A stretch of 64,000 bases of DNA. Source: a virus. The stretch is from IMG/VR virus record IMGVR_UViG_3300023174_000056, positions 96,001 through 160,000 of that record; one strand, given 5' to 3'. How positions within the stretch are numbered: position 1 is the first letter of the stretch; every line of letters starts with the position of its first letter. The notes beneath the pieces were generated by a model, which was given only the letters and a program-made list of their open reading frames with translations, was not told the DNA's origin and ran no database searches. The position numbers and the translations under genes are program-made. This document shows positions 1-64,000 of the stretch, in pieces.

Positions 1-2
1 AC

Positions 3-1640
3 TTCTTTTTCTGCATATTTTAATGCTTCTACTGATCCTAGTTTTAGAGCGGCTGCTTCATCGATTGAGATACCAGCTAACGATGACATTGCACCGCTTA
101 CTGTGATGGCATCACCAGATGCGTTACCTAGAATTACTGCACCATTGAATGCAGCTGCATTTGTTACAGTTAATGAATCAGCTGTAACAGCAGCTAATGT
201 TGATGCACCTGAAGCATTTAATGTTCCAACTGAAGCGCCAACTGAAGCAGTGATTGCTGGAGCTTTTAATGCTGCGCTTGCGCTTAGATTTTCAGCATAG
301 ATATCTTTTGCTTGGAAGTCAGCAAAAGTTGTTAATGTAATTTCATCGTCAGCGCCTGTTTCTGAAGTTGCACCTACTTGGAATCTAGCTGAATCATGGT
401 CCCAGATAAATGCTTGTTGGCTGGTTGAACCGAAGATCAAACCTAAATCTTTACCAGCAGCATTTGAGCCGCTACCTACTAAGATAACTGGATCTTTGAC
501 TAGTAAGTTTTCAGTGTCTACAGTTGTGGTAGCACCTGTAACGTATAGATTACCATTGATTGTGAAGTTACCTTCAACTGTGGTTAAACCTGTTCCGTCT
601 TGAACTAGTTTTGAGCTAACAAATTTCTTGTTAATGTGGTCCCACATTGATAAGTAATCTTTATCGATGCTTAGACCAGTTTGATCAATTGATGAAGTGC
701 CATTTGAGTAAGCGATACCTTGTGAGGCTGAGAATTCACCACGAACTGCTGCTTGAACGCCAGTGATATTACCATAGGTTAGATTTGTAACTTGTGCGCC
801 ATCACCAATAAATGCAGTTGCTGAAATTCCTGCGCTTGATGTAACTGGTTTTGATAGCGAAATCTTAGTTCCATCTTCGCTGATGTCTGAATCAACTAAT
901 TGTGAATTTGATGCATCCCATTTTAATAGTTTATTTCCAGAGAAGTTACCAGCATTCTTTAGTTGAACGTCACCTGCATTAACAGTAATACCTGTTCCTG
1001 CGCCAACTCCTAATACGCCAGCGGCAAAACCTAGACCAGCACCAGCAACGCTTTCGGTTAGAGCAAATTCACCAGTTGTTGAGTTGTATTTAACGCCTTC
1101 TGTTGCTGATAGTTCGCCACGTACTGATGAATGGATACCAGCAATATTTCCGTATGTTAGGTTTACTAAACCAGAGCCATCGCCAACTACTGTTGAAGCT
1201 GACATTTGGCCAGAAATATCTGCTGAAGCGGCTGTTAATTTACCAGTCAAAGCAACTGCGCTTGCGCTCATGAAGTTGTTGGTAAAAATCTTACCGTCGT
1301 CTGTAATTGTTACACCGCTTGGGCTACCTTGAACATAACCATTACCTGACTTTACTGCACCGCTAGCTTTCATGTCGCCAGTAATTTCAGCGCCATTTGA
1401 TGCGGTTAATTGACCAGAAACAGTCAATTTTTGAACTGTTGAAGCACCGTTGCTGATATTTAAGCCGCCTGCGCCACTGATTAAATCAGAAGCTTTTAAC
1501 GCTCCGGTGATTTCAGCACCACCGTATGTAACTGTTAGCTTATCAGCAAATGTTGCAGTTGATTTAGCATCCAATGCACCAGATAAGCTTGTAGAACCCG
1601 AAACAATTAGATCTGTTAGAACTTTTAATGGATTTGCCAT
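3..1640 (-). CDS. Long tail fibre-like protein (3'-truncated by the window edge; absent from the ORF track)
   Basis: ATG at 1640 after a GGGAGA RBS. Frame reads MANPLKVLTDLIVSGSTS... and stays open to the edge. G/A/S/T-rich, with the fibre motif GNLYVTGATTTVDTENLLVKDPVILVG and two GDG..NLTYGNI.G....VRGE.SA repeats. Confidence 0.75.
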   Translation of the reverse strand, partial: MANPLKVLTDLIVSGSTSLSGALDAKSTATFADKLTVTYGGAEITGALKASDLISGAGGLNISNGASTVQKLTVSGQLTASNGAEITGDMKASGAVKSGNGYVQGSPSGVTITDDGKIFTNNFMSASAVALTGKLTAASADISGQMSASTVVGDGSGLVNLTYGNIAGIHSSVRGELSATEGVKYNSTTGEFALTESVAGAGLGFAAGVLGVGAGTGITVNAGDVQLKNAGNFSGNKLLKWDASNSQLVDSDISEDGTKISLSKPVTSSAGISATAFIGDGAQVTNLTYGNITGVQAAVRGEFSASQGIAYSNGTSSIDQTGLSIDKDYLSMWDHINKKFVSSKLVQDGTGLTTVEGNFTINGNLYVTGATTTVDTENLLVKDPVILVGSGSNAAGKDLGLIFGSTSQQAFIWDHDSARFQVGATSETGADDEITLTTFADFQAKDIYAENLSASAALKAPAITASVGASVGTLNASGASTLAAVTADSLTVTNAAAFNGAVILGNASGDAITVSGAMSSLAGISIDEAAALKLGSVEALKYAEKE

Positions 1641-1669
1641 TAAATACTTCTCCCGGTCAAGTGACCTGT

Positions 1670-1697
1670 AAAAATTGACAAGACTCCTCTTGTCAAT
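1670..1697 (-). terminator. Perfect 10-bp hairpin (ATTGACAAGA-GGAG-TCTTGTCAAT) followed by TTTT; terminator or leader hairpin
   Basis: Inverted repeat 1674-1683/1688-1697 in the intergenic gap, with a short U-tract on the minus strand. Confidence 0.45.
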
Positions 1698-1721
1698 ATA
1701 ATTAGAATATTATTTTTGTAT

Positions 1722-2792
1722 TTAACCAATAATTGTAACAATATATCTTAATCCAAGATTATCTGGGTCTACTACATCTCCCATGTCTATAGAAATATTG
1801 TTTAAATCCATAAAACCTACTGCTACTTCTACTCTTGCATAGTCACCAAAATTTTCTCTAATAGAAACATACATATCTCTTGTATTTAGGTTGTGCGTTA
1901 CTTGGTAAACAGAGTCAAGGTTATTTCCTATTTCGTAAGTCTTTTTTACAGCTATACCGGCTGAAACAGGAACGCCAGCATTTCTTAATAAAGAAGGAGC
2001 TTCCCTTTGTCTTTTTGGCTCTTCTTGTATAAAAGCAAGGTTTTCTTTTGGAATTTTTACTTCAACGGCATTTTCTTGAATTATTTCTTGAGGTTTTTCT
2101 TGATTGTCACCCTCTCCAATTAAATATCCAAGAACTTTAACAGTAATTGTTGATCTATATTTTCTCTCTTCTTCTCCTAAATTTGAAATACTTTCTTGTT
2201 CAAAACTAGGATTCATAAAACATTCATATTTATGCTCATCTTTTGTTATTATAAAATAATTTTGAGCGGTTCTTGCCATAAATGGTTGAATTGCTTCATT
2301 CATTTGGCCTTGATAATTTGTTATTATATTTATCTTATACTCTACCGTAACATAGATTGGCACTGGTATTGATTTATACTTATAGACCTTTTTTTGATTT
2401 TTTTTAGAAGTAACGAAATTGATTTGACCAGCGGTTCGTAAAGAGTCTGCGTTTGCAAAATTAGAAGTTTTATCTTGATTTAATTCTTCTGCTACGAAAT
2501 ATCTATCGAATCTTGGTGACAAAGTACCAAAAAAACTACCTTTATTAGTTGGTTCTTTTGCAGTAGATGATCTTTCTATAGATATAATTGGAGGTATTAA
2601 AGACCCATTTTTGTCTCTAAGCTCTCTATTATTTTTTATTTGGTATGCACGCTCTGCTGATGACCAGATAACTGGAATTTTTTCCCATCCATTTATTGTA
2701 GTACAAAATAAATTCAAGCCCTCGACGTATTGCAAAAATGCACCGTCGATTGTTTCAATTGAGCTTGGACTTGTATTGACTACTTTTTCCAT
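1722..2792 (-). CDS. Putative tail completion/neck (gp15-like) protein with a C-terminal fibre-type THNL.TRD domain
   Basis: IPVIW...ER...PIISIER pattern, C-terminal YQVTHNLNTRDMYVSI motif, and position in the structural module. Confidence 0.5.
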   Translation of the reverse strand: MEKVVNTSPSSIETIDGAFLQYVEGLNLFCTTINGWEKIPVIWSSAERAYQIKNNRELRDKNGSLIPPIISIERSSTAKEPTNKGSFFGTLSPRFDRYFVAEELNQDKTSNFANADSLRTAGQINFVTSKKNQKKVYKYKSIPVPIYVTVEYKINIITNYQGQMNEAIQPFMARTAQNYFIITKDEHKYECFMNPSFEQESISNLGEEERKYRSTITVKVLGYLIGEGDNQEKPQEIIQENAVEVKIPKENLAFIQEEPKRQREAPSLLRNAGVPVSAGIAVKKTYEIGNNLDSVYQVTHNLNTRDMYVSIRENFGDYARVEVAVGFMDLNNISIDMGDVVDPDNLGLRYIVTIIG

Positions 2793-2795
2793 ATA

Positions 2796-3251
2796 TTATT
2801 GGTTGCCTGAAGAAGAAAAAATCATTTCAAGTTTATGTAAGCTGCAAGTTAGATTAGTATCACTGCCTGACATATATAATTCTAACCCAAACCCTGGTTC
2901 ATTCCAAAATGGCTGTGGATCAATACCATAATATTTAATTTGTGCTACTGATTTCATACCAATATTGCTAGTAAATTGCAAGGTTTCGTCCATAGGCTGA
3001 ATATTTATGGATCCGGTGGCATCTGCTGCGCCAGTTATTTCTAGAATAACCATAATATTGTAGGAAGAACCAGATAAGCCATAACTACCAGAAGGAGGTA
3101 TTAAAATATTTGCAACCTTCTGCGACTCGGTTCCATAAGTTACAATAGGAAGTGTAGAATAAACTAAAGGTATAGTTAAAGGAAGGTCGGGATCTCTATT
3201 AACAGTTGTTGTTTGATTACTTGTTTGATAGCTTGGATATGAAATTGGCAT
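2796..3251 (-). CDS. Hypothetical virion protein
   Basis: 151-aa ORF tightly coupled to its neighbours in the structural operon. Confidence 0.5.
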   Translation of the reverse strand: MPISYPSYQTSNQTTTVNRDPDLPLTIPLVYSTLPIVTYGTESQKVANILIPPSGSYGLSGSSYNIMVILEITGAADATGSINIQPMDETLQFTSNIGMKSVAQIKYYGIDPQPFWNEPGFGLELYMSGSDTNLTCSLHKLEMIFSSSGNQ

Positions 3252-3252
3252 G

Positions 3253-4719
3253 TTAGTATCCTATTCTTGTTACAAGAGTTTTTTGATTATTGACGGATTG
3301 ACTGATATAGAATCCAGCATGGAATAAACTAGCGGCGTATTCATCTGCTGTATAAGTACCCGATGGATAAATTACAAACGCATATGTCTCTGGCGCTGAC
3401 TCTGTAGTTTGTAGCAAAAATCCATTAACAAATCCAGGGTCAGAGCTACTACCTATTGCTATATAAAGTTCATGGCTGGACGGATTGGCAATAATTAAAG
3501 ATTTTCTATCTGTATCTGGGGTTGCCATGACGAACGTTCCGCTATTTACGGTCCAGTCAAAGCCATATACATTTGCAACATACCTTTGAGTTTGCGTTAT
3601 TGTAGCTGATCTCTTTTGTACCTGTAGTGGGAAGGAGTCAGAGGATGTAATGTATAAAGCGTTAGATGCGCTGTTAGCTACATACACTGGTTTGTCTGTA
3701 TCTGATATAACAAATAATGGATTTCCCTTAGAGGACGTAACGTTAACGCTGCCAGAAATAGAATTAACATTACTAACGTATATTGGATTTGAAATGCTTG
3801 CAACGTTTAGTGTACCTGTTACTGTTAACGGATCTTGCGCTGATGCTGTAACTTTAACTACTAAGGCAGATCCAGTTGGTAACGCATATGAAGCATAATC
3901 TAAAGCAAAATTACCAGTAACTGATACAGGGTCAGAAGAAGATCCTGTTATTTTTACAACAAGAGCAGCGCCTTCAGAAAAGCCATATTTTGCAACTCCG
4001 ATATCAGTAGAGCCGCTAACAAAAACTGGATCGGAATTATTGCTACCAGTTACTTTCACAACAAGAGCTGCGCCGCCAGATGGTAATCCGTACTTATTAA
4101 CACCAAACAAATTAGTATTCAAAGTACCAGTAACATATTGAGGCGAGTCTTCTGTAGAACCCGTAATTTTTACTTTTATTTTGTATTGGCTATCGCTTAA
4201 ATCAGTGGAAGCGGTGATGTAATTGATCATCTGCGCAAAACCAGAATTATCAATTGTAATTGAAGAGGCAGTTGTTGTAACGTAAAGAGATTTATAAGGC
4301 CCAAGAACATTTCTATATTCTTCTGGGAACTTCACACCTAAATAATTTGAAGATGGATCAACGCTGGTATAATACGAGTGCGATATAGCCACCATCGCAT
4401 GGTCAAAGAATGGGTTCTGAACAGAAACTGATGCCACACCAGTTATACTAGCAGTAATAGTATCTCCAACTACTAAATCAACATTAACAGGCTGACTAAT
4501 TGTTACAGCACCAGTAATATAAACTGGATTTGTTGAAGAAGCTGTAATTGATTGTACGGCAGCAGCAGAGCTTGAGATATCAGTTAATTTGCTAACAATA
4601 GATGCAATATTTGCGCCACTTATTTCTTGAATAATATGATGTGGCATATGGTCACTGCCAGTTACTGTCGTCTTTAAACTGGTAGTAGATCCTGCTCCAT
4701 CTTTTATAGTTAATGCCAT
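3253..4719 (-). CDS. Ser/Thr-rich repeat-containing virion (fibre/appendage) protein
   Basis: GAGGA RBS. Three to four copies of YG(L/F)..G.ALVVK(V/I)T(G/A)S..DP..V.G, followed by P(L/V)YV repeats. Confidence 0.6.
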   Translation of the reverse strand: MALTIKDGAGSTTSLKTTVTGSDHMPHHIIQEISGANIASIVSKLTDISSSAAAVQSITASSTNPVYITGAVTISQPVNVDLVVGDTITASITGVASVSVQNPFFDHAMVAISHSYYTSVDPSSNYLGVKFPEEYRNVLGPYKSLYVTTTASSITIDNSGFAQMINYITASTDLSDSQYKIKVKITGSTEDSPQYVTGTLNTNLFGVNKYGLPSGGAALVVKVTGSNNSDPVFVSGSTDIGVAKYGFSEGAALVVKITGSSSDPVSVTGNFALDYASYALPTGSALVVKVTASAQDPLTVTGTLNVASISNPIYVSNVNSISGSVNVTSSKGNPLFVISDTDKPVYVANSASNALYITSSDSFPLQVQKRSATITQTQRYVANVYGFDWTVNSGTFVMATPDTDRKSLIIANPSSHELYIAIGSSSDPGFVNGFLLQTTESAPETYAFVIYPSGTYTADEYAASLFHAGFYISQSVNNQKTLVTRIGY

Positions 4720-4763
4720 ATTTGTATTCCTCTGTTTTTATAAATAGTTTTTATTATTTTAAA

Positions 4764-5768
4764 TTATAGATCCAATTTTAATTTAAAAGTAAAATCTCTT
4801 GACTCTGTTTTTCTTACTGGTTTTGCTAATTTAGCAACTCCAATAACATTTTTTTCTTCATCGTAAATTAAAATTTTACTTATATAAGTTTCTTTATGAA
4901 AACTAGCTGTTGGAGACAGATATAAATTTTTTGTAATATTCTTCAATTCCAGGTCTGCTGGCTCTTGGTAAGACTTACTACCAGTAAAAATTGTTGTGCC
5001 AACATCTTGCTCCCTTTTTACAAACGTATAATTTGTAGAATTGTTTAATTCGCCCTTTGGTGCATGTGCAAGTAAGGTTAATTGTGGAATTTTATTTATA
5101 CCATCAAATTCTATATCATAGCTGGAACTTATAACAGAATCTTTTATTAAATTTTTGCTAATACCCCAGTTGGTCCATCGAACATAATCTGGATTTGTAA
5201 CTGCAAAATCTTTTGAATAAAATTTTTCTTGATAGCTAGAAATTGCAGTATTATCAAATAAAGCTATAAGACCTTCATCATATAGCACAACACCAGCAAC
5301 ATTTTTAAAATTTGATTCTAATACTGTAGAGCCGGTTGTTTGAATTAATTCTCCATTGTGGTATACGTCTTCTATTTTTGATAATAATACTCCATCAGAG
5401 TATATGCTTAATTTAACAGTACCCTTAGAAATAGTATCTCCGTAAAAAATACTTGGTATGCTAACTAGACAAATATTATCTGTATTAAAATTGGCATAAC
5501 TTGAAGAAAATTGATAAAAATCACTGTATCGTGAGTATCTCCTAAAAAGAGGCTCCAGTGTTTTTAATCTAATCCTGGATGGATTGCCATATTGTGATGC
5601 CAAAACATCTGATTGATTTGGGAAAAAATCAATGCTTATTGAAGAAGTTAAAGGGTAATCTTGCTGAAATATCCCTCCATACCCTAATGTATTAGCCTCA
5701 ACAGAATCTACAGAACTAAATCTATCTAAATTTGAACTTTTAACAATATATCTGTAGTAATTTGACAT
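4764..5768 (-). CDS. Baseplate/tail-fibre attachment structural protein
   Basis: C-terminal TYISKILIYDEEKNVIGVAKLAKPVRK...FKLKLD motif, shared with 6018..7130. Confidence 0.55.
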   Translation of the reverse strand: MSNYYRYIVKSSNLDRFSSVDSVEANTLGYGGIFQQDYPLTSSISIDFFPNQSDVLASQYGNPSRIRLKTLEPLFRRYSRYSDFYQFSSSYANFNTDNICLVSIPSIFYGDTISKGTVKLSIYSDGVLLSKIEDVYHNGELIQTTGSTVLESNFKNVAGVVLYDEGLIALFDNTAISSYQEKFYSKDFAVTNPDYVRWTNWGISKNLIKDSVISSSYDIEFDGINKIPQLTLLAHAPKGELNNSTNYTFVKREQDVGTTIFTGSKSYQEPADLELKNITKNLYLSPTASFHKETYISKILIYDEEKNVIGVAKLAKPVRKTESRDFTFKLKLDL

Positions 5769-5772
5769 GTCA

Positions 5773-6015
5773 TTATATTAGTGGTAAATATTGAGAATTA
5801 CAATCTTGGCTAAAATCTAGGTTATTTTCGCAAGTAGAAGGTGTTACGCCTTCTCCCAAATTTAAATCATTTAATGCAGCGTGTCCTTTAGGAACTGTAT
5901 CGGCAAAGTCTGTTTTATAAAAAACATCTCCATTAAAAATAGAAAATTTGCAATGAGGTTTTGTTTTTATAACATTTACAAAATAATCATTTTGTTCAAA
6001 TTTTCTAATTGGCAT
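5773..6015 (-). CDS. Small hypothetical protein
   Basis: 80-aa ORF that fills the gap between two structural genes. Confidence 0.5.
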   Translation of the reverse strand: MPIRKFEQNDYFVNVIKTKPHCKFSIFNGDVFYKTDFADTVPKGHAALNDLNLGEGVTPSTCENNLDFSQDCNSQYLPLI

Positions 6016-6017
6016 TT

Positions 6018-7130
6018 TTATACATCCAATCTAACTCTTAAGATGAGAGAATCATCTGGAGTCTTCTTTAACGGCTCTGATAATTTTGCTACAGCCAATA
6101 ATTCTTCATCAACCGAATAAAGACCTACTGTTGTTATATAAGAAACTGGTGCATCTGTGGCTGTTTTCTTGACAACAATCTGGCTACCGCTCAAATATGT
6201 TGGGTTTGAGGAGTAATTAAATTCATTGTGATTTGCACGGCAGAAATAAATTGTTGAATTTAGCTCAGTTGTATTATTAAAGCTAATATTTTGTACTCTA
6301 GTTCTTAATGCATTGGCAATACCATCAATTGAAGCACTAGCAAACAATTGTTGAATTGTGCCAGAAACTATTGTAGTACCATTAGTTCCAGACACGGCTG
6401 CTGAATCAGCTAGTTGTCCTTTTTCTGAAACATATAAGCTTTCAGTCTCTTTCACAGTATCATCAAATCCTTCAAAAACGCCAGCAGAAAGAACAACAAC
6501 TCCAGCTTGATAAAAAATCAAACCAGCGTTTGTATACGTTGGGTTGCCAGCTCCACCGGCAGTTTTTAGAAGAACACCATATTCACCAGTTGGTGAATCT
6601 ACATAATAACTATTTGCAGCGGCGCTATCATCGATTGTAATCGTAGATGCAAATGGGGTAGCAGAACTACTTGCAGCACCAAGGACCATTTGGAATGTTC
6701 CTTTTTTAATCTCATCTTTTACTAATAATCTAGAAAAATTCAAAAAATAACAGTTTTGAAATATAGGTTCTGCAAAAATTGTATTTTTTGAATCTAATTG
6801 TTTAATGCTGCTGGTTGCATCATAGCCAACTAATAGTTGTGCCATTTGATTATAAATATTTTTTTTCTTTCCTTGTTGGATAACAGAAGGAAACACAGCA
6901 TCGATTTGACTTGATCTGCCGACAGTTATATCAAATAAAGCGTTTGCTGATGAACTTTGGTGTGGGTAATCATATACCGTCTGGAACATACCGTGAGTGT
7001 ATGTTTTAATGTTATTTGTACCATAAACTGAGCTGCTAACCAAAGTACCAGTGATTGGGATAGCCTCGTATAGAGGGGTTCTAGTAACTGCAACATCTTC
7101 AGATGATAGTCTTTTAAAAGTAGAAGCCAT
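6018..7130 (-). CDS. Baseplate/tail-fibre attachment structural protein
   Basis: EFNYSSNPT...SYITTVGLY....LLAVAKLSEPLKK...LRVRLD motif; AAGGA RBS. Confidence 0.6.
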   Translation of the reverse strand: MASTFKRLSSEDVAVTRTPLYEAIPITGTLVSSSVYGTNNIKTYTHGMFQTVYDYPHQSSSANALFDITVGRSSQIDAVFPSVIQQGKKKNIYNQMAQLLVGYDATSSIKQLDSKNTIFAEPIFQNCYFLNFSRLLVKDEIKKGTFQMVLGAASSSATPFASTITIDDSAAANSYYVDSPTGEYGVLLKTAGGAGNPTYTNAGLIFYQAGVVVLSAGVFEGFDDTVKETESLYVSEKGQLADSAAVSGTNGTTIVSGTIQQLFASASIDGIANALRTRVQNISFNNTTELNSTIYFCRANHNEFNYSSNPTYLSGSQIVVKKTATDAPVSYITTVGLYSVDEELLAVAKLSEPLKKTPDDSLILRVRLDV

Positions 7131-7145
7131 TTTTGTTTCCTTATA

Positions 7146-8072
7146 TTATTGTTTCTTTAAGAAAGATACTGGTACGCTTACAGAATAACCTGTTGTAGCA
7201 CCAGTGACAGTGACGATTGTTTTTATAACTTTGTATGAAACGCTTGGAGATCCAATACTAACTTGTTGACCAAAGGTATCAAACAAATAAGTACTTGTTT
7301 GTGTTTCTAGTGATGAACGAATGCTAAATTTAATTGCTGAACCTTTTGGACCAGCAATGACGCTAGCTTTATTATTTTCAGTAGAAATAGCAGGTCCATC
7401 TAGAACATACGCTGGGTCTGTTGTTAGTGAGAAGTAATATTGTGCAATATTATCGTCGTCAACAAATGATTTAGCGGCCTCAGAAATATTGTTTTGGTTG
7501 CTATCAACTGTTATAATTGTTCCAAGGCGATTATCAATTTCAACCATATACTGTGTTTCTTTTAAGTCTTGGTCGATTGGAAAGTTAAAATTAATAGCAG
7601 TTGTGTCTAAACCTTGGTGAAGTTCAATAAAAGAAGAATTGTTTATGCTATATCCACGGATTAAGCCATCAACAACTGTTGATCCTGCGTTAAATGCTTC
7701 TTCTGTTTGCTGATCAACCAAAATAACAAATGTATTTTTGATAAAATCAGATCCATTTGTATAAGTTGGGCTTTTTAGTTTAATAACTGGTAAAAATAAT
7801 AAATTTGTTCTTGGGATTGTAAGTAGCTTACTGTTCAATGAAGCAATATTATTTGTAAATGCTTCTAACACTGGTGTTTGTAAAATATCTAAATCGTAAT
7901 ATGCACTACCGCTTGAGCTTGTAGGGTTATATAAACCATAATTGATCTCATCATCTCCGAGAGCAAATTGTGTTATCTTAAAACTACCATCTCCACGTGC
8001 AAGACGTTGACGGCCAGCGTCAGTTAATACTGCATCTAAAATTATATCACCAGAATTATCTAAAAATGCCAT
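7146..8072 (-). CDS. Virion structural protein with a tail-collar-fibre-like N-terminus
   Basis: DAVLTDAGRQRLARG...FKITQFALGDDEINY resembles the LT..G...LA.....A.GD N-termini of fibre-attachment proteins; GAGGA RBS. Confidence 0.55.
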   Translation of the reverse strand: MAFLDNSGDIILDAVLTDAGRQRLARGDGSFKITQFALGDDEINYGLYNPTSSSGSAYYDLDILQTPVLEAFTNNIASLNSKLLTIPRTNLLFLPVIKLKSPTYTNGSDFIKNTFVILVDQQTEEAFNAGSTVVDGLIRGYSINNSSFIELHQGLDTTAINFNFPIDQDLKETQYMVEIDNRLGTIITVDSNQNNISEAAKSFVDDDNIAQYYFSLTTDPAYVLDGPAISTENNKASVIAGPKGSAIKFSIRSSLETQTSTYLFDTFGQQVSIGSPSVSYKVIKTIVTVTGATTGYSVSVPVSFLKKQ

Positions 8073-8133
8073 TTTTATATCCTCTTTTTTGTACTATAAC
8101 TAGTATTCATGTTTAATTTTGTTAAAAAACTTA

Positions 8134-10701
8134 TTATCGTCTGACAATTCTAACAACAGCAGAGTTTAATTTTTCTGATATTGTCTCTTCACTTCCTATA
8201 GGTCTTGTTTCTTTGGCGGCTTTTTTGCCAGCATTGTCAGGTAAAACGGCAGTTGCGCCATTTAATATAGTTCTTGCGCCAATTTTCATAGAAAAATTAA
8301 TATCTATTTTACGTCCTGTTTGTTTTGAAGTTAAGCGAATTTTATATTTTTTATCCCATACTGTTGGACCAACACCAAAAGAAGGATTAATTGGAGCAGT
8401 TGATGGATCTTCTACTTTGTTTAGTAGAGTTTGAGTATATGATGGCGTTAGATATAGGTATTTTTTAAGACTTTTGCTTCCAACTACACCAGCATCATCT
8501 TTGAATTCATGTACAGATATTATTGGATAATAAACACCGCTATTATAGACTATTTCAATTTTGTACACAACAGTTGGGTTTGATTTTAAATTATTTTCGC
8601 CAACTTGTCTAAAAATATAATAATATTTTTTATTGTATTCTAAAGTATCAATAAATGATTCTGCTTGGATTGTTGTATATAATTGATTTTTAAAATCTTC
8701 GTATTTATATGGTTCTTTATCTATTCTAAATATTTCATACACTGATGGCGTTTTATTATAAATTGTAGGATCTGTATTTTGCATACCTGCTAAATCGCCA
8801 TTATAATCTATGGAATTCTTAAAGCCAAATTCAATACGTCCGTCTGGGAACCTTAGAGAATTAGCTTCTACAAATCGAATTGTGTCTCCATCGCTATCTA
8901 ATAATGGTACAAAATAATCTTTATAAAAATCAATCGTAGGTTGGAAATTAAATTTAATTTTATTTTTTAAGTCTTTATATGGGATTGGAGTTACAATTGG
9001 GGAAGTCGGAGGTCTTACTGGCTCCGGTACAAAAGAGTTCATTACAAGATCATCTTCTCCAAGTACTGGTATTTCAAAGACGTAAAGTAATTGTTTTGTA
9101 GTGACTTCTAAAATTGTTGGTTGTATTGCAGCAGCTTTTATGCCTAAATTAGTATCTTGTGTTTGTTTTGCCGTTGATGGTACTAATCTAGATAATTTAT
9201 TTAAGCCAACTTGCTCTAAAGTTTTTAAAGTTTCTAAAGAAGAAGGACTAGTATTTTGCTGTATTACCGTAAATTGTGAAGTTGTTTGTAATTGATTATT
9301 AGATTGAATAACTATTTGTGGAGGATTAATTGTATCTTGCAAAGTAGCTTGATTATTTTTTTGTTTTTTACCTTTGTTATCGATAGAGCCTAGGGAATAC
9401 TTATACTGATTTCCTATTGCTAAAACATAATAATATGTGTTATACTGGTACTCCTCAGCGTCAATTATTTGCGTGTCAATAAATTTTAGTAAATCCTCTT
9501 TTGTATTTTCAAAATAGTATGTTTGTACTACTCCAACTCCTTTTTTTTCTTTCTCTATTTTTATACCTACAACTTCCGTATAGCAATCTTTACCGGACAA
9601 TATTTCATACCAATTTCTAGTATTTTTAGAAGTAATAAAAGTAGATTTACCTAATAATATTCTTGATAGCAAGTTAGATAAAAAAACATTATCTCCAGTT
9701 GCTGGTAGCGAATCGTTTGTCTTATTTCCTATATAAAATGCATTTGAATTTTGGCTAAAATCAAAATATCTATTATTATTTATATCTGCGCTATTTTTTA
9801 ATATGTTTTCAAGCCATTCTGTGTAATCAAAGTATTTTATGCTATTATTTGTTGTTAATGACGCAACGATATCTACAGACCCAGTAGCACTTTCTACATC
9901 AAAATAAGGATGAATGTATCTTTTTAATTTATTAAACGGTAAAGCAGGAGACGAATCAGAACTACCAATTTCAACCATCTTAGATAAGAAATTTAATCCA
10001 TAATAAGTTTCATCAATTGCGCTAATAAAATCACCAGATGCATATTTATAAAAATCTACAGATGTATAATTTGGAAATAACTCTGCTGTAACTTCGCTAT
10101 ATGGAACATCTTTTGGATTAAAAGCAATTGTTTTTAATTTATCTTTATATTTTTTATCAAAAACATCTTTCCATTTTTCAAATGTTTTAACATAATTGCT
10201 ATAAAACGTATTAATGGTTTTTTTATCAAACAAAAAATCATCAATTTGATAGCCATTTGTAACGATATTTTCAATATCAGGGTTGTCTCTAATGTCTTTA
10301 GAAATAAGCAGATAATAGTTTAATAAATTTAATTCATCATTATAGTCTTTAGCTAATTTATTATATTCACTATTATAAAAATTAATTTTGTTAGTTATTT
10401 CTAATTTTGATGCTGGACCTACATTTGAGAATGTGCTCAACTCTTTATTTTTAATAACAAACGGAGATGATATTTCAAAAATAAAATCTTTGTATGTCTT
10501 GGTTAAATCAATATCTTGAATCAAGCTAGCATCTGGAACAAGCAAATAATACTTGCCGTCTTTATCTTTGGAAAATTTTTTTACATTCGATGAATCAATT
10601 GAAATACTGTTATTACCCTGAACCCATTCATTCTTGTATAATTTTCTAATTTGATCTTCATCTGTAAAAAAATAAAAATTTGAATCACCGACTTTTTTCA
10701 T
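8134..10701 (-). CDS. Large hypothetical protein, probably virion-associated
   Basis: 855-aa ORF in the structural module, with two D....(K/E)Y.Y fibronectin-like strands and a Q/T/N-rich linker. Confidence 0.5.
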   Translation of the reverse strand: MKKVGDSNFYFFTDEDQIRKLYKNEWVQGNNSISIDSSNVKKFSKDKDGKYYLLVPDASLIQDIDLTKTYKDFIFEISSPFVIKNKELSTFSNVGPASKLEITNKINFYNSEYNKLAKDYNDELNLLNYYLLISKDIRDNPDIENIVTNGYQIDDFLFDKKTINTFYSNYVKTFEKWKDVFDKKYKDKLKTIAFNPKDVPYSEVTAELFPNYTSVDFYKYASGDFISAIDETYYGLNFLSKMVEIGSSDSSPALPFNKLKRYIHPYFDVESATGSVDIVASLTTNNSIKYFDYTEWLENILKNSADINNNRYFDFSQNSNAFYIGNKTNDSLPATGDNVFLSNLLSRILLGKSTFITSKNTRNWYEILSGKDCYTEVVGIKIEKEKKGVGVVQTYYFENTKEDLLKFIDTQIIDAEEYQYNTYYYVLAIGNQYKYSLGSIDNKGKKQKNNQATLQDTINPPQIVIQSNNQLQTTSQFTVIQQNTSPSSLETLKTLEQVGLNKLSRLVPSTAKQTQDTNLGIKAAAIQPTILEVTTKQLLYVFEIPVLGEDDLVMNSFVPEPVRPPTSPIVTPIPYKDLKNKIKFNFQPTIDFYKDYFVPLLDSDGDTIRFVEANSLRFPDGRIEFGFKNSIDYNGDLAGMQNTDPTIYNKTPSVYEIFRIDKEPYKYEDFKNQLYTTIQAESFIDTLEYNKKYYYIFRQVGENNLKSNPTVVYKIEIVYNSGVYYPIISVHEFKDDAGVVGSKSLKKYLYLTPSYTQTLLNKVEDPSTAPINPSFGVGPTVWDKKYKIRLTSKQTGRKIDINFSMKIGARTILNGATAVLPDNAGKKAAKETRPIGSEETISEKLNSAVVRIVRR

Positions 10702-10713
10702 TTTATTTTCTCT

Positions 10714-13700
10714 TTATTGTGTTTTATAGCTTACTATTAATACATTCTCGTTTTGTGTTCCTCTAAAACCTTTTACACCAACACGGTCTAAAACGCTTGG
10801 AACCTTATAAAATCTAGCGTCAGTGTATTGATCTGCTTGATCGCCTAATTCATATCTTATATCAATTTCTTCAAAAATTTTGTCTGGGTTCGTAAATATA
10901 TCTGTCACTTCCCCATCAGATTCGGCTCTTATTGTTAACCAAGCACCTGGTTCTAGTTTTCCTTTAGAATTTTTAAAATAATCAATTTTACTAAAATCCC
11001 CAACATTTGCCAATTGTGACTGTGGCATTGTTGGAACTAAATATAGATAAACTAATGGATCGCCCTTTTTAAACTTAGTACCAAGGAATGGGGCTGTTAT
11101 ATTTCCGTCTTTTTCAAAAGTAAGATATATTGCATTTTCAAATTGTTGTTTAAGCAAACCAAGCATTGATGGAGTGTAACCAGACGAATCTTTTGTTTCG
11201 TCCGCAATTTGTCCGTACTCTGGGACGCCCGTGAAGCTTAAAAAGTTATTTAACTTTACATTCCTTGTTATAGCGGTATTGAGTACTGGTACAAGATATG
11301 GTTTTGAAGGCTCTACTGCATAAAATGTAATACTTGGCTTTTCTACTATTGCCACAATATCAATTGGAGTAGTCTGGTCTACAACTGCACCCTTTGAATG
11401 TGAATAAATAAAATGCTGATTATGTACGGGCACATTACCATAAGTTGGCGAAGTCAAAAATGCCTTATCATTTACATATGGTCTAAGGAAGCATAGATAA
11501 TTGCCGTTTTTTTCATCGTTTGAAAATCTCGTATATACAGGATCTTTTAATATATAAACGCCTTTATGTTTTTTAAAAGAAATTTTCTCAACTTCTCTAA
11601 CAGTTTCGTACATTAATTTAAATTTGCTGGTTTTCCTTAGATTGATAGTAGAAAATTCTGAATTTGCTGGTAAAAACAGCGGACTTTCACCAGAAGAAAA
11701 ATTTTCTTGATTAGAATAATAGCTTAATTTTGCTTCAAAAATTGTCTTAACACTTTTATTTGTCTCATCCCCTATGGTAGTTGAATCGTTTAGAATTCCT
11801 GCTGTTAGCTTATAAAGCACACCAGAATCAATAAAATATAAAAGCTCTGATAAAATAGCTTCTGCTCTGTCTTCTCCATAAAGATTTTTTGTTTTTTCGT
11901 CAATAGCGTTTTGAATAAAAAATTCATCAAATAAGGTGCTTGTAGATATATCGTTAAGCTGTAAAATAGTTAAATCTGATGCTATTTTTTTAAGAGCAGC
12001 AACACCTTTTGTAGAAATAAGGTTCTCTTCTTTTAAGCTGTATAAATAAGCTTCAAATTCTTTTTTACCGTACAAGCTTAATAAGAAATCAACAGAAGCG
12101 TATGCAGAGTATTTAACTTCGTTTGACTGCTTAACGGCTTCTAATTCGTTTATTTTTTGTAGATCAAGCTTATAAAGTTGTTTATTGAAATCTTTGTAAG
12201 TAATATATTTTAAAAATTGATTAAATTTTGTATTCTGTATCTCTGAATCGAGGACACTAGAAAGCCCGTAACTCTTACTTTGGTTTTTATTAAAAAAATC
12301 AAGTCCAAAGCAATTTGTAGTTGTGGCATCTGCGATAAAATTATTGAAAACAACTTCTGTTTTAATTGTTTGTATGAAATTTGGTACAGAATTTAGAGAT
12401 GGGCTAGAAGAATTATATGATGCTGGTAATTCTGATAAACCATTATTTGGATTTATGCTTTTAGTGGATAAAATTTTATTTATATTTTCAAATAATTGTT
12501 CATAAAGTTTTAAAAATCCTTCTACACCTTCTGGATTACCTGTTTCTGGCTTTATTCCATAATAAATACTTGAGGCTAAACGTTCAATATGCTCTTGTAA
12601 ATCTATTTTATCTTTTTTAATTTTATCAGTATCTAGAAAAATTACATAAGTTCTTAAAAATCCAAGAATATTTTTAACTGCTTCTTCGCTAGAAAATATA
12701 TCTTGCAAGCCACTAGAAAAACGGTTTTCCGAAGCTATGTAAAAGCCCTCTTTTAAGTTTGCTAGATTTGTTTCTTTAAAAATATATTCACTTGCAACAT
12801 CAATATGTGGGTTTTCATCATATACATTTTCTGCTTGCAAATAAGGAATTGATGATATTTTTTGGTAAGCTTTTAAATAATTGTAACTTTTTAATAAGTA
12901 ATCATTTATTTTTTGTAAAATAGCATATGCAGGATCTACTATTTCTATTGAAAATTTGTACTTATATCTACCATTTGTAATATTTTTGAATGTTGTATCC
13001 ATTCCACTGAAAAATACAAGCTCGGGAGCATTATTTATAATGCTTGCGTGCAATTGATTATAATTTACTTCTTTTGCCGTAACTCCCTCTAAAATTACTT
13101 TTTCTTCATAATCGCCATATTTGTTTGGAACTTCATTTATTCTAGATAATTTTGCATTTAGGATAAAGCTAGAATTTGTTATGCTTGTATTATTAACAGT
13201 TGCTAGTTCGGCTAACTTACCAATTATTGAATTTTCTTTTAAAAATCTTTTTATATCAAAAAAGAATCCAAATTTAACAACATTTGAAACTTCTTGGTCT
13301 GCAATTTCATAGTATTCTACTTCTTTGCTTTTCTTACGTCTCTTTAATAATAAATTTTCATTGTCGTATGCAGCAAAAAAATCAGAAAAATAATCTAAAT
13401 TTGCTTTTTTTGTTTCTGATAAATTTGAATCATAAATATATTCTGGGATGTTTGTTAAAATTGTTGTATCGACTACGGTATTTGCAATGTCTCTTTCAAT
13501 TTTTCTATTGTTTATAATTCTTTGTATTTCTGGGGTGCCTACAAAATACTCCTCTGTGCCCAAAGAATTATTTAGATCTAAACCGTATTCTTTACAAATT
13601 TCTAAAGAATCGTAATACGATAAAAATACTACAGACAAATGTAAAATATCTTCAATTTTTTCTTTGTAGATATTATTTTCAAATTCAATTACAAATTTAG

Positions 13701-14103
13701 TTAAGTTAGCCTTTTTATCTTCAATCACTTTTTTAAAGTTTTGAAAAGAAAACGTATGTGTTCTATAGTTTTCTAATGCCACTGCCGATAAAGGGTCTTC
13801 AGATAATCTTTTTGCCTCTTGTTCATCTAAACAAATAATTGTTTTAAATTTTAAAAATTTATTTAAAATTTCATTGTTGAACCATGTTCCGCTATTTTGT
13901 ATTTTTTTATAATTGTCAAATAAGTGGAATTTGAATTTAAAATTTAATATGTTTTTGGGGTTTGATGAACCTTTTACTGGTTTTATTAAAGATTCAACCT
14001 CAAAAGAAACATCATTTACTTTTTTTGAAATAACACAGCTATCATAAGTTAACTGTGGAACAGTAGCGGTTGATATTTCGTTTATTAAACTTGTCATTAA
14101 CAA
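10714..14103 (-). CDS. Large hypothetical protein, probably virion-associated
   Basis: 1129-aa ORF in the structural module. The likely start is the ATG at 14097, overlapping the upstream stop. Confidence 0.5.
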   Translation of the reverse strand: MLMTSLINEISTATVPQLTYDSCVISKKVNDVSFEVESLIKPVKGSSNPKNILNFKFKFHLFDNYKKIQNSGTWFNNEILNKFLKFKTIICLDEQEAKRLSEDPLSAVALENYRTHTFSFQNFKKVIEDKKANLTKFVIEFENNIYKEKIEDILHLSVVFLSYYDSLEICKEYGLDLNNSLGTEEYFVGTPEIQRIINNRKIERDIANTVVDTTILTNIPEYIYDSNLSETKKANLDYFSDFFAAYDNENLLLKRRKKSKEVEYYEIADQEVSNVVKFGFFFDIKRFLKENSIIGKLAELATVNNTSITNSSFILNAKLSRINEVPNKYGDYEEKVILEGVTAKEVNYNQLHASIINNAPELVFFSGMDTTFKNITNGRYKYKFSIEIVDPAYAILQKINDYLLKSYNYLKAYQKISSIPYLQAENVYDENPHIDVASEYIFKETNLANLKEGFYIASENRFSSGLQDIFSSEEAVKNILGFLRTYVIFLDTDKIKKDKIDLQEHIERLASSIYYGIKPETGNPEGVEGFLKLYEQLFENINKILSTKSINPNNGLSELPASYNSSSPSLNSVPNFIQTIKTEVVFNNFIADATTTNCFGLDFFNKNQSKSYGLSSVLDSEIQNTKFNQFLKYITYKDFNKQLYKLDLQKINELEAVKQSNEVKYSAYASVDFLLSLYGKKEFEAYLYSLKEENLISTKGVAALKKIASDLTILQLNDISTSTLFDEFFIQNAIDEKTKNLYGEDRAEAILSELLYFIDSGVLYKLTAGILNDSTTIGDETNKSVKTIFEAKLSYYSNQENFSSGESPLFLPANSEFSTINLRKTSKFKLMYETVREVEKISFKKHKGVYILKDPVYTRFSNDEKNGNYLCFLRPYVNDKAFLTSPTYGNVPVHNQHFIYSHSKGAVVDQTTPIDIVAIVEKPSITFYAVEPSKPYLVPVLNTAITRNVKLNNFLSFTGVPEYGQIADETKDSSGYTPSMLGLLKQQFENAIYLTFEKDGNITAPFLGTKFKKGDPLVYLYLVPTMPQSQLANVGDFSKIDYFKNSKGKLEPGAWLTIRAESDGEVTDIFTNPDKIFEEIDIRYELGDQADQYTDARFYKVPSVLDRVGVKGFRGTQNENVLIVSYKTQ

Positions 14104-14951
14104 TCCTCACCAAATGGTGGTTTAACTGTTTTTGTAGGTATAGATGAAATTTCTTTTGATAACTCTTCAAGGCTTATTTCATCATCTACTAAAATGTTAA
14201 AATAATTATCAGCAAGTGTTAAATTTTCATCAATTCTTTCTTCCGGTACTTCACTTTCATCTAATAAGATATTATTAACAACATACTCTTTTGGTTTCCT
14301 GAACTTTATTTGTTCTAAAAATTCTTCATTATTCTGATCTTCTTTTACTTCATAAAGCTCCATATCAAATGATTCTTTTTCAAAATCAACATTAAGCTCG
14401 GAAATGTCTAGTAAAACATACGTATTTTCTATTCTCAAAGCAGACTTATCATTAAAAAAGATGTCTGTACCCTTTTTTTCTTCTTCTGGTTTTATTGTTT
14501 TCACCTCATATTGAACTTTTTTTAAGTTAATTTGAGGAATATCTAAATCATTATTATTTTTAGTATATTTTTGCTCAAAACTCTCCGCTTCGCCACTTAA
14601 GATATTAATCTTCCACGCTGGTTTATAATCTTTATTCAGAGAAGAGTTACCCAATAAATTATTAATAAGACCACTATCCGATTTTTGGTCTAACGGAGAA
14701 ATTTTTTTATTTGTATTATCTACAGAAGTAAATCTTGTTTGAGGTTTAACATATAAACTTTCTTCAAGAATTCTCAAAGAAGACGAAAGCTGTATCTCAT
14801 CGTTAGACTCAGCGTATTTTATATCATAAATAATATCATCATCATGAAAAGTATAATAAGCTGGCTTAAATTTGCCTTCTAGGAGAAGCTTTTTTCCATA
14901 AGGTGTTAATTCTATATTGATTACTTCTTCCTTGCTATCAAAAAAAGACAT
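14097..14951 (-). CDS. Virion structural protein (N-terminus paralogous to 7146..8072)
   Basis: IELTPYGKKLL..GKFKPAYYTFHDDDIIYD motif; GAGGA RBS. Confidence 0.55.
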   Translation of the reverse strand: MSFFDSKEEVINIELTPYGKKLLLEGKFKPAYYTFHDDDIIYDIKYAESNDEIQLSSSLRILEESLYVKPQTRFTSVDNTNKKISPLDQKSDSGLINNLLGNSSLNKDYKPAWKINILSGEAESFEQKYTKNNNDLDIPQINLKKVQYEVKTIKPEEEKKGTDIFFNDKSALRIENTYVLLDISELNVDFEKESFDMELYEVKEDQNNEEFLEQIKFRKPKEYVVNNILLDESEVPEERIDENLTLADNYFNILVDDEISLEELSKEISSIPTKTVKPPFGEDC

Positions 14952-14962
14952 ATTTTATCCTC

Positions 14963-17900
14963 TTATTTTTTTATTTTTCTTGAAAATGACGCTTTTATGT
15001 TTTTTACTGCTGCTTGAGCTGTTGATGAATTTATTGTTTTTAATGCACTATTTTGTTGGTTTATTAATTGACTTGTAGTTGCGGTTACATTCAAATTAGT
15101 AGCATTTATATTTTGAATTTGCGCTTGTGCAACAGGGGTAAGCGAATTTACATTAATTGCTTGCAATGAAGAAGTCGGAGATCCGTTTAATGCTGACACC
15201 GTATTTATCTGTGGAACAAATTGAGTCTGAACAAGCGTTGGATTTGCTATCGTTGTCGTTAATTGCGTTGTTCCAATATTTGTATTATTTGTTTCTTGTG
15301 CATTTGTTACTACTGGTGTTGAAGTGTCTGCGTTGGAAGTTACTCTTCTTTGCGTTACAAATGTTTCTCCTGCCGTTTTTGATTTCAAATTAATATCTGT
15401 TTTACCATTTTTTAATTCTACTGTGGCATTAGCCATCTCAATAACAGAACAAAAATCGTAAGGCCAGTTATAAGAATATTCTGGTACTGCTTCTGATGAG
15501 GTAAACTTAAACTTAAAACGCTTTAGCGCCGACTCTTTTGAGTCTTCGACTAATTCATAGTAATTTACATTTGCTTTTTGTTTAATTTTGAAAACTTTAA
15601 ATTTAACATCTTTTGGCAATCTTTTACCGTGGAATAATTCATCCGAATTAAATGGATGTGAGATATTCTTGTTTTCTATATGTGATTCCATAGATTTTGA
15701 TGGCATGACACCTTGCCAGATATCAGATAAATCTGTATAATTACTGTCTTGCTGTAATTCTATATCAAATGGAATAACATACATTACGAAAGGATCAATA
15801 TTTTTGTTTCTTAACCAATCTAGATGAGGTGGCAAAACGAATCTTGTCATTTGTCTAACGGTATCTACTATGCTTGTATTTTTTAAAGAACTATTATTGT
15901 CAATAATTGTTTTTATTTCTTCAAAAGATATTTTTGATTCCTTACCAAAAGAAACCCCAAATGTTTCTTTTAGGATATCTCTATTGATCTTGAAATAATA
16001 TGGTCCTCTTCCTCTTTGATTTGGTTTTAAAATATTGTTTTCACCAAGAATCTCTGGTAATGTTTCTGCAAATTCTTGATTTATTTTTTTCTTTCCATCG
16101 ACATGGTTTTTATTATATGTGTATGGAATCAAAACCAAAGCTTCGCTGACAGTTTTTTCGGATCCTAGAACACCTAAAGTTGGCTTAACGTCAGTTTTAA
16201 ATCCACACATTTGAATTAAAGAACCAGTGTTAGGACCAGTTGGTGATTCTTGCAAATATAGTTTTATACCGCTGCCTTCTTGAACAGGGGAGCCATAAGT
16301 TGTCCAAATTCCTTTAAATAAGTTCTTATAAACGCCCTTAACAGTTCCTGGAATGCTTTTATCACCATCAATAAATTGTAGACCGATGTTATCTGTTAAA
16401 TCTGCATCATTAAAATTAATGCTTGGTGTTTCAAATTTTGTTTGAATTACCCATTTAAATTTTGGAACAAAAGATTTAGTGCCTTTATCTGCTTTTGAAG
16501 TTGCAACATCCACAGATAAATCTAGGTCTTCTGACTTTAATGTCAAATTGATGCTTGATGACAAGTTCATCATTGACTTATATGCTGGAGAATTTTTATA
16601 ATTATCCGCATACGAACTTGAAAAATCATTCAATAGGAAGTTTGATCTTTGCTTGAATAATGCTTCGGCCTCTGAGTTTAGGAATTCAATATTAATAGAA
16701 TCTTGAATTTCCTGTAGGCTGTAGGCTCTTGTTTTTGTATCGCTAGCTAAGAATGAAATTCTTGCAATTGCTTTTCCATAATAATATGGAGGTACATAAG
16801 GAGCATACGAAGGAGTATCTAGTAATTTAGAGTACAAATTATATGGGCCTTTTTGGTATAATAGGCTAGCAGAACCGGCGCTATCCCAGTATCTAACTGG
16901 AGGTCCGTATAATGAATCGGGTGAAGGAATCATAAATGTTCCTTCGCTATGCTTCGCTGGGTCGCTCTTTAGATTCTCGTAGTATGGATCTGTTATAAAT
17001 TCTTTGTAAGCTCCGTCTTTCTCAAGAACAACGTCCATGTAATAACGTGTGCCAGGAATTGCAGCAGCAAACTCGTTTTCTGGCTTGGAAGTTATTGATG
17101 TTAATTTACCTTTAAGGAAGAAATTAGGAATTTCTGCCAAGAAGTTATGCATAGCTAATTTATAGTTTGCATCCAAGAATGTAAATGACTTCAAAGAGCC
17201 AGTACCCATATTGTATGAAGGGTATGCAATATTATTAAAATCAGAACCTGTAATTGTATCTGTTGTATAATGTGTTGGGTTTAAGTAGTACAGATTATTT
17301 GCAGATACTTTTAAGTCATCTGGTATCTTTGTATCAAAATCAATTAAAGCTTCAAATGGTAATCTATAGTTTGGATTTAAATCAATGTAATTTGAAGCAG
17401 TGTAGTTTCTTTGAATATTATTAATGTAATCAAATAGATAATTTGTTGTTAGAGAACTTCCTGTGTTACCGTAAAATACGGGTGGCGTTCTTGAATCATA
17501 GCTAACACTTGATGTAATAAATACAGGGAAATCCACAGCAACTGATGATTTAATAGTATTTAAAAGAATACCTGGCGCAAATAGTGGCTGTAATAAAGCC
17601 AAAACTTGTTGATTTAGTGGCGTTCCATTTGAAAGTGCTGAGTAATATACCTCTTTTGGATTTTTACTTGAAACAAGAGTTCTTTTTAAAGGTAAAAATG
17701 AATTTATGAAATAGCTGCTTAATTGTTCTATTCTTTCACTTGGATAAAATCCTTTATATGGTAACAATTTTTTAATAGCAGAAATATTAATTGTTAATTT
17801 AAAATCATTATCTATGGGTAGACTTTCATCATACAAGAATGTTGTATCAAAGTTTTGCGAAATATTTGTAGAGCTGCTAAGATTATTAAATGAAGATTCC

Positions 17901-20900
17901 TGTAAAGCGCCTTGTAGGGTTAAATAATCGCTTGTTAAAATTGAATTAAAATTACCATTAACTTTTTTAACATAACTTTCCACAAAATTGCTAATTTTAT
18001 ACTCTGGTACTATAGAATACTTTTGAGAGTGTGGTTTAATGTCTTCTATAAATTTTGTATAAGAATCATAAAATGCGCCACGGCCTGCCTTTTGGTCTGT
18101 TTCATAAACATATCCTTGGTTTAAAACAAAGATTGAATTATTGCTAGAAGAATAAACCGTTGTGGTCAAATCTGTATTTGTTGCGTATGTGTTCTCGGCA
18201 ATTTTTAAATTTGAATTTGCATTTGGTGGTATAAAGTTATTAAAAATTAATTGAGGTTTTGGCATAACAATATCTACTGAAGCCGAATATGCTTCAAATT
18301 GATATTTAAAATCTTTTGTTTTAATAGTTGGACCCGATCTTGTGCCAGCAAAACGTCCACCAATAAAAATTTTATTTCCATCAGATACCAAGCTATAAAT
18401 TTCATCATCAGTTGTAAGATTAAAACCATTTCTAATACCGTTCGTACCAACTTGATTCCAATTTGTACCATCCCAGCAAGCTATATTATTTAAAATTGTG
18501 CCATCTGATGCAGAAGTGAAATTTCCAGCGGCATAAATTTTATTGTTTAAAGCTGTGAAAGACCAAATAAGCCCATTTAAAGTTTTAGAAATATCACTCC
18601 AACTTGTTCCATTCCATTTTTTAATAAATGGAGAAGTTACAGCATTACCAGCGTTACCAATAGTGTAGCCATCAGCACCATATACGTATAAACCATCAGA
18701 TGCGGACGCCATAGTAATTACTGTATTGTTTGGCCTTGATGGCGAAGACCCTCCGACTGAGTTCCACTTTACTCCATCCCACCTTGCAATGTTTGCAGTG
18801 TCGCTAATTCCCGTATCGGTAAATCCACCTCCGACATAAATGCCTTCGGAAGATGAAAGCATACAAAATACGCCACTTCCTAAACCGAACGATCCTGTTC
18901 CGAGAGAATTCCAACTTGTCCCATCCCATCTTGCAATACCATCAGCAGCTGCGATTCCCGCAGCATTAGTGAATTTGCCACCGACATAGATTCCTTCAGA
19001 CGCCGAAATTATAGATGAAATTTGATTATTGAAAGAATTCGTAGGTCCAACAATCTGGAAGGAACCACTACTTTTACATAAAACTAAGTTTTTGGCACCA
19101 GAGACACCGCCCCCATTAGTAAATTTACCACCAACATAAACACCAGCGGAGCTAGAGCATAAAGCAAATACAGAATCTCCAAACGTTGATGGAGTAATAT
19201 TTCCTATTGTAACCCAATCATTTTCTTTAGTCCATTTTTTTAGAAAACCTGTTAGGTTACCTATGCTGTTATAATCATTAACAGCCCTTAAACCTGCATA
19301 TACACCGTCAGAGCCGCTTACTAAGCATAAAATATCTCTATCTAAATTGTTTGTATAATCCTGGGTTGTTCCGTATAGAGAATATATATTTCCATTACCA
19401 TATTGGTTTGTATCTAGAATTGCTACATTTTTTATTGGATAGTAAATTTGTTCTAGATCAAAATATTTTTCTAGCAGTATGTCTTTGTTTGAAAGATAGC
19501 CAGAAGTATTTTTTTCATAAAAGATTTTCTGTAATTTATCTGGTACGAATTGTGTAACACTTCCACCAAAAATTATCCCAGACGAACCAGATGTAATTGT
19601 ATTTATTACAGAATAAGAATTTAATGGTAAATATATACTGCCACCAATCGTTCCCCAGCTTGCTCCATCCCATTTTGCTAATCCAATATTTTTATAAGAA
19701 GTATTACCAAAATTTCCAACTTTAGAAAATAACCCACCAATATATACACCATCGGAAGAAGAAAACAGAGAATTTATTCCAGAATTTACAAATGTTGCAG
19801 ATTTGTCTAGAGCATTGTAGGTAACTGTTGATAAAACAGAACCAAAACCTTTCCATTTTGATAAAATAGTATCCCATTTAGCAACGTTAGATACGCTATC
19901 GCTACCAGTTAAAGGAGAAGCTATAGAAAAACTACCGCCGACATAAATACCGTCAGAGCCGGATGAGATTGAAGCAACACGGTCATAATAAGAATTGCCT
20001 CCAACTCCATCACCAATAGTATTTCCAAACGCCGTCCAATTAGTGCCATTCCACACTGCTATATTTTTTGCATTTAGGTTGTTTGAAGCTGCAATAGCAA
20101 AAGCCCCTCCAACATAAAGACCATATGAAGAACTAGCCAAAGAAAATACTGTCGCAGAACTATACAATGAAGACCAGTCAGGGTCTGCGAGTGGTGGCGA
20201 GCCAGGAGAACCAGTGCCAACATTAGTCCAAGTTGAGCCATTCCATAGTGCTATTGTATCGGCATTAGAGACACCGCCAGCGTCTGTAAATACTCCTCCA
20301 ACATAAAGACCTTGAGAAGAGCTGACCATAGAATAAACAATAGTTTTAGAACCATTTGGAGAAAGTGGGGCGCTCCCAGCTGAAGACCCTGTTCCTAAAC
20401 TAACCCAATCTGTTCCATCCCATTTTATAATTGCATTTTTTGATGTAGTAGAATCCAAATTACTAAACTTGCCACCAACGTATAAACCGTCAGCGCCAGA
20501 CACTATTGAATAAACTACGGCATCAGTGACGTTTATTCCATTTTTGAATGTAGTAACTCTTTGTCCATCCCATTTAAGAATACAATTTGCTTTAGAATTA
20601 CCGCCAGCATTTGTAAAATCGCCGCCTATATAAATACCATCAGAAGTAGACAAAGAAGTATTTATATTACTTGCGAATATACCAGTATAAGCTCCAAAGT
20701 TTGTAACAATATTTGTATCCTTATTAAAAGAAAAAATATTATTTACTGGTAACTTAATATTATCAATATTATTTTGTAAAGAATAAGATTCACTATACTG
20801 CAAGTCTTGAGCAAAAATAGAATTTTTTAGTTTATTATTAGGATCAAAAATAAAATTATCGTAAGACCCATAGGAAGAAAATAATTTTGAGCCAATAGTA

Positions 20901-23900
20901 TTATATGAACTTGTAGCAAATCCAAACATATCAACAGTCGATGAAGGTCTTTCACGGTCTACGGCAGAATCCCTCCAGAATGTTTTTGTTTTTACTATGC
21001 TGTCTGTACTACCATTATCTTCATAATTTGGCTTTGTTCTAATGTCGCCTAAACCAATTTTATCTTTTCTTGGGAAAACAAGCTCAGAATAAGCAATACC
21101 AGCCGCCACAGGTTCGTCTATATCTTGTACTTTTGAGGTCAATAGATTATAAATCTTCTTATAGGAAGTTTTATTTCTATCTGGCTGCACTGGTGCAATT
21201 TCATTTTTTAATAATTGATTGGCAATTGTGTCTAAAACGTTTGAATATTCTGTTCTTAAAATTGTGTATACATCATTAATTTTTGTTAATTCTGTATTTA
21301 ATGTTACTCCAAATGTAATTGGTAAATTCCACTCTACAGGTGGTTCAATATAAGGCTTTGTTATGGATTTTACTTCTAATTTTGAAGGCTTTGTTAAGGG
21401 AGGAGACACAGAATCTGCGGCATAGGTTCTTGTTTCCGTTACAAAGTTTGAAGTATTTTTTTGAATAATAAACTTATTATTTTTAAATAATAAATTGGCA
21501 AGTTTATTATTATCTTTTTGTCTTATTTGCTTCCAAGAAGTATATCCAAAAGGTCCATCTTTTTTTAATAAATATTTATGTAAACTTCCGTTCTCATTAA
21601 AAGAAATAGTTGAAGTATCTTGGTTGACAGATGTTGTAATATTTGAATTATTTAAACCAACAAAGTCAATAACTTCGCCAGATTCTGTAGATGCAGATAA
21701 AACAGCAAGTGTACCAATATCAGTATTTGGATATATCGATGAGTAGGGACCACTTGAAGTTATTAAGTTTGTAGCAGACGCTGATATCCAAGCATAACCA
21801 TAATCACTTCTTGGAATTTGATGCGATACGAAGCCGTTATCATACTCATTGCTATTTGCTGTTTTTAAATGATTTTTATTAATCTTATGAAACGATGGGT
21901 TGTTTGAATCTATTGAAGCCGTTTCTCTCATCCAATCGTTTAAAGCTTTTCTTACTAATGGATTTCTATAATTAACTGTATTGTAAACCGAAAATGTTTC
22001 TGACTCTCTATCTAAAGCACCTCTTGATAGCGACTCAGGACCACCTGGGGCTGAGAACCGATTGACCATTATTCCTTCGTATTTCTTACGGGTTGGTAAT
22101 GGATAATCATAAGCGCCACTAATAAATGCGCTTGCAGTAGCAGAAGATAGAACACCTTCTACATCGACTAAATGTTTGTTATTGATTTCTCTACCAGCTG
22201 CTTGAACTATATTATATTGTTTAGAATAGTTTGCTCTTGGTTGGTTAAATAGGGAAGTTCTAGCAGATCCAGAGTCTGCAAACAAAGGTCTTAGTTCTAC
22301 TGAATTTGTTAAACTATTAAGCACATTTACAACTGCAAATGTTTCGATGCCATCAACCAAAGAGTAAGGCTTATCAGCTGCTAAATCATATAATCTTGCC
22401 AAGCGTCTATCATAATATGCAGTTTTTTCATAAACTGTGCTTGTGGCAGCATTATAAGATTTGTATTTTTTCTTATTTGTTTCATTTACAATCGAATCTA
22501 ATAATTTTTGCTTATCAGCATCTGCATCGCCTGATGAAACTATTACTGGCGAGTTAATTCGTTCGGCTCTTTCTTTCAGCCATAACGCACTATCTTCCTG
22601 CGAGAAGCTTGTTAAATCTTCTGGTGCATGGCCTTTCTTCCAATTATATTTTAACTCTTTAATGCCTTTTGCTTGTGCATAATCTACCGTAGTCTTTTTT
22701 ACTTGTGGAAGCTTATAATCGTATTTTGGTCTTTCCAATACGTGGCTTTCAATCATATTTCTAATATTTTGTGAAAATTCAGAACCAGCTGGTGCTAATT
22801 GATATAACATTTCTCCAATAGCTGAATCTATCCATTTATAGAATTCAATATATTTCTCTACAGATGGTTCATTTTCTACTTTTTCAAAAAACTTTCTTCT
22901 TAGGGCGTTTAAGTCTCTATACTCTTGGCGATATTTATTTATTGGATCGCCAATAAGATTATTAAAATCAACAATACCAGCAAACATATTTAACATTTCT
23001 TCTGATATTGTTTGGTACATACTTTTTTCAAAAGCCCAAAACAAACTAACTGGTTTAGTATCTTTTGTAAAAGCGTAGTCCGAATCGCCATAGATATTAA
23101 TTGTGTCTGATGTGTACAGATTCTCTGGGACTGTTTGCTTTGAGGCCAAAGTATAGTGTTTTTTAACTATATCTTTTGAATTTGCCAGAGTTTCTGATGC
23201 TTTGGCTGCATAAGTTTTTTCTACGTTGTAAGAAAATAAGCTGTCAAGACCACTTACAGCCCCTTTGGTATCCTTGACTAAAACTTCACCATTGCTATCG
23301 CTTGATGTTACTTCATCAAAATCCCAGTTAAAAGCTAAAAGATTTATTCTTTCGATCTTTTCATCTAAATTTTCATATGGTTTTGCAATAGGATTTTTTA
23401 CACCAAAATTAGCAGAATCTTTCGCATGTTCTTGAATTTCTTCGTTAGATAGATAATCATACCAGAATCTGGCGTTTGACACTAAGATATCTGTATAATT
23501 CAACACAGAGCCAGTAAAATTGTTTTTTCTAGCGCCTACATAAAATTTCTTAAAATCACCATGAATGTTTTGAACCTGCTCAAGAGTCAATGCAGAGCTT
23601 GTTACTGTGAATTCATTTTTTATATTACCTTCTACTGTGTTTACGCCATAAAATTCTAGATAATAATCTTTCCCAACGGGTAGGGTATTAAAAGCATTAA
23701 TATCATAATTTAACTTGTCTAAGTTATCATATGGAGTTTTTAGTCTAACCGCAAAATTCCATTTTTCTCCCTCGTAAATATCAGAAAAATATTGGCTTCT
23801 TAGATTATTATCAGCGGTAGCAATACAATTAAATTTAAAATATCCGCCCCTATCGTCCTTTTTATTTTTAACTAAAAATGTTTCAAAGTTATAGTGCGAA

Positions 23901-26053
23901 GTGACGATATTAGCTTCATCGGTTAAGTTATTTATAGAATAACCACCAAACAAAGATATATTTGTTTCTTCTGGCACTGAGTAATTTACGTCTGACGTTT
24001 CTAGTTTTTTTGGAAAGAAAATTTCTGTTTCAAACGTTAATGGGATTAAATAATAAGGTACTTTTGCAGTGTCTAAATTTATTGTAGGTAATAGAGACGA
24101 ATAAGAAGTTGTTGAATCGGAGGTTTCATTTGTGTTAAAAATATTTGTTCCGTAGCTATCTGGGGTTGAGAAGTTAAGAACTTTCTTTTTTTCTACGATA
24201 CTCTTCTTGTTGTTTTCAATAGTAAATTCTGTATTATTTGCATAGATATTTAATTTAATCAACTCATCATCTATACCAAATGATCTTATAAGATTTCTAA
24301 AGGATTTTTCTGTACCTTTTGTTTTATAAATATATGTTAAGTTATTTAAGATATTTTTATAAATTAAATTCTTTAAATCTGTTAATTTTTCTTCAAATAG
24401 TCTTTGTTCATCTCTAGATTTTAGATCTTCTATAATTTTAGAATCAACAAAAATATCAGGAGCTAGAAACCCGTTAGATTCTAGAATTGAATTAATAAAT
24501 GGAGCTGGCTTTCTATCTTGCTCGTAATATTCTCCAAAACCAAATGTAGGTAATTCTTTTATTTGAAGATAAATTTTATCAAAATAACTTGCAATTATTT
24601 GAGTAACTTTTTTTAGTTCTTCTGTCGCTACTTCTTCGTCTTCTGTGGTTATCCATTCTGGGAGGCTTCGGTAAATTGAATTACCATTCCGCAAATCCCA
24701 TTCTTGCCCTTTTTCTTTTAATTCTGAACTTTTATTTATAACCAAATAATGGTCTGGGTATAAGATTGGGTCTTTGACTTCTTGGCTTTCAAATAGACCG
24801 CTATCATCAATTGCTGACGATGTTGAGCGGACGCCAGCCGTATAATTTACGATAGTTCCGTTAGAAACACGCCCAGAATAATCTAATATTATAGAATCTC
24901 TCTGGTCTATAGACTCTTCGTTTAAAACGCCTTCATTAAATCTATAGTAAACTCCAAGATCTGTATTTGATAAATCTGTATTTGAACCACCATAAACTCT
25001 ATCGAATAAATAACGTTTTATATCTTTTTGAGTTTTTTCTGTTTTCCAAAATCTAAATTCATCAAAACTTCCAGGTGCTGCACCTAAATTATAATTGCCT
25101 GCGCTATAGAATCTATAAGATCCTAAGTTTGCTAAGAGATTTTTATTATCAAATGATAATGCAGATGCGTACTCGCCGTCTGATTTCCAAACTAATTCGC
25201 CGTCAATATATAATTTTGCAATTAATGTTCCATCATTTTCTTCTCTATTAACAAATGAGAATGCGTAATGATGCCAAGAGTTTAAATCAGTTAAATTATA
25301 ATCTATAGAGACATTTTGTAGAGCGCCATACCCTGAGAGAGGGTCTGTATTACCTTTATAAGTTATAGTAAACTTTTTTTGCGATGCTAAAAGACCTATT
25401 GACAATCTAGCATAATTTGAAGAATTGGTGTCCTCGATGCCGTTCCATAAATCAAATAAACCAAAAGAAGAAGAAAGGACATTTTGTGAAAGCCCTTCTT
25501 CCAACTTAAACCAAAATTCTACAGTATTTCCTTTTTGTGAACTTAAACCAAAATTGGCTTCTTGATTATTATTTACGTTATAGATGTTTCCATCTTTATA
25601 CAAATTTCCTTTTGCATTTGGGCCACTGTATGCCTTAACATATTGTGCGTTATTGCTTACTAAAACTTTAGTATCACCACTTCCTACTGAAGTGTATGCG
25701 GAATCATACGTATCAGAATTTAAAGTAATAAAGCCGGTTGTTTTTGGATATTCACTATCAAAAACATACTTTTCCAAGTAAGTTAATTTATTTCGCCAGT
25801 CAGTTATTTCTGACTCGGAACCATCATATGGATAAGAGCTATAGATATGTTGAATCGCTGAAGAATAATATTCATCAGCTAAACCAAATCTTGCAAAAGA
25901 TTTTGGATCAGAAAAATCTAAATTTGGTATAAATTCTTGGTTCTCTTCATTCTTTTTTTGAATGAAAGTTCTAGATTCTACTTCATTGTAAATTTCTTCT
26001 GGTTTTTCATTTGCTACTTGCTTGGTATCTTTAAATAAGTCTTTTATGGACAT
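14963..26053 (-). CDS. Giant baseplate/receptor-binding protein with LamG-like domains and two 7-bladed beta-propellers
   Basis: 3696 aa. LamG-type motifs (TVEFWFK, WHHYAFS, LYIDG, FDEFRFW). A K.KGTEKS.RNLIRSFGI wedge-like motif. Fourteen G(I/L/V)Y(V/I)GG.F...W(D/N)G..W repeats. Confidence 0.7.
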   Translation of the reverse strand: MSIKDLFKDTKQVANEKPEEIYNEVESRTFIQKKNEENQEFIPNLDFSDPKSFARFGLADEYYSSAIQHIYSSYPYDGSESEITDWRNKLTYLEKYVFDSEYPKTTGFITLNSDTYDSAYTSVGSGDTKVLVSNNAQYVKAYSGPNAKGNLYKDGNIYNVNNNQEANFGLSSQKGNTVEFWFKLEEGLSQNVLSSSFGLFDLWNGIEDTNSSNYARLSIGLLASQKKFTITYKGNTDPLSGYGALQNVSIDYNLTDLNSWHHYAFSFVNREENDGTLIAKLYIDGELVWKSDGEYASALSFDNKNLLANLGSYRFYSAGNYNLGAAPGSFDEFRFWKTEKTQKDIKRYLFDRVYGGSNTDLSNTDLGVYYRFNEGVLNEESIDQRDSIILDYSGRVSNGTIVNYTAGVRSTSSAIDDSGLFESQEVKDPILYPDHYLVINKSSELKEKGQEWDLRNGNSIYRSLPEWITTEDEEVATEELKKVTQIIASYFDKIYLQIKELPTFGFGEYYEQDRKPAPFINSILESNGFLAPDIFVDSKIIEDLKSRDEQRLFEEKLTDLKNLIYKNILNNLTYIYKTKGTEKSFRNLIRSFGIDDELIKLNIYANNTEFTIENNKKSIVEKKKVLNFSTPDSYGTNIFNTNETSDSTTSYSSLLPTINLDTAKVPYYLIPLTFETEIFFPKKLETSDVNYSVPEETNISLFGGYSINNLTDEANIVTSHYNFETFLVKNKKDDRGGYFKFNCIATADNNLRSQYFSDIYEGEKWNFAVRLKTPYDNLDKLNYDINAFNTLPVGKDYYLEFYGVNTVEGNIKNEFTVTSSALTLEQVQNIHGDFKKFYVGARKNNFTGSVLNYTDILVSNARFWYDYLSNEEIQEHAKDSANFGVKNPIAKPYENLDEKIERINLLAFNWDFDEVTSSDSNGEVLVKDTKGAVSGLDSLFSYNVEKTYAAKASETLANSKDIVKKHYTLASKQTVPENLYTSDTINIYGDSDYAFTKDTKPVSLFWAFEKSMYQTISEEMLNMFAGIVDFNNLIGDPINKYRQEYRDLNALRRKFFEKVENEPSVEKYIEFYKWIDSAIGEMLYQLAPAGSEFSQNIRNMIESHVLERPKYDYKLPQVKKTTVDYAQAKGIKELKYNWKKGHAPEDLTSFSQEDSALWLKERAERINSPVIVSSGDADADKQKLLDSIVNETNKKKYKSYNAATSTVYEKTAYYDRRLARLYDLAADKPYSLVDGIETFAVVNVLNSLTNSVELRPLFADSGSARTSLFNQPRANYSKQYNIVQAAGREINNKHLVDVEGVLSSATASAFISGAYDYPLPTRKKYEGIMVNRFSAPGGPESLSRGALDRESETFSVYNTVNYRNPLVRKALNDWMRETASIDSNNPSFHKINKNHLKTANSNEYDNGFVSHQIPRSDYGYAWISASATNLITSSGPYSSIYPNTDIGTLAVLSASTESGEVIDFVGLNNSNITTSVNQDTSTISFNENGSLHKYLLKKDGPFGYTSWKQIRQKDNNKLANLLFKNNKFIIQKNTSNFVTETRTYAADSVSPPLTKPSKLEVKSITKPYIEPPVEWNLPITFGVTLNTELTKINDVYTILRTEYSNVLDTIANQLLKNEIAPVQPDRNKTSYKKIYNLLTSKVQDIDEPVAAGIAYSELVFPRKDKIGLGDIRTKPNYEDNGSTDSIVKTKTFWRDSAVDRERPSSTVDMFGFATSSYNTIGSKLFSSYGSYDNFIFDPNNKLKNSIFAQDLQYSESYSLQNNIDNIKLPVNNIFSFNKDTNIVTNFGAYTGIFASNINTSLSTSDGIYIGGDFTNAGGNSKANCILKWDGQRVTTFKNGINVTDAVVYSIVSGADGLYVGGKFSNLDSTTSKNAIIKWDGTDWVSLGTGSSAGSAPLSPNGSKTIVYSMVSSSQGLYVGGVFTDAGGVSNADTIALWNGSTWTNVGTGSPGSPPLADPDWSSLYSSATVFSLASSSYGLYVGGAFAIAASNNLNAKNIAVWNGTNWTAFGNTIGDGVGGNSYYDRVASISSGSDGIYVGGSFSIASPLTGSDSVSNVAKWDTILSKWKGFGSVLSTVTYNALDKSATFVNSGINSLFSSSDGVYIGGLFSKVGNFGNTSYKNIGLAKWDGASWGTIGGSIYLPLNSYSVINTITSGSSGIIFGGSVTQFVPDKLQKIFYEKNTSGYLSNKDILLEKYFDLEQIYYPIKNVAILDTNQYGNGNIYSLYGTTQDYTNNLDRDILCLVSGSDGVYAGLRAVNDYNSIGNLTGFLKKWTKENDWVTIGNITPSTFGDSVFALCSSSAGVYVGGKFTNGGGVSGAKNLVLCKSSGSFQIVGPTNSFNNQISSIISASEGIYVGGKFTNAAGIAAADGIARWDGTSWNSLGTGSFGLGSGVFCMLSSSEGIYVGGGFTDTGISDTANIARWDGVKWNSVGGSSPSRPNNTVITMASASDGLYVYGADGYTIGNAGNAVTSPFIKKWNGTSWSDISKTLNGLIWSFTALNNKIYAAGNFTSASDGTILNNIACWDGTNWNQVGTNGIRNGFNLTTDDEIYSLVSDGNKIFIGGRFAGTRSGPTIKTKDFKYQFEAYSASVDIVMPKPQLIFNNFIPPNANSNLKIAENTYATNTDLTTTVYSSSNNSIFVLNQGYVYETDQKAGRGAFYDSYTKFIEDIKPHSQKYSIVPEYKISNFVESYVKKVNGNFNSILTSDYLTLQGALQESSFNNLSSSTNISQNFDTTFLYDESLPIDNDFKLTINISAIKKLLPYKGFYPSERIEQLSSYFINSFLPLKRTLVSSKNPKEVYYSALSNGTPLNQQVLALLQPLFAPGILLNTIKSSVAVDFPVFITSSVSYDSRTPPVFYGNTGSSLTTNYLFDYINNIQRNYTASNYIDLNPNYRLPFEALIDFDTKIPDDLKVSANNLYYLNPTHYTTDTITGSDFNNIAYPSYNMGTGSLKSFTFLDANYKLAMHNFLAEIPNFFLKGKLTSITSKPENEFAAAIPGTRYYMDVVLEKDGAYKEFITDPYYENLKSDPAKHSEGTFMIPSPDSLYGPPVRYWDSAGSASLLYQKGPYNLYSKLLDTPSYAPYVPPYYYGKAIARISFLASDTKTRAYSLQEIQDSINIEFLNSEAEALFKQRSNFLLNDFSSSYADNYKNSPAYKSMMNLSSSINLTLKSEDLDLSVDVATSKADKGTKSFVPKFKWVIQTKFETPSINFNDADLTDNIGLQFIDGDKSIPGTVKGVYKNLFKGIWTTYGSPVQEGSGIKLYLQESPTGPNTGSLIQMCGFKTDVKPTLGVLGSEKTVSEALVLIPYTYNKNHVDGKKKINQEFAETLPEILGENNILKPNQRGRGPYYFKINRDILKETFGVSFGKESKISFEEIKTIIDNNSSLKNTSIVDTVRQMTRFVLPPHLDWLRNKNIDPFVMYVIPFDIELQQDSNYTDLSDIWQGVMPSKSMESHIENKNISHPFNSDELFHGKRLPKDVKFKVFKIKQKANVNYYELVEDSKESALKRFKFKFTSSEAVPEYSYNWPYDFCSVIEMANATVELKNGKTDINLKSKTAGETFVTQRRVTSNADTSTPVVTNAQETNNTNIGTTQLTTTIANPTLVQTQFVPQINTVSALNGSPTSSLQAINVNSLTPVAQAQIQNINATNLNVTATTSQLINQQNSALKTINSSTAQAAVKNIKASFSRKIKK
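18345..20660 (-). repeat. 14 beta-propeller blade repeats (2 x 7) inside the giant protein
   Basis: Recurring S.S.G(I/L/V)YVGG.FT.AGG.....IA.WDG..W...G units, in two groups separated by a linker at about 19340-19550. Confidence 0.75.
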
Positions 26054-26055
26054 TT

Positions 26056-27483
26056 TTACTGGACCTTAAATTTAAAAGTATTTTTTATTTCATTCAATTG
26101 CGACCCATCGTAAGTTGCAAGTCGTATACCATATGTATAGCCAGGTTCTAAAAACGTTAAATCTAAATCAAAATAATTTCCGTTGGAATCATAAGATGTT
26201 TTAGAGAAAGCGATAGAACCAGTTGAATAATCTATTATAGTATAATTATCGCTTAATCTTAAAATTTTATAGTATAAATTATTTGAAATTGTGTTTTCTA
26301 CAAGATTTGTAGCATTTGTATAAATTGTTGGTTTCCAATCACGATCTCTTATAAAAATTTTAAATCTTGCGTTTTCAGATCCAGTGTAATTTACTTTTAA
26401 ATTTACTATATTTACAACATACTCTGGCGTGCTATCATAATCATAACCATTTGGTTGATTAATATCAAAAGCGCTTGAAAAATATCTTCCAAGAGATGAG
26501 CTATTAATCCATACGTCGTATCCAACGCTCGCTGTTGTGTCCAATGAAACCCTAGCTTTATAAATACCTTCGCTTGGGTTAGAAATCGACAAATAAGAAG
26601 GAGCAATTTCGTTCAACAGAGTTGAATCGCTGTAAAATTTAACATTTAGCTGCGGATCTCCAGCGATGTTTTTTAAGACTCCTCTTGGTTTATTAAAATA
26701 ATATAAGTTCATTATATTATCTTCTGTATCGAAAGCACTGCTAGAAGCAAAGAAATTAGTCCTATCATCAGTTACAACTGCTGCCCATCGTGCTTCAATG
26801 GATGGTCTTTTATAGAAAAACTCACTACCTCTAGCAGAGAATTTTTTTGTATAAAAGCTTCTACCCTCTGTGCCGTCTTCAAAAGAACCAGAAAGTTTTA
26901 CTAAAACACCATTATTTGGAATTGTTGAAGTTATCCAATCTTCTACTAAATTTGTTATATCTAAATCAATATCTTCTAAACCGCTTGAGAATGTTTGAGT
27001 AAAATCATAGCCAGAGCCAGTAATATATGAAGATCCTGTGCCGCTCCAGACCGTTCCACTTTGTGCGTATTCCCAAGTACAGCCAGAACCTTTTAATACA
27101 GGGTGCCAACCAATATCGGAATATGTCTCCATGTCTAAGCCATAGCCTTCATCCCAAGACTGGCTAACAGGATTGATAGAAACACTAAAATCTCTTGGTA
27201 CGCTAAACGGATGTTCAACGTTATATAATTTCAAAAAAAATTTAACGCTCCCAGAGGCCGGAATTTTTGAAGATGTTCTATCTTCTATAATTTGCTCTAT
27301 TGGAAATTGAACTAAAATTCTGCTTTTTTCAACTGAATTATCCGTCGCCTGAGCAAATATAGAAAATATCTCTAACGAGTCGGAAGCTCCCATATTTGCA
27401 TTTACGGCCCTAGTAATTAGATCTGGCTTGAATGCGTCCGTAATTGTTGTATCTTTGCTCGCTACATATTTTTTTATTGGCAT
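26056..27483 (-). CDS. Virion protein with a DNRLRE-like domain
   Basis: A.KDTTI...N.G.SD.LEI....SRIL.QF and W.EG.G motifs; lies between baseplate genes. Confidence 0.55.
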   Translation of the reverse strand: MPIKKYVASKDTTITDAFKPDLITRAVNANMGASDSLEIFSIFAQATDNSVEKSRILVQFPIEQIIEDRTSSKIPASGSVKFFLKLYNVEHPFSVPRDFSVSINPVSQSWDEGYGLDMETYSDIGWHPVLKGSGCTWEYAQSGTVWSGTGSSYITGSGYDFTQTFSSGLEDIDLDITNLVEDWITSTIPNNGVLVKLSGSFEDGTEGRSFYTKKFSARGSEFFYKRPSIEARWAAVVTDDRTNFFASSSAFDTEDNIMNLYYFNKPRGVLKNIAGDPQLNVKFYSDSTLLNEIAPSYLSISNPSEGIYKARVSLDTTASVGYDVWINSSSLGRYFSSAFDINQPNGYDYDSTPEYVVNIVNLKVNYTGSENARFKIFIRDRDWKPTIYTNATNLVENTISNNLYYKILRLSDNYTIIDYSTGSIAFSKTSYDSNGNYFDLDLTFLEPGYTYGIRLATYDGSQLNEIKNTFKFKVQ

Positions 27484-29285
27484 TATACTATTGTTCCATG
27501 AATGTCAACATCTGGATATTTTACTTCCCAGATAACGTTTGAAGGCATATTTATAATATTATCGTACAATGAGCTATTTGTGCTACTGTTTATATTTAAA
27601 TTGGTTCTAGCATAGTTTGAGCCATTTTTTGTCTTTATTGTAACTTCTCTTACGTCTAGAACGCTATCTACCCTTTTTAAAACAGCTAAAACGTCATTTA
27701 TCATAAATGGTTCACCAATTTCTGGTATTCTAGAGAAATACTTTTTTAAGGCTGTTAGAGCATCGTCTAGAACATCAGATTTTTGTTTTCCTGAAACTCC
27801 AATTGCAGTAAAATCTATTGATAAATTAACTATTTTTGCATCAATCATATCGATTGTATCTGATAAAACTCTATTTTTATCTATCCAAGTTTTTAAATTT
27901 TTCTTAATATTAACTGAAGACTTTATTAAATGTCCCTCATTGTCCTCAGATATTATATAAAGATTTAAGTTTCTTTTAAAAGAGTCTTGATCTTTTATTA
28001 ATCTGACTCTTTTAACTGATCCAAATTTTCCTGGCATTGAATATGCTAATGCTTCGTAATCTTTTTCAGTTACTGCTCTGTTTTGAGCCGCAAAATTATC
28101 GCCTATTCTTATTTTTAATTCATTTGAGTCTGGGATTTTAATATATCCAACAACTGGGTCTTCATTTTCTACTACAAAGCTGCTTCTTACATCATCAACG
28201 TCAAGTGCATTTAATGTTTGCTCATCTGTAAATTCAACAACTAATCTTGTTATAGAATTTATAGCTCCAACGGCGGCATTCACGTTTTCCGTAGTATTGA
28301 CTCTATATGTTATTGTAATATCGGTGTTTGAAGGAGCTATTCCAAATTTATCGCTATTTATCAATTTTTTTGGATCAAAGGAAGTGTCAGTAACGTATCT
28401 TTTTCCATACATCTTCATTACAAATTTGTTTGGATCTTCTAACATATTATCATTTTCTACATCAATTAAATTAGCAGCGCCAAAAGTAAGATAAGTGGAC
28501 TCATTATCTTTTTGGACAACATATCTTCTTGGAATAGCAAATGGAACTAAAATATTTGGCGCAGAAGCCGCATCTTCTGAATTATTTGGTATTTCTCTAT
28601 AGCTGATATTTTGGGATAAAAAGTCAGCTTCGTAATATTCATTTCCTTCTGCATCTACGACAGAAACAATATCTGTCACATTTGGTTCATTAATCTGTAC
28701 TTTTAGAAATCTTTTAAAAGAACCTATTGTGCTTACTTGATTTTTGTATATACCAGAAACTACCGTTCCAAATCCTTTTATAGCATAATACGTAGGAGAA
28801 CCTGTATCTGGATCTGTTTTTGCAACTCTTACTGTAAAGTTTGAATTTGACATGTTCACATTTTCAATTAATGAAAATGTGTTAGGTCCAGCTGCAAATG
28901 TAGTACCTTTTTTTATAATAGGCGCATAAGAAAGATTTGGCCCCAAACCATCAACTTTAGCAGGCACTAAACAATAAATTGAAACAGTGCCGTAAGAAGA
29001 AGGAAATGGATCATATCTATAGCCTAATTTATAGCCATGTTTTAATACGTTGTTAAACTCTATAGATGTCTTTAAATGGCTTTCATTAGCGCTGTAATCC
29101 ACATAAAAAGACAAAACATCGCCAACATACGCAACAGTATCAAGCATTAAAGCGCCAAAGCTTGCCTCATTAAAGTCTTTAAAAGTATCAGGATAATACT
29201 TTTTTGCATATTCGACCAACTCAGTTTTTATTGAATTAAAGTCTCTGGCTGTATATTTTATTGGTACTAATTTTTTACTATTCAT
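27483..29285 (-). CDS. Baseplate wedge subunit (T4 gp6 / baseplate-J-like)
   Basis: YTARDFNSIK..L....YPD...DFNEAS.G....D..AYVGD.LSFY.D and QNRAVT..DY motifs. The ATG at 29285 is preferred over the TTG at 29303. Confidence 0.85.
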   Translation of the reverse strand: MNSKKLVPIKYTARDFNSIKTELVEYAKKYYPDTFKDFNEASFGALMLDTVAYVGDVLSFYVDYSANESHLKTSIEFNNVLKHGYKLGYRYDPFPSSYGTVSIYCLVPAKVDGLGPNLSYAPIIKKGTTFAAGPNTFSLIENVNMSNSNFTVRVAKTDPDTGSPTYYAIKGFGTVVSGIYKNQVSTIGSFKRFLKVQINEPNVTDIVSVVDAEGNEYYEADFLSQNISYREIPNNSEDAASAPNILVPFAIPRRYVVQKDNESTYLTFGAANLIDVENDNMLEDPNKFVMKMYGKRYVTDTSFDPKKLINSDKFGIAPSNTDITITYRVNTTENVNAAVGAINSITRLVVEFTDEQTLNALDVDDVRSSFVVENEDPVVGYIKIPDSNELKIRIGDNFAAQNRAVTEKDYEALAYSMPGKFGSVKRVRLIKDQDSFKRNLNLYIISEDNEGHLIKSSVNIKKNLKTWIDKNRVLSDTIDMIDAKIVNLSIDFTAIGVSGKQKSDVLDDALTALKKYFSRIPEIGEPFMINDVLAVLKRVDSVLDVREVTIKTKNGSNYARTNLNINSSTNSSLYDNIINMPSNVIWEVKYPDVDIHGTIV

Positions 29286-29312
29286 GGTTTTGTTCTCTAA
29301 CAAATAAGTAGT

Positions 29313-29690
29313 CTATCTAGTAAGATTTTCAAGCGATAAATAATCCGTAACAGAAAGAGAAGGAACAGAATAAGAAATTGTTATACTAATACTATTATAA
29401 TCATCTTTTCTTAATATTTTTATAGAGTTAACGCTTAAAAACGACATATATTTTGATATTTGGTTTCCAATTCTGGAAATAATGTCGGCGTCTACTGCCT
29501 CTGACATATTCTCAAATAGAAATCTTTTAATACCTACGCCAAAATTTGCGTCATAAACTCTTTCACCTGGGTTTGTCAAAACTAAATTTTTTAAATTTTG
29601 TTTTATCGTATCTTTAATGTTTTTGTTTAATGTATGACCTATATCATTTCTATCTAATGATAACGGTAGTCTTGGTGAAATACCTGCCAT
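29313..29690 (-). CDS. Baseplate wedge protein gp25-like (sheath initiator)
   Basis: IKQNLKNLVLTNPGERVYDANFGVGIKRFLFE is the classic gp25/GPW motif; GGAGA RBS. Confidence 0.9.
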   Translation of the reverse strand: MAGISPRLPLSLDRNDIGHTLNKNIKDTIKQNLKNLVLTNPGERVYDANFGVGIKRFLFENMSEAVDADIISRIGNQISKYMSFLSVNSIKILRKDDYNSISITISYSVPSLSVTDYLSLENLTR

Positions 29691-29699
29691 TTTTATCTC

Positions 29700-32600
29700 C
29701 TAACAAACATCATCATCGTTTGTTGTACTATCAGTTTCCATACCAAAATCATCTTCTGCCAATGAAATTGCAAAAGCCGCTTGTCCTTGTGGTGTGATAG
29801 GAGGAAGTAGAGCTGCTGACAATCCTAAACTTGGTATATACATAGGAAGGTTTTTAACGGAGATTTGTACTCCAGCAGCTTCTGCTTGCGCTACTCCAAG
29901 GCCGTAAGCCGTTGATACGGCAGAAGCAATAGAGATGTTTGGATCAGTTATTTGAGCAAAACTCCTAACAATTGTTTTTGGTAATGCAGCAAGCACTTTT
30001 AATTTAGATATACTTGCCGTAACTCCATTATCTTCTATTTTTTTCGTATAATCACTGGCTAGATCTATAATATCTATTATAGACTTAATTTCTTGTTTAG
30101 AAGCATCAAAAGAGGAATTTAAAACGTCAAGGCTGTTTAATGACAATAGCATTGTTGAACAATATCCAGAAAACATTTCGTCAAATGGATAATATAATTT
30201 AAAGTAGGTATAGAATAAATCTTTAAATGTAAGATCTTTTTTATAAGACTCATTAGATGTTATAGCGAATGTATATAAACTTTCAATATCGCTAGTAAAA
30301 AAGTCTGTATATTTTTTGGTTTCTTTTGCAACCATTGAAAAATATGAACGTCCATTGTTAGTAATAATGCAAAATGGAGGGTTTGTTGCAGCCAGTTTAT
30401 CTAAATCTACATCTACTTTTTCTATTAATTGCTGTTTTTCTTTAATACGATCAGAAAAAGTTTTTATCTGAGTAACGACTTCTAACCCTTCTTTAGTTAC
30501 AAGTGATAAATTGTCGTCATTATCACTCTCAATTAAAAGATCATTTATCCTATCGTAGCTGGGCTTTAACGAGTACTCATTATTTTCATAAAATTTATCA
30601 ACATTAGAAAAATAATTACTATTACTATCTCCATATTCTTTCAATAAATTAATAATATAATTTAAGATGTTTTTTAGGTCTTCTTCGGTCATGCTATCGG
30701 AGGAGACAAGAGCCGCTAAAAATATTCTTACTTGATCTAGCGACCATCCCGGTGGCTTTATTTTATTATCATACTCTTTTAATAAAATTTCTAATGACGG
30801 TTTTGATATCAAGAAATCAAATATATTTTTTATTCTAGCCATAATGTCATTATTAGTTATTAAAGAAATTTCTTTATTTAAAGAATTTTTTACGTTTGAA
30901 ATGCTTGCTGGATCTGGTATTAATGTGATATTATCATATGCATAATCTACAAATGATTTATAATTCTTCTCTTGTATTATTTCTTCCGATTTAGTTATTT
31001 TTACTATATTTTTATTTTTTTCATTTTTATAAATTTCGTGAATTTGAGTGCTGACCGACGAGAAATCTTTCTTAAAATGCATTTTAAACGCATTTAAAAT
31101 ATCTGCTTTTGAATTTAATAAGTCTTCTATTTTTATATCTTTTAGATTTTGTTCTCTCTTATACTTCTCCATCATTATTTTATTAATTTTAGATGCATAA
31201 GAGGAGCCAAAAAGTCTCTTTATGTCTTTCATTATAAAATCATAGCAAATCACATAAAAAACTTCTGAGTCTAGTAGCGATAAGTAATTGCCGAATGGTA
31301 GCAATTTTAAATTAAAATCAATAGAATAAATTCTAAAAAATAATGCCAATCCTGCTTCATAATTTGCTGTATCCGCAGCAGATGGAACCTTCTTTTTACC
31401 ATCTAGTGACATTATAGGAGGTAAACAAGCTGATTTAGCAGCGGCCTTTTGAACACTATTTTTTATTTCATCTAGATTAATCAGTCTTTTATCTTTAACA
31501 CCACACTTTTTTTCTTTTTTAGTTAGCAGCGGATTGAGATCTAGTGATAAAGCTTTTTGTATATTTGGTGTTTGTAAATTTCCATTTTTATCTGTTTTAT
31601 ATTCAAAAAGAAAATTATTAAAAAATTGCTTTTGAAATAAGTAATTTACAATCTTTTTGTCGTAAGCATCCTGCTTTGACTGGATTTCTGTATTTATGCC
31701 GCCAATTAAAGAAAGTAAATTTTGATTAGCTTGTACCGAATAAGAACTAGTAGAAAAATTATAATTATTTGAAAGACTTTTATTTAAGTTTATTATTCTA
31801 TTTTCCTGATCGGATATTGTGCTAATTCTTGTTGCATTTAAGCTGTTATACGAAAGATCAAGACCAGTACCGCTTATTGAAGAAGTTGAAGCATTTATGC
31901 GTATTTTTGTATTTATATTAATATTGTTAGTTTCAACCAATAATTTTGAAAATTGGCTATCTGGGTCTTCGTTAATTAATTTTGCATTTTCTTCTGTTGC
32001 AAATAAGTATTCAGGTATTTTAAAGTTAAGATCGATAACATCAGGAAATGGAGAGCTAACTATTCCTCTGAAACTGCTGGTTCTTTTCACAGTTGTTGGG
32101 TACACTACTGAAGCGTAAAATGTGTTTGCGCTTCCAGAGGTTAGGAAGAGTTTTTTAATAACATTCCCGCTTTTATCTTGTATTGTAATAGATGAATTTC
32201 TAAACCAATTTTTAATATCTTGGTTATAGGACTCATCAAACTTAGAATATAATTTATCTAAAATATCCTCATTTGAGATTTTGAAAGCTTCAGGAATTCC
32301 AATTTTATCAGAAATTCCAGGTGTTATTGTTCCGTCTTCATTTTGAACACAATTGATTGGCTTTAATTCAATTGATGTCTTATTTAACATATTTAAAGCT
32401 AAAGACAATTTTGAAATAGTATTTTTTAAATTCTGGTCTTTTCTCTCAACTTCAACCTGTGCCTGTTCTTCAGTTAAGCCTTTTTCTTTTAAGGCTTTTT
32501 TTAAATTTTCATTAAAAGTATTGTTATCTATGCACAATATATCTGGATCATTTGATAATATTTGCTCTGTGAGAAAATTTAATTTTTCTTGATTCATTAA

Positions 32601-35336
32601 TGGCGCAAATCTTGCAAAAAATTCCTTAACTTTATTATCGGCTAGGATCGTCACATCGTAATTGTTAAATTTTTTGGTTGAGCTGCCTAATTTTTTAGGA
32701 ATATATTTGATACCCTGTGGGGTGCCTTGTTTTGATTCAAGTAAATTAATTTCATTTTTTACTATTCTAATAATTTCGTTATCAGCGGTTCCTAAAAATA
32801 ACTTAATAAGTTCTGATTTCGTCAAAGATTTTGATACAGAATCTAAAATTTTCTTAACTTCGTCTTTTGATTCTTCCTTATTTTCTTCGTCGTTTCTAAC
32901 AATCCCGGCGTTTTCCAACGCATCGCCAGTTTGTCCAAGAGCCTGTCCAGAATTGCTGTAGTCGCCTAATAAATCTTCTGGCGAAGTATCCCCTACTGTA
33001 TCTGGGTCTATGCTATCCTTACAGCTGCTAATAACATCGTTCATCATTCTTAGGAGCGTTAGAATAGCATCTGTTCTCTCTTCTGCCAATGCTTCTCCAA
33101 AAGAGTTATAATAAACTGTCATCATCCCAGGTATATTTGGGAATGTTGGTATTTTTATAACTGGAAAACTTGGAATTGGTAGTTGTGGTATCTGGCACGC
33201 AAGTGGGACATCGTTTACAAGGAAGTTTTTTATCGCATTCAACAAAAATCTTGTTGCATCTCTTAATTGTTGGTTTGCTATACACTTTGTAACTTCATCT
33301 ATGATTAATTCCCATTGGATTGTTTTTGGATCTATAAATTCTTCCCAATTTTGTTTTGTAATTTCTCCAAGCTGTTTACCAAGTTCTTCCCATTCTTTTT
33401 CACTAAAAGTTTGTTGAAAATTTTTTATACTTTCGCCAGATACAATATTATTTATAAATTCATTTGTGCTTTGCTTTAGTTGATCTTTTGTATTGTCAAC
33501 GTAAGTTCGTAAACACTCTAGCTCTCTTTGTTCAAAACGATCAGCAGTACCTGGTGCGTATTTTATTTGCGCCAATTCGCCTGGAATTACGTAATCAGAT
33601 AGAAATGATGTTATTGATTTTTTACCGTCTTCTTTTGCTAGTGCATTTGTATTTGCTAGTAAAAATGCAAAAGTAGAATCTGTTATTGGTTCATTTATTA
33701 ATAAACTGTTTACTCCATCTAATTCAATTATATTTTTTCCACCGTTATATGAAATATAAATTGCTTTTACGACCATTATGTCATTTATGGATATAAACTT
33801 AAAAGTTAATGCTGTATTTAATGTAAGACCATTTTCGTCATATAATCCAAGAAGTTTCCCAGCGTTTTGATTTAAAAGACCAATAATTGTATTTGTAAAA
33901 TTGTTATATGAATCTTCATATAAAGAAAGATCTATAAAAACCTCTGGGGGTGGGTCTTTTTCTAATTCTCCTCTTAATTTTGATGCGTAGTCTTTAAGAG
34001 TCTTATAGACGTTATCAAAAGTTTTTAATAAAACTAAATCACCATTTGGCTGGGCTGAGTAGGGTATGAAAACAAAACGGTTTACTTGATTAGGATTTTC
34101 TTTTGTTGGATCATTTTCGTCTAAAGAAGGCAGTTCTTTAAAAGTAGGTATATCTGATGGTGATATGTAATCACGTAATGATGGCTCACCATTAATAGCA
34201 GAATCCAATCCATCAGAAATCGCTGCTGAATAATCATAATTTGCAGCATTTGATGATCCCGCAGATAAAACAGAAGAAAGATTTGGTGCTAATTTATTAA
34301 AATTAAAAATTTCAGTATTTGAAATTGTTTCCGATGCTCTATTAACAAGGTCTGGGAGATCTAAAAGTGACTGACCAGCCGCCTGAAGATAGTTGTCGGT
34401 CTTACAAACGGCTTCTACATTTCTATATGGCAATACTACAAGTATCGCTGGCGGTTGGTTTCTTCTTGGATTTATAACATAACTTTCTATTTTTGCAAAA
34501 CAATAATATTGTTCTTCAAAATTTCTTCCATCTTTTGTTTGTAATTTATTTACATCTTTTAAAATAGCTTTTATTGCGCTTGAAAAAGCACTTTTAAATG
34601 AATCAGTAATTATTTCTTCAGTTAGATTATTAAAATCTACTATATTAAGTTGCGTTATGACATAGTATGATGCAATTTCATCGCTATAATTAACTTTATC
34701 AAAATCATCCGATGGGAACACAGTAAAATTAACGCTTTTTGCATATAATTTGGGATTTATCGTTGGAGATTTTGCCACATCAGAATAATCTATCAATCTT
34801 CTACTATCTGGGTAGGTTCCTTCTGCTATATCGCTTTTTAAGCAAAAACCAGTTTGTTCTTTAATGCCGGAATCGGTAAGAACTTGGAATAAAACTTTAC
34901 ACCAAAGAAGGTCTTTTCCTATACCAGTTTCAATAACTCTAATTTTTAGTGCAGTTCTAAAGCTTACAACATTAAAAAAAGAATTTTGTGTTTTTACAAT
35001 AGAAATACTGCTAACATTTTCTTTTGAATTTTTTACATAATCATAAATAAAAGTTGGCGATGAAAAATCTCTTAATGCATTAATATATTCGCCAATTTGA
35101 GCGTCAGTTGCATTTAATGCTACAGAGAAGCGATCAACAAGATTAAAAAAGTCTCCGTCGCCTCTGGTATCAAATCCCTTATAAGAAGAAATATGCTGAA
35201 TTATCGTTACTTCATCAGATCCCTCTGTTACTATCAGATACTTTTCTGGCGTTAACGCAAAAACTGGTGCTAACTGATAATTTTCTTGTCCATAAGAAAT
35301 ATCTTCTATAAGTTTTTGAAAGTCGATGTCTGCCAT
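29700..35336 (-). CDS. Very large hypothetical virion protein (baseplate hub or tape-measure-like)
   Basis: 1878 aa, largely helical with scattered Cys and a hydrophobic C-terminus, between the gp25-like gene and hub genes. Confidence 0.45.
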   Translation of the reverse strand: MADIDFQKLIEDISYGQENYQLAPVFALTPEKYLIVTEGSDEVTIIQHISSYKGFDTRGDGDFFNLVDRFSVALNATDAQIGEYINALRDFSSPTFIYDYVKNSKENVSSISIVKTQNSFFNVVSFRTALKIRVIETGIGKDLLWCKVLFQVLTDSGIKEQTGFCLKSDIAEGTYPDSRRLIDYSDVAKSPTINPKLYAKSVNFTVFPSDDFDKVNYSDEIASYYVITQLNIVDFNNLTEEIITDSFKSAFSSAIKAILKDVNKLQTKDGRNFEEQYYCFAKIESYVINPRRNQPPAILVVLPYRNVEAVCKTDNYLQAAGQSLLDLPDLVNRASETISNTEIFNFNKLAPNLSSVLSAGSSNAANYDYSAAISDGLDSAINGEPSLRDYISPSDIPTFKELPSLDENDPTKENPNQVNRFVFIPYSAQPNGDLVLLKTFDNVYKTLKDYASKLRGELEKDPPPEVFIDLSLYEDSYNNFTNTIIGLLNQNAGKLLGLYDENGLTLNTALTFKFISINDIMVVKAIYISYNGGKNIIELDGVNSLLINEPITDSTFAFLLANTNALAKEDGKKSITSFLSDYVIPGELAQIKYAPGTADRFEQRELECLRTYVDNTKDQLKQSTNEFINNIVSGESIKNFQQTFSEKEWEELGKQLGEITKQNWEEFIDPKTIQWELIIDEVTKCIANQQLRDATRFLLNAIKNFLVNDVPLACQIPQLPIPSFPVIKIPTFPNIPGMMTVYYNSFGEALAEERTDAILTLLRMMNDVISSCKDSIDPDTVGDTSPEDLLGDYSNSGQALGQTGDALENAGIVRNDEENKEESKDEVKKILDSVSKSLTKSELIKLFLGTADNEIIRIVKNEINLLESKQGTPQGIKYIPKKLGSSTKKFNNYDVTILADNKVKEFFARFAPLMNQEKLNFLTEQILSNDPDILCIDNNTFNENLKKALKEKGLTEEQAQVEVERKDQNLKNTISKLSLALNMLNKTSIELKPINCVQNEDGTITPGISDKIGIPEAFKISNEDILDKLYSKFDESYNQDIKNWFRNSSITIQDKSGNVIKKLFLTSGSANTFYASVVYPTTVKRTSSFRGIVSSPFPDVIDLNFKIPEYLFATEENAKLINEDPDSQFSKLLVETNNININTKIRINASTSSISGTGLDLSYNSLNATRISTISDQENRIINLNKSLSNNYNFSTSSYSVQANQNLLSLIGGINTEIQSKQDAYDKKIVNYLFQKQFFNNFLFEYKTDKNGNLQTPNIQKALSLDLNPLLTKKEKKCGVKDKRLINLDEIKNSVQKAAAKSACLPPIMSLDGKKKVPSAADTANYEAGLALFFRIYSIDFNLKLLPFGNYLSLLDSEVFYVICYDFIMKDIKRLFGSSYASKINKIMMEKYKREQNLKDIKIEDLLNSKADILNAFKMHFKKDFSSVSTQIHEIYKNEKNKNIVKITKSEEIIQEKNYKSFVDYAYDNITLIPDPASISNVKNSLNKEISLITNNDIMARIKNIFDFLISKPSLEILLKEYDNKIKPPGWSLDQVRIFLAALVSSDSMTEEDLKNILNYIINLLKEYGDSNSNYFSNVDKFYENNEYSLKPSYDRINDLLIESDNDDNLSLVTKEGLEVVTQIKTFSDRIKEKQQLIEKVDVDLDKLAATNPPFCIITNNGRSYFSMVAKETKKYTDFFTSDIESLYTFAITSNESYKKDLTFKDLFYTYFKLYYPFDEMFSGYCSTMLLSLNSLDVLNSSFDASKQEIKSIIDIIDLASDYTKKIEDNGVTASISKLKVLAALPKTIVRSFAQITDPNISIASAVSTAYGLGVAQAEAAGVQISVKNLPMYIPSLGLSAALLPPITPQGQAAFAISLAEDDFGMETDSTTNDDDVC

Positions 35337-35338
35337 GA

Positions 35339-36280
35339 TTAATTTGTGTTGTTAAATCTACTAGCTATATATAGCTCGCCAGTTTTTTCTAAATATGTTT
35401 TTTTAAACACGCCAAGAGATTTTCTAATTTGATCTAATTTTATATTTGAAACTTGACTAAAAATATAACTAGCTGTTAGTGATTTAGTTGGTAAATCTGT
35501 GTCTAATGGTAATGTAGGACTGCCAGGGACTCCTGTTGCGTGTTGATGGGTTGCAAGTGATGAATCAACTTTTTCTTGATAATGAATTATTTCTAGAATT
35601 GAATCAACTGTTAATTCCATTAAATTTATCATTTCTGCAAAAGCTTTATTAGTATTTATTCCTTTTAACATAGGTTGCAAATCGCTATCATCATTACCAG
35701 CAATAAGATCAATACCTTTAATTTTAATAATTTTTTGTCTTTTGGAATCTTCAGAGTATCTTCGTGTTACAAGCTTTATGCCTCTTTCGCCAACAATTCT
35801 AACTGCATCTGCTTTAATACCAATTGCACTTTGTTTAATAGATTTACCGATTGTTCCATCTTTTAAATTTAAATAATCATCTATATCTGCGGTCTGCGAT
35901 AAGTAAATATATGAAGAATCTAACATAAAATCTGGATTTGACACGGAGGGATTTTTAGCATCTTCTTTATATAATCCGATTCCAGCCCCAAAATGTCCAG
36001 CTACAATATGAACCATCCCAGATTTTGGATGTCCTTTGCCTCCATACCCAGAAGTTATTTTATCTTTTCTATCTTTACCCAAAATTATATGAGAGTTATT
36101 ATAGCCACTATAAATTTTTTCAGCTACAGAATTAATTCTTTTTGGGAACGCCTCTCTTTTTACGCTGTCACCAACGCCATTTTGAGATAATTTTGTGCCT
36201 TCAGAAGAGTTTTCTTGCGCTATCTTATTTTCTTTTGAAAGCCCTTCACTATTTAAATAATTTCCTGCTGCCATTTTCAT
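35339..36280 (-). CDS. Putative baseplate hub/spike (gp5 C-terminal-like) protein
   Basis: N...I.LG.DR, IY.SQ..D.D and IKADAVRI.....IKL motifs, plus a C-terminal H.H (THQH) typical of spike tips. Confidence 0.5.
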   Translation of the reverse strand: MKMAAGNYLNSEGLSKENKIAQENSSEGTKLSQNGVGDSVKREAFPKRINSVAEKIYSGYNNSHIILGKDRKDKITSGYGGKGHPKSGMVHIVAGHFGAGIGLYKEDAKNPSVSNPDFMLDSSYIYLSQTADIDDYLNLKDGTIGKSIKQSAIGIKADAVRIVGERGIKLVTRRYSEDSKRQKIIKIKGIDLIAGNDDSDLQPMLKGINTNKAFAEMINLMELTVDSILEIIHYQEKVDSSLATHQHATGVPGSPTLPLDTDLPTKSLTASYIFSQVSNIKLDQIRKSLGVFKKTYLEKTGELYIASRFNNTN

Positions 36281-36281
36281 T

Positions 36282-37541
36282 TTATGCTAACCTTGTAAAT
36301 TGTACACCACTTAACTGTCTGTATAGCTCTATCCCATTTCTATTATAGGAAGCATAGGTTTTTTTACCAGAAGAATCGGAATTCCAATGTCCGTAGCTTA
36401 GAACTTCTAAGCGGTTTCTTGTGAAATTTGGTGTTTTTGGATGTGCTATAGAAATATGAAACCAAAAACTTCCAGGACCAGAGCTTTCAAAAATTAATTG
36501 ATCGTATTGATTTATTACTTTTTTTGATTTTATTTCATCAAAAATGTCTAATAATCTCGTATCATTAACGTTTACAAAGCTTAGGTCTGCCGCTGTTCCA
36601 AGTCTGTGCTGACTATTTGGCGCACCGCCTACTGCATTATTTAATTCTTGCCCTCTAAAAACACTATTTATAACAAAAGAACCGACGCCATAATAATCTA
36701 CTAATTTATCTAAAACAGTTCTAGCTAAAAAGGCCAATCTTTCAATTTCGTCTGGGCTTGGCTGATTGCTTATTCCTCTTTGTTTTGCTGTTTCAGAATA
36801 TGTTAGCTGCGATAAGGTAAAATATTTTGAGATTAATTCATCGCTGCTTGGTGGGTTATATAGGCTTAATCTTTCTTCTGGGGCGGTGCATACACTTGTT
36901 GAAAAATTAGGTACTGGTGCTTCGTCTTGGTTTATAGATTCTTGCGACGAATTTATTGAATCAGAATTAGGCTTGATATTAGAATTATCAGAGCATGGAG
37001 GCTCCGTAAAAGTGTCTTTCGCTGTTTTCTTTTCTTTAGAATTATCTTCGATAATTATAGGAGGATAATCATCGTATTTTGCAGAAATACTTGCTTCTTC
37101 TTTTGTACTATTTGCATATTCAAATTCAACAATTGTGCCAGTTGGTAGTTTATCTTTTATTTTAGAACTACACCTGACCATCGTAGTGCTTTTTAAAATA
37201 TCAGATTTTGTTTGAAACTTTGTAGCTATTGAAGCGTGCGCCAAATCAATCGGTAAAACAAGGTACTCTATAAAAATATTGTTTGTCGCTGATGTGGTTG
37301 ACGCAAGCAATTTGTTGATATTTGTTCTTGGAGACGTTGTTTCTATGACATCCATGATGACGCCATAGTTTCTATAATTTTCAATCGTATTAAGCTGTTG
37401 CATAAGTTGCGACAGCATTTTTCTAGAAACAACTTGAGGATTTGTTGACATTTCCTCAATTGTTGGAGTATATTTAAATTTTGGACCTTGTTCGGTTGTT
37501 GTCTGGATACGGCCAGAGCCATAAAGAGCCAAATTAGGCAT
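36282..37541 (-). CDS. Baseplate-associated protein with a C-terminal peptidase M15A (Zn peptidoglycan peptidase) domain
   Basis: SKYFTLSQL..SETA...GI.N.P, INS.FR...LN.AVGG..NSQH..G.AAD, DQLIFE and W.HIS motifs. Confidence 0.8.
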   Translation of the reverse strand: MPNLALYGSGRIQTTTEQGPKFKYTPTIEEMSTNPQVVSRKMLSQLMQQLNTIENYRNYGVIMDVIETTSPRTNINKLLASTTSATNNIFIEYLVLPIDLAHASIATKFQTKSDILKSTTMVRCSSKIKDKLPTGTIVEFEYANSTKEEASISAKYDDYPPIIIEDNSKEKKTAKDTFTEPPCSDNSNIKPNSDSINSSQESINQDEAPVPNFSTSVCTAPEERLSLYNPPSSDELISKYFTLSQLTYSETAKQRGISNQPSPDEIERLAFLARTVLDKLVDYYGVGSFVINSVFRGQELNNAVGGAPNSQHRLGTAADLSFVNVNDTRLLDIFDEIKSKKVINQYDQLIFESSGPGSFWFHISIAHPKTPNFTRNRLEVLSYGHWNSDSSGKKTYASYNRNGIELYRQLSGVQFTRLA

Positions 37542-37841
37542 TTATTTTTTTTCCTTGATCAAGTCAAAAATTTCATCTTTCTCCTTAGATGATAAAGAGT
37601 CTTGGACGCCCTCCTTTCTTTGAAGGATTGCGGCGATCTTAACAAGTTGTTCATTACTTCTTTGCAGAGTCTCTAAATATTTACTTGCCACTTCTCCGAA
37701 GTCTTTATGCTTATACTTATCAGTTGTTTGAGACATTTCATTGACTAAATCCAATAAAAGCTTATTAGCAATAGCTCTATCATTTAAAATATTTTGTGTT
37801 GCGTCCTCTATATAATCATTTAGAGCTTTTTGCTTGGACAT
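37542..37841 (-). CDS. Conserved-looking hypothetical coiled-coil protein
   Basis: KYLETLQRSNEQLVK helix. The ATG at 37841 is preferred over the upstream TTG at 37880. Confidence 0.55.
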   Translation of the reverse strand: MSKQKALNDYIEDATQNILNDRAIANKLLLDLVNEMSQTTDKYKHKDFGEVASKYLETLQRSNEQLVKIAAILQRKEGVQDSLSSKEKDEIFDLIKEKK

Positions 37842-37842
37842 A

Positions 37843-38547
37843 TTATAAGTTTCCGTTTTCCCATTCTTTCTTAAAAGCAACGTATCTTACTTTAAATTTC
37901 TTTAAGTTGCTTACGACTTGTTTAGTGTTTAAACCAGTCATTTCTCTAATATATAAATAAATAGCTTTTTTATTAAAAATTTCTATATTATCACTTTCTT
38001 TAAATAATATCTGGATAGCTTTGTAAACTTTTTCTTCATTGGATTTCATTTTTTTATTATTCCAACTACCCATCTCTTTTTCAAAAAAAGCCCAAAATTC
38101 TTGTTGTTGCCTGTCTATTTCGTAGCTATGCTCATAGATAAGTTGCTCTTCATCTTTTGTATTAACAATATCCTCTAAATAAACTTCTTTTTTGTTGTTG
38201 TTTTTCTTTACTTTATAAATAAACCAGTTTTTGGTTATCACTGAAAAATAAGAAAATGCTTTACTGCCTTTTGAAACATCGAACTTATCTAAAATTGTTG
38301 TTAACCAAATTTTACATTCGTCTTTTAGATCTTCAATATTTGGCAAATTATTGAATTTATAGGTAAAAACTATCTTATCAACCATTTCATCAAAGGCTGG
38401 TTGGATCCACAATTTATATAATTCATTTTTTCTTTTATGATCAATAATTGAAGCATACTCTAAAATTGCTTCTTCATGATCTTTTGTAAAATACTGATTG
38501 CTAGGTTTACTGTTGTTGGTCAATGCTAGTTTCCTCTTCTTCACCAA
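37843..38547 (-). CDS. Late sigma factor, T4 gp55-like
   Basis: YFT...E.AI..Y, EDLK.EC...L...LDKFD..KGSKAFSYFS.I.KN region-2 motif; short (234 aa). Confidence 0.7.
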   Translation of the reverse strand: MVKKRKLALTNNSKPSNQYFTKDHEEAILEYASIIDHKRKNELYKLWIQPAFDEMVDKIVFTYKFNNLPNIEDLKDECKIWLTTILDKFDVSKGSKAFSYFSVITKNWFIYKVKKNNNKKEVYLEDIVNTKDEEQLIYEHSYEIDRQQQEFWAFFEKEMGSWNNKKMKSNEEKVYKAIQILFKESDNIEIFNKKAIYLYIREMTGLNTKQVVSNLKKFKVRYVAFKKEWENGNL

Positions 38548-38809
38548 TAATTGATTTTTTATAAAATTTACTAGCTTCTATAACCATTTTTGTATTTTTT
38601 ATAGCGGCAGCAACGGTTTCATCACCATAATATTGCTCTAATTCAAACATGCTTGTCAAATTTTCTGCATACTGCTCTAAAAGTTCTTGGAATTGAGTTA
38701 CGCCATCAATTCCAACATTCAAATTTTTTATTAATTTTCTAGTATACCAAATAAAAATACCATTTACGGTTAATGATAAAATTAAAAATAATATTAAAGC
38801 TACAATCAT
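38507..38809 (-). CDS. Small membrane-anchored protein
   Basis: N-terminal hydrophobic helix MIVALILFLILSLTVNGIFIWY. Confidence 0.55.
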   Translation of the reverse strand: MIVALILFLILSLTVNGIFIWYTRKLIKNLNVGIDGVTQFQELLEQYAENLTSMFELEQYYGDETVAAAIKNTKMVIEASKFYKKSIIGEEEETSIDQQQ

Positions 38810-39066
38810 GGTTTGTACTCTCGTTTTCTTAGTTCAGTTTGATGATCTAGCAATAATTTTCTATTATCCTCGATAGCTCTTTCGACTCTTTCTCCAGCCA
38901 AATCTCGTTCCGTTTTTTGTTTTGAATAAGAAGTTAAAAGTGAAGGAATTTTTTCTAAAGTGTCTTTTCCGCTACAATATTCACAATCATGTAGCTGTTC
39001 AGTGATACTATGCATAGTCTTAAACTGTTTTTCGCAAAACTTGCATTTGTATTCATACATTGGCAT
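38806..39066 (-). CDS. FmdB-family zinc-ribbon protein
   Basis: MPMYEYKCKFC...CEYC signature. Confidence 0.8.
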   Translation of the reverse strand: MPMYEYKCKFCEKQFKTMHSITEQLHDCEYCSGKDTLEKIPSLLTSYSKQKTERDLAGERVERAIEDNRKLLLDHQTELRKREYKP

Positions 39067-39068
39067 TT

Positions 39069-39251
39069 TTATTCACCCGCTGGTTCATCACTAAATAAAA
39101 TTTGAGTTGGGGGATTCATAACAACCAACTCTTCATTTGGGTCAGTTTCAAAATCAAATCCTTTTAACACTGGTACGATGTCGGTTTGTTCCATGAGTGA
39201 TTTTTGTAGTGCAACCATTACGCATGATAATGCTTGATCTGATAGTTTCAT
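39069..39251 (-). CDS. Small hypothetical protein
   Basis: 60-aa ORF with GGAGA RBS and ATGA overlap with the upstream gene. Confidence 0.6.
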   Translation of the reverse strand: MKLSDQALSCVMVALQKSLMEQTDIVPVLKGFDFETDPNEELVVMNPPTQILFSDEPAGE

Positions 39252-39661
39252 TTGTTTTCTCCGTTTAGCGATTGTGCTATTAATTGTTTATATTTTGTAG
39301 TAGACCAGCCATGTGCCCGATCTACATATACAACTTCATTGCTATATTCTTGCCCTGTTGCATACCTGTCTTTGTAATCATCTCCAAGTATCCTAACATG
39401 ATATTGATTACTTTTTAAAATATTAACTAAATCTTTTTCTGTCGTATATTTTATAATTTCATCAATAAATTTTATTGAATTTAGTATTTCTTTTCTTTCT
39501 TCCCATAATAAAACTGGTTTAATTTTATTAGAACGTTCTATGGTCGGGTCTGTTTGTAAAGCTACTACAAGGTAGTCGCAATGCTCCTTGGCTTTACGGA
39601 ACATATACACATAACCGGGATGTATTACATCAAAAGATCCAGCTATAATTCCTAATTTCAT
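39248..39661 (-). CDS. TagD-like glycerol-3-phosphate/sugar-phosphate cytidylyltransferase
   Basis: GSFDVIHPGY (HxGH variant), DYLVVAL..D, R.HGWSTT. Confidence 0.8.
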   Translation of the reverse strand: MKLGIIAGSFDVIHPGYVYMFRKAKEHCDYLVVALQTDPTIERSNKIKPVLLWEERKEILNSIKFIDEIIKYTTEKDLVNILKSNQYHVRILGDDYKDRYATGQEYSNEVVYVDRAHGWSTTKYKQLIAQSLNGENK

Positions 39662-40371
39662 TTTAATATAGAAGCCTCATCAAACTTTCTGACTGTTATT
39701 AAGGGAATGTGCATAATTTTTAAATTTTCTCTTGCACAAAAGTCTGTTACTCTTTCCCACATGTCAGCATCAGAAGGATAAATCCTTTTTTGGTCATTTA
39801 TGTTTCTATATCTTAAATTTATTTTTTCAAGATTCCAAGAAACAGAAGCATGGACAATATTACCACATCTAGGTAACAAATTATTATACATCAATGGAAC
39901 ATTATTTTCTAGTGGTAGGATTGTATTTAAATAATATGATTTAGTATATAAAAAACAGCTATCAGGGAAACTTTTGTAGGAGTCTGCTAAAACTTGTAAA
40001 TGATTCGGCAACCATTCATCATCATCGTCTATGCATGAATAAAATTTAATATTTTCGCTATACATCATATCCATAGATGTATTTGAAGCAAAAACTCCTC
40101 CACAACTCCAGAGTTTTGTGCCTGACAATTTTAAAATATCTCTTTCGTGCCCAAACCGTAAATTTATTGAAGTAATTTTTTCTTTATCAACTAAATTACA
40201 AATCCTATTAAACTCTTCATGATTAGTATAGCCATCTCCAACTAAAAATATTTTCCAATTTTTATAAGTTTGAGATTTTATAGAATTAATACATCTTTCT
40301 ATTTTTTCATATGTACTACCATCTTTTCTAAAGTAAGTTGCAAGTTTTATACCAAAAAATATATCAGACAT
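39658..40371 (-). CDS. Glycosyltransferase family 2
   Basis: RCINSIKSQTY.NW, DDDDEWLP.HL, D.DMW.R. Confidence 0.8.
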   Translation of the reverse strand: MSDIFFGIKLATYFRKDGSTYEKIERCINSIKSQTYKNWKIFLVGDGYTNHEEFNRICNLVDKEKITSINLRFGHERDILKLSGTKLWSCGGVFASNTSMDMMYSENIKFYSCIDDDDEWLPNHLQVLADSYKSFPDSCFLYTKSYYLNTILPLENNVPLMYNNLLPRCGNIVHASVSWNLEKINLRYRNINDQKRIYPSDADMWERVTDFCARENLKIMHIPLITVRKFDEASILK

Positions 40372-40953
40372 TTATTTAATCGCCTCTAATATTAAATCGC
40401 AAATTTGTTCTCTTGTTTCTAAATTTTTTAATTCTTCAAATTCGCTAATATTTTTATCTTTGAATGATATCACTTTAAAGCCTATATCTTTTAGTTTTTT
40501 TGTTATATCTTCTTTTGAATAGATAAATTTATGTCCGTCATTAGTGCTTGTTATATTGCTTAGGAACTTAATACTCTGTGATGTGCTGCTTTCGCCAAAG
40601 AAAGCAAAATTTAAGAACTGATCTTTTGATTTAAATCTTGAGAGATAAAGATGATTGTTCTTTTTTACATCCCAATTGTAATAAGTATTTAGAATTTCAT
40701 CAAGATATGGCATTGAAATTCTTAAAACACCCCCAACGCATAATTTATCGTAAAGATGTTTTAATAGATTAAAGCCGTCTACTTCGTCTAGATGCTCAAA
40801 AAAATGTTCAGAGAAAAAGAAAGATATAGAGTTATTTTCAAATGGCAGTGGCTTTCTTAAATCATGTTTGAAAATACCGGGAGAATCAATGTCATCAATA
40901 TTTATCCAGCCTTGATATATGTTTTTGCCACATCCTAAGTTTATCTTTAACAT
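40372..40953 (-). CDS. Class I SAM-dependent methyltransferase
   Basis: INLGCG..GWINID, DLR.PLPF, HFFEHL, L..GG.LRIS.P. Confidence 0.85.
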   Translation of the reverse strand: MLKINLGCGKNIYQGWINIDDIDSPGIFKHDLRKPLPFENNSISFFFSEHFFEHLDEVDGFNLLKHLYDKLCVGGVLRISMPYLDEILNTYYNWDVKKNNHLYLSRFKSKDQFLNFAFFGESSTSQSIKFLSNITSTNDGHKFIYSKEDITKKLKDIGFKVISFKDKNISEFEELKNLETREQICDLILEAIK

Positions 40954-41565
40954 TTATTTTTTCCTTACTGCTGGACTCCCGACGTATAAACCGCTTTCTA
41001 TAATATTTTTCGTTATAACGGAATTAGCGCCAATTACGCTCTTTGCGGATACTCTAATTTTTGGTATGGTAAGTGATGATGTACCAAAGAATACTTCTTC
41101 TTCAAGGATAGTGTGTCCAGAGAGAGACACGTTGGGGGATAAAACTACTCCGTCTTCTAGAACTGAATCGTGACCAATTGTGCAGCTTATGTTTACTACA
41201 CATAACTTTCCAACTTTAATATCACAAGTTAAAATACTTTTAGGGCAAATAATAGATCCACGATCTATGTTTACTGTTTCACCAACATAAGAATCTACAA
41301 TCAATGGATCGGCTAGGATTAGCCCTTTTTCAGACAACGTATTTAAAAATTTTTTATTAACGCTAGGGTTTCCCGTACCGGCTATATAACTTTGCTGCCT
41401 ATAGCCAGGGATATCATCTAGTTTATTATAAACTGGTAAAGAACGTAAAGTGTTGGTTTGAGAAAACTCATCAAAAAAACCCACTACTTTAATATTAGAA
41501 TACTTGTGATATTCATATATCTCTCTAGCAAAATCACCAGCACCCATTATAACTGTGCCGATCAT
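40954..41565 (-). CDS. NeuD/PglD/PerB-family sugar N/O-acetyltransferase
   Basis: IMGAG.FARE Rossmann-like N-terminus, hexapeptide repeats with IGHD, C-terminal VGSPA. Confidence 0.85.
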   Translation of the reverse strand: MIGTVIMGAGDFAREIYEYHKYSNIKVVGFFDEFSQTNTLRSLPVYNKLDDIPGYRQQSYIAGTGNPSVNKKFLNTLSEKGLILADPLIVDSYVGETVNIDRGSIICPKSILTCDIKVGKLCVVNISCTIGHDSVLEDGVVLSPNVSLSGHTILEEEVFFGTSSLTIPKIRVSAKSVIGANSVITKNIIESGLYVGSPAVRKK

Positions 41566-42605
41566 TTAGATCCTCCAGCGGCTATCTTAACGCTTGCTTG
41601 CAGAACATCTATTTCATATTCTGAAAGCTCGGCATGTAATGGTAGATTTATTATATGCTCGTATAATTTAAGAGAATTGGGATCTTCTTTTAGAGGATAA
41701 TAGTATTTATTTGCCTCTATGCCAAGATCTCTAAATGATAGATGAGAAACTGGTTTATTAAATAATATTGGTAAATTACCGTAGACAACTGATTCACTAT
41801 AGTTAAATATCTTTAAGTTCTCTTGCTTCTCAATAAATTTGAGAAAACTATCCTGTATCTTAATATGATTAGCTATATCGTATGATTCAATATGTTGTAA
41901 TATAAAGGCCGCTGAAACGTCCGACATTTTAAAATTTGAGCTAAATTTATTATATCTTCGTTTTACTTCAGTTGGGTTAAAACCAAAGCATAGAATATTA
42001 TTGATCTCATCGTAATACTTTGAATCAATTACAATAAACCCACCCTCACCAAAACCTAAATATTTTGTATGGTGCAAAGAGCCAAATGCAGCATCTCCGA
42101 AGGCACAAATATTTTTTCCATTTATAGTAGTTAGCGGGGAAGATGCGTTATCAAATATTAGTATTTTATTTTCATCTTTGCATCTTTTAACCCACTCCAT
42201 AAAGTTATTTGGATATGTACCAAATAAATTAGTTATTATAAAACCATCGTACTTGCTCAAGTTTTCATCTGTAAGCGGCATAGAATATGTTTCATCTATG
42301 TCAAGAATATCTGATTCAAAATTGCCAACTACGGAAGATGGAAAGGTAAACGATGGCGTAACCCACTTAAGCTCCTTCTTGCTAATTTTGTTATAAAATA
42401 GCATAAGTGCATGTAGAGCCAAAGTTCCATTCCCAACGCAAATTACTCTCTTATCAGAATCTAAATTAAATAACTTTTCTAATTTCTTTTCTAATAAAAA
42501 TTTACAAGGACCACGATTAGTCATTTGATTAGAAGAAATACTTTGGTTTAGTAGATCTTCAACTTTTTTAAAGTTTACTTTCTTTTGCTGAACGAATTTT
42601 ATCAT
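41562..42605 (-). CDS. DegT/DnrJ/EryC1/StrS PLP-dependent sugar aminotransferase
   Basis: NGTLAL, PSFTF, DNASS, SLHHTK.LG.GEGG (catalytic Lys), NFKMSD, INLPLH. Confidence 0.9.
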   Translation of the reverse strand: MIKFVQQKKVNFKKVEDLLNQSISSNQMTNRGPCKFLLEKKLEKLFNLDSDKRVICVGNGTLALHALMLFYNKISKKELKWVTPSFTFPSSVVGNFESDILDIDETYSMPLTDENLSKYDGFIITNLFGTYPNNFMEWVKRCKDENKILIFDNASSPLTTINGKNICAFGDAAFGSLHHTKYLGFGEGGFIVIDSKYYDEINNILCFGFNPTEVKRRYNKFSSNFKMSDVSAAFILQHIESYDIANHIKIQDSFLKFIEKQENLKIFNYSESVVYGNLPILFNKPVSHLSFRDLGIEANKYYYPLKEDPNSLKLYEHIINLPLHAELSEYEIDVLQASVKIAAGGSK

Positions 42606-42617
42606 AATAATTTCCTG

Positions 42618-43298
42618 CTAATTTAAACTAGTATCTTTCGGAGTAGGAAAATTTATATCACTTCTACTAATTCCTTGAACTTCTGGTCTTCTATCTTTTG
42701 CTATTTCAAACAAAGTTCTACGGCTGCCAACACAATGTACAATACCAATTTTATCAGATAAGGCCGCTTCTAATACTTTAGGAGCTATAATATCGACATA
42801 ATCTTTTGAAGACCACTGATCAATAAAAGCTTTTTCATAAGGGAAAGTATGACCAAAAAAAGAAGTTCTAATAATTAAAGCATTATTATACATCCTTGCC
42901 GCTAGTTCGGCTGCACCTTTACTCTTGGCATAATTTGTTATTGGATTTATAGGATCAGCTATAGAATAGCTACCTTTTTCACCATCAAAAACATGATCTG
43001 TTGATATATGTACTAATTTTATATTTTGTTCTTCACAGCAAGCAACAATATTGCATGTCCCAATTATATTTACATTTATAGCAGGAATTGCATTTCCTTC
43101 AGTTTTTTTTACATCAGTGATGGCCGCAGAGTGAATTACTAAATCTGGTTTATGAGATCTAAAATACTCTCTCAAACAAACAAAATCTACTATATCTAAT
43201 TGTTTTGAATTTGGAGATAAAATTTCGTGTTTATCATTTATTAGTCTGATTAGCTCTTTACCTAAAGTGCCACCACCGCCAGTAATTAAAATTTTCAT
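42618..43298 (-). CDS. rmlD: dTDP-4-dehydrorhamnose reductase-like SDR
   Basis: ILITGGGGTLG, HSAAITDV, ISTDHVFDG, YAKSK. Confidence 0.8.
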   Translation of the reverse strand: MKILITGGGGTLGKELIRLINDKHEILSPNSKQLDIVDFVCLREYFRSHKPDLVIHSAAITDVKKTEGNAIPAINVNIIGTCNIVACCEEQNIKLVHISTDHVFDGEKGSYSIADPINPITNYAKSKGAAELAARMYNNALIIRTSFFGHTFPYEKAFIDQWSSKDYVDIIAPKVLEAALSDKIGIVHCVGSRRTLFEIAKDRRPEVQGISRSDINFPTPKDTSLN

Positions 43299-43300
43299 AT

Positions 43301-43960
43301 TTATTCTAACCTTGAGTAATAACTTCCTACTTCAAATTTCATACCTGTATTTATTGATGAATAAGAATTTGGCTTAAATTGTTCTTCTGGGATTACTCTA
43401 AAATCTATCGATACTCTTGTTTTATCAGTTTCATTCATCTTATTGCCGTGCTTGAGTAGACCTCCTCTAAAAACTAATACTTGTCCATATTTAAGATTAA
43501 CCGGCTTATAATCACCTAAGTTAGGTACACTCTCGACCCAAATAGTTGATGTTTCTTCTGCGTCTGTAAACGGAACCAAAAAATTAATTTCTTCTAAAGG
43601 GTGGTTGTAGTCGCTATCTTTATGAAACTCTCCAACACCAACGTTATTAGGCATATGTACTCTAAATGTTGGTTTTGTTTGATTAACAACCTTTGACTCT
43701 AAAACATCAGTACAAAATTCTTTAATAAAGCTTTCATATACTTCTTTAAACCCGCAATTATTGTAGTTTTCATAAAAAGCTTTATGAAACGCTGTACTTT
43801 GATCTTTATTTCTTTCTAATAAATAATAGTCAAATTTTTTATGTAAATTTTCTAAATCATCATCATTCAAACTTTTACAAATTGTTTTTCTAAAATCGTA
43901 TTTTGATGTATCGTAAGAAAATACATTAACTAATTTTAAATTTTTGTAACCCTTGAGCAT
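43301..43960 (-). CDS. StrG-like 2OG-Fe(II)/cupin-fold oxygenase
   Basis: PTFRVH, EFHKD..YNHP..EINF, LKHGN..N.T..TRVS.DFR (HxD...H...R). Confidence 0.65.
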   Translation of the reverse strand: MLKGYKNLKLVNVFSYDTSKYDFRKTICKSLNDDDLENLHKKFDYYLLERNKDQSTAFHKAFYENYNNCGFKEVYESFIKEFCTDVLESKVVNQTKPTFRVHMPNNVGVGEFHKDSDYNHPLEEINFLVPFTDAEETSTIWVESVPNLGDYKPVNLKYGQVLVFRGGLLKHGNKMNETDKTRVSIDFRVIPEEQFKPNSYSSINTGMKFEVGSYYSRLE

Positions 43961-44825
43961 ATTTTGGACTCCATCCAGTTATAGATTTTATTTTTTCGCT
44001 AGAAACTGCATATCTTATGTCCTGCCCCCAGCGATTCTCAACAAATTTTATGCCATCTTCATTTTTATTATACCAAGATAAAATTTCTTTTGCTACGTTT
44101 AAATTGGTTAAATAATTTTCTGCTGCGACGTTAAATATGTCATTTTTAATACCTTTTTCTATTAAAAGGATTAAAGCTTCAACGTTATCTTTAACGTAAG
44201 TCCAGTCTCTTACGTAGCTTCCATCACCATGTATCGGTATTTGTTTATTTTCTTTTATACATTGTATACATTTTGGAATTAATTTTTCTTCAAACTGTCT
44301 CTCACCGTAGTTATTGCTGCTTCTTGTAATTAAATAATCAATACCGTAAGTTCTATGGTATGAGAGAACTAGCATTTCCGCCGCTGCCTTTGTTGCAGAG
44401 TATGGATTACTTGGTTTTAATTTATCTTCCTCTGTGAATTTACCATTATTTCTGTCGCCATAAACTTCGTCTGTACTTATATGAAAAAACAATGGCCGAT
44501 CATAGGATGGTTTTCCTCTAATCAGCTCCAGAAGGTTATGAACTCCCAAAATATTACTTTTTACAAACACATCGGAACTTTTTATTGAATTATCGACATG
44601 GCTCTCAGCTGCAAAATTTACAATCACATCACACGAAGGAAGATGATCAATTTCACTTATATCGGCTTTAATAAATGTGTAATTTTTATCATTATCCCAA
44701 GGTAAGCTTTTGCTTGAAGCGTAAGTTAGTTTATCTATGTCAATAATAGACCAACCTTTTTTAAGAGTTTCCTCAACAAAATGACTGCCTATAAAACCTC
44801 TACCACCAGTAACTAAAATTTTCAT
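43926..44825 (-). CDS. rmlB: dTDP-glucose 4,6-dehydratase
   Basis: VTGG.GFIGS, DKLTYA, FAAESHVDNSI, ISTDEVYG, PYSATKA, NNYG..Q..EKLIP. Confidence 0.93.
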   Translation of the reverse strand: MKILVTGGRGFIGSHFVEETLKKGWSIIDIDKLTYASSKSLPWDNDKNYTFIKADISEIDHLPSCDVIVNFAAESHVDNSIKSSDVFVKSNILGVHNLLELIRGKPSYDRPLFFHISTDEVYGDRNNGKFTEEDKLKPSNPYSATKAAAEMLVLSYHRTYGIDYLITRSSNNYGERQFEEKLIPKCIQCIKENKQIPIHGDGSYVRDWTYVKDNVEALILLIEKGIKNDIFNVAAENYLTNLNVAKEILSWYNKNEDGIKFVENRWGQDIRYAVSSEKIKSITGWSPKYAQGLQKFKIS

Positions 44826-44834
44826 TTTTTCACC

Positions 44835-45365
44835 TTAAAATTTTGTATCTAAACAATATTGATCAAAAGATTTTGAATTTCTATCTTTATCCGACAAAAT
44901 TGCAGATAGTATATCAATCTTCCAATCAATGTTTAAATATTTATCAAGAGGATTAATGCCGGATTCCCCATCTTTATTATATTTGCAAGAGCATTTATAC
45001 TGAACATGCGCAGTATCCGTTAAAGCTACAAATCCATGAGCAAACCCTGCTGGCACAAACAACTGGTTGCATTCCTCAGAATCGAGTTCATAGGAATATG
45101 CTTGACCAAATTTTTTAGAATTTCTTCTTATGTCTACAACTACATCTAAAATTTTTCCATAAGAAACTCTTACTAATTTTGCCATTGGCTCATCCCATTG
45201 GTAATGAAGCCCACGTATTACATTTTTATGCGATATTGAATGATTATCTTGAACAAAATCAACATCTATATTATATTCTTTTTTCAAAAATTCTTTTTTG
45301 TAGCTTTCATAAAAAACGCCACGGTCGTCAGAAAATTTTTTAATCTTTATTAGTATCGGTTCCAT
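44835..45365 (-). CDS. rmlC: dTDP-4-dehydrorhamnose 3,5-epimerase
   Basis: DDRG.F.E, FVQDNHS.S...V.RGLHYQ, DVVVDIR, VPAGFAHGF. Confidence 0.93.
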   Translation of the reverse strand: MEPILIKIKKFSDDRGVFYESYKKEFLKKEYNIDVDFVQDNHSISHKNVIRGLHYQWDEPMAKLVRVSYGKILDVVVDIRRNSKKFGQAYSYELDSEECNQLFVPAGFAHGFVALTDTAHVQYKCSCKYNKDGESGINPLDKYLNIDWKIDILSAILSDKDRNSKSFDQYCLDTKF

Positions 45366-45368
45366 AAT

Positions 45369-46403
45369 TTATCCAAATTTTTGTATATATTTTGTATAAT
45401 TTACATAATTCCAAATCTTAGCAAAAAGAATATGGTCAGACCTAAATTGATTATCAATTTTATTTTCATTTGTTGAAACTGACTCATCGTGGTACAGATA
45501 GCAATCTTTGCCAAAATAAAACACTTTTTTGTCTTGCGATACAGCCATTAAACAAATATCAACATCTTGAAATATCTTTGACATGCTTGGATTTAGACCG
45601 CCGCAATCTATAAACCATTTTAAATTTATAATCTGAAAGGCACCAGTAACAAATTGCTCTAATTTATCAGAAGATACTAAATAATAGTCTTTTTCTTTAA
45701 ACCTACAAAAATGATTTGGAAAATAGCTTTTTAATTGAGGATTAAAAGTAAAAACAGAGCCTCCAAATTGGATCGTACCTCTATAAGAGTCTTTTTTACC
45801 TGGAAAGGCGGACATAATATTCTCCGACACATCTTTATTATTCCAAGAAAACGTGGGATATAAAAGCTTTGTACCAGATATTGTAGAGTCATTTTCCTTA
45901 TGAAGTTTTAGCAGTTTTGGAACCATATGCTCGTCTGGAACCCACAAATCGCTATTCCATAAAATTATTTCTTCAACCCCTGCATCATAAGCGATCTTAG
46001 CCGCTATGTTGTTTATGGAAGAAAAGTTAAAACTTCTTTCATAATCAATTCTTAAATAATTTACTGGGAAACCACTACAGATTTTTTTAATATCATTCGT
46101 AGATCTATCATCTACTATTATAAAATCAATATAATCAAATACCTTAAAATTTAAAAGATTATTAAGAGTAAATAATAAAAGTTCTGTATTATCTTTAATG
46201 GGTAAAATACCTACTGGTTTCCCAGTAGTAAATTTTATTTTCTCTTCGTATCTACATTTATATTCTATTTTTTTAATATCAAAAATAGAATTATCTAATG
46301 CAAAATTTTTTGATATAACTTCGTCTTGAATAAAAGAAAAATTTGTCTTTTCTTTTATTGTTTGATCAAATAAAGAACATTTATAATATGATTGTTGTCT
46401 CAT
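45369..46403 (-). CDS. Glycosyltransferase family 2
   Basis: IVDDRS, FNFSSINN, LWNSD, G.KLLYP, VTGAF, QDVDICL, YHDES. Confidence 0.8.
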   Translation of the reverse strand: MRQQSYYKCSLFDQTIKEKTNFSFIQDEVISKNFALDNSIFDIKKIEYKCRYEEKIKFTTGKPVGILPIKDNTELLLFTLNNLLNFKVFDYIDFIIVDDRSTNDIKKICSGFPVNYLRIDYERSFNFSSINNIAAKIAYDAGVEEIILWNSDLWVPDEHMVPKLLKLHKENDSTISGTKLLYPTFSWNNKDVSENIMSAFPGKKDSYRGTIQFGGSVFTFNPQLKSYFPNHFCRFKEKDYYLVSSDKLEQFVTGAFQIINLKWFIDCGGLNPSMSKIFQDVDICLMAVSQDKKVFYFGKDCYLYHDESVSTNENKIDNQFRSDHILFAKIWNYVNYTKYIQKFG

Positions 46404-47592
46404 CTTTAACTTCCAATGTATTTATAAATTTAGCATACATGTTCTCTTCTGTAAACTCTTGACGAATCCATTTACTTAATTTCTTTGCCCAACTCTTAAA
46501 ACGTGGATAATCTTTGTATACTTCTCTCATCTTATTTTTTAAAGAAGAGTGTGTTGGATATGCCCAGCTTGTTCCTGCCTCAAGAACACCCTGCCAAGTA
46601 TGTTCTTGAGCAATAGGTTTTAATTCATAATCAACTTTGGCAAACATCTTTTTTTCATCGCCATTTTCGTCTTTCATGACCAGAAAGTCTAAATGTCCAC
46701 TCCAATCTGTTGCAATCACTGGGAGTTCATTATAGCTTGCTTCAAATAATGGGAACCCAAAACCCTCTCCGTGAGTAGAAGAAACAATTGCTTTAATTTT
46801 TGGGTGCTTATAAAGCGAATTAATTTCTTGTTCGCTCATGTGACCATGCAATAAATAAACAGAACATTTAGTGTTATCATCTTTTGCAATAAGATGCTTT
46901 AATCTTTCCTCTGTAAACTCCTTGTCAAGTAATGAATCATTGGACGTGTTAATTTTTAACACTAATCCGACCTCTTCATTTTTAAATTCTTCCATGAAAG
47001 CTTTAACTGCTTGTTCTAAATTTTTTCTTGGACCCCATTGACAGACTGCCAAAAAATTAAAATCATGTTTTAAACTAAGCGGTACATCAGTTGTTTCATA
47101 AGAGCGTACTGGAAAGTGACAAACATCTACTGGTCTTGCAACTTTATATGAATTTCCATTACCATCCGAGAATACGGAATTTAAAAAACCAGATTTTGCA
47201 TGTTCGCTAATTACAATAATTTTATCCATTTGTTGCGATGGTTGAAACCATGCTGGTGAAATTAAGTTTGTTTCAATTCCTGCTGTGTAGCCAATATTAT
47301 AAGCAGCAATTTTTTTCCATTCATTTGGAATTGTTACTTGAATTGAAATATCAAAATTTGGTTGATTTTTTGTCTGTTGAAGATATAGTTGTGTTTTTAC
47401 TGCTAAAGTATCGATATTTTTCTTTTCTTCATTTACTTCAAACAAATTTCCAGTATTCCCCCAGCTCGAAGGTAATAGATAAATGTCGAATAAATCTTGT
47501 TTTTGCAAAAGCGCTCGTAAAGCAAAACGAGCCATTTCGCCATATCCACTTCGACTTAAAATTGGACCACTAATAACGATTTTCTTTTTCAT
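46381..47592 (-). CDS. Glycosyltransferase family 4 (GT-B)
   Basis: SGYG..AR, RKNL, HGEGFGFPLFEA...LPVIAT.WSG..DF. Confidence 0.85.
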   Translation of the reverse strand: MKKKIVISGPILSRSGYGEMARFALRALLQKQDLFDIYLLPSSWGNTGNLFEVNEEKKNIDTLAVKTQLYLQQTKNQPNFDISIQVTIPNEWKKIAAYNIGYTAGIETNLISPAWFQPSQQMDKIIVISEHAKSGFLNSVFSDGNGNSYKVARPVDVCHFPVRSYETTDVPLSLKHDFNFLAVCQWGPRKNLEQAVKAFMEEFKNEEVGLVLKINTSNDSLLDKEFTEERLKHLIAKDDNTKCSVYLLHGHMSEQEINSLYKHPKIKAIVSSTHGEGFGFPLFEASYNELPVIATDWSGHLDFLVMKDENGDEKKMFAKVDYELKPIAQEHTWQGVLEAGTSWAYPTHSSLKNKMREVYKDYPRFKSWAKKLSKWIRQEFTEENMYAKFINTLEVKDETTIIL

Positions 47593-47593
47593 C

Positions 47594-48838
47594 TTATATT
47601 TCCTTTAATGACCATGATTGGTAATTTTTACGTGTTTCCCAAGAACCATTTTTTTCATGAACTTCTTTTAGGATTCTATCCCAGCTCTTTCCATATTGTT
47701 CAAAATTAAAATTCTTTTGAACATGCTCAACGGCTTTTTTACCAATAGTCTTTCTTTCTTCTCTGGTCATGTTGTGAATCTTTACCATAGCTTCTACAAC
47801 ATCGTCGCCAGATACACGATCCTCATAAATATATGGAACATCCTGTGAACCGATTACTGCTTTTGAAGCCGGGTCGATCACTACTCCAAAATGGGTTCCA
47901 TCTTCACCAATTGCTTGATCTTGCATACCACCAGTTTTATTTACAATAACTGGGGTTCCACAGGACAATGATTCCAGAACAGAAAGACCAAATCCTTCGG
48001 CATCAGATAAATTGATAGTGCAGTCAGCTGCGTTATAAAATTGCGCCATGACAGTTGGAGGCACTTTGCCATTTGAAATAGCAAAATTCTCTCTAGTCAA
48101 TCCACACTCTCTTGCAATCACTTCTAGATCTTGTCCGTGCGGATCTTTTGGATCAGTGTGCATCATTAAAAATGCTTTGTCGTGTCCAACACGGTCTAGA
48201 AATTGTTTATACCACCAAATAACTGAACCGCTCATCTTGCGGCGGGCGTTTCGATTTGTCCAGAAGAAAAAAGTTCTATCTTTTTGAACAAAATTGGCAT
48301 AATCTTTTTCTGGTAGTTGCTTAAACCATTCTGGGTTTACTGCGTGTGGTAAATACTCTTCATCTACTTCTGGCGCTACTGTTTTAACGATGTCGCTAGT
48401 TAACTTACTAATCGTAACAATTTTATCATTTGATACATAAAACTTCTTATTAAATTTTGGATATGGATAGTTATCCCAAACATGGTAATACACCATCGGT
48501 ACATTTGGTCTAATTTCTTGAGCAAAGCTCCATAACCAAACCCAAAAACGTGGATCTGTCATAAACCAAAGAATATCTGGTTTGAAGTCTCTCAGATACG
48601 CTCTAATTTGATCTTGATTACCATAGCCATCAACAGGTATAATGATTAGATCGTCTCCCCATTCTTGGGTTTTGACTGGTCTATAATCTTGGTGTTTAAT
48701 TGCTCCACCTAAACACAAAAACTGATAATCTCCAGTTTTTAATAAACTTTCAATCATATATTTAGTTTGAGTTCCAACACCGCTTGGACTAAACGGATGG
48801 TCGCTCAAAACAAGAACTTTTAATTTTTTATCTGACAT
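47594..48838 (-). CDS. Glycosyltransferase family 4 (GT-B)
   Basis: SDHP..PSGVG, NRNARRK, EGFGLS.LESL.CGTPVI...TGG. Confidence 0.88.
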   Translation of the reverse strand: MSDKKLKVLVLSDHPFSPSGVGTQTKYMIESLLKTGDYQFLCLGGAIKHQDYRPVKTQEWGDDLIIIPVDGYGNQDQIRAYLRDFKPDILWFMTDPRFWVWLWSFAQEIRPNVPMVYYHVWDNYPYPKFNKKFYVSNDKIVTISKLTSDIVKTVAPEVDEEYLPHAVNPEWFKQLPEKDYANFVQKDRTFFFWTNRNARRKMSGSVIWWYKQFLDRVGHDKAFLMMHTDPKDPHGQDLEVIARECGLTRENFAISNGKVPPTVMAQFYNAADCTINLSDAEGFGLSVLESLSCGTPVIVNKTGGMQDQAIGEDGTHFGVVIDPASKAVIGSQDVPYIYEDRVSGDDVVEAMVKIHNMTREERKTIGKKAVEHVQKNFNFEQYGKSWDRILKEVHEKNGSWETRKNYQSWSLKEI

Positions 48839-49808
48839 TTTGTTTTTCCTTTTCTAAATCAGAATTATACATAATTTTTGCTAATTCTTTCAGATCAATT
48901 TTTGGACTCCATCCAAGTACATTTTTAGCCTTTTCAGCATTTGCTTGTAATAAGGGTACTTCGCTTGGACGCTTAAAACTATCGTCTATGATTACGTAAT
49001 CCATTATATTATAACCAGCAATTTCAGAAACGCAAGTTATAAAATCACTAATTGTGTAAGTTTGACCTGTTCCAATAACATAATCATCTGGTGTATGGTG
49101 TTGCATCATCATCCACATAACTTCAACATACTCTTTTGCATAGCCCCAATCACGTTTTGCATCTAAGTTTCCTAGACGCAGCTCTTTTTGAAGGCCCAAT
49201 CTAATTCTTGCAGCGGCTTTAGTGATTTTTCTTGTGACAAACTGCTCTCCACGACGTTCACTTTCATGATTAAAAAGTATTCCAGAACAAGTAAAAAGAC
49301 CATAAGCTTTACGGTAGTTAACAACAAGATTATGTGCTGCAACTTTGGCGCAAGCATATGGAGAAACTGGCGAAAATATTGTTTGTTCGTTCTGTGGAGC
49401 GCTTTTATTATCTCCAAACATTTCAGATGTTGAAGCTTGATAAAATTTAGTTTCTGGATTTACTACTCTTATGGCTTCAAGACAATTAAGAACACCCGTT
49501 GCATTAATTTGAAAAGTACTTTCTGGACTTGTGAACGAAGCACCGACATGAGACTGTGCTGCTAAATTATAGAATTCGTCTGGTTTGTGATTTTTTACTG
49601 TTCTCCAGATCGATGAGGAATCAGTTAAATCACCATTTTCTAAAATTAAATTTTTATTTTCTAGCAAATGTTGTATATTGTGAAATTTTTTATCTTCAAG
49701 AGATATTCTTCTAGTAAGTCCAACTACTTTATAATCTTTTTTTAAGAGATGCTCGGCTAAAAAACTTCCATCTTGTCCAGTAATACCAGTTATTACAGCG
49801 GTTTTCAT
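48828..49808 (-). CDS. gmd: GDP-mannose 4,6-dehydratase
   Basis: ITGITGQDGSFLAE.LL, YNLAAQSHV..SF, YQASTSEMFG, SPYA.AK, GILFNHES.RRG..FVTRKIT, GNLDAKRDWG. Confidence 0.95.
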   Translation of the reverse strand: MKTAVITGITGQDGSFLAEHLLKKDYKVVGLTRRISLEDKKFHNIQHLLENKNLILENGDLTDSSSIWRTVKNHKPDEFYNLAAQSHVGASFTSPESTFQINATGVLNCLEAIRVVNPETKFYQASTSEMFGDNKSAPQNEQTIFSPVSPYACAKVAAHNLVVNYRKAYGLFTCSGILFNHESERRGEQFVTRKITKAAARIRLGLQKELRLGNLDAKRDWGYAKEYVEVMWMMMQHHTPDDYVIGTGQTYTISDFITCVSEIAGYNIMDYVIIDDSFKRPSEVPLLQANAEKAKNVLGWSPKIDLKELAKIMYNSDLEKEKQNVR

Positions 49809-49963
49809 TCAGTCTCCCTAGAACTTATGAATACTTTTTTCATAAAGTATTTTTGACTTAGATAATTTATCAAATCATTAATTTGATTTTCACAAGAAAT
49901 GATCTCAAGATGAAGGTCACAGTCCTTATCATCCAGAATTATTGATACTATTCGTTTTTTCAT
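49805..49963 (-). CDS. 52-aa hypothetical protein (below the ORF-track cutoff)
   Basis: MKKRIVSIILDDKDCDLHLE...SSRETE*. ATGA overlaps with both flanking genes. Confidence 0.6.
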   Translation of the reverse strand: MKKRIVSIILDDKDCDLHLEIISCENQINDLINYLSQKYFMKKVFISSRETE

Positions 49964-50733
49964 GGGCAATGCTCTGTTTTCTTAAATTCACAATAAGTGC
50001 AGCTCATGCGATTTTTTGGAAAGTTCTTTTTTTCAATATTATAAATTGCCTTTTTTAATAAGTTAAATGCATTTTGTGTTTTTCTTGGACCACTTGTTAC
50101 ACGAAAAATTTCAACATGATCTTTTTTTGCTGTTCTTTTCAATAGAGCAAAATAAGTTTCAATGTTTTTTGGATCAATCCCGTGTTTTTGTGAATAAAAA
50201 TGCTTATAAAATGTTAACTGATAAGTTACCATTGGATCACTTTTTTTCTTTTGATCCCATCCCCAAGCACAGCTTTTCCAGTCGATGATATGTATCATAC
50301 CGTCTTCTGTTTGAATAATTAAATCGATGAAGCCTTTAAAAGAAGTTTGGCATTCCGGAATTTCTCTAATCGTTTCATAGATATCTTCTTCGGCGGCAAG
50401 AACTTTAAAAGTTCCAAATTGTTTTTGTAAGGCTGGTACAATTTTAGGTGCAAGCATCTCTCCTTGCAAGTACATTTCAGAAATTAATTTTTCATCAACT
50501 TTAGAATTATTCTCTCTAAGCAGCTTTACTTCGCTATCAAATTTATTTCTAAACGCTTCTACTTCATTTATGCTTGTGTCTTGAACTTTTAACTCAGCAG
50601 CTTCGTGAAGTGCAGTACCAAATGAAGTATATTCAGTGGAATTAAATTGCTTAATTCTATCTTCATAGGATAGTTTATACTTAAATGGACACTCTTGAAA
50701 TGTTTTTAACGCAGAAAAAGAAATATGTGACAT
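49960..50733 (-). CDS. Cas4/RecB-like PD-(D/E)XK exonuclease with a predicted Fe-S cluster
   Basis: ISFS.L..F.ECP, FGTALH, GFIDL, IDWKS, QL..Y, C-terminal CTYC...C (1+3 Cys). Confidence 0.85.
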   Translation of the reverse strand: MSHISFSALKTFQECPFKYKLSYEDRIKQFNSTEYTSFGTALHEAAELKVQDTSINEVEAFRNKFDSEVKLLRENNSKVDEKLISEMYLQGEMLAPKIVPALQKQFGTFKVLAAEEDIYETIREIPECQTSFKGFIDLIIQTEDGMIHIIDWKSCAWGWDQKKKSDPMVTYQLTFYKHFYSQKHGIDPKNIETYFALLKRTAKKDHVEIFRVTSGPRKTQNAFNLLKKAIYNIEKKNFPKNRMSCTYCEFKKTEHCP

Positions 50734-50753
50734 AATTTTACCCTCTACAGAAG

Positions 50754-50782
50754 ATTATAAGGGAAAATTATTTGCTTGTCAA
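50754..50782 (-). promoter_or_regulatory. Consensus sigma70 promoter for the nuclease plus sugar operon
   Basis: TTGACA-17 bp-TATAAT, a perfect consensus, 20 nt upstream of the ATG at 50733. Confidence 0.85.
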
Positions 50783-51448
50783 GAGAAGAATTTTTTTATA
50801 TAATTTTGGCGATATTTTCTCAAGATACTGTGAGTCTTTTAAGAAGTAGTGTTCAAAGCCATTAGCAAAATATTCTCTTAAAGACGTAGCGCCATAAGGT
50901 GAAATAAATATACCAACACAAAGTTGATTTAATAAATCATATCCAACGTCTTGGTATAAAAACTTGTCAAACTCAGGGCTAAACTCTTGTCTTAAAAATA
51001 TCGCTGTATCTTTGATCGATACATTGTTTGTTTTTAACACTTCTCTTAGTTTTTTTCTTTTACTTATGAACTCTACTGCGACTGTATCATCGCCATAAAT
51101 AAAATCTCCATAAGTTAATTCGACAGAATGTGCTAATTCATGTATTATTGAAGCAAAAAGTTCTTCTTCGCTTTCAATGCGGTTTGTTATATAAATCGCT
51201 CCACGAAAATAAACTGATTCGACTTCTCGCACCTTTAACTCTGGAAATTCTCCAACATAAATCCAATCTAATTCTTTAAACAAACGCCTTGGAATTGTTT
51301 TTTCAATTCTTTTTTTAACATTATCTATATTTATCGCTTCTGGTAATTTGTCCTGCACAAGCAACAAAGTATTACCATGTATGAAATACTCTTTTTTAAG
51401 TTCTTTAGATTTTTTATGTGATTTAATCACTGTGCTTATGTCTGCCAT
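50768..51448 (-). CDS. Putative zinc metalloprotease-like protein
   Basis: IHELAH (HExxH) plus a downstream Y...S.REYFA. Confidence 0.55.
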   Translation of the reverse strand: MADISTVIKSHKKSKELKKEYFIHGNTLLLVQDKLPEAINIDNVKKRIEKTIPRRLFKELDWIYVGEFPELKVREVESVYFRGAIYITNRIESEEELFASIIHELAHSVELTYGDFIYGDDTVAVEFISKRKKLREVLKTNNVSIKDTAIFLRQEFSPEFDKFLYQDVGYDLLNQLCVGIFISPYGATSLREYFANGFEHYFLKDSQYLEKISPKLYKKILLLTSK

Positions 51449-51451
51449 TTT

Positions 51452-52762
51452 TTATAATACTTGTGCTGCCAAAGTTGCAACTGCTGAACGCTCGCCCTTT
51501 TGCAAGGAAATATGACCAGCTAATTCAAATGGTTTAAACTTTTCTACTGCGTAAGTTAGGCCGTTGTTTGTTGCGTCTAGAAATGCACTATCAATTTGTT
51601 CAATATCGCCAGTCAATACAATTTTTGTGTCTTCACCGACTCTTGTAATTATAGTTTTTAACTCATGCATGGTTAAATTTTGCGCTTCGTCTATGATTAT
51701 AAATGCTTTTGAGATTGAACGTCCACGGATAAATGTAAGAGCCTCAATTTCAATTGTGCCTTGCTCTTGTAGCATCTTCATATGCTCTTTATCATCACCC
51801 ATTAAAAATTCTAGATTGTCTTGGATTGGAGCAATCCAAGGCATCATTTTTTCTTCTAGAGTGCCAGGAAGAAAACCAATATCTCTACCCATCGGTTGGA
51901 CTGGGCGGCTTACGATTAGTTTCTTATAGGTGCCGTCGTCAAGAATTTGCTTCAGACCAGCCGCCAATGCAATGAGAGTTTTCCCACATCCAGCCTTGCC
52001 AACTAGTGAAACGATCTTAACATCTTGATCCATAAGCAAATCTAGAGCAAATTGCTGTTCTTTATTTTTGGCTCTTACGTCCCAAATGCCTTCTTTATAA
52101 TCACGAACTTTTGATAATGGATGATTATAGTTCTTAAACTTAGCAAGTGCAGTCTTTTTTTCATTTGCATTTGAAACAAGCATTACATACTGATTTGGAA
52201 ATAATTTAATGTCCTTTTCTTCAAGAAACATTTTTTCTCCACCATAAAAACGATCTATCATCGCATCATCAACTAAATGATGGATAAAACCAGTATAAAC
52301 TTCTTCTGCTTTTTCAACAATTTGGTTGGTTGTATAGTCTTCCGCTTTGATACCAAGAGCATCCGCCTTGACACGAACATTAATATCTTGTGATACAAGA
52401 ATTACTGTATCTTGAAGATTATTAGAAGCACAATTTAATACAGTAGCAAGGATTTGATTATCTGGGTCTTCCATGCTCATATCTGCTGGTAGCATGGCAT
52501 TACCATAACCACGAACAGTCAACACTCCCTTGCGGCCACCAAGTTTTGCACCTTCGACCAAGGAACCCTTTTCTCTTAGTTTATCTAGTTCACGGATAAC
52601 TTGTCGAGCGTTCGCTCCTACTCCGTCTTGACGTTTTTTATGCTTATCAATCTCCTCTAAGACTTTTAGAGGAATCACAAGATCGTTTGCTTTAAAAGCA
52701 TAAAGTGCGTTAAAATCGCTAAGTAGAACATTTGTATCTAGAACATAGATTTTTTTTGACAT
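51452..52762 (-). CDS. phoH: PIN-domain PhoH-family ATPase (PhoH2/YlaK type)
   Basis: VLDTNVLL PIN motif, GKAGCGKT Walker A, GFLPG..EEK, RGRS, IDEAQN, GDIEQID. Confidence 0.92.
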   Translation of the reverse strand: MSKKIYVLDTNVLLSDFNALYAFKANDLVIPLKVLEEIDKHKKRQDGVGANARQVIRELDKLREKGSLVEGAKLGGRKGVLTVRGYGNAMLPADMSMEDPDNQILATVLNCASNNLQDTVILVSQDINVRVKADALGIKAEDYTTNQIVEKAEEVYTGFIHHLVDDAMIDRFYGGEKMFLEEKDIKLFPNQYVMLVSNANEKKTALAKFKNYNHPLSKVRDYKEGIWDVRAKNKEQQFALDLLMDQDVKIVSLVGKAGCGKTLIALAAGLKQILDDGTYKKLIVSRPVQPMGRDIGFLPGTLEEKMMPWIAPIQDNLEFLMGDDKEHMKMLQEQGTIEIEALTFIRGRSISKAFIIIDEAQNLTMHELKTIITRVGEDTKIVLTGDIEQIDSAFLDATNNGLTYAVEKFKPFELAGHISLQKGERSAVATLAAQVL

Positions 52763-54042
52763 TAAGTTGTGTCCCCAATATGATTTACGTAATCATATAC
52801 TGTAATAGATTTTAACTTATTTTTTAATTCTTGTGAAACATTTAAGTCATCTATTTTTAGCCCTTGCCGTTCCATGCCCTTAATTAGTTCGTAGCCATCT
52901 TTAATATTTTCTTTCTTTAAGAGAATTTGATAAGCTTCAGCTAGAAGCCCCGTGTTGGAAAGATCCCTATCAACTGCCGTCTGGTTAATGGAAAGCGTTT
53001 CTAGACCCGCTAGCGTCGATTTATAGGCCACTACTGAATGTCCCAGAGCGACACCAATGTTACGCATTACTGTTGAGTCTGTAAGGTCACGTTGCATTCT
53101 TGAAATTTGTAACTTATCTGACATAAAAGACAGCAAACAGTTTGCCAATTCAAGATTGCCTTCTGCATTCTCAAAATGAATTGGATTCACTTTTTGAGGC
53201 ATTGTAGAAGAACCAACTTCATCAGCAGTTACAGTTTGTTTGAAATAACCATAAGAATTATACATCCAGATATCACGGCAAAGATCAATTAAAATGTTAT
53301 TGATCATGCGAATACGATCAAAATATTCGCTGATACATTTGTTATTTGCAACTTGTGTTGTGTATGATTCTGGGTCTATATCGTATTTACGAAGAAACAG
53401 ATCGGCAAAATTTAGCCAATCATGGTCTGGATAAGCAATATAGTGTGCTGAGAGATTACCTACTGCTCCACCGAACTTAGCCTCAAACGGATGATCCTTT
53501 GTTTCCGACCAGACTTCTTGTAAGCGAGACATATAGACATACATCTCTTTATCAAAGAGAGTTGGAACTGCAAGTTGTCCATGTGTTCTAGCGGGGAACA
53601 CACAAGCATTTTTCTCTGCAAATGTGACAATAGAATTAATTAAATCAGTCATATAGTACGACATTTCGCTTTGATTAAAGCGATCAAGCATCGTACTGGT
53701 TGCAAGACTGTTAATGTCTTGGCTGGTCAAGCCAAAATGAATCATGTGATCGTGTGGGATATTAAAATGTTTGAATCTTTCACGAAGATAATATTCAATC
53801 GCTTTAATATCGTGACGAGTTTTTTCTTCAATAACTTTAATATGTACTGGTTGGATATCATCCCAAATATGTGTGATCCAAAAACGGTCTGTGTCGTTTA
53901 GCGGTAGCTTTAATTCTTCACAAAGAGCAACAAAATAATCAAGTTCAATACGTGCTTTTAATTTAAGCATCGCATCTTCGCTAAAGTAATCATTCAGTTC
54001 ACGAACTTTTTGGAAGTACCGATCATCAAGCGGAGATAACAT
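52762..54042 (-). CDS. purB: Adenylosuccinate lyase
   Basis: SPLD.RY, T.HD.KA.EY, HFGLTSQDIN, RTHGQ.A.PT, KFGGAVGN, GSSTMPQKVNPI.FENAEGN, SR.QRDLTDST..RN.G. Confidence 0.93.
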   Translation of the reverse strand: MLSPLDDRYFQKVRELNDYFSEDAMLKLKARIELDYFVALCEELKLPLNDTDRFWITHIWDDIQPVHIKVIEEKTRHDIKAIEYYLRERFKHFNIPHDHMIHFGLTSQDINSLATSTMLDRFNQSEMSYYMTDLINSIVTFAEKNACVFPARTHGQLAVPTLFDKEMYVYMSRLQEVWSETKDHPFEAKFGGAVGNLSAHYIAYPDHDWLNFADLFLRKYDIDPESYTTQVANNKCISEYFDRIRMINNILIDLCRDIWMYNSYGYFKQTVTADEVGSSTMPQKVNPIHFENAEGNLELANCLLSFMSDKLQISRMQRDLTDSTVMRNIGVALGHSVVAYKSTLAGLETLSINQTAVDRDLSNTGLLAEAYQILLKKENIKDGYELIKGMERQGLKIDDLNVSQELKNKLKSITVYDYVNHIGDTT

Positions 54043-54209
54043 TATTCACCCCAATATTCTTCTTGCATATCAGTTCCAACTTCGCTCCAATGCATATACA
54101 TTTCAAACCACTCTGGAAATGATTTTGTTTCTACTCCAAGATTTTTCATGTTTTGTATAAACGTTGGGAGTGATGTTTTAATTTGTTCTTCAAATTCTTT
54201 AAGCGTCAT
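54042..54209 (-). CDS. 55-aa hypothetical protein (below the ORF-track cutoff)
   Basis: MTLKEFEEQIKTSLP...EYWGE*. The stop overlaps the purB start. Confidence 0.55.
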   Translation of the reverse strand: MTLKEFEEQIKTSLPTFIQNMKNLGVETKSFPEWFEMYMHWSEVGTDMQEEYWGE

Positions 54210-54213
54210 TTAT

Positions 54214-54906
54214 TTACTCATTTTCTTTATAAAATCTATTTTTAGATAGGTTTTCTTCTGCTAACAACGGTTGAAGATTTTTATAGTTAAAGCATTCTAG
54301 CCTTTGCTCTTTAATAGTCATATCAAATAAGCAACAAGGTTTTATATGGTCTACATGCCATTTAGTACCATAGTTATCCCAAGACATATCAGAAGAAAAT
54401 TTAGATTCTAAATATTTTTTTAGTTCTTCAATAGAACAACCAATAAGTTCTTGAAAGTTTTCTTTTTTGTTTCCATTCTTTAAAGCGTGCCAAATTCTAC
54501 TTCTTAAGTTTTGTTGCAGCCGAAGATTTATATTATTTTTCTTTTTATTAATAAGCTTTTGATTAATACGTTTTTTATTGGCTTGATAATATTTTTTCTT
54601 AGACTCTTTTAATTTTTCTTTATTTTCTTCTCTATATTTGCGAGAGCGTTCTTTTTCTTTAGATAAAAATTTTTCATCTTCTTTTCTTCTTTGTTTTCTC
54701 TCAGAAGAAATTTTATCTTTATTTTTAAGATATCTTTCTTTATTAGATTTATTATATTTTTGTTTATTTAAAGAATAATTTTTATTATCAGATTTTTTTT
54801 TACAATCTTTGCAATATGAAGACAGACCATCAGAAGTATTTTTATTTTTATGAAAATTTTCTATAGACTTCTCAGTTAAACAGTGACCACATTTTTTTTG
54901 TTCCAT
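54214..54906 (-). CDS. HNH homing endonuclease (N-terminal zinc ribbon, Lys-rich linker)
   Basis: KCGHC...YCKDC; IGCS..EL...LE..F...M.W.NYG..WHVDHIKP...CFNY.NLQPL...NLSK. Confidence 0.85.
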   Translation of the reverse strand: MEQKKCGHCLTEKSIENFHKNKNTSDGLSSYCKDCKKKSDNKNYSLNKQKYNKSNKERYLKNKDKISSERKQRRKEDEKFLSKEKERSRKYREENKEKLKESKKKYYQANKKRINQKLINKKKNNINLRLQQNLRSRIWHALKNGNKKENFQELIGCSIEELKKYLESKFSSDMSWDNYGTKWHVDHIKPCCLFDMTIKEQRLECFNYKNLQPLLAEENLSKNRFYKENE

Positions 54907-54938
54907 AATAATATATAGTCTATTCCGAAAAAATGTTC

Positions 54939-55493
54939 CTAAAAATTTAAATTATTATTGGTATATTTAGTGACAAAATCGTTCATTATAATGCTACCAG
55001 CAACGGCAGCATTTAAAGAGCGTACAGAGCCATACTGCTGAATAAACACAAATCTATCACAAATTTCTATCGCTTCTTGTGTAAGTCCGACGCCTTCTTC
55101 GCCAAGAAGAAAAAGGACAGGCTTAGTATATTCAATCCTATCCAAACGGATAGCACCAGCAATAGTATTTTCAACACCAACAATTTCGTATTTTTCCTTC
55201 AACTCTAAAAGTTGTTCGTGTTTTTTTAGATGTATTACATCCGTATAATGGTGTGTGCCAACTGTGCCTCTACGGTCATAGTGTTTATTGCCAATGTAAT
55301 AAACTTCTTTCGCATTAAAACCATTTGCTGATCTTATCACAGATGATAAATTAAAATCACCAAGAAGATTCTCCATCGCAACTGCGTAAGGAAAGGCTTT
55401 AGACTGGAGATCTTTTTTAATTAATTCTGTTGTCCACTTAGTCAAACGATCATACTTGTACTTGTCTGAAATGTTACGGTTGTCTGTGTCCAT
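54939..55493 (-). CDS. SpoU/TrmH-family RNA 2'-O-ribose methyltransferase
   Basis: N....N..S..RSA..F, LGEEGVGL, I.QYG.VRSLN.AVA.SI (SPOUT motifs 1-3). Confidence 0.88.
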   Translation of the reverse strand: MDTDNRNISDKYKYDRLTKWTTELIKKDLQSKAFPYAVAMENLLGDFNLSSVIRSANGFNAKEVYYIGNKHYDRRGTVGTHHYTDVIHLKKHEQLLELKEKYEIVGVENTIAGAIRLDRIEYTKPVLFLLGEEGVGLTQEAIEICDRFVFIQQYGSVRSLNAAVAGSIIMNDFVTKYTNNNLNF

Positions 55494-55508
55494 GCACCTA
55501 CTATATCA

Positions 55509-55793
55509 TCACAAATATCTGGTGTCAACAGAGCCTTGCGGGCCTTCTTCAAAAAAAGGTTTCAAACAATTAAATAATTCTTCTTTAGACGAATCTCCAA
55601 CGCATAACCAGCCAGCAGCAAACGTCTCTGAATACAATTCCCACAGTTCAGCACATTGTTCTGCCGTGGCATAAAATCCTCTATCAAATAGGGCGTCTTG
55701 AATTTTGCTTATATCACTTTTAAATTGTAAATGAAAATTTTCTTTTTTAACTTTAATTGTCCTCAGTGCCATGAGCTTTTTCATTCCTTTCAA
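55509..55793 (-). CDS. Hypothetical protein
   Basis: 94-aa ORF with an LW..YS....AGWL motif. The start may be the ATG at 55772. Confidence 0.55.
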   Translation of the reverse strand: MKGMKKLMALRTIKVKKENFHLQFKSDISKIQDALFDRGFYATAEQCAELWELYSETFAAGWLCVGDSSKEELFNCLKPFFEEGPQGSVDTRYL

Positions 55794-56013
55794 TTTGAGC
55801 TTTGTAAAATTTTATAGAAGATTCAATTGCTTCGTTCATAAATTTATTAAATCTTTTTTGCGACCAACGCTTTAAATTATGATAGTCTTTAAAGCCTTGT
55901 TTAAATTCATCATCAGCTTCAAAAACTATTTGAGCGGACCCGTCTGGGTTATCAATTATTTCTTTTACTTTTAGTAATCCTCCAAATAATTTAGTTTGGT
56001 TTGCTGTTTCCAT
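55753..56013 (-). CDS. Hypothetical protein
   Basis: 86-aa ORF with an NPDGSA motif seen in small phage proteins. Confidence 0.55.
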   Translation of the reverse strand: METANQTKLFGGLLKVKEIIDNPDGSAQIVFEADDEFKQGFKDYHNLKRWSQKRFNKFMNEAIESSIKFYKAQIERNEKAHGTEDN

Positions 56014-56176
56014 TTTTTACAACTTTTCCTATTATTTCTATCAATACTTCACCAATTTTATTAGCTGCTTCAATATCTTCAGCGGACCAATCACACTCAT
56101 TACATAAGAAAAAAGCTTCGTCTACAATTTTTCTTTCGTAGACGAAGCCTTGTTTTTGGCAGCTTTCACATTTCAT
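55991..56176 (-). CDS. Small zinc-finger-like protein
   Basis: CESC...CNEC; AGGT RBS. Confidence 0.5.
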   Translation of the reverse strand: MKCESCQKQGFVYERKIVDEAFFLCNECDWSAEDIEAANKIGEVLIEIIGKVVKNGNSKPN

Positions 56177-56243
56177 TTTGCTACCTATTTTGTTGGTGGA
56201 GAATACTTTATTTGGTGCGAATCAAGTAGTCTACACTATTTAG

Positions 56244-56321
56244 TGGTGGAGCTTCAGGGTACCGCCCCCTGCTGGTTCCTGCTTGCAAAGCAGGCGATCA
56301 CACTATGCAATCCCAAGCCCC
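56244..56321 (-). tRNA. tRNA-Ala(UGC), atypical D/T loops, encoded CCA
   Basis: Acceptor GGGGCTT/AAGCTCC with G3:U70, discriminator A, CCA. Anticodon arm CCTGC-TTTGCAA-GCAGG. T-arm CAGGG-GGCGGTA-CCCTG. Confidence 0.8.
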
Positions 56322-56335
56322 ACTAAGGAGTATAT

Positions 56336-56890
56336 ATGAAAACTATAACACAACCATGCCAGAATTGTAAAGAACTTTTTGAAGCACAATTGCGTGAAGT
56401 AAATAGAGGCAATGCAAAATATTGTTCAAAAAAATGTAGTGCCGAAGGTGTAAAAAATAAACTTTTAGAACGAAACGCAAAAATAAATATTCCAAATACA
56501 GAATGTTCTTACTGCAAAAAAATATTTTATAAAAATAATTCTCAAAAGCAAAATTCTAAAAAAAACTTAAATTTTTGTTGTAGGGAGCACAAAGATCTTG
56601 CACAAAGAATAGAATTTGGTTTAAAAGATTTACAGCCATTACATTATGGATCTGGCGATTCGCATTACAGAGAGATCGCATTCCGTAGCAAAGAACGTAA
56701 ATGTGAACGTTGTGAATACAATAAACACCCAGAAGTCCTAGAAGTTCATCATAAAGACAGAAATAGAGAAAATAATACTATTGAAAATTTATTAGTTCTT
56801 TGTCCAACTTGCCACATGGAAGAACATTTTTTAAATAAAGATGGTAAGTGGAAAACAAAAACGGCAACCCCCGAAGAGATTACCGTCTAA
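56336..56890 (+). CDS. HNH endonuclease with zinc-binding repeats (the only convincing plus-strand gene)
   Basis: AAGGAG RBS; two CxxC..(Y/F)C...C units; CERC...LEVHHKD.N..NN...NL.VLCPTCH...H. Confidence 0.88.
   Translation: MKTITQPCQNCKELFEAQLREVNRGNAKYCSKKCSAEGVKNKLLERNAKINIPNTECSYCKKIFYKNNSQKQNSKKNLNFCCREHKDLAQRIEFGLKDLQPLHYGSGDSHYREIAFRSKERKCERCEYNKHPEVLEVHHKDRNRENNTIENLLVLCPTCHMEEHFLNKDGKWKTKTATPEEITV
56342..56371 (-). promoter_or_regulatory. Putative sigma70 promoter for tRNA-Ala, inside the 5' end of the HNH gene
   Basis: TTTACA-18 bp-TATAGT with an extended -10 TG. Confidence 0.55.
56852..56886 (-). terminator. Intrinsic terminator downstream of tRNA-Gly
   Basis: ACGGTAATCTC-TTCG-GGGGTTGCCGT (11-bp stem with G:U pairs, C(UUCG)G loop) followed by TTTTGTTTT. 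Confidence 0.8.
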
Positions 56891-56893
56891 GTT

Positions 56894-56967
56894 TGGAGCA
56901 GCTAGTCGGATTCGAACCGACGAAACGAACTTGGAAGGATCGTGTGTTACCACTACACCATAGCTGC
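56894..56967 (-). tRNA. tRNA-Gly(UCC), encoded CCA
   Basis: GCAGCTA/TAGCTGC acceptor, U73, D-arm GTGT-AGTGGTA-ACAC, anticodon loop CTTCCAA, T-loop TTCGAAT. Confidence 0.95.
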
Positions 56968-57014
56968 AATAAATAGGTTGTTTTTAACGAGAACAACCAA
57001 AAACTCTTTTTATT

Positions 57015-57209
57015 TTATTTTACTGGTGAAACTGTTGGTGCTGGTGTTACCGATTGTAGTACAGCTCCTGCGTCTACAGTTTCTGTGGTTGTAGTAGTTT
57101 GTGTCACTGCATCAGTAATTTGAGGATTTACTGGTGTAGGAACCGCTTCTACTTTTTTACCACAAGCTGTGGTAGTAATTAGGGCTACGACTGCAAATAG
57201 TACCTTCAT
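57015..57209 (-). CDS. Small Thr/Pro-rich lipoprotein
   Basis: MK plus hydrophobic stretch plus lipobox-like TTAC-G; GGAGA RBS. Confidence 0.6.
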   Translation of the reverse strand: MKVLFAVVALITTTACGKKVEAVPTPVNPQITDAVTQTTTTTETVDAGAVLQSVTPAPTVSPVK

Positions 57210-57218
57210 TTTATTCTC

Positions 57219-57830
57219 CTATTCAATAATTTTGTCTACAAGACCATACTTGAGACAAGTTTTAGCATCAAAATATATATCACGTTTCAAGATATCTTTT
57301 AAGGTGTTTTTTGGAATTTTTGTATATTGACCATAAATTTCATAAATTTTATCCATAAAAACATTGCAATTTTGCATATCATCTTTCATGTCTTCAAATT
57401 TACCCCACATACCACCTGATAATTGGTGAATTAGCATAAAAGAATTTTTTGTGATACTTCTCTTTGGAGCCACAACACTTATAATAGTTCCAGCGCTGGC
57501 AGCACTGCCTTCAACGATAGAATGCACTGGGGCGTTGCTATTACGAATTACATCAACAGCAGCAAAACAATCAAGTAGAGAACCGCCTGGACTATTGATG
57601 TAAAGTTTAATGTCTGGCGGTGTGGGCCATTCAAAATGATTTTGAACAAAAATCAATTCTTTGCTTACACTACGCAATTGTTTATTAAGGTTTAAAATTG
57701 ATTTCTTAGTAACAGAAGAGTAAAAATAGATTGAATTATCTACTGTTTCAATTTCATTTAAATCTTCATCATCTTCGTCTGCGGACGGTTTTGTGGCTAA
57801 ATAAAAAGCATTTTTTGGTAATTTAGTCAT
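57219..57830 (-). CDS. clpP: ClpP-like serine protease
   Basis: I.LYINSPGGS, G.AASAG (catalytic Ser), MLIHQ (His), RD.YFDA...LKYGLVD.I. Confidence 0.85.
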   Translation of the reverse strand: MTKLPKNAFYLATKPSADEDDEDLNEIETVDNSIYFYSSVTKKSILNLNKQLRSVSKELIFVQNHFEWPTPPDIKLYINSPGGSLLDCFAAVDVIRNSNAPVHSIVEGSAASAGTIISVVAPKRSITKNSFMLIHQLSGGMWGKFEDMKDDMQNCNVFMDKIYEIYGQYTKIPKNTLKDILKRDIYFDAKTCLKYGLVDKIIE

Positions 57831-57844
57831 GGCAAGGCTCCAAT

Positions 57845-58132
57845 CTATGCCTTCATCTTACCCTTCTTATTTTTGCTTGTCAAGAGCTTTTCTTCAATTT
57901 CCTCAAGAGCAGCTTTTAATGATGGATCTACACGGCTTTTTACAACATACTGTTGACCACCTACACCTGATCGCTTAATTTTAACTTGATAAGTACCAGT
58001 CTTGTCTTGCGCTTTTACAGACTTCCGAAACGTATCCGCTTCTTCAAACGAAGCAAAATAACGTTCATTTTTCCAAGGCTCACCTTGAACTTGCTTTGTT
58101 GTCTCTTCCATTTTCCTACCCTCCTTCGTCAT
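57845..58132 (-). CDS. Hypothetical protein
   Basis: 95-aa ORF. A GGAGGG RBS supports the alternative start MEETT (58112). Confidence 0.55.
   Translation of the reverse strand: MTKEGRKMEETTKQVQGEPWKNERYFASFEEADTFRKSVKAQDKTGTYQVKIKRSGVGGQQYVVKSRVDPSLKAALEEIEEKLLTSKNKKGKMKA
57855..57883 (-). promoter_or_regulatory. sigma70 promoter for clpP
   Basis: TTGACA-17 bp-TAAGAT within the end of the upstream ORF. Confidence 0.7.
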
Positions 58133-58151
58133 TCCAGACGGCTATAAGAAC

Positions 58152-58180
58152 ACTCTATCAGACCTAAAATTTCTTGTAAA
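58152..58180 (-). promoter_or_regulatory. Putative sigma70 promoter
   Basis: TTTACA-17 bp-TAGAGT with an extended -10 TG. Confidence 0.55.
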
Positions 58181-58518
58181 GAACAAAATAACAGGCGTGT
58201 TATTACACTAAAGCGGAATCTCATTGCATCGCAGAATTCACCTTTTTATCGGTTACTCCACGTCTTCTGGATCTCCACGCCGATACGTTTCTCCTATTCC
58301 CTAACCACCCCGACCTATGATAGATTGCGCCTTACCTAATACGAGGATCTTATGGAGATCGCTCAAATATTACACTTAGTTATTTAAGGGTTTCGTATAA
58401 TATTATTCGGGCTTTTAGCATAGACGCCTTTTCACAAGATTTCTATCTGCACTAGTGGATTTTGCCGCACTCTTTAAAAGATGGCTACCTTTAAGCCAAC
58501 TTCCCGATTATTTTGTTC
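58181..58518 (-). ncRNA. 338-nt structured RNA whose ends form a 23S rRNA H42-H44 (L11-binding, GTPase-associated centre) mimic around a 260-nt insert
   Basis: 11-bp terminal helix GAACAAAATAA/TTATTTTGTTC. 5' part ATCGGGAAGTTGGCTTAAAGGTAGCCATCTTTTAAAGAGT aligns to E. coli 23S 1051-1090. 3' part GTGTAATAACACGCCTGT aligns to 1091-1108. Compensatory changes are present and the RNA has its own promoter. Confidence 0.8.
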
Positions 58519-58527
58519 GTAGATACA

Positions 58528-58570
58528 AGTATGCCACAGAGACTCGGTGTTGTCAAGTCTTCTGTGGCAT
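58528..58570 (-). promoter_or_regulatory. sigma70 promoter embedded in an inverted repeat (drives the rRNA-mimic RNA)
   Basis: TTGACA-17 bp-CATACT with TGn, inside ATGCCACAGAAGAC...GTCTCTGTGGCAT. Confidence 0.7.
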
Positions 58571-58575
58571 TTAGT

Positions 58576-58865
58576 TGGTGGAGGATTTGGGTATCGAACC
58601 CAAGTCTTACAGTCTTTTGTACAAAGTCATTCACAGGATTAGTAGAGTCGTCTACACGTATTACATTTTATTACAGTCTATTACAATTTGCAACTTTCTG
58701 TTTCTAGGCAGTTGCCGCCCAAGAATTACGCTGCTAGAGCGTAGGATTCAAACTCAACGTCTTCGTTGGCTTTTATTGTTTTGTAACATTTATTAGAGTC
58801 TGTTGTGTTACGCAGACTTCCCGCACTTTATATTTCTCTACCGTAATCGAATCCAGTTATCCCCC
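58576..58865 (-). ncRNA. ssrA: tmRNA, 290 nt, tag peptide ANEDVEFESYALAA
   Basis: GGGGGAT/ATCCTCC-A-CCA acceptor with G3:U. 5' GGATTCGA motif. T-arm TTGGG-TTCGATA-CCCAA. PK1 (AGTCTG/CAGACT with GTAACA/TGTTAC). Tag ORF at 58770-58726 ending YALAA*. Confidence 0.95.
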
Positions 58866-58876
58866 TTAGAAGCCTA

Positions 58877-58924
58877 AATAAAAAGATACCACAGGTGCAA
58901 GCTCTTGTCAAGACACCTGTGGTA
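58877..58924 (-). promoter_or_regulatory. Overlapping intrinsic terminator (endolysin gene) and sigma70 promoter (tmRNA)
   Basis: TACCACAGGTG...CACCTGTGGTA hairpin followed by TCTTTTTATTT. Contains TTGACA-17 bp-TATCTT with TGn. Confidence 0.7.
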
Positions 58925-58947
58925 AATTTTAGGAGGATTAAAGCTTT

Positions 58948-59526
58948 TTAAACGTTTCCTTCTAAAATCTTAAGTGCTTTTTCTGAATAAGCTACACGTT
59001 GATCGTGATGTAGTTTTCCAGTTCCATTAACTCTTAATGTAATTGTATCTAGATCCCATTTATCAGCAGCTTCATCTAATTTACGATCTTTGAAGTATTG
59101 GCAAGCAATCTTGACTGAAACTTCTGGAGTGCAAGCTAATTCTGGTTTGTTGGCTAAATCTAAGCCCAGCTTCTTGCCGTATAGCTCATAGTTAGCACGT
59201 CCAGTTAACTGGAGAACGCCACGACCAATAAACTTAGGACCGTCACCAGCTTGGGTGTTACCTAAATTTTTACGACCTTCGTAAAGCGTTCCTGTCGGTT
59301 CAGCAGCGTCTTTTGGGTCTTTCTTGTTGTATTTAGATGGTAGTTCTTTATCGTAGCGCAATTCGCCACTTTCAACACCAATTTGTCCTAATAGTGCTGC
59401 AATACGTTTTGGAGTATTGAATCCCATTTCTTCACAGGCTTTTCCAAAAATTGGACCATAGGCTTTGATCTTGTCTGCTGGTGCTTTTGGAAAAATTGCT
59501 TTTAGTTTTTCTTCAGTTAATATCAT
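58948..59526 (-). CDS. Glycoside hydrolase family 19 endolysin
   Basis: RIAA.LGQ..VESG.L.Y..E, YEGR..LGNTQ.GDG.KF.GRG.LQLTGR.NY, IT.R.NG. Confidence 0.9.
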   Translation of the reverse strand: MILTEEKLKAIFPKAPADKIKAYGPIFGKACEEMGFNTPKRIAALLGQIGVESGELRYDKELPSKYNKKDPKDAAEPTGTLYEGRKNLGNTQAGDGPKFIGRGVLQLTGRANYELYGKKLGLDLANKPELACTPEVSVKIACQYFKDRKLDEAADKWDLDTITLRVNGTGKLHHDQRVAYSEKALKILEGNV

Positions 59527-59866
59527 CTCCCTTCTCCTTATAGTAGGTTAAAATGTCGAGCTTATTTAAATAGTTTTTAAATTGTTTTCCGTTCATTCCT
59601 AAAATACGCATAGCACCTTTTTTTGTTCCAGCAATACCCAATGCAGCTTTAAACATGGCATCACGAACAAATTTTGGAGTTGATTTCCAGATAGGGAGTC
59701 CAAGAACAGCTATTGGATTTTTATGCAATGCTAATTCTAATTTTAAAGCAATCATTTCTTCCATAGTTAAATTAGATAGCAATGTCTCAAAATACTCGTT
59801 ACTCTTCTTTTTCTCTCTTAGAATTTTTATCATTGAGTAACGATTTACTATTAATTTCTTGGTCAT
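59513..59866 (-). CDS. Putative Fis-type helix-turn-helix DNA-binding protein
   Basis: C-terminal AAL...GTKKGAMRILGM....F resembles the Fis AL...GN...AA..LG HTH. Confidence 0.45.
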   Translation of the reverse strand: MTKKLIVNRYSMIKILREKKKSNEYFETLLSNLTMEEMIALKLELALHKNPIAVLGLPIWKSTPKFVRDAMFKAALGIAGTKKGAMRILGMNGKQFKNYLNKLDILTYYKEKGDDIN

Positions 59867-60128
59867 TATGTAATCCTAATAAAGCATACCCAGCAATATC
59901 ACGCCAAGGGCTTTCTCCAAAAGCATCTTTTTTATTTGCTATACGGAATAATTTATCTATTACTCTAATAATAGCAAGAGCGTCCGTATACTGTTCTGGT
60001 TTAATACCATTAGGGTATAGGACGCTCAAAATTTTATGGCATTCAGCAAATGAACTACCATAGGCTGAATTTTTTTCATCTACCAAACTTCCAACTGACA
60101 AACCTAAATTTTTATATGTGTTTTCCAT
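59799..60128 (-). CDS. Nucleotide-modification-associated (DUF1599/Nmad1-like, MazG-fold) protein
   Basis: EKN.AYG.SF, R..DKL.RI and D.AGYA.L motifs. The ATG at 60128 is preferred over the TTG at 60149. Confidence 0.55.
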   Translation of the reverse strand: MENTYKNLGLSVGSLVDEKNSAYGSSFAECHKILSVLYPNGIKPEQYTDALAIIRVIDKLFRIANKKDAFGESPWRDIAGYALLGLHNDQEINSKSLLNDKNSKREKEE

Positions 60129-60135
60129 AAAAAAA

Positions 60136-60164
60136 ACTATATCATACAAAAATTATCTATTAAA
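60136..60164 (-). promoter_or_regulatory. Extended -10 promoter placing +1 at or near the ATG at 60128
   Basis: TTTAAT-17 bp-TATAGT with TGn, then 7 T, then ATG; no Shine-Dalgarno. Confidence 0.45.
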
Positions 60165-60381
60165 CAGTTTTCTTTTTCTTGGTAGTTTTAATTTGCTCAA
60201 CAGCTGGGGCTTCCTGTATGGCTTCTACTTCTTGTTCTACTACAACAGGCTCTACAGCTTTTTCTACAACTTCTTCTACTTTTGTTTCTTGTACAGAAGA
60301 CATTTCTTCTGGTTTTACAAGTTCTGCTTTTTTTAAGACAGACTCTATCTTCATTAATTTGTATCTTTTATGTGCGTTCAT
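60160..60381 (-). CDS. Small Glu/Val-rich low-complexity protein
   Basis: AAGGA RBS; 73 aa with an acidic centre and basic ends. Confidence 0.55.
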   Translation of the reverse strand: MNAHKRYKLMKIESVLKKAELVKPEEMSSVQETKVEEVVEKAVEPVVVEQEVEAIQEAPAVEQIKTTKKKKTV

Positions 60382-60392
60382 GGTTTTTTCCT

Positions 60393-61235
60393 TTATACCG
60401 GCTCCTCTTCTGGGGTTTCTGGTGCTTGACCAGCGCCTGTTAGTTCAGATTCTTTTCTGCTTTTCTCTTCTTCATATTCTGGGGTTGTTGGTTCTGGAAC
60501 TGAAGTCTGCAACTCGTCTTCGAATTTATCAAAATATAATTTTAAATTTGTAATTAAATATTTATAAAATAAATCACGATCAGTCTCGTTAGCTAAAATT
60601 GAGTAAGCTTCACGGATTTGTTTTTCAACACGCTTAAAAGATTGTAGAGCTATATTTCTGCCAGTTTCATCTTCACCCTCAATACTAACAAAGGCGTCTT
60701 CTGGGGCTGCTTCTTTTGGTTTTTCTTGATCTTTTTCCTTCTTATCAGATTTTAGAGGTATAAAGGATGGATCTGCTTCTGGCGAATTTGGATCCTTGAT
60801 GTCAATCTTAACTTTTTCTTCTAGATCTGAATCTTCAGAAACATTTTTTTGTGACCCAGCTGCTGGATCGCCTTTTGTTGTTTCTGGGTTTCCAACTGTT
60901 CCACCAGCCTTAAACATTACTGATACTGGCACTAGAAGGTTCTGCACGCTTTTAATAATATGTGCTCTAAACGATTTACGTTGTTCAATATCGGTTCCAA
61001 GTTTTTTATAGAAAGACTTAAGAATTGGAACAATTGTTTCAAGAAGATCTGCTAAAACGTTAATACCAGTTGATTCGTGTGTAACAATATCTTCTGCTTC
61101 ACGAAGAATTTTACGAATATTTTTTCTAAGTCTATATTCATTAATTCTTTCTTGAATTAAATTTGTTTTTTGTGTTTTTTTAATATCTCTAAGAGTTGCT
61201 TGAATATATTCTCTTAATAGTTTTAATTCACTCAT
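60393..61235 (-). CDS. Hypothetical protein, possibly an internal head/core protein
   Basis: LLREYIQ / LRK.IR.ILREAE repeats, HESTGINVL.DLL, D.TGRN.A, YL..N..LYFDKFE. Confidence 0.5.
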   Translation of the reverse strand: MSELKLLREYIQATLRDIKKTQKTNLIQERINEYRLRKNIRKILREAEDIVTHESTGINVLADLLETIVPILKSFYKKLGTDIEQRKSFRAHIIKSVQNLLVPVSVMFKAGGTVGNPETTKGDPAAGSQKNVSEDSDLEEKVKIDIKDPNSPEADPSFIPLKSDKKEKDQEKPKEAAPEDAFVSIEGEDETGRNIALQSFKRVEKQIREAYSILANETDRDLFYKYLITNLKLYFDKFEDELQTSVPEPTTPEYEEEKSRKESELTGAGQAPETPEEEPV

Positions 61236-61238
61236 TTA

Positions 61239-63998
61239 TTATGTTTCCTCTTCTGTTTCGTGCGATTTAAAAGTACGCATTCCACCAGCAACATCACCAG
61301 AACCCATCGCTGACATTTCTTTTAATTTTTTAAAATAACGAACTTGGGTTTCTTCAGATTGCTGTTTTTTATTAAATCTAAAATATCCGATTTTATTTCC
61401 AGTCTTTTTTGAAATTAAACGATACTTGCTTTCGTTAACTAATGAAAGAATTATTTCTTGTAACTCGCCTGGCATTCTTTCTTTCATAATATTATATACT
61501 ATTTCATATTGTTTTTTAGCAGAAGAAGAAATTTTTGCTGGTGAGATTTCTTTAAGCCATTGTTCAAATGTAACATTTGGATCTTTAATCATAGCTCTAG
61601 ATTTTTTACCACTAAATATTCTTGGAGTCTCTATAAATTCAAGATTTATTTGACCAGTTTTTTTATCTAAATCAAGTGGAAGAAAATCGTGATCTGTCAT
61701 AAATTTTTCTATATTAAATCTTTTAACAATATCTTGATAGCCAGCAATTCTGTCGTCTCCAGCTAACCATCCAACTATTATAAATTTTTTCTTTGAACAA
61801 ATATCTATAACGCTAAAAGCATTTAATGGATTTTGTTCTACAATTTCAATTTGTGGATCAGAGCCATAAAGAGAATTTATAAGGTTTAATTGTTCTTTTT
61901 CATTTAAAGGATTTTCAGCTAAATCTTTACTTGATTTTCCGCCCTTAACTACCATAATAACAATTTTTTCTGCCTTTAAGGTTGATAATTTCTTTTTACC
62001 CAATTGAATCATTGCATCATGGCCTTTGTGCCAAGGCTGGGCTCTGCCATTCCAAACAATAACTCTTGTACCTTTAGTTGTATCCATTTCTTTTTTCTCT
62101 GGCTCTTGAGATGTATTCAATAATGGCTCTAATTTAGCGCCATAATATTTCTGCAATACCAATAAATACTTTTTATCGTTTGAAGATCTTGAAGTACCTA
62201 TTATTTCGTAGTCATTCAACAAAATAGTTAAATTATTAACATAATCAATAGATTTTCGTTCTGAATCTCTATCTAAAATACTTTTTTTAGATTTAATAGA
62301 TTTTGTTATACTTTTAACTTCTTCTCTTGCTTTACCTATAGCGATATTAAGATTTTTTTCTAAATTATTTAAAGCTTGTTCATAATTTGGGACAAGAGAT
62401 GCAACGGCTTGCTGTAGGGTCGCATTATTTTGCTTAATACTGTTTTCAAGAGTTGTTAATATATTTTTATCTGTTGTACTTGGTAAAGATAAAATAACTT
62501 TTTTTACAGAAGTTAAAAATTCATCTTTTACATTTTCAGAATTTTTTCTATCTTCCCAAACCACTTTAGCATTTTCAGCAAATTTTTGTGAAGTTCCTTT
62601 TACTTCAAACACTTCACCATCTTTAGCTTTTATTCTTAAAACAACTCCCTCTACGTTTGAATCTTTATCACCAAGCTTAGAAGAAACAGCATCTGCATAT
62701 TTATTTAATATATTCTGTAGTTTTGTTCGTACAGAATTCATTTTTTCTATTAATTTATCTTTTTCAGAATTTTGTTTTCTACTTTTTAATATATTAATAG
62801 CTTCTTCAAATTTTTCTGGTTTTAAATATTCAGCCAAATCTCCTAGTTCAAATGGTATAACTCCTGGAAGTCTCATGTCGTCGTCATTTGAATAAATTTT
62901 CCATTCCTGCTCAAAACCAGAAGAAAGCTTTTTAAAATTAGATATTATTTCAGAGCTAACGGCTGGTTCTGGCCTTACCCAATCATTTTTTTCTTCGCTC
63001 CACTTTGAGCATTTAAAAATAACTGACCCTCCAAATTTTCCAAACTTGTCTTTTTTGTATCTTGTAGAAGCAAATACAACATCTCCAGATTTGCTTCCTT
63101 GATGCGTAAATACTGGAAACATTTCTGAATCAAATCTTACTGGTCCATACGTTTTATAAATTTGTTGGAGGGCTGATTGAAATTTTTTATTATCATGCAA
63201 ATAAGTAAAAGAGTCGATTGATTCTTTTCTAAAACCAAAAACTTGTTGTGCATTATCAGCAGTAACTTCTCCGCTGTAGTTTGATTCCATAAAAAACTTT
63301 CCATCTTTATTGATGCCAAAATGAATAAATGAGGCATCCATTTTTTCAACCATATCAACCGATGGATCGCTCAACAAATCAATTTTAAAACTTTCTTTTT
63401 TTGTATTTCCAGTTTCTTCTCTTAATTTTTTTAATAAAGTTAAAAATTCAACTGGGCTAAATTCATTTTTTCCACTAAAACGGCCAATAGACTCTCTGCC
63501 TTCGTTAAGCATGGATTCTTTAAATAATTCTTGATATTCGCCTGATTGTAACATCTCTAGTTGTTCTGGGGTTAGTGTTTCTTTTACTTTTTTAATAATG
63601 TCTTCTCTATATTTTGCATACTTGTTATTGTAATATTTATTATTAAGAAAAGCATCCATAACTTTTTCAAAAGAGTTTACTTTTTCCCAAGTATAACCTG
63701 GGCCAAATAACCAAGCAGCCATCTCATCTTGATTTTCTAAGAAATGTTCTCTTTTTACGGATATTTTTTTAGGATTTTTTTGTCTTTTGTTTAATGGATC
63801 TGGGTTTGCAATTCTTGTTACAACTTTCTCGACACCAGATTTAAAATTTAAAACATATTTATGCTCTTCAAATTCACCTTGTGGAAATTCTTCAGTAGCT
63901 ATAGGTTTTGTATTTTTTCTATCAACTGTTGAAATAATTGAACCGAGAAGAACATTTCTAAAAGCCGCCTTAAAATTACTACCTTCTGGTTTTCCAGA
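61239..63998 (-). CDS. Multidomain protein (5'-truncated): RNA-ligase-like nucleotidyltransferase plus HxGH cytidylyltransferase/NMNAT-like domain
   Basis: The frame is open from the track start (63722) to the window end. Ligase-like motifs VEKMDAS, FDSEM, EGVVLR, EVKG. Later GRAQPWHKGH, ENPL...E, AGDDR, FSG..SR. Confidence 0.65.
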   Translation of the reverse strand, partial: SGKPEGSNFKAAFRNVLLGSIISTVDRKNTKPIATEEFPQGEFEEHKYVLNFKSGVEKVVTRIANPDPLNKRQKNPKKISVKREHFLENQDEMAAWLFGPGYTWEKVNSFEKVMDAFLNNKYYNNKYAKYREDIIKKVKETLTPEQLEMLQSGEYQELFKESMLNEGRESIGRFSGKNEFSPVEFLTLLKKLREETGNTKKESFKIDLLSDPSVDMVEKMDASFIHFGINKDGKFFMESNYSGEVTADNAQQVFGFRKESIDSFTYLHDNKKFQSALQQIYKTYGPVRFDSEMFPVFTHQGSKSGDVVFASTRYKKDKFGKFGGSVIFKCSKWSEEKNDWVRPEPAVSSEIISNFKKLSSGFEQEWKIYSNDDDMRLPGVIPFELGDLAEYLKPEKFEEAINILKSRKQNSEKDKLIEKMNSVRTKLQNILNKYADAVSSKLGDKDSNVEGVVLRIKAKDGEVFEVKGTSQKFAENAKVVWEDRKNSENVKDEFLTSVKKVILSLPSTTDKNILTTLENSIKQNNATLQQAVASLVPNYEQALNNLEKNLNIAIGKAREEVKSITKSIKSKKSILDRDSERKSIDYVNNLTILLNDYEIIGTSRSSNDKKYLLVLQKYYGAKLEPLLNTSQEPEKKEMDTTKGTRVIVWNGRAQPWHKGHDAMIQLGKKKLSTLKAEKIVIMVVKGGKSSKDLAENPLNEKEQLNLINSLYGSDPQIEIVEQNPLNAFSVIDICSKKKFIIVGWLAGDDRIAGYQDIVKRFNIEKFMTDHDFLPLDLDKKTGQINLEFIETPRIFSGKKSRAMIKDPNVTFEQWLKEISPAKISSSAKKQYEIVYNIMKERMPGELQEIILSLVNESKYRLISKKTGNKIGYFRFNKKQQSEETQVRYFKKLKEMSAMGSGDVAGGMRTFKSHETEEET

Positions 63999-64000
63999 AA

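Follow-up and report, generated by a model that had tools for sequence, protein, structure and literature searches.

A tmRNA, an rRNA mimic and a ClpP-like peptidase clustered among tRNA genes of a T4-like freshwater phage

Introduction

Why would a phage place a tmRNA, a ClpP-like peptidase, a mimic of ribosomal RNA, two tRNAs and a SpoU-family methyltransferase side by side within 4 kb, and do these parts operate as one system? This question is raised by an interval of the window analysed here, a 64,000-nt stretch of viral DNA (IMGVR_UViG_3300023174_000056:96001-160000). A preceding sequence-only reading had interpreted the interval as a coordinated system that keeps translation running, and had implied that its relatives are jumbo phages. 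The genome is instead 168 kb and T4-like, and belongs to an uncultured freshwater phage. All six elements that had been named are indeed located at 54939-58924 on the minus strand, with the qualification that the tRNA-Ala is non-canonical. The same interval also holds an oppositely oriented HNH gene, a small ORF with lipoprotein-like features and several ORFs that have no known function.

Results

The tmRNA gene (58576-58865, minus strand) specifies a one-piece RNA of 290 nt that is recognized by both ARAGORN and Rfam model RF00023. Its covariance-model score of 73.9 bits passes the gathering cut-off of 47, and its orthologues in the relatives L001 and L002 score 104-108 bits with the same model. 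The tag called by ARAGORN, ANEDVEFESYALAA, has 14 residues and a C-terminal YALAA, and its reading frame is closed by a stop codon. A YALAA ending is the classical ClpX/ClpA degron of ssrA tags. The acceptor carries G3.U70 and a 3' CCA, as read from the alignment. SmpB (PF01668) has no match across the 168-kb genome, and therefore the tmRNA would depend on host SmpB. Similarly, an AAA_2 unfoldase (ClpX/ClpA) is absent from the whole phage genome, such that the earlier remark that neither smpB nor clpX is visible in the window holds genome-wide. Complete tmRNAs are found in approximately 2.3% of phage genomes, and are a common, not a defining, feature of T4-like marine myophages (PMC9004378).

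The ClpP-family serine peptidase (57219-57830, minus strand) matches Pfam CLP_protease (PF00574, peptidase family S14) at 5e-30 and 105 bits. Its identity to E. coli ClpP is 26%, and the Ser/His/Asp triad is intact in the alignment to that protein, where the columns are invariant. The predicted fold matches solved ClpPs with TM values of 0.7-0.8, and the top Foldseek matches are all ClpP (E 1e-14). The N-terminal 24 residues are acidic and disordered in the model, and residues 1-30 cannot be aligned with ClpP N-termini, the conserved axial-loop region being missing. This N-terminal loop region is where ClpP docks ClpX or ClpA. The best NCBIfam housekeeping ClpP equivalog or subfamily model yields 89.8 bits, below its cut-off of 249, and the NCBIfam ClpP-related head-maturation domain yields 97.1 bits, below its cut-off of 120; the protein also matches head-maturation families of PHROG and NCBIfam. 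A role as head protease was rejected, because a T4 gp21-type prohead protease is encoded elsewhere (genome positions 80339-80761), and the ClpP-like gene is therefore accessory. Cultured phages contain no homologue of this protein above 35% identity.

A small basic protein, ORF95 (57845-58132, minus strand), is the conserved upstream neighbour of ClpP. Its likely start is at 58111, after a strong Shine-Dalgarno sequence. ORF95 lies immediately 5' of ClpP in 13 loci, with identity as low as 38%. Its AF2 model (pLDDT 74) has no PDB match and no recognizable adaptor fold.

Between the tmRNA and ORF95 lies a 338-nt RNA (58181-58518, minus strand), identified by comparison with 23S rRNA, by the Rfam LSU model and by covariation, whose ends rebuild helices H42-H44 of the 23S GTPase-associated centre (GAC). 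It is composed of a closing helix, a copy of H43 (58469-58508), an insert of approximately 260 nt and an H44-like hairpin (58197-58208). The best local match to the entire E. coli 23S rRNA is nt 1055-1088, with 29 of 34 positions identical (about six positions differ) and a score of 43, compared with 21.8 +/- 2.1 for shuffled sequences. The Rfam LSU model matches the RNA at 25.2 bits (E 6e-6). Among nine sequences, the closing helix and H43 covary, with 95.8% of cells paired versus 79.9% after shuffling and with 13 double-change pairs. Thus, with its H43 identity to 23S rRNA and its covarying helices, this structured RNA bears out the proposal of an rRNA mimic. No uL11 gene is found in the phage genome.

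The same plan, in which a closing helix encloses a 5' H43 copy, a variable insert and a 3' H44-like hairpin, is common to five phage lineages. Other phage lineages carry the GAC-mimic RNA without ClpP, ORF95 or SpoU, and in phage L148 it resides inside a tRNA set. Cyanobacterial genomes contain 49 copies, 40 of them within long same-strand tRNA arrays, and these copies carry an exact 13-nt sarcin-ricin-loop motif. Toxins that cleave rRNA are known to attack this loop. The phage copy lacks an exact match to it and has just a hairpin flanked by AGUA and GAA. No tmRNA, ClpP or SpoU was seen at the cyanobacterial loci.

The two tRNA genes are markedly different. The tRNA-Gly(UCC) gene (56894-56967, minus strand) has canonical D- and T-loops and is called by both ARAGORN and Rfam RF00005 (65.2 bits). 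By comparison, the 78-nt tRNA-Ala(UGC) (56244-56321, minus strand) is called neither by ARAGORN at its default settings nor by Rfam, and emerges only at a relaxed threshold. Its D-loop lacks the GG of the canonical G18-G19, and its T-loop reads GGCGGUA. In four phages, however, all 84 of 84 cloverleaf cells are paired, 10 of 21 pairs exhibit compensatory double changes, and both G3.U70 and the UGC anticodon are invariant. This covariation indicates that the fold is maintained by selection, and an alanine identity is predicted. The earlier tRNA-Ala assignment is accordingly right in that a selected tRNA-Ala(UGC)-like gene is present, and needs amending in that this gene is not canonical and is missed by default tools.

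Adjacent to this tRNA is an HNH endonuclease gene (56336-56890, plus strand; Pfam HNH_3/HNH and PHROG HNH families), which is present in L003, L016 and L017 and absent in L001 and L002. A terminator-like hairpin 3' of tRNA-Gly (56859-56888, minus strand), which L003 also has, marks the left end of the HNH cassette. Positions 56194-56201 (minus strand) correspond to the final 8 nt of a displaced canonical tRNA-Ala gene, and identity to L001 and L002 restarts there. The non-canonical tRNA-Ala thus accompanies the HNH gene and occupies the place of the ordinary phage tRNA-Ala. The cassette would be selfish DNA that destroyed the canonical gene and brought its own substitute.

The SpoU-family, TrmH-like 2'-O-methyltransferase (54939-55493, minus strand) matches Pfam PF00588 at 1.8e-24 (86.9 bits versus 29.7). 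Among solved structures, those of TrmH Gm18 methylases come closest (E 1e-12), and its score of 63 bits with the TrmH equivalog for tRNA Gm18 is below the curated cut-off of 227. The remaining minus-strand ORFs, assessed by family searches or by synteny, include one of 64 aa (57015-57209) that has a lipoprotein-like signal, belongs to no family and is not translation-related, and three small ones (61, 86 and 94 aa; 55509-56176) that are syntenic in close relatives and have no assigned function.

Promoter-like sites with an extended -10 element precede five units, and most are kept at orthologous positions in relatives, which agrees with the suggestion that most units have their own sigma70 promoter. 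The site of the tmRNA (58883-58911; TTGACA, 17 nt, extended -10) has an orthologous counterpart in L002, the core of the GAC-mimic site (58528-58556) is invariant across L001-L003, and the site shared by ORF95 and clpP (58152-58180) is conserved in the same three relatives. Further sites precede the SpoU gene (55500-55528) and tRNA-Ala (56342-56371); all five are on the minus strand. Predictions place no intrinsic terminator in the stretch from the tmRNA to tRNA-Gly, and therefore co-transcription by read-through is possible.

Are these neighbours inherited together? In L001-L003, the interval is syntenic at 70-83% DNA identity. A wider survey covered 80 loci of an uncultured ClpP clade with 250 relatives, in which the order p280, p117, tmRNA, ORF95, ClpP, tRNAs recurs and a tRNA lies within 2 kb of ClpP at 51 of 80 loci. 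Wherever a tmRNA occurs in the fetched flank (within 10 kb), it is upstream of ClpP (23/23), usually on the same strand (18/23), with a gap of 0.3-0.5 kb in several lineages and a minimum of 331 nt. The position of the tmRNA is constant beside p117, not beside ClpP, and the content between p117 and ClpP ranges from 0.3 to 7.6 kb. In L003 the tmRNA is missing, and the mimic RNA, ClpP, tRNA and SpoU are all present; ClpP likewise occurs without tmRNA in the record that holds L032 (G001). Ten large relatives have no tmRNA near ClpP: in six of these it lies 10-71 kb away, and in four none was detected. Phage tmRNAs also exist without a neighbouring ClpP, as in Karimac. Within the ClpP clade, the mimic RNA is confined to 3 of 80 loci (L001-L003) and SpoU to 10 of 80.

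Thus, order is kept in the closest relatives, whereas in wider relatives the parts are independently present. The sequence-only reading had itself stated that unlinked or independently occurring genes would speak against its proposal, and this is in part what the relatives reveal, the tmRNA missing from L003 being one example. Across relatives, the parts display neither the co-inheritance nor the co-location that a single co-regulated, operon-like system requires. What survives of the coordinated system is that its parts are real, translation-related, separately promoted and locally syntenic; what does not fit is their independent gain and loss and the absence of SmpB, ClpX and ClpA.

Discussion

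We lean, with some reserve, toward the view that the interval is a hypervariable, tRNA-centred accessory island whose separately promoted modules each use host partners to influence host translation, rather than one obligate machine. The parts are identified, their promoter-like sites are conserved and relatives gain and lose them independently; it is because of this separate gain and loss that we favour a loose island over one machine. Reliance on host partners is proposed because SmpB, an AAA_2 unfoldase and uL11 were not found in the genome. The modules would be neighbours through shared ancestry and insertion at one hot spot. Host sigma-70 polymerase would transcribe the units early in infection, and host tRNA-processing enzymes would release the RNAs. 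Host AlaRS presumably charges the tmRNA via G3.U70, whereupon tmRNA and host SmpB would free ribosomes stalled on broken mRNAs, adding the YALAA-ending tag and rendering the products degradable by host ClpXP or ClpAP. The ClpP-like peptidase and its conserved small partner ORF95 may form a separate proteolytic module. The GAC-mimic RNA, which copies the place where uL11 and factors dock, would act off the ribosome by binding either uL11 or some other ligand of this ribosomal site. Finally, the tRNAs would supplement decoding, and the TrmH-like enzyme would 2'-O-methylate tRNA, probably at G18.

Two observations argue against this view of a loose island. The tmRNA-before-ClpP order is more regular than expected of a random dump of genes and may point to a functional pairing, and read-through from the tmRNA to tRNA-Gly is possible. 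In one alternative, products of stalled translation would receive the tag of the phage tmRNA and be destroyed by the ClpP-like protein, which would hijack a host unfoldase and use ORF95 as its adaptor; amino acids would thereby be recycled and ribosomes cleared during infection. The degron-like end of the tag, the position of the tmRNA upstream of ClpP in all 23 loci with both in the flank, at a distance as short as 331 nt, the persistence of the ORF95-ClpP pair to 38% identity and the intact triad and fold are consistent with such a pathway. We nevertheless consider it quite unlikely, as the genome lacks an unfoldase and SmpB, an acidic, disordered segment replaces the loop region that docks ClpX/ClpA, the housekeeping ClpP score (90 bits) is far from its cut-off of 249, and ORF95 has no recognizable adaptor fold. 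Moreover, the tmRNA tracks p117 rather than ClpP, is separated from ClpP by 10-71 kb in six relatives, and is missing from L003 and the L032 record, which retain ClpP.

Might each module instead neutralize a host system that stops translation once infection begins? Cleaved tRNAs would be made good by the spare ones and by the odd tRNA-Ala, and 2'-O-methylation would protect tRNAs from nucleases. The GAC mimic would serve as decoy for whatever toxin, antibiotic or stringent factor recognizes this site of the ribosome, and the tmRNA would clear ribosomes from cut mRNAs. In favour of this idea, the GAC-mimic RNA repeatedly resides within supernumerary tRNA sets of mobile DNA, including the cyanobacterial arrays and phage L148, and the cyanobacterial copies bear the sarcin-ricin motif. 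Cyanobacterial arrays of this kind are reportedly induced by ribosome-targeting translational stress and aid survival (PMC8421152). The case is purely circumstantial, however: the phage copy has only the flanked hairpin, the methylase looks like housekeeping TrmH, and the modules vary independently. We regard this possibility as rather unlikely. At the other extreme, the region might have no functional theme, being a hyperplastic site by tRNA genes that gathers mobile and accessory DNA, with ClpP and SpoU next to the RNAs by historical accident. The HNH cassette, the lipoprotein-like ORF, an endolysin, an endonuclease VII-like gene and several unassigned ORFs are intermingled there, the p117-ClpP content varies widely, and parts are independently present in relatives. 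Yet four units (tmRNA, mimic RNA, tRNAs and tRNA methylase) are linked to translation, the association of mimic RNA with tRNA clusters is seen again in unrelated elements, and ClpP is near a tRNA at most loci of its clade, such that mere accident also seems unlikely to us.

Several known systems resemble the island in part. Bacterial trans-translation (ssrA, smpB, sspB, clpX, clpP) likewise uses a G3.U70 tmRNA and a YALAA-ending tag, whereas SmpB, ClpX/ClpA and SspB are missing from the phage genome and its tmRNA and clpP genes are not co-inherited among relatives. The ClpP of phage G and the ClpP-related head maturation proteases have the ClpP fold and triad in common with the present protein, but in phage G ClpP is accompanied by ClpX (PMC12484599), and here no ClpX adjoins. 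Karimac and its relatives (Streptomyces phages), as well as the T4-like marine myophage Melnitz and pelagimyophages (PMC9004378), also carry, among their tRNA genes, a complete tmRNA whose tag is of the ALAA type. In Karimac- and Melnitz-type clusters, an early-type promoter precedes the tmRNA, as here, and the tmRNA is common, not universal, in the phage group; SmpB is encoded neither in this phage nor in the stretch around the Karimac tmRNA. The present tmRNA is one-piece, only 290 nt long and directly followed by the GAC-mimic RNA and the ClpP-like gene, whereas no ClpP is annotated close to the Karimac tmRNA, and the tmRNA of Melnitz is two-piece, with a glutamine riboswitch after it (PMC9004378).

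Relative to the 23S GTPase-associated centre (H42-H44, E. coli 1051-1108), the mimic substitutes its closing helix for H42, retains the G.R pair 1056/1103 and the H44-like hairpin loop, and preserves its helices through compensatory changes. Unlike that centre, it is a free-standing RNA with its own promoter-like site outside any rRNA gene, and the 260-nt insert separates its H43 and H44 parts. The tRNA region of phage T4 holds a homing endonuclease and small stable RNAs. There, as here, tRNA genes share one region with stable RNAs of other kinds and with a free-standing homing endonuclease, although the present endonuclease is HNH-type and carries its own non-canonical tRNA-Ala in place of the displaced gene. 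Finally, cyanobacterial long tRNA arrays are, like this island, horizontally mobile supernumerary tRNA gene sets. The published accounts of these arrays consulted here do not mention the GAC-mimic RNA. The 49 cyanobacterial copies, with their array setting and sarcin-ricin-loop motif, are new; their H42-H44 copy is contiguous, whereas that of the phage RNA is split by the insert.

A GTPase-centre mimic RNA in several phage lineages

The piece of the island with the widest reach is the GAC-mimic RNA at window positions 58181-58518 on the minus strand, a free-standing copy of the 23S rRNA helices H42-H44 that is found in several phage lineages and also in the long tRNA arrays of cyanobacteria. 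Because a blastn search of this RNA against E. coli genomes (a 28-Gb collection) gave no match at an E value of 10, the whole 338-nt stretch was aligned directly to the E. coli 23S rRNA from the K-12 record (rrlH). The best local match is exactly H43 (nucleotides 1055-1088), where 29 of 34 positions are identical and the score is 43, versus 21.8 ± 2.1 for shuffled sequences and a shuffle maximum of 33. The Rfam bacterial LSU model aligns positions 58448-58514 to model positions 1086-1152 (25.2 bits, E value of 6e-6 in a small search). No other rRNA match within the insert of the mimic rises above shuffles, and a single-sequence fold of the 5′ part is uninformative (z of +0.66). In Rfam 15, no family matches the mimic at its gathering score, and no account of a phage GAC or rRNA mimic was found in the searchable literature.

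The three closest relatives of the phage (L001-L003) keep the promoter of the mimic RNA, its 12-bp closing helix, H43, the inner domain and the distal hairpin, with two compensatory pairs in H43 and two more in the inner domain. A metagenome scan found no lineage beyond these three. A pattern scan of viral contigs yielded four further phage lineages, represented by L142 (with near-identical copies), L143, L144 and L148, which have a common plan: the two strands of the closing helix enclose an H43 copy and a shared junction, then an insert of 95-260 nt that leads to a 12-nt hairpin. When nine sequences are aligned, 95.8% of cells in the three shared helices are paired, versus 79.9 ± 1.8% in shuffles and 40-57% in slid controls. 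Both sides have changed in 13 helix pairs, a number reached by 0 of 500 shuffles. Pairing and double changes beyond those of shuffled alignments argue that the mimic is a real RNA under selection. Together, the H43 identity, the LSU model match and the covarying helices bear out the sequence-only reading, which had called this element an rRNA mimic.

The Rfam LSU alignment prefers a contiguous H44 beside H43, at 58448-58468. However, this pairing is not kept in L002, whereas the distal hairpin, which in the window is separated from H43 by about 260 nt, is common to all lineages. For this reason we favour the distal hairpin as the likely equivalent of H44.

A short A-rich motif of the type CYGAKAAAA occurs in the inserts of all phage lineages that carry the mimic (window 58240-58275; L143, L144 and L148). 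The window copy sits at the tip of a hairpin that has AGUA and GAA on its flanks, an arrangement resembling an S-turn. In cyanobacteria such a motif is located 3′ of the GAC copy.

Copies of the mimic in cyanobacterial tRNA arrays

A scan of one genome per prokaryote species returned 49 matches to the mimic-RNA pattern, nearly all in filamentous cyanobacteria. These elements (L093-L141) are about 300 nt long (for example, L108:1606-1937), contain a contiguous copy of 23S H42-H44, lie outside rRNA genes and are flanked by a different conserved sequence. One copy scores 41.4 bits over H43-H44 with the Rfam LSU model, and alignment of a cyanobacterial copy to E. coli positions 1059-1114 covers 56 nt with a score of 47, versus 19.3 ± 2.0 for shuffles. 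All 26 aligned copies also have a hairpin 70 nt upstream of the H42-H44 copy, in which 13 nt match the sarcin-ricin loop (E. coli 2653-2665) exactly.

Dense same-strand tRNA arrays of 8-33 genes each surround 40 of the 49 copies. The arrays are those that Santamaria-Gomez et al. (PMC8421152) described as long tRNA arrays, which move horizontally, are induced by translational stress and have been linked to survival under it. Neither that study nor the TrcR paper mentions the mimic element. Because the mimic sits in arrays that a published study links to stress survival, cyanobacteria offer a cultivable setting in which to investigate the role of a free GTPase-centre copy.

Eight or nine Nostoc-type copies (Nostoc/Anabaena) reside outside arrays. 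Downstream of the copy, the four such loci examined have a 276-280-aa ORF that matches no Pfam family, at a distance of about 170-280 nt in L093, L104 and L126 and about 1.2 kb in L111. A ThiF/E1-like gene comes after this ORF in one of them (L093:5792-7371), and the phage has no ThiF. The conserved phage protein p280 was considered as a relative of the Nostoc-side 280-aa ORF and is unrelated (E value of 0.14).

The phage and the surroundings of the island

The window covers positions 96001-160000 of an IMG/VR virus record that is 168,144 bp long and is estimated to be 92% complete. The record encodes a T4 gp21-type prohead protease (genome 80339-80761) and nine further tRNA genes (genome 339-2638). 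The phage, which comes from uncultured freshwater samples, is therefore large and T4-like. The usual lower line for a jumbo phage is 200 kb, and at its size this phage does not merit that label, which had been given to it from sequence.

Four components of the island (window 54939-58924) are present as originally described, on the strength of ARAGORN, Rfam and Pfam matches. Both ARAGORN and Rfam call a one-piece tmRNA at 58576-58865 (-), which reaches 73.9 bits in Rfam (gathering score of 47), and ARAGORN predicts a tag ending in YALAA. The same two tools identify tRNA-Gly(UCC) at 56894-56967 (-). The 184-aa protein encoded at 54939-55493 (-) has a Pfam SpoU methylase domain and is nearest to TrmH Gm18 tRNA methylases by both NCBIfam and solved structures. 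The fourth is the ClpP-family gene. A search of cultured-phage DNA gave the tRNA-like end of the tmRNA as its sole match.

The tmRNA promoter is immediately preceded by an endolysin gene of the glycoside hydrolase 19 type (58948-59526), and farther out are genes for two conserved proteins without a family, p117 (59513-59866) and p280 (60393-61235). Genes for a PIN-PhoH fusion protein and adenylosuccinate lyase (51452-54042) closely follow the island on its downstream side, in the same orientation. The earlier observation that the window contains no smpB or clpX is correct and extends to the whole record, where genes for SmpB, an AAA_2-type unfoldase and uL11 are all absent.

An HNH cassette with a non-canonical tRNA-Ala

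L001 and L002 have a canonical tRNA-Ala(UGC) gene 8-9 nt after tRNA-Gly. In the window phage and in L003 this gene is gone but for its last 8 nt (window 56194-56201), and its place is taken by a cassette that combines a terminator-like hairpin with an oppositely oriented HNH gene, a promoter-like site and a tRNA-Ala-like gene (window 56194-56890; L003:10990-11633). The HNH gene at 56336-56890 (+) encodes a 184-aa product with Pfam HNH motifs, and the tRNA-Ala-like gene is 78 nt long (56244-56321, -). The pair recurs in two further loci, L016 (L016:11723-12338) and, at a different site, L017 (L017:8880-9488).

Among the four copies, the cloverleaf of the odd tRNA-Ala is paired in 84 of 84 cells, both sides have changed in 10 of 21 pairs, and G3.U70 and the UGC anticodon are invariant. 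Because covariation supports the cloverleaf, the rod suggested by a single-sequence fold is rejected. There is no GG pair in the D-loop, the T-loop does not follow the universal pattern, and the T-arm fits the consensus of the alphaproteobacterial tmRNA model. The tRNA-Ala claimed from sequence is thus a tRNA-Ala(UGC)-like gene with a conserved cloverleaf, albeit a non-canonical one that standard tools do not call.

We read the HNH enzyme as a putative homing endonuclease aimed at the canonical phage tRNA-Ala gene, and the odd tRNA-Ala may be a substitute that this endonuclease cannot cut. Such a cassette would be a selfish element that pays for the gene it destroys. The tRNA-Gly(UCC) at L003:10909-10983 occupies a position equivalent to that in the window and is quite unlike it in sequence, a difference that may reflect co-conversion beside the cassette.

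A ClpP-like protein and its upstream neighbour

The ClpP-family gene (57219-57830, -) encodes a 203-aa product with a Pfam CLP_protease domain. Alignment to E. coli ClpP gives 26% identity with invariant Ser, His and Asp columns, and the top Foldseek matches to the AlphaFold model (pLDDT of 80) are all solved ClpPs. The protein falls far under the cut-off of every NCBIfam ClpP model. Matches to PDB sequences begin at about residue 31-37, and the first 24 residues are acidic and are disordered in the AlphaFold model. A profile search recovered 250 relatives in viral contigs, and cultured phages provide no homologue above 35% identity. Since the phage encodes a gp21-type protease, a role as the head protease is ruled out.

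Outside the window (G000:C1:30621-31250), the genome encodes another ClpP paralogue, which has 24% identity to the one in the island. It has Asn aligned to the catalytic Asp, and an unannotated 419-aa ORF comes next. The small basic protein ORF95 (57845-58132, -), encoded upstream of the island ClpP, belongs to no Pfam, PHROG or NCBIfam family, and with no PDB fold match below an E value of 0.2 it has no recognisable fold.

Linkage and inheritance of the island modules

L001-L003 are syntenic with the island at 70-83% DNA identity. The tmRNA, the mimic RNA, ORF95-clpP, the odd tRNA-Ala and SpoU are preceded by promoter-like sites with extended -10 elements, which are conserved in position among relatives. 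This agrees with the proposal that most units have their own promoter, and the units can therefore be transcribed separately.

We examined 80 loci out of the 250 ClpP relatives in viral contigs. Their backbone order starts with p280 and p117, continues with an endolysin, a tmRNA and the mimic RNA, all three optional, and ends with ORF95, ClpP and tRNAs. ClpP has a tRNA gene no more than 2 kb away in 51 of the 80 loci, ORF95 is directly upstream of ClpP in 13, SpoU is present in 10 and the mimic RNA in only 3. The tmRNA is found in 23 loci, each time 0.3-7.6 kb upstream of ClpP. In nearly every relative with a tmRNA in the region it is immediately downstream of p117, and its distance from ClpP varies. 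L003 has lost exactly the tmRNA. When ten large relatives without a tmRNA near ClpP were searched in full, six proved to carry one 10-71 kb away, and none was detected in the other four. The other phage lineages with the mimic RNA encode no homologue of any island protein.

Function of the island

The best reading of these data is that the island is a hypervariable, tRNA-centred region whose modules are independently promoted, independently inherited and reliant on host partners. All of these modules touch translation, and beside them lie a selfish HNH cassette and unrelated small genes. The coordinated system envisaged in the sequence-only reading is refuted in part, because its modules are unlinked or inherited independently in relatives. 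The constant gene order and the conserved ORF95-ClpP pair make it possible that a dedicated pathway leads from the tmRNA to ClpP. However, such a pathway is weakened by the lack of an unfoldase and SmpB in the phage, by the altered N-terminus of ClpP, and by the relatives in which tmRNA and ClpP are unlinked.

We consider it quite improbable that the island really works as one unit to insulate the translation of the phage, through four components taken jointly. In such a unit, the mimic RNA would sequester uL11, or else a factor or a toxin that recognises the ribosomal GTPase centre, and could for instance dampen the activation of RelA or a defence directed at translation. Stalled products would be marked by the phage tmRNA, and the ORF95/ClpP-like pair would serve as a phage-specific arm for their degradation. 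The RNA decoy would also be used by the stress-induced tRNA arrays of cyanobacteria.

Phage tRNA islands are customarily read as codon-usage patches. The hypervariable, tRNA-centred island that we favour gathers several other contacts with the ribosome: through ribosome rescue, through an RNA that copies the factor-docking site, through methylation of tRNA, and through a ClpP-like protease that comes with a conserved partner lacking any family. Complete tmRNAs occur in about 2.3% of phage genomes, and among T4-like marine myophages they are common without being a defining feature (PMC9004378). In Streptomyces phage Karimac, a tmRNA is located inside a tRNA cluster with no ClpP annotated, whereas the phage described here has a ClpP-like gene near its tmRNA.

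Follow-up and report, generated by a model that had tools for sequence, protein, structure and literature searches.

The window, i.e. the whole stretch of 64,000 nt analyzed here, comprises bases 96001-160000 of a 168,144-bp IMG/VR virus record (IMGVR_UViG_3300023174_000056; 34.6% GC, estimated 92% complete). On its minus strand, at positions 58518-58181, lies a candidate RNA of 338 nt, present in the genome in a single copy. No ORF of 40 or more amino acids is contained entirely in this segment, and two ORFs (47 and 64 aa) reach into it only at its 5' end, 58491-58518. The gene of a phage tmRNA is found 57 nt upstream on the same strand. The neighbouring genes include those for a GH19 endolysin, an 88-aa ORF, a ClpP-like prohead protease, a TrmH-like SpoU methylase and adenylosuccinate lyase, and a PIN-PhoH gene; the 88-aa ORF, without assigned function, and then the prohead protease follow the element on its downstream side. 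The coordinates of the main features are collected in Table 1. The tmRNA tag ends with YALAA, a ClpXP-type degron, and the gene of the ClpP-family protease is located about 750 nt away.

A sigma70 promoter belonging to the RNA itself had been proposed in an earlier note on this DNA. A site of this type is indeed present upstream, matching the consensus only (Table 1), and the window's copy seems to have its own sigma70-like promoter, from which transcription would start approximately 3 nt 5' of the terminal helix. A comparable TTGACA/TG site is located upstream of the tmRNA, at 58911-58883. No terminator was found 3' of the element. In a simple scan, the H43 hairpin followed by UCUUUUAAAG, at 58482-58498 (-), resembles a terminator; as this hairpin belongs to the conserved module described below, some transcription could stop prematurely within the element. 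The predicted fold of the whole RNA has the energy of -88.1 kcal/mol (z = -2.07 versus shuffled sequences).

Table 1. Positions of the element, its parts and neighbouring features in the window (GAC, GTPase-associated centre; numbers of the form 1051-1108 are E. coli 23S rRNA positions).
Feature	Position	Strand	Description
Promoter-like site	58528..58556	(-)	TTGACA, 17-nt spacer, CATACT with TG extension; consensus match only
Terminal helix, 5' arm	58508..58518	(-)	GAACAAAAUAA; extends H42; last pair corresponds to 1051-1108
GAC 5' half	58469..58508	(-)	corresponds to 1051-1090; R1 model positions 1-46
Insert	58209..58468	(-)	260 nt, between 1090 and 1091
Insert closing stem, 5' strand	58465..58468	(-)	GCGG
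Insert closing stem, 3' strand	58213..58216	(-)	CCGC
Linker	58209..58212	(-)	UUUA
GAC 3' half	58191..58208	(-)	corresponds to 1091-1108; H44 hairpin with GUAAUA loop (A1095), H42 3' strand
Terminal helix, 3' arm	58181..58191	(-)	UUAUUUUGUUC; pairs with 58518-58508
Phage tmRNA gene	58576..58865	(-)	Rfam 73.9 bits; tag ANEDVEFESYALAA
tRNA-Gly(UCC)	56894..56967	(-)	1.2 kb downstream of the element, same strand
ClpP-family protease gene	57219..57830	(-)	Pfam CLP_protease, 105 bits; head-maturation protease in PHROGs and NCBIfam
SpoU-family gene	54939..55493	(-)	184 aa
Gene of 827-aa protein	61239..63722	(-)	faint cytidylyltransferase-like match (PF01467, 20 bits, below cut-off); otherwise unannotated

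The two ends of the RNA resemble the GAC of 23S rRNA. The sequences used for comparison were real E. coli rrl copies (L244 and L245), reached via another member of the family; the 5' half from the window itself gave no match to E. coli at E 1e-3. Without gaps, 58508-58469 is identical to E. coli 1051-1090 in 30 of 40 positions and 58208-58191 to 1091-1108 in 12 of 18, which agrees with the alignment given in the earlier note, while the best 40-mer elsewhere (18 kb of other window sequence, both strands) reaches 23 of 40. The 5' half contains the top of H42, H43 with the 1067 loop, the 1082-1086 turn and G1087-U1090. In a local search, the Rfam model of the bacterial LSU rRNA (RF02541) aligns 58514-58448 to H42-H44 with 25.2 bits (E 7.8e-6), as compared to the gathering score of 50; the match is limited to model positions 1086-1152, and no LSU rRNA match was found in the window at the gathering level. 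The likeness to rRNA ends exactly at 1051 and 1108, where the flanks pair with each other, so that the 11-bp terminal helix seen earlier in this sequence (58518-58508/58191-58181) is complete, with 11 of 11 pairs.

The two rrl copies are themselves not uniform in this region. The copy from NZ_AP024560.1 (L245:140-160) lacks four nucleotides (AAAG) in the 1087-1090 region of H44, and the one from NZ_CP048603.1 (L244:1297-1302) reads CGUG, not GCCA, at 1051-1054; these differences are operon variants or assembly errors within the GAC.

Compared to the rrl copies, the element has A-U in place of U1058-A1080, G-C in place of A1054-U1105 and U-A in place of A1090-U1101, while the tertiary triple C1072.(C1092-G1099) is replaced by U.(U-A). 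All these substitutions had already been described as compensatory, and all are present; the retention of A1067 and A1095 in the window's copy was likewise confirmed. Among the irregularities of this copy are G1103, which yields G1056.G1103 and is rare (3/87 elements among the matches listed), and a C1053.U1106 mismatch in H42.

Thus, the helices and the 1082-1086 turn are the same as in the 23S GAC (E. coli 1051-1108, the 58-nt domain that binds uL11 and thiostrepton), U1060, G1071 and A1088 are shared, the 1067 and 1095 loops are present, and the 1072.(1092-1099) triple covaries. The differences concern the setting and a number of characteristic positions. The GAC sits within a 2.9-kb rRNA, whereas the phage element is a stand-alone gene with its own closing helix; moreover, the phage family is split after 1090 by an insert of 24-367 nt followed by a UUUR linker, and has the signature G1089, U1090-A1101 and GCACAC (GCUCAC in rRNA), with A1067, 1096 and 1097 relaxed. 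At the level of the predicted structure, the comparison shows that the two helix-closed ends have the same secondary and tertiary architecture as the 58-nt GAC domain (the top of H42, H43 and H44).

Homologues were found both in cultured phages and in metagenomic viruses. In a blastn search against cultured phages, the 5' half matched a site 31 nt upstream of tRNA-Met in Aeromonas phage 4_4572, in a gap lacking annotation. This copy has the closing helix, the GAC 5' half and an H44-like 3' half, the triple in its C.(C-G) form, and a 222-nt insert whose closing stem covaries (GGGA/UCCC). A scan of IMG/VR anchored on the H43 module yielded at least 119 loci. Among the matches listed, none was contiguous 23S, and 82 of 85 distinct elements had a matching 3' half (family consensus CUUUGGYGUAAYARCACAC) and a closing helix, the other three being broken off at contig ends. 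A second scan, anchored on the 3' half alone and hence unbiased with respect to H43, yielded at least 120 loci, and the two scans together gave at least 142 distinct split elements with inserts of 24-367 nt. In bacterial and archaeal genomes (596 Gb), the 3'-half pattern was encountered at just 21 loci, almost exclusively on MAG contigs, which points to a family confined to phage DNA. Confirmed cultured carriers are Cronobacter phage GAP32 and Xanthomonas phage XacN1; Pseudomonas phage pf16 (L073) is a putative one, and blast matches suggest further candidates, namely Pseudomonas phages Astolliot and Milchi and Rak2-like jumbo phages of Erwinia, Serratia, Pectobacterium and Yersinia.

The match in Paenibacillus phage Pd_22F (L123, MZ092003.1, about 83.9-84.0 kb) is not a member of the family, being ordinary contiguous 23S at a place without annotation; its source is either rRNA captured from a host or host DNA included in the assembly.

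A covariance model, R1, was built from alignment A2, which consists of 39 short-insert members and excludes the window. R1 scores the window with 75.7 bits (E 1.9e-21) at 58514-58185 (-), spanning model positions 1-158 of 158 and placing the insert at the expected site. A second match, at 40571-40741 (8.1 bits, E 0.66), lies within a 193-aa ORF and was taken as chance. The window's copy has the complete split layout (1051-1090, a stem-closed 260-nt insert, the UUUR linker, 1091-1108 and the closing helix), as well as the U1090-A1101 pair and a coherent U.(U-A) triple. Hence 58518-58181 (-) belongs over its full length to an RNA family widespread in phages. No family of Rfam 15 covers the split element in the window or at 16 other loci. 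Neither a 23S, uL11 or GAC look-alike in phages nor any phage mimic of an rRNA domain is described in the full-text literature searched, including the structured-RNA surveys PMC10690425 and PMC5737381, although unnamed candidates in supplements may hide one.

Covariation was assessed both over the collected elements and on A2. Among the 87 elements in the matches listed, 1058-1080 is a Watson-Crick pair in all 87 (A-U 21, G-C 33, U-A 29, C-G 4), 1054-1105 pairs in all 87 and 1055-1104 in 86; these are the positions left free by the first search pattern. In the same 87 elements from the matches listed, both U1090-A1101 and a coherent triple are found in 84, the state of 1072.(1092-1099) being C.(C-G) in 63, U.(U-A) in 21 and off-pattern in 3 (Fisher p 3.7e-20). 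The U.(U-A) state is encountered in 16 of 46 insert lineages, and more than one state in 4 of the 10 lineages with multiple members (among the matches listed), so the triple has switched many times. In the 3'-anchored set, again among the matches listed, covariation is seen at 1082-1086 (U-A 34, C-G 19, A-U 9) and 1057-1081 (A-U 63, C-G 6, G-C 1).

For A2, the structure consisting of the rRNA-derived pairs and the insert closing stem was written onto the alignment columns. Pairing is retained in 94.1% of cells, compared to 70.2% in shuffled alignments and 35-55% when the structure is slid, and 19 of 25 pairs change on both sides among the 39 members. In particular, all 9 pairs of the family closing helix (helix 1) and all 4 pairs of the insert closing stem (helix 5) vary on both sides. 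The covariation score is 0.637 versus 0.168 and was reached by none of 500 shuffles. The collection of homologues and the covariation check suggested in the earlier note thus support its central claim, made from a single sequence: with secondary pairs and the base triple covarying in a family of at least 142 distinct elements, the data strongly support a selected rRNA mimic rather than decayed rRNA.

A non-functional origin would mean captured or decaying rRNA, host contamination, an rRNA exon bearing an intron, or a relative of the large phage RNAs GOLLD or ROOL. The identity of H43 to 23S is high, and one phage record, Pd_22F, does carry ordinary 23S, and these two observations speak for such an origin. 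On the other hand, the likeness stops at 1051 and 1108 with mutually pairing flanks, the covariation and the recurrence in at least 142 distinct elements show selection, and the family has its own signature (U1090-A1101, GCACAC instead of GCUCAC). In addition, these fixed differences from rRNA, together with G1089 and the UUUR linker, indicate that the family is a lineage of its own and not a result of repeated host captures. As for introns, no group I or group II match was found in 58100-58600 with Rfam at E up to 10, and relatives have inserts of 24-47 nt, much below the length that an intron would need. GOLLD (RF01998) and ROOL (RF03087) are also phage-borne, located near tRNAs, large, structured and ornate, and kinship with them had been considered possible. 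This suggestion did not hold: neither matches 58100-58600 at E up to 10, where the only Rfam match is the sub-threshold LSU one, nor any part of the window at the gathering level, and there is no Rfam family on the 16 other loci. To our knowledge, GOLLD and ROOL contain no rRNA-like module. The exact boundaries, covariation, recurrence, signature and Rfam negatives thus refute the reading as a non-functional remnant, and we consider it extremely improbable.

The earlier note described the RNA as built around one ornate insert, which is too specific for the family. The insert departs from the domain at the H44 junction, and its exit site is constant across the family, through a covarying stem, while the inserts themselves belong to many unrelated classes (among the matches listed). 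The shortest ones, of 24-47 nt, are bare hairpins, with the entire GAC retained; hence the GAC module seems to be under selection in its own right, and the shell needs no large insert. Known RNA families were found neither in the inserts of 16 loci nor in that of the Aeromonas phage copy.

The largest insert class comprises 18 elements, that of the Aeromonas phage among them, and is characterized by a 3' module CACCCCG-NNNN-YGGUAAGGC, which is absent from the window. This module (L001:3225-3262 and 17 other inserts, e.g. L006, L108 and L003) comprises a 3-bp hairpin, a GNRA-like loop and a UAA bulge; its closing pair covaries (G-C, A-U, G.U), and it is located just 5' of the insert closing stem.

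Enclosed by the closing stem, the interior of the window's insert is lineage-specific. The viral and metagenome scans yielded only two groups of relatives among the matches listed: L025, L126 and L127, about 98% identical, and L069 and L125. The inserts of the window and L069 have long conserved blocks in common; with L069 as the single diverged relative, covariation in the insert is provisional. Five stems had been predicted in this insert, and all of them are complementary in the window. In L069, the closing stem GCGG/CCGC is replaced by GAGA/UCUC, with compensation, and the AU 10-bp hairpin is swapped for an unrelated hairpin at the same site, whereas CCCGA/UCGGG, UAUCGG/CCGAUA and the 9-bp pseudoknot pairing are non-complementary. 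RNAalifold instead suggests a CUU/AGG hairpin and the long-range stems CCACU/GGUGG and GAUAGA/UCUAUC; a single compensatory change supports each of them, and these stems are provisional.

Such inserts could themselves be the working part of the RNA, the GAC fold, with or without a uL11 cap, serving as a clamp or scaffold that closes it in a stable and nuclease-resistant manner. This would be consistent with the conserved blocks inside the insert classes (the 18-member class; the window and L069) and with the insert exit being fixed at one site via a covarying stem. However, members with inserts of 24-47 nt retain the whole GAC, and, since simpler clamps are plentiful, the choice of an rRNA domain, reproduced down to a base triple, would be left without explanation. 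We therefore regard a purely structural role as unlikely.

The distribution of conserved positions within the module points to a particular face of the domain. On the ribosome, uL11 matters for RelA activation. It also matters for the EF-G GTPase and for RF1-dependent termination, and its C-terminal domain contacts nucleotides 1058-1060, 1062-1065, 1075-1083 and 1088 (PMC1802607). Across the family, the uL11-contact positions are invariant or covarying (among the matches listed). In particular, in the 3'-anchored set, unbiased with respect to H43, G1059, U1060, G1063 and A1077 are each found in 75/75 elements and A1088 in 70/75 among the matches listed; the count of 75/75 also holds for G1071. 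The window's copy has, at the sequence level, both the determinants of the fold and the nucleotides contacting the C-terminal domain according to the list in PMC1802607. A self-contained, ion-stabilised fold serving only as a structural clamp would show the same conservation.

The loop positions behave differently. A1067 is a contact of thiostrepton, EF-G and the tRNA elbow (PMC1802607, PMC5829649): thiostrepton contacts A1067 and A1095 (PMC1802607), and the A/R-site tRNA has its elbow in a stacking contact with A1067 (PMC5829649). In the 3'-anchored set, this position is A in only 56/75 elements (G 15, C 3, U 1) among the matches listed. Positions 1096 and 1097 also vary across the family (1096: A 64, G 21; 1097: C 44, U 30, A 13; among the matches listed). 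With the uL11 face kept and A1067, 1096 and 1097 relaxed, selection weighs more heavily on the fold and the uL11 face than on the contacts with factors and antibiotics. The RNA might nevertheless imitate the site for its ligands directly, alone or together with uL11, the candidates being EF-G, EF-Tu, RelA, release factors, the tRNA elbow and thiopeptide antibiotics, all of which are contacted by the GAC on the ribosome; both A1067 and A1095 are present in the window's copy. The relaxation at A1067, replaced in 25% of elements (mostly by G, among the matches listed), and at the freely varying 1096/1097 argues against direct binding of EF-G, the tRNA elbow or thiostrepton as the property under selection, to the extent that it can be judged from conservation. 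Moreover, nothing visible in the insert corresponds to the sarcin-ricin loop, which makes up the other half of the factor site. Direct mimicry of this kind seems quite improbable.

The genomic setting of the family is that of phage stable RNAs. Among the matches listed, a tRNA or tmRNA gene is located within 500 nt of 59/87 elements, always on the same strand (59/59) and often only 6-16 nt away, and the window, with its tmRNA and tRNA-Gly on the minus strand, belongs to the same type. In this respect, the niche and the strand of the element match those of phage tRNAs, tmRNA and tRNA-like stable RNAs. From this adjacency we infer that most elements are probably released from tRNA-array transcripts by the processing of tRNA ends.

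No protein partner is visible on the phage side. Using Pfam, we found no uL11, bL12, RelA/SpoT or bS21 in the phage genome, and clustering of 1838 neighbouring ORFs revealed no recurrent partner family at more than 10 of 141 loci, the top clusters being HNH, DNA methylase, HTH, TerD, DUF2828/DUF7788 and RNA ligase. Any partner should therefore be a host component.

The SpoU-family gene near the element could have been linked to it as a Tsr/Nhr-like methylase of A1067. It is closest to TrmH (NCBIfam, PDB sequence search), and no SpoU gene is located near other elements among the matches listed, so this link was rejected. TrmH is the tRNA Gm18 enzyme, and the 184-aa protein is likely a phage tRNA-modifying 2'-O-methyltransferase of the SpoU family.

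The location within tRNA arrays can also be read in terms of defence, as such arrays are often seen as an answer to tRNA-targeting systems. The RNA would then be a decoy for a host-defence or competitor toxin that modifies or cleaves H43/H44 of the GAC, in parallel with phage tRNAs that compensate for anticodon nucleases. A toxin with this target exists: Tre23 ADP-ribosylates H44 of 23S at 1095-1098 and blocks the EF-G GTPase (PMC8661411), although it is a T6SS effector. RNA ligase or repair genes are found near some members (XacN1 and the RNA_ligase cluster), but they are not linked to the family consistently. We know of no anti-phage system directed at the GAC. Moreover, the loop bases available for recognition (1067, 1096 and 1097) show the lowest conservation within the mimic, and a toxin decoy is, in our estimate, an unlikely explanation.

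Taken together, the sequence data suggest that the RNA probably acts off the ribosome as an imitation of the uL11/GTPase site. The specific version that we prefer, a free mimic that would bind uL11 and titrate or hold the host protein, has in our judgement an about even chance of being correct; the preference comes from the conservation pattern, the lack of a phage partner and the predicted co-production with abundant stable RNAs. [quoted passage not shown] An abundant decoy would then divert uL11 that is newly synthesized or exchangeable from the 50S subunits, and the uL11-dependent steps, such as RelA activation with the stringent response, RF1-dependent termination and the tuning of factor GTPases, would be altered to the benefit of the phage. 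The insert would be an accessory module whose role may differ between lineages. The broader claim, that phages reprogram host ribosomes by means of such an RNA, with uL11 stripped or withheld and the ribosomes becoming RelA-blind, weak in RF1-dependent termination and altered in GTPase tuning, is more doubtful, and we put it forward only tentatively.

RNAs that copy an rRNA protein-binding site off the ribosome are known from the leaders of ribosomal protein mRNAs (L10, L1), so the binding of a free ribosomal protein is the expected activity of such an RNA. The leaders, however, are cis-regulatory, belong to cellular ribosomal protein operons and imitate local motifs, whereas the phage RNA is trans-encoded and comprises a whole tertiary domain; in the window, no ribosomal protein gene is located near the element. 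We know of no uL11 leader that copies the GAC. Known phage genes for components of translation encode tRNAs, tmRNA and some ribosomal proteins. Neither Rfam 15 nor the literature searched contains a stand-alone gene whose RNA copies a functional domain of rRNA faithfully in its tertiary structure. A phage RNA mimic is known in the pseudo-ToxI of phage PhiTE (PMC3475682), and the logic is common, a phage look-alike of a host or defence RNA, the difference being that the element copies rRNA and not a tRNA or an antitoxin RNA.

If the element does bind uL11, it would represent the first case of a viral RNA acting as a sponge for a ribosomal protein, and would offer a new way of controlling the stringent response or termination; such sponges might then be a general tool of phage take-over, to which the variable inserts might add lineage-specific partners. 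A toxin decoy, if true, would point to undiscovered GAC-directed defences. In any case, the family is a natural experiment on the GAC fold, providing hundreds of independent variants and an insertion site tolerated by the fold, and, owing to its presence in cultured tractable phages (GAP32, XacN1, Aeromonas 4_4572 and, putatively, pf16), the effect of a free GAC in an infected cell is directly testable.

Several other features of the surrounding loci were observed. In XacN1 (L124:531-1181), the element is directly 3' of a gene annotated as 2'-5' RNA ligase, and the Pfam RNA_ligase family is found near four other elements (representative L047:4836-5939). A link to recoding is without support, as suppressor-type tRNAs (ARAGORN) are found at only 7/87 loci among the matches listed, a count with no background for comparison; the anticodon is CUA at L012, L029, L035, L040, L085 and L121, and UCA at L022. 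At one of these loci (L121:6062-6099, minus strand), an abiF RNA (RF03085, 41.6 bits) is located inside a phage array of 24 tRNAs that also contains a tmRNA and a GAC-like element.
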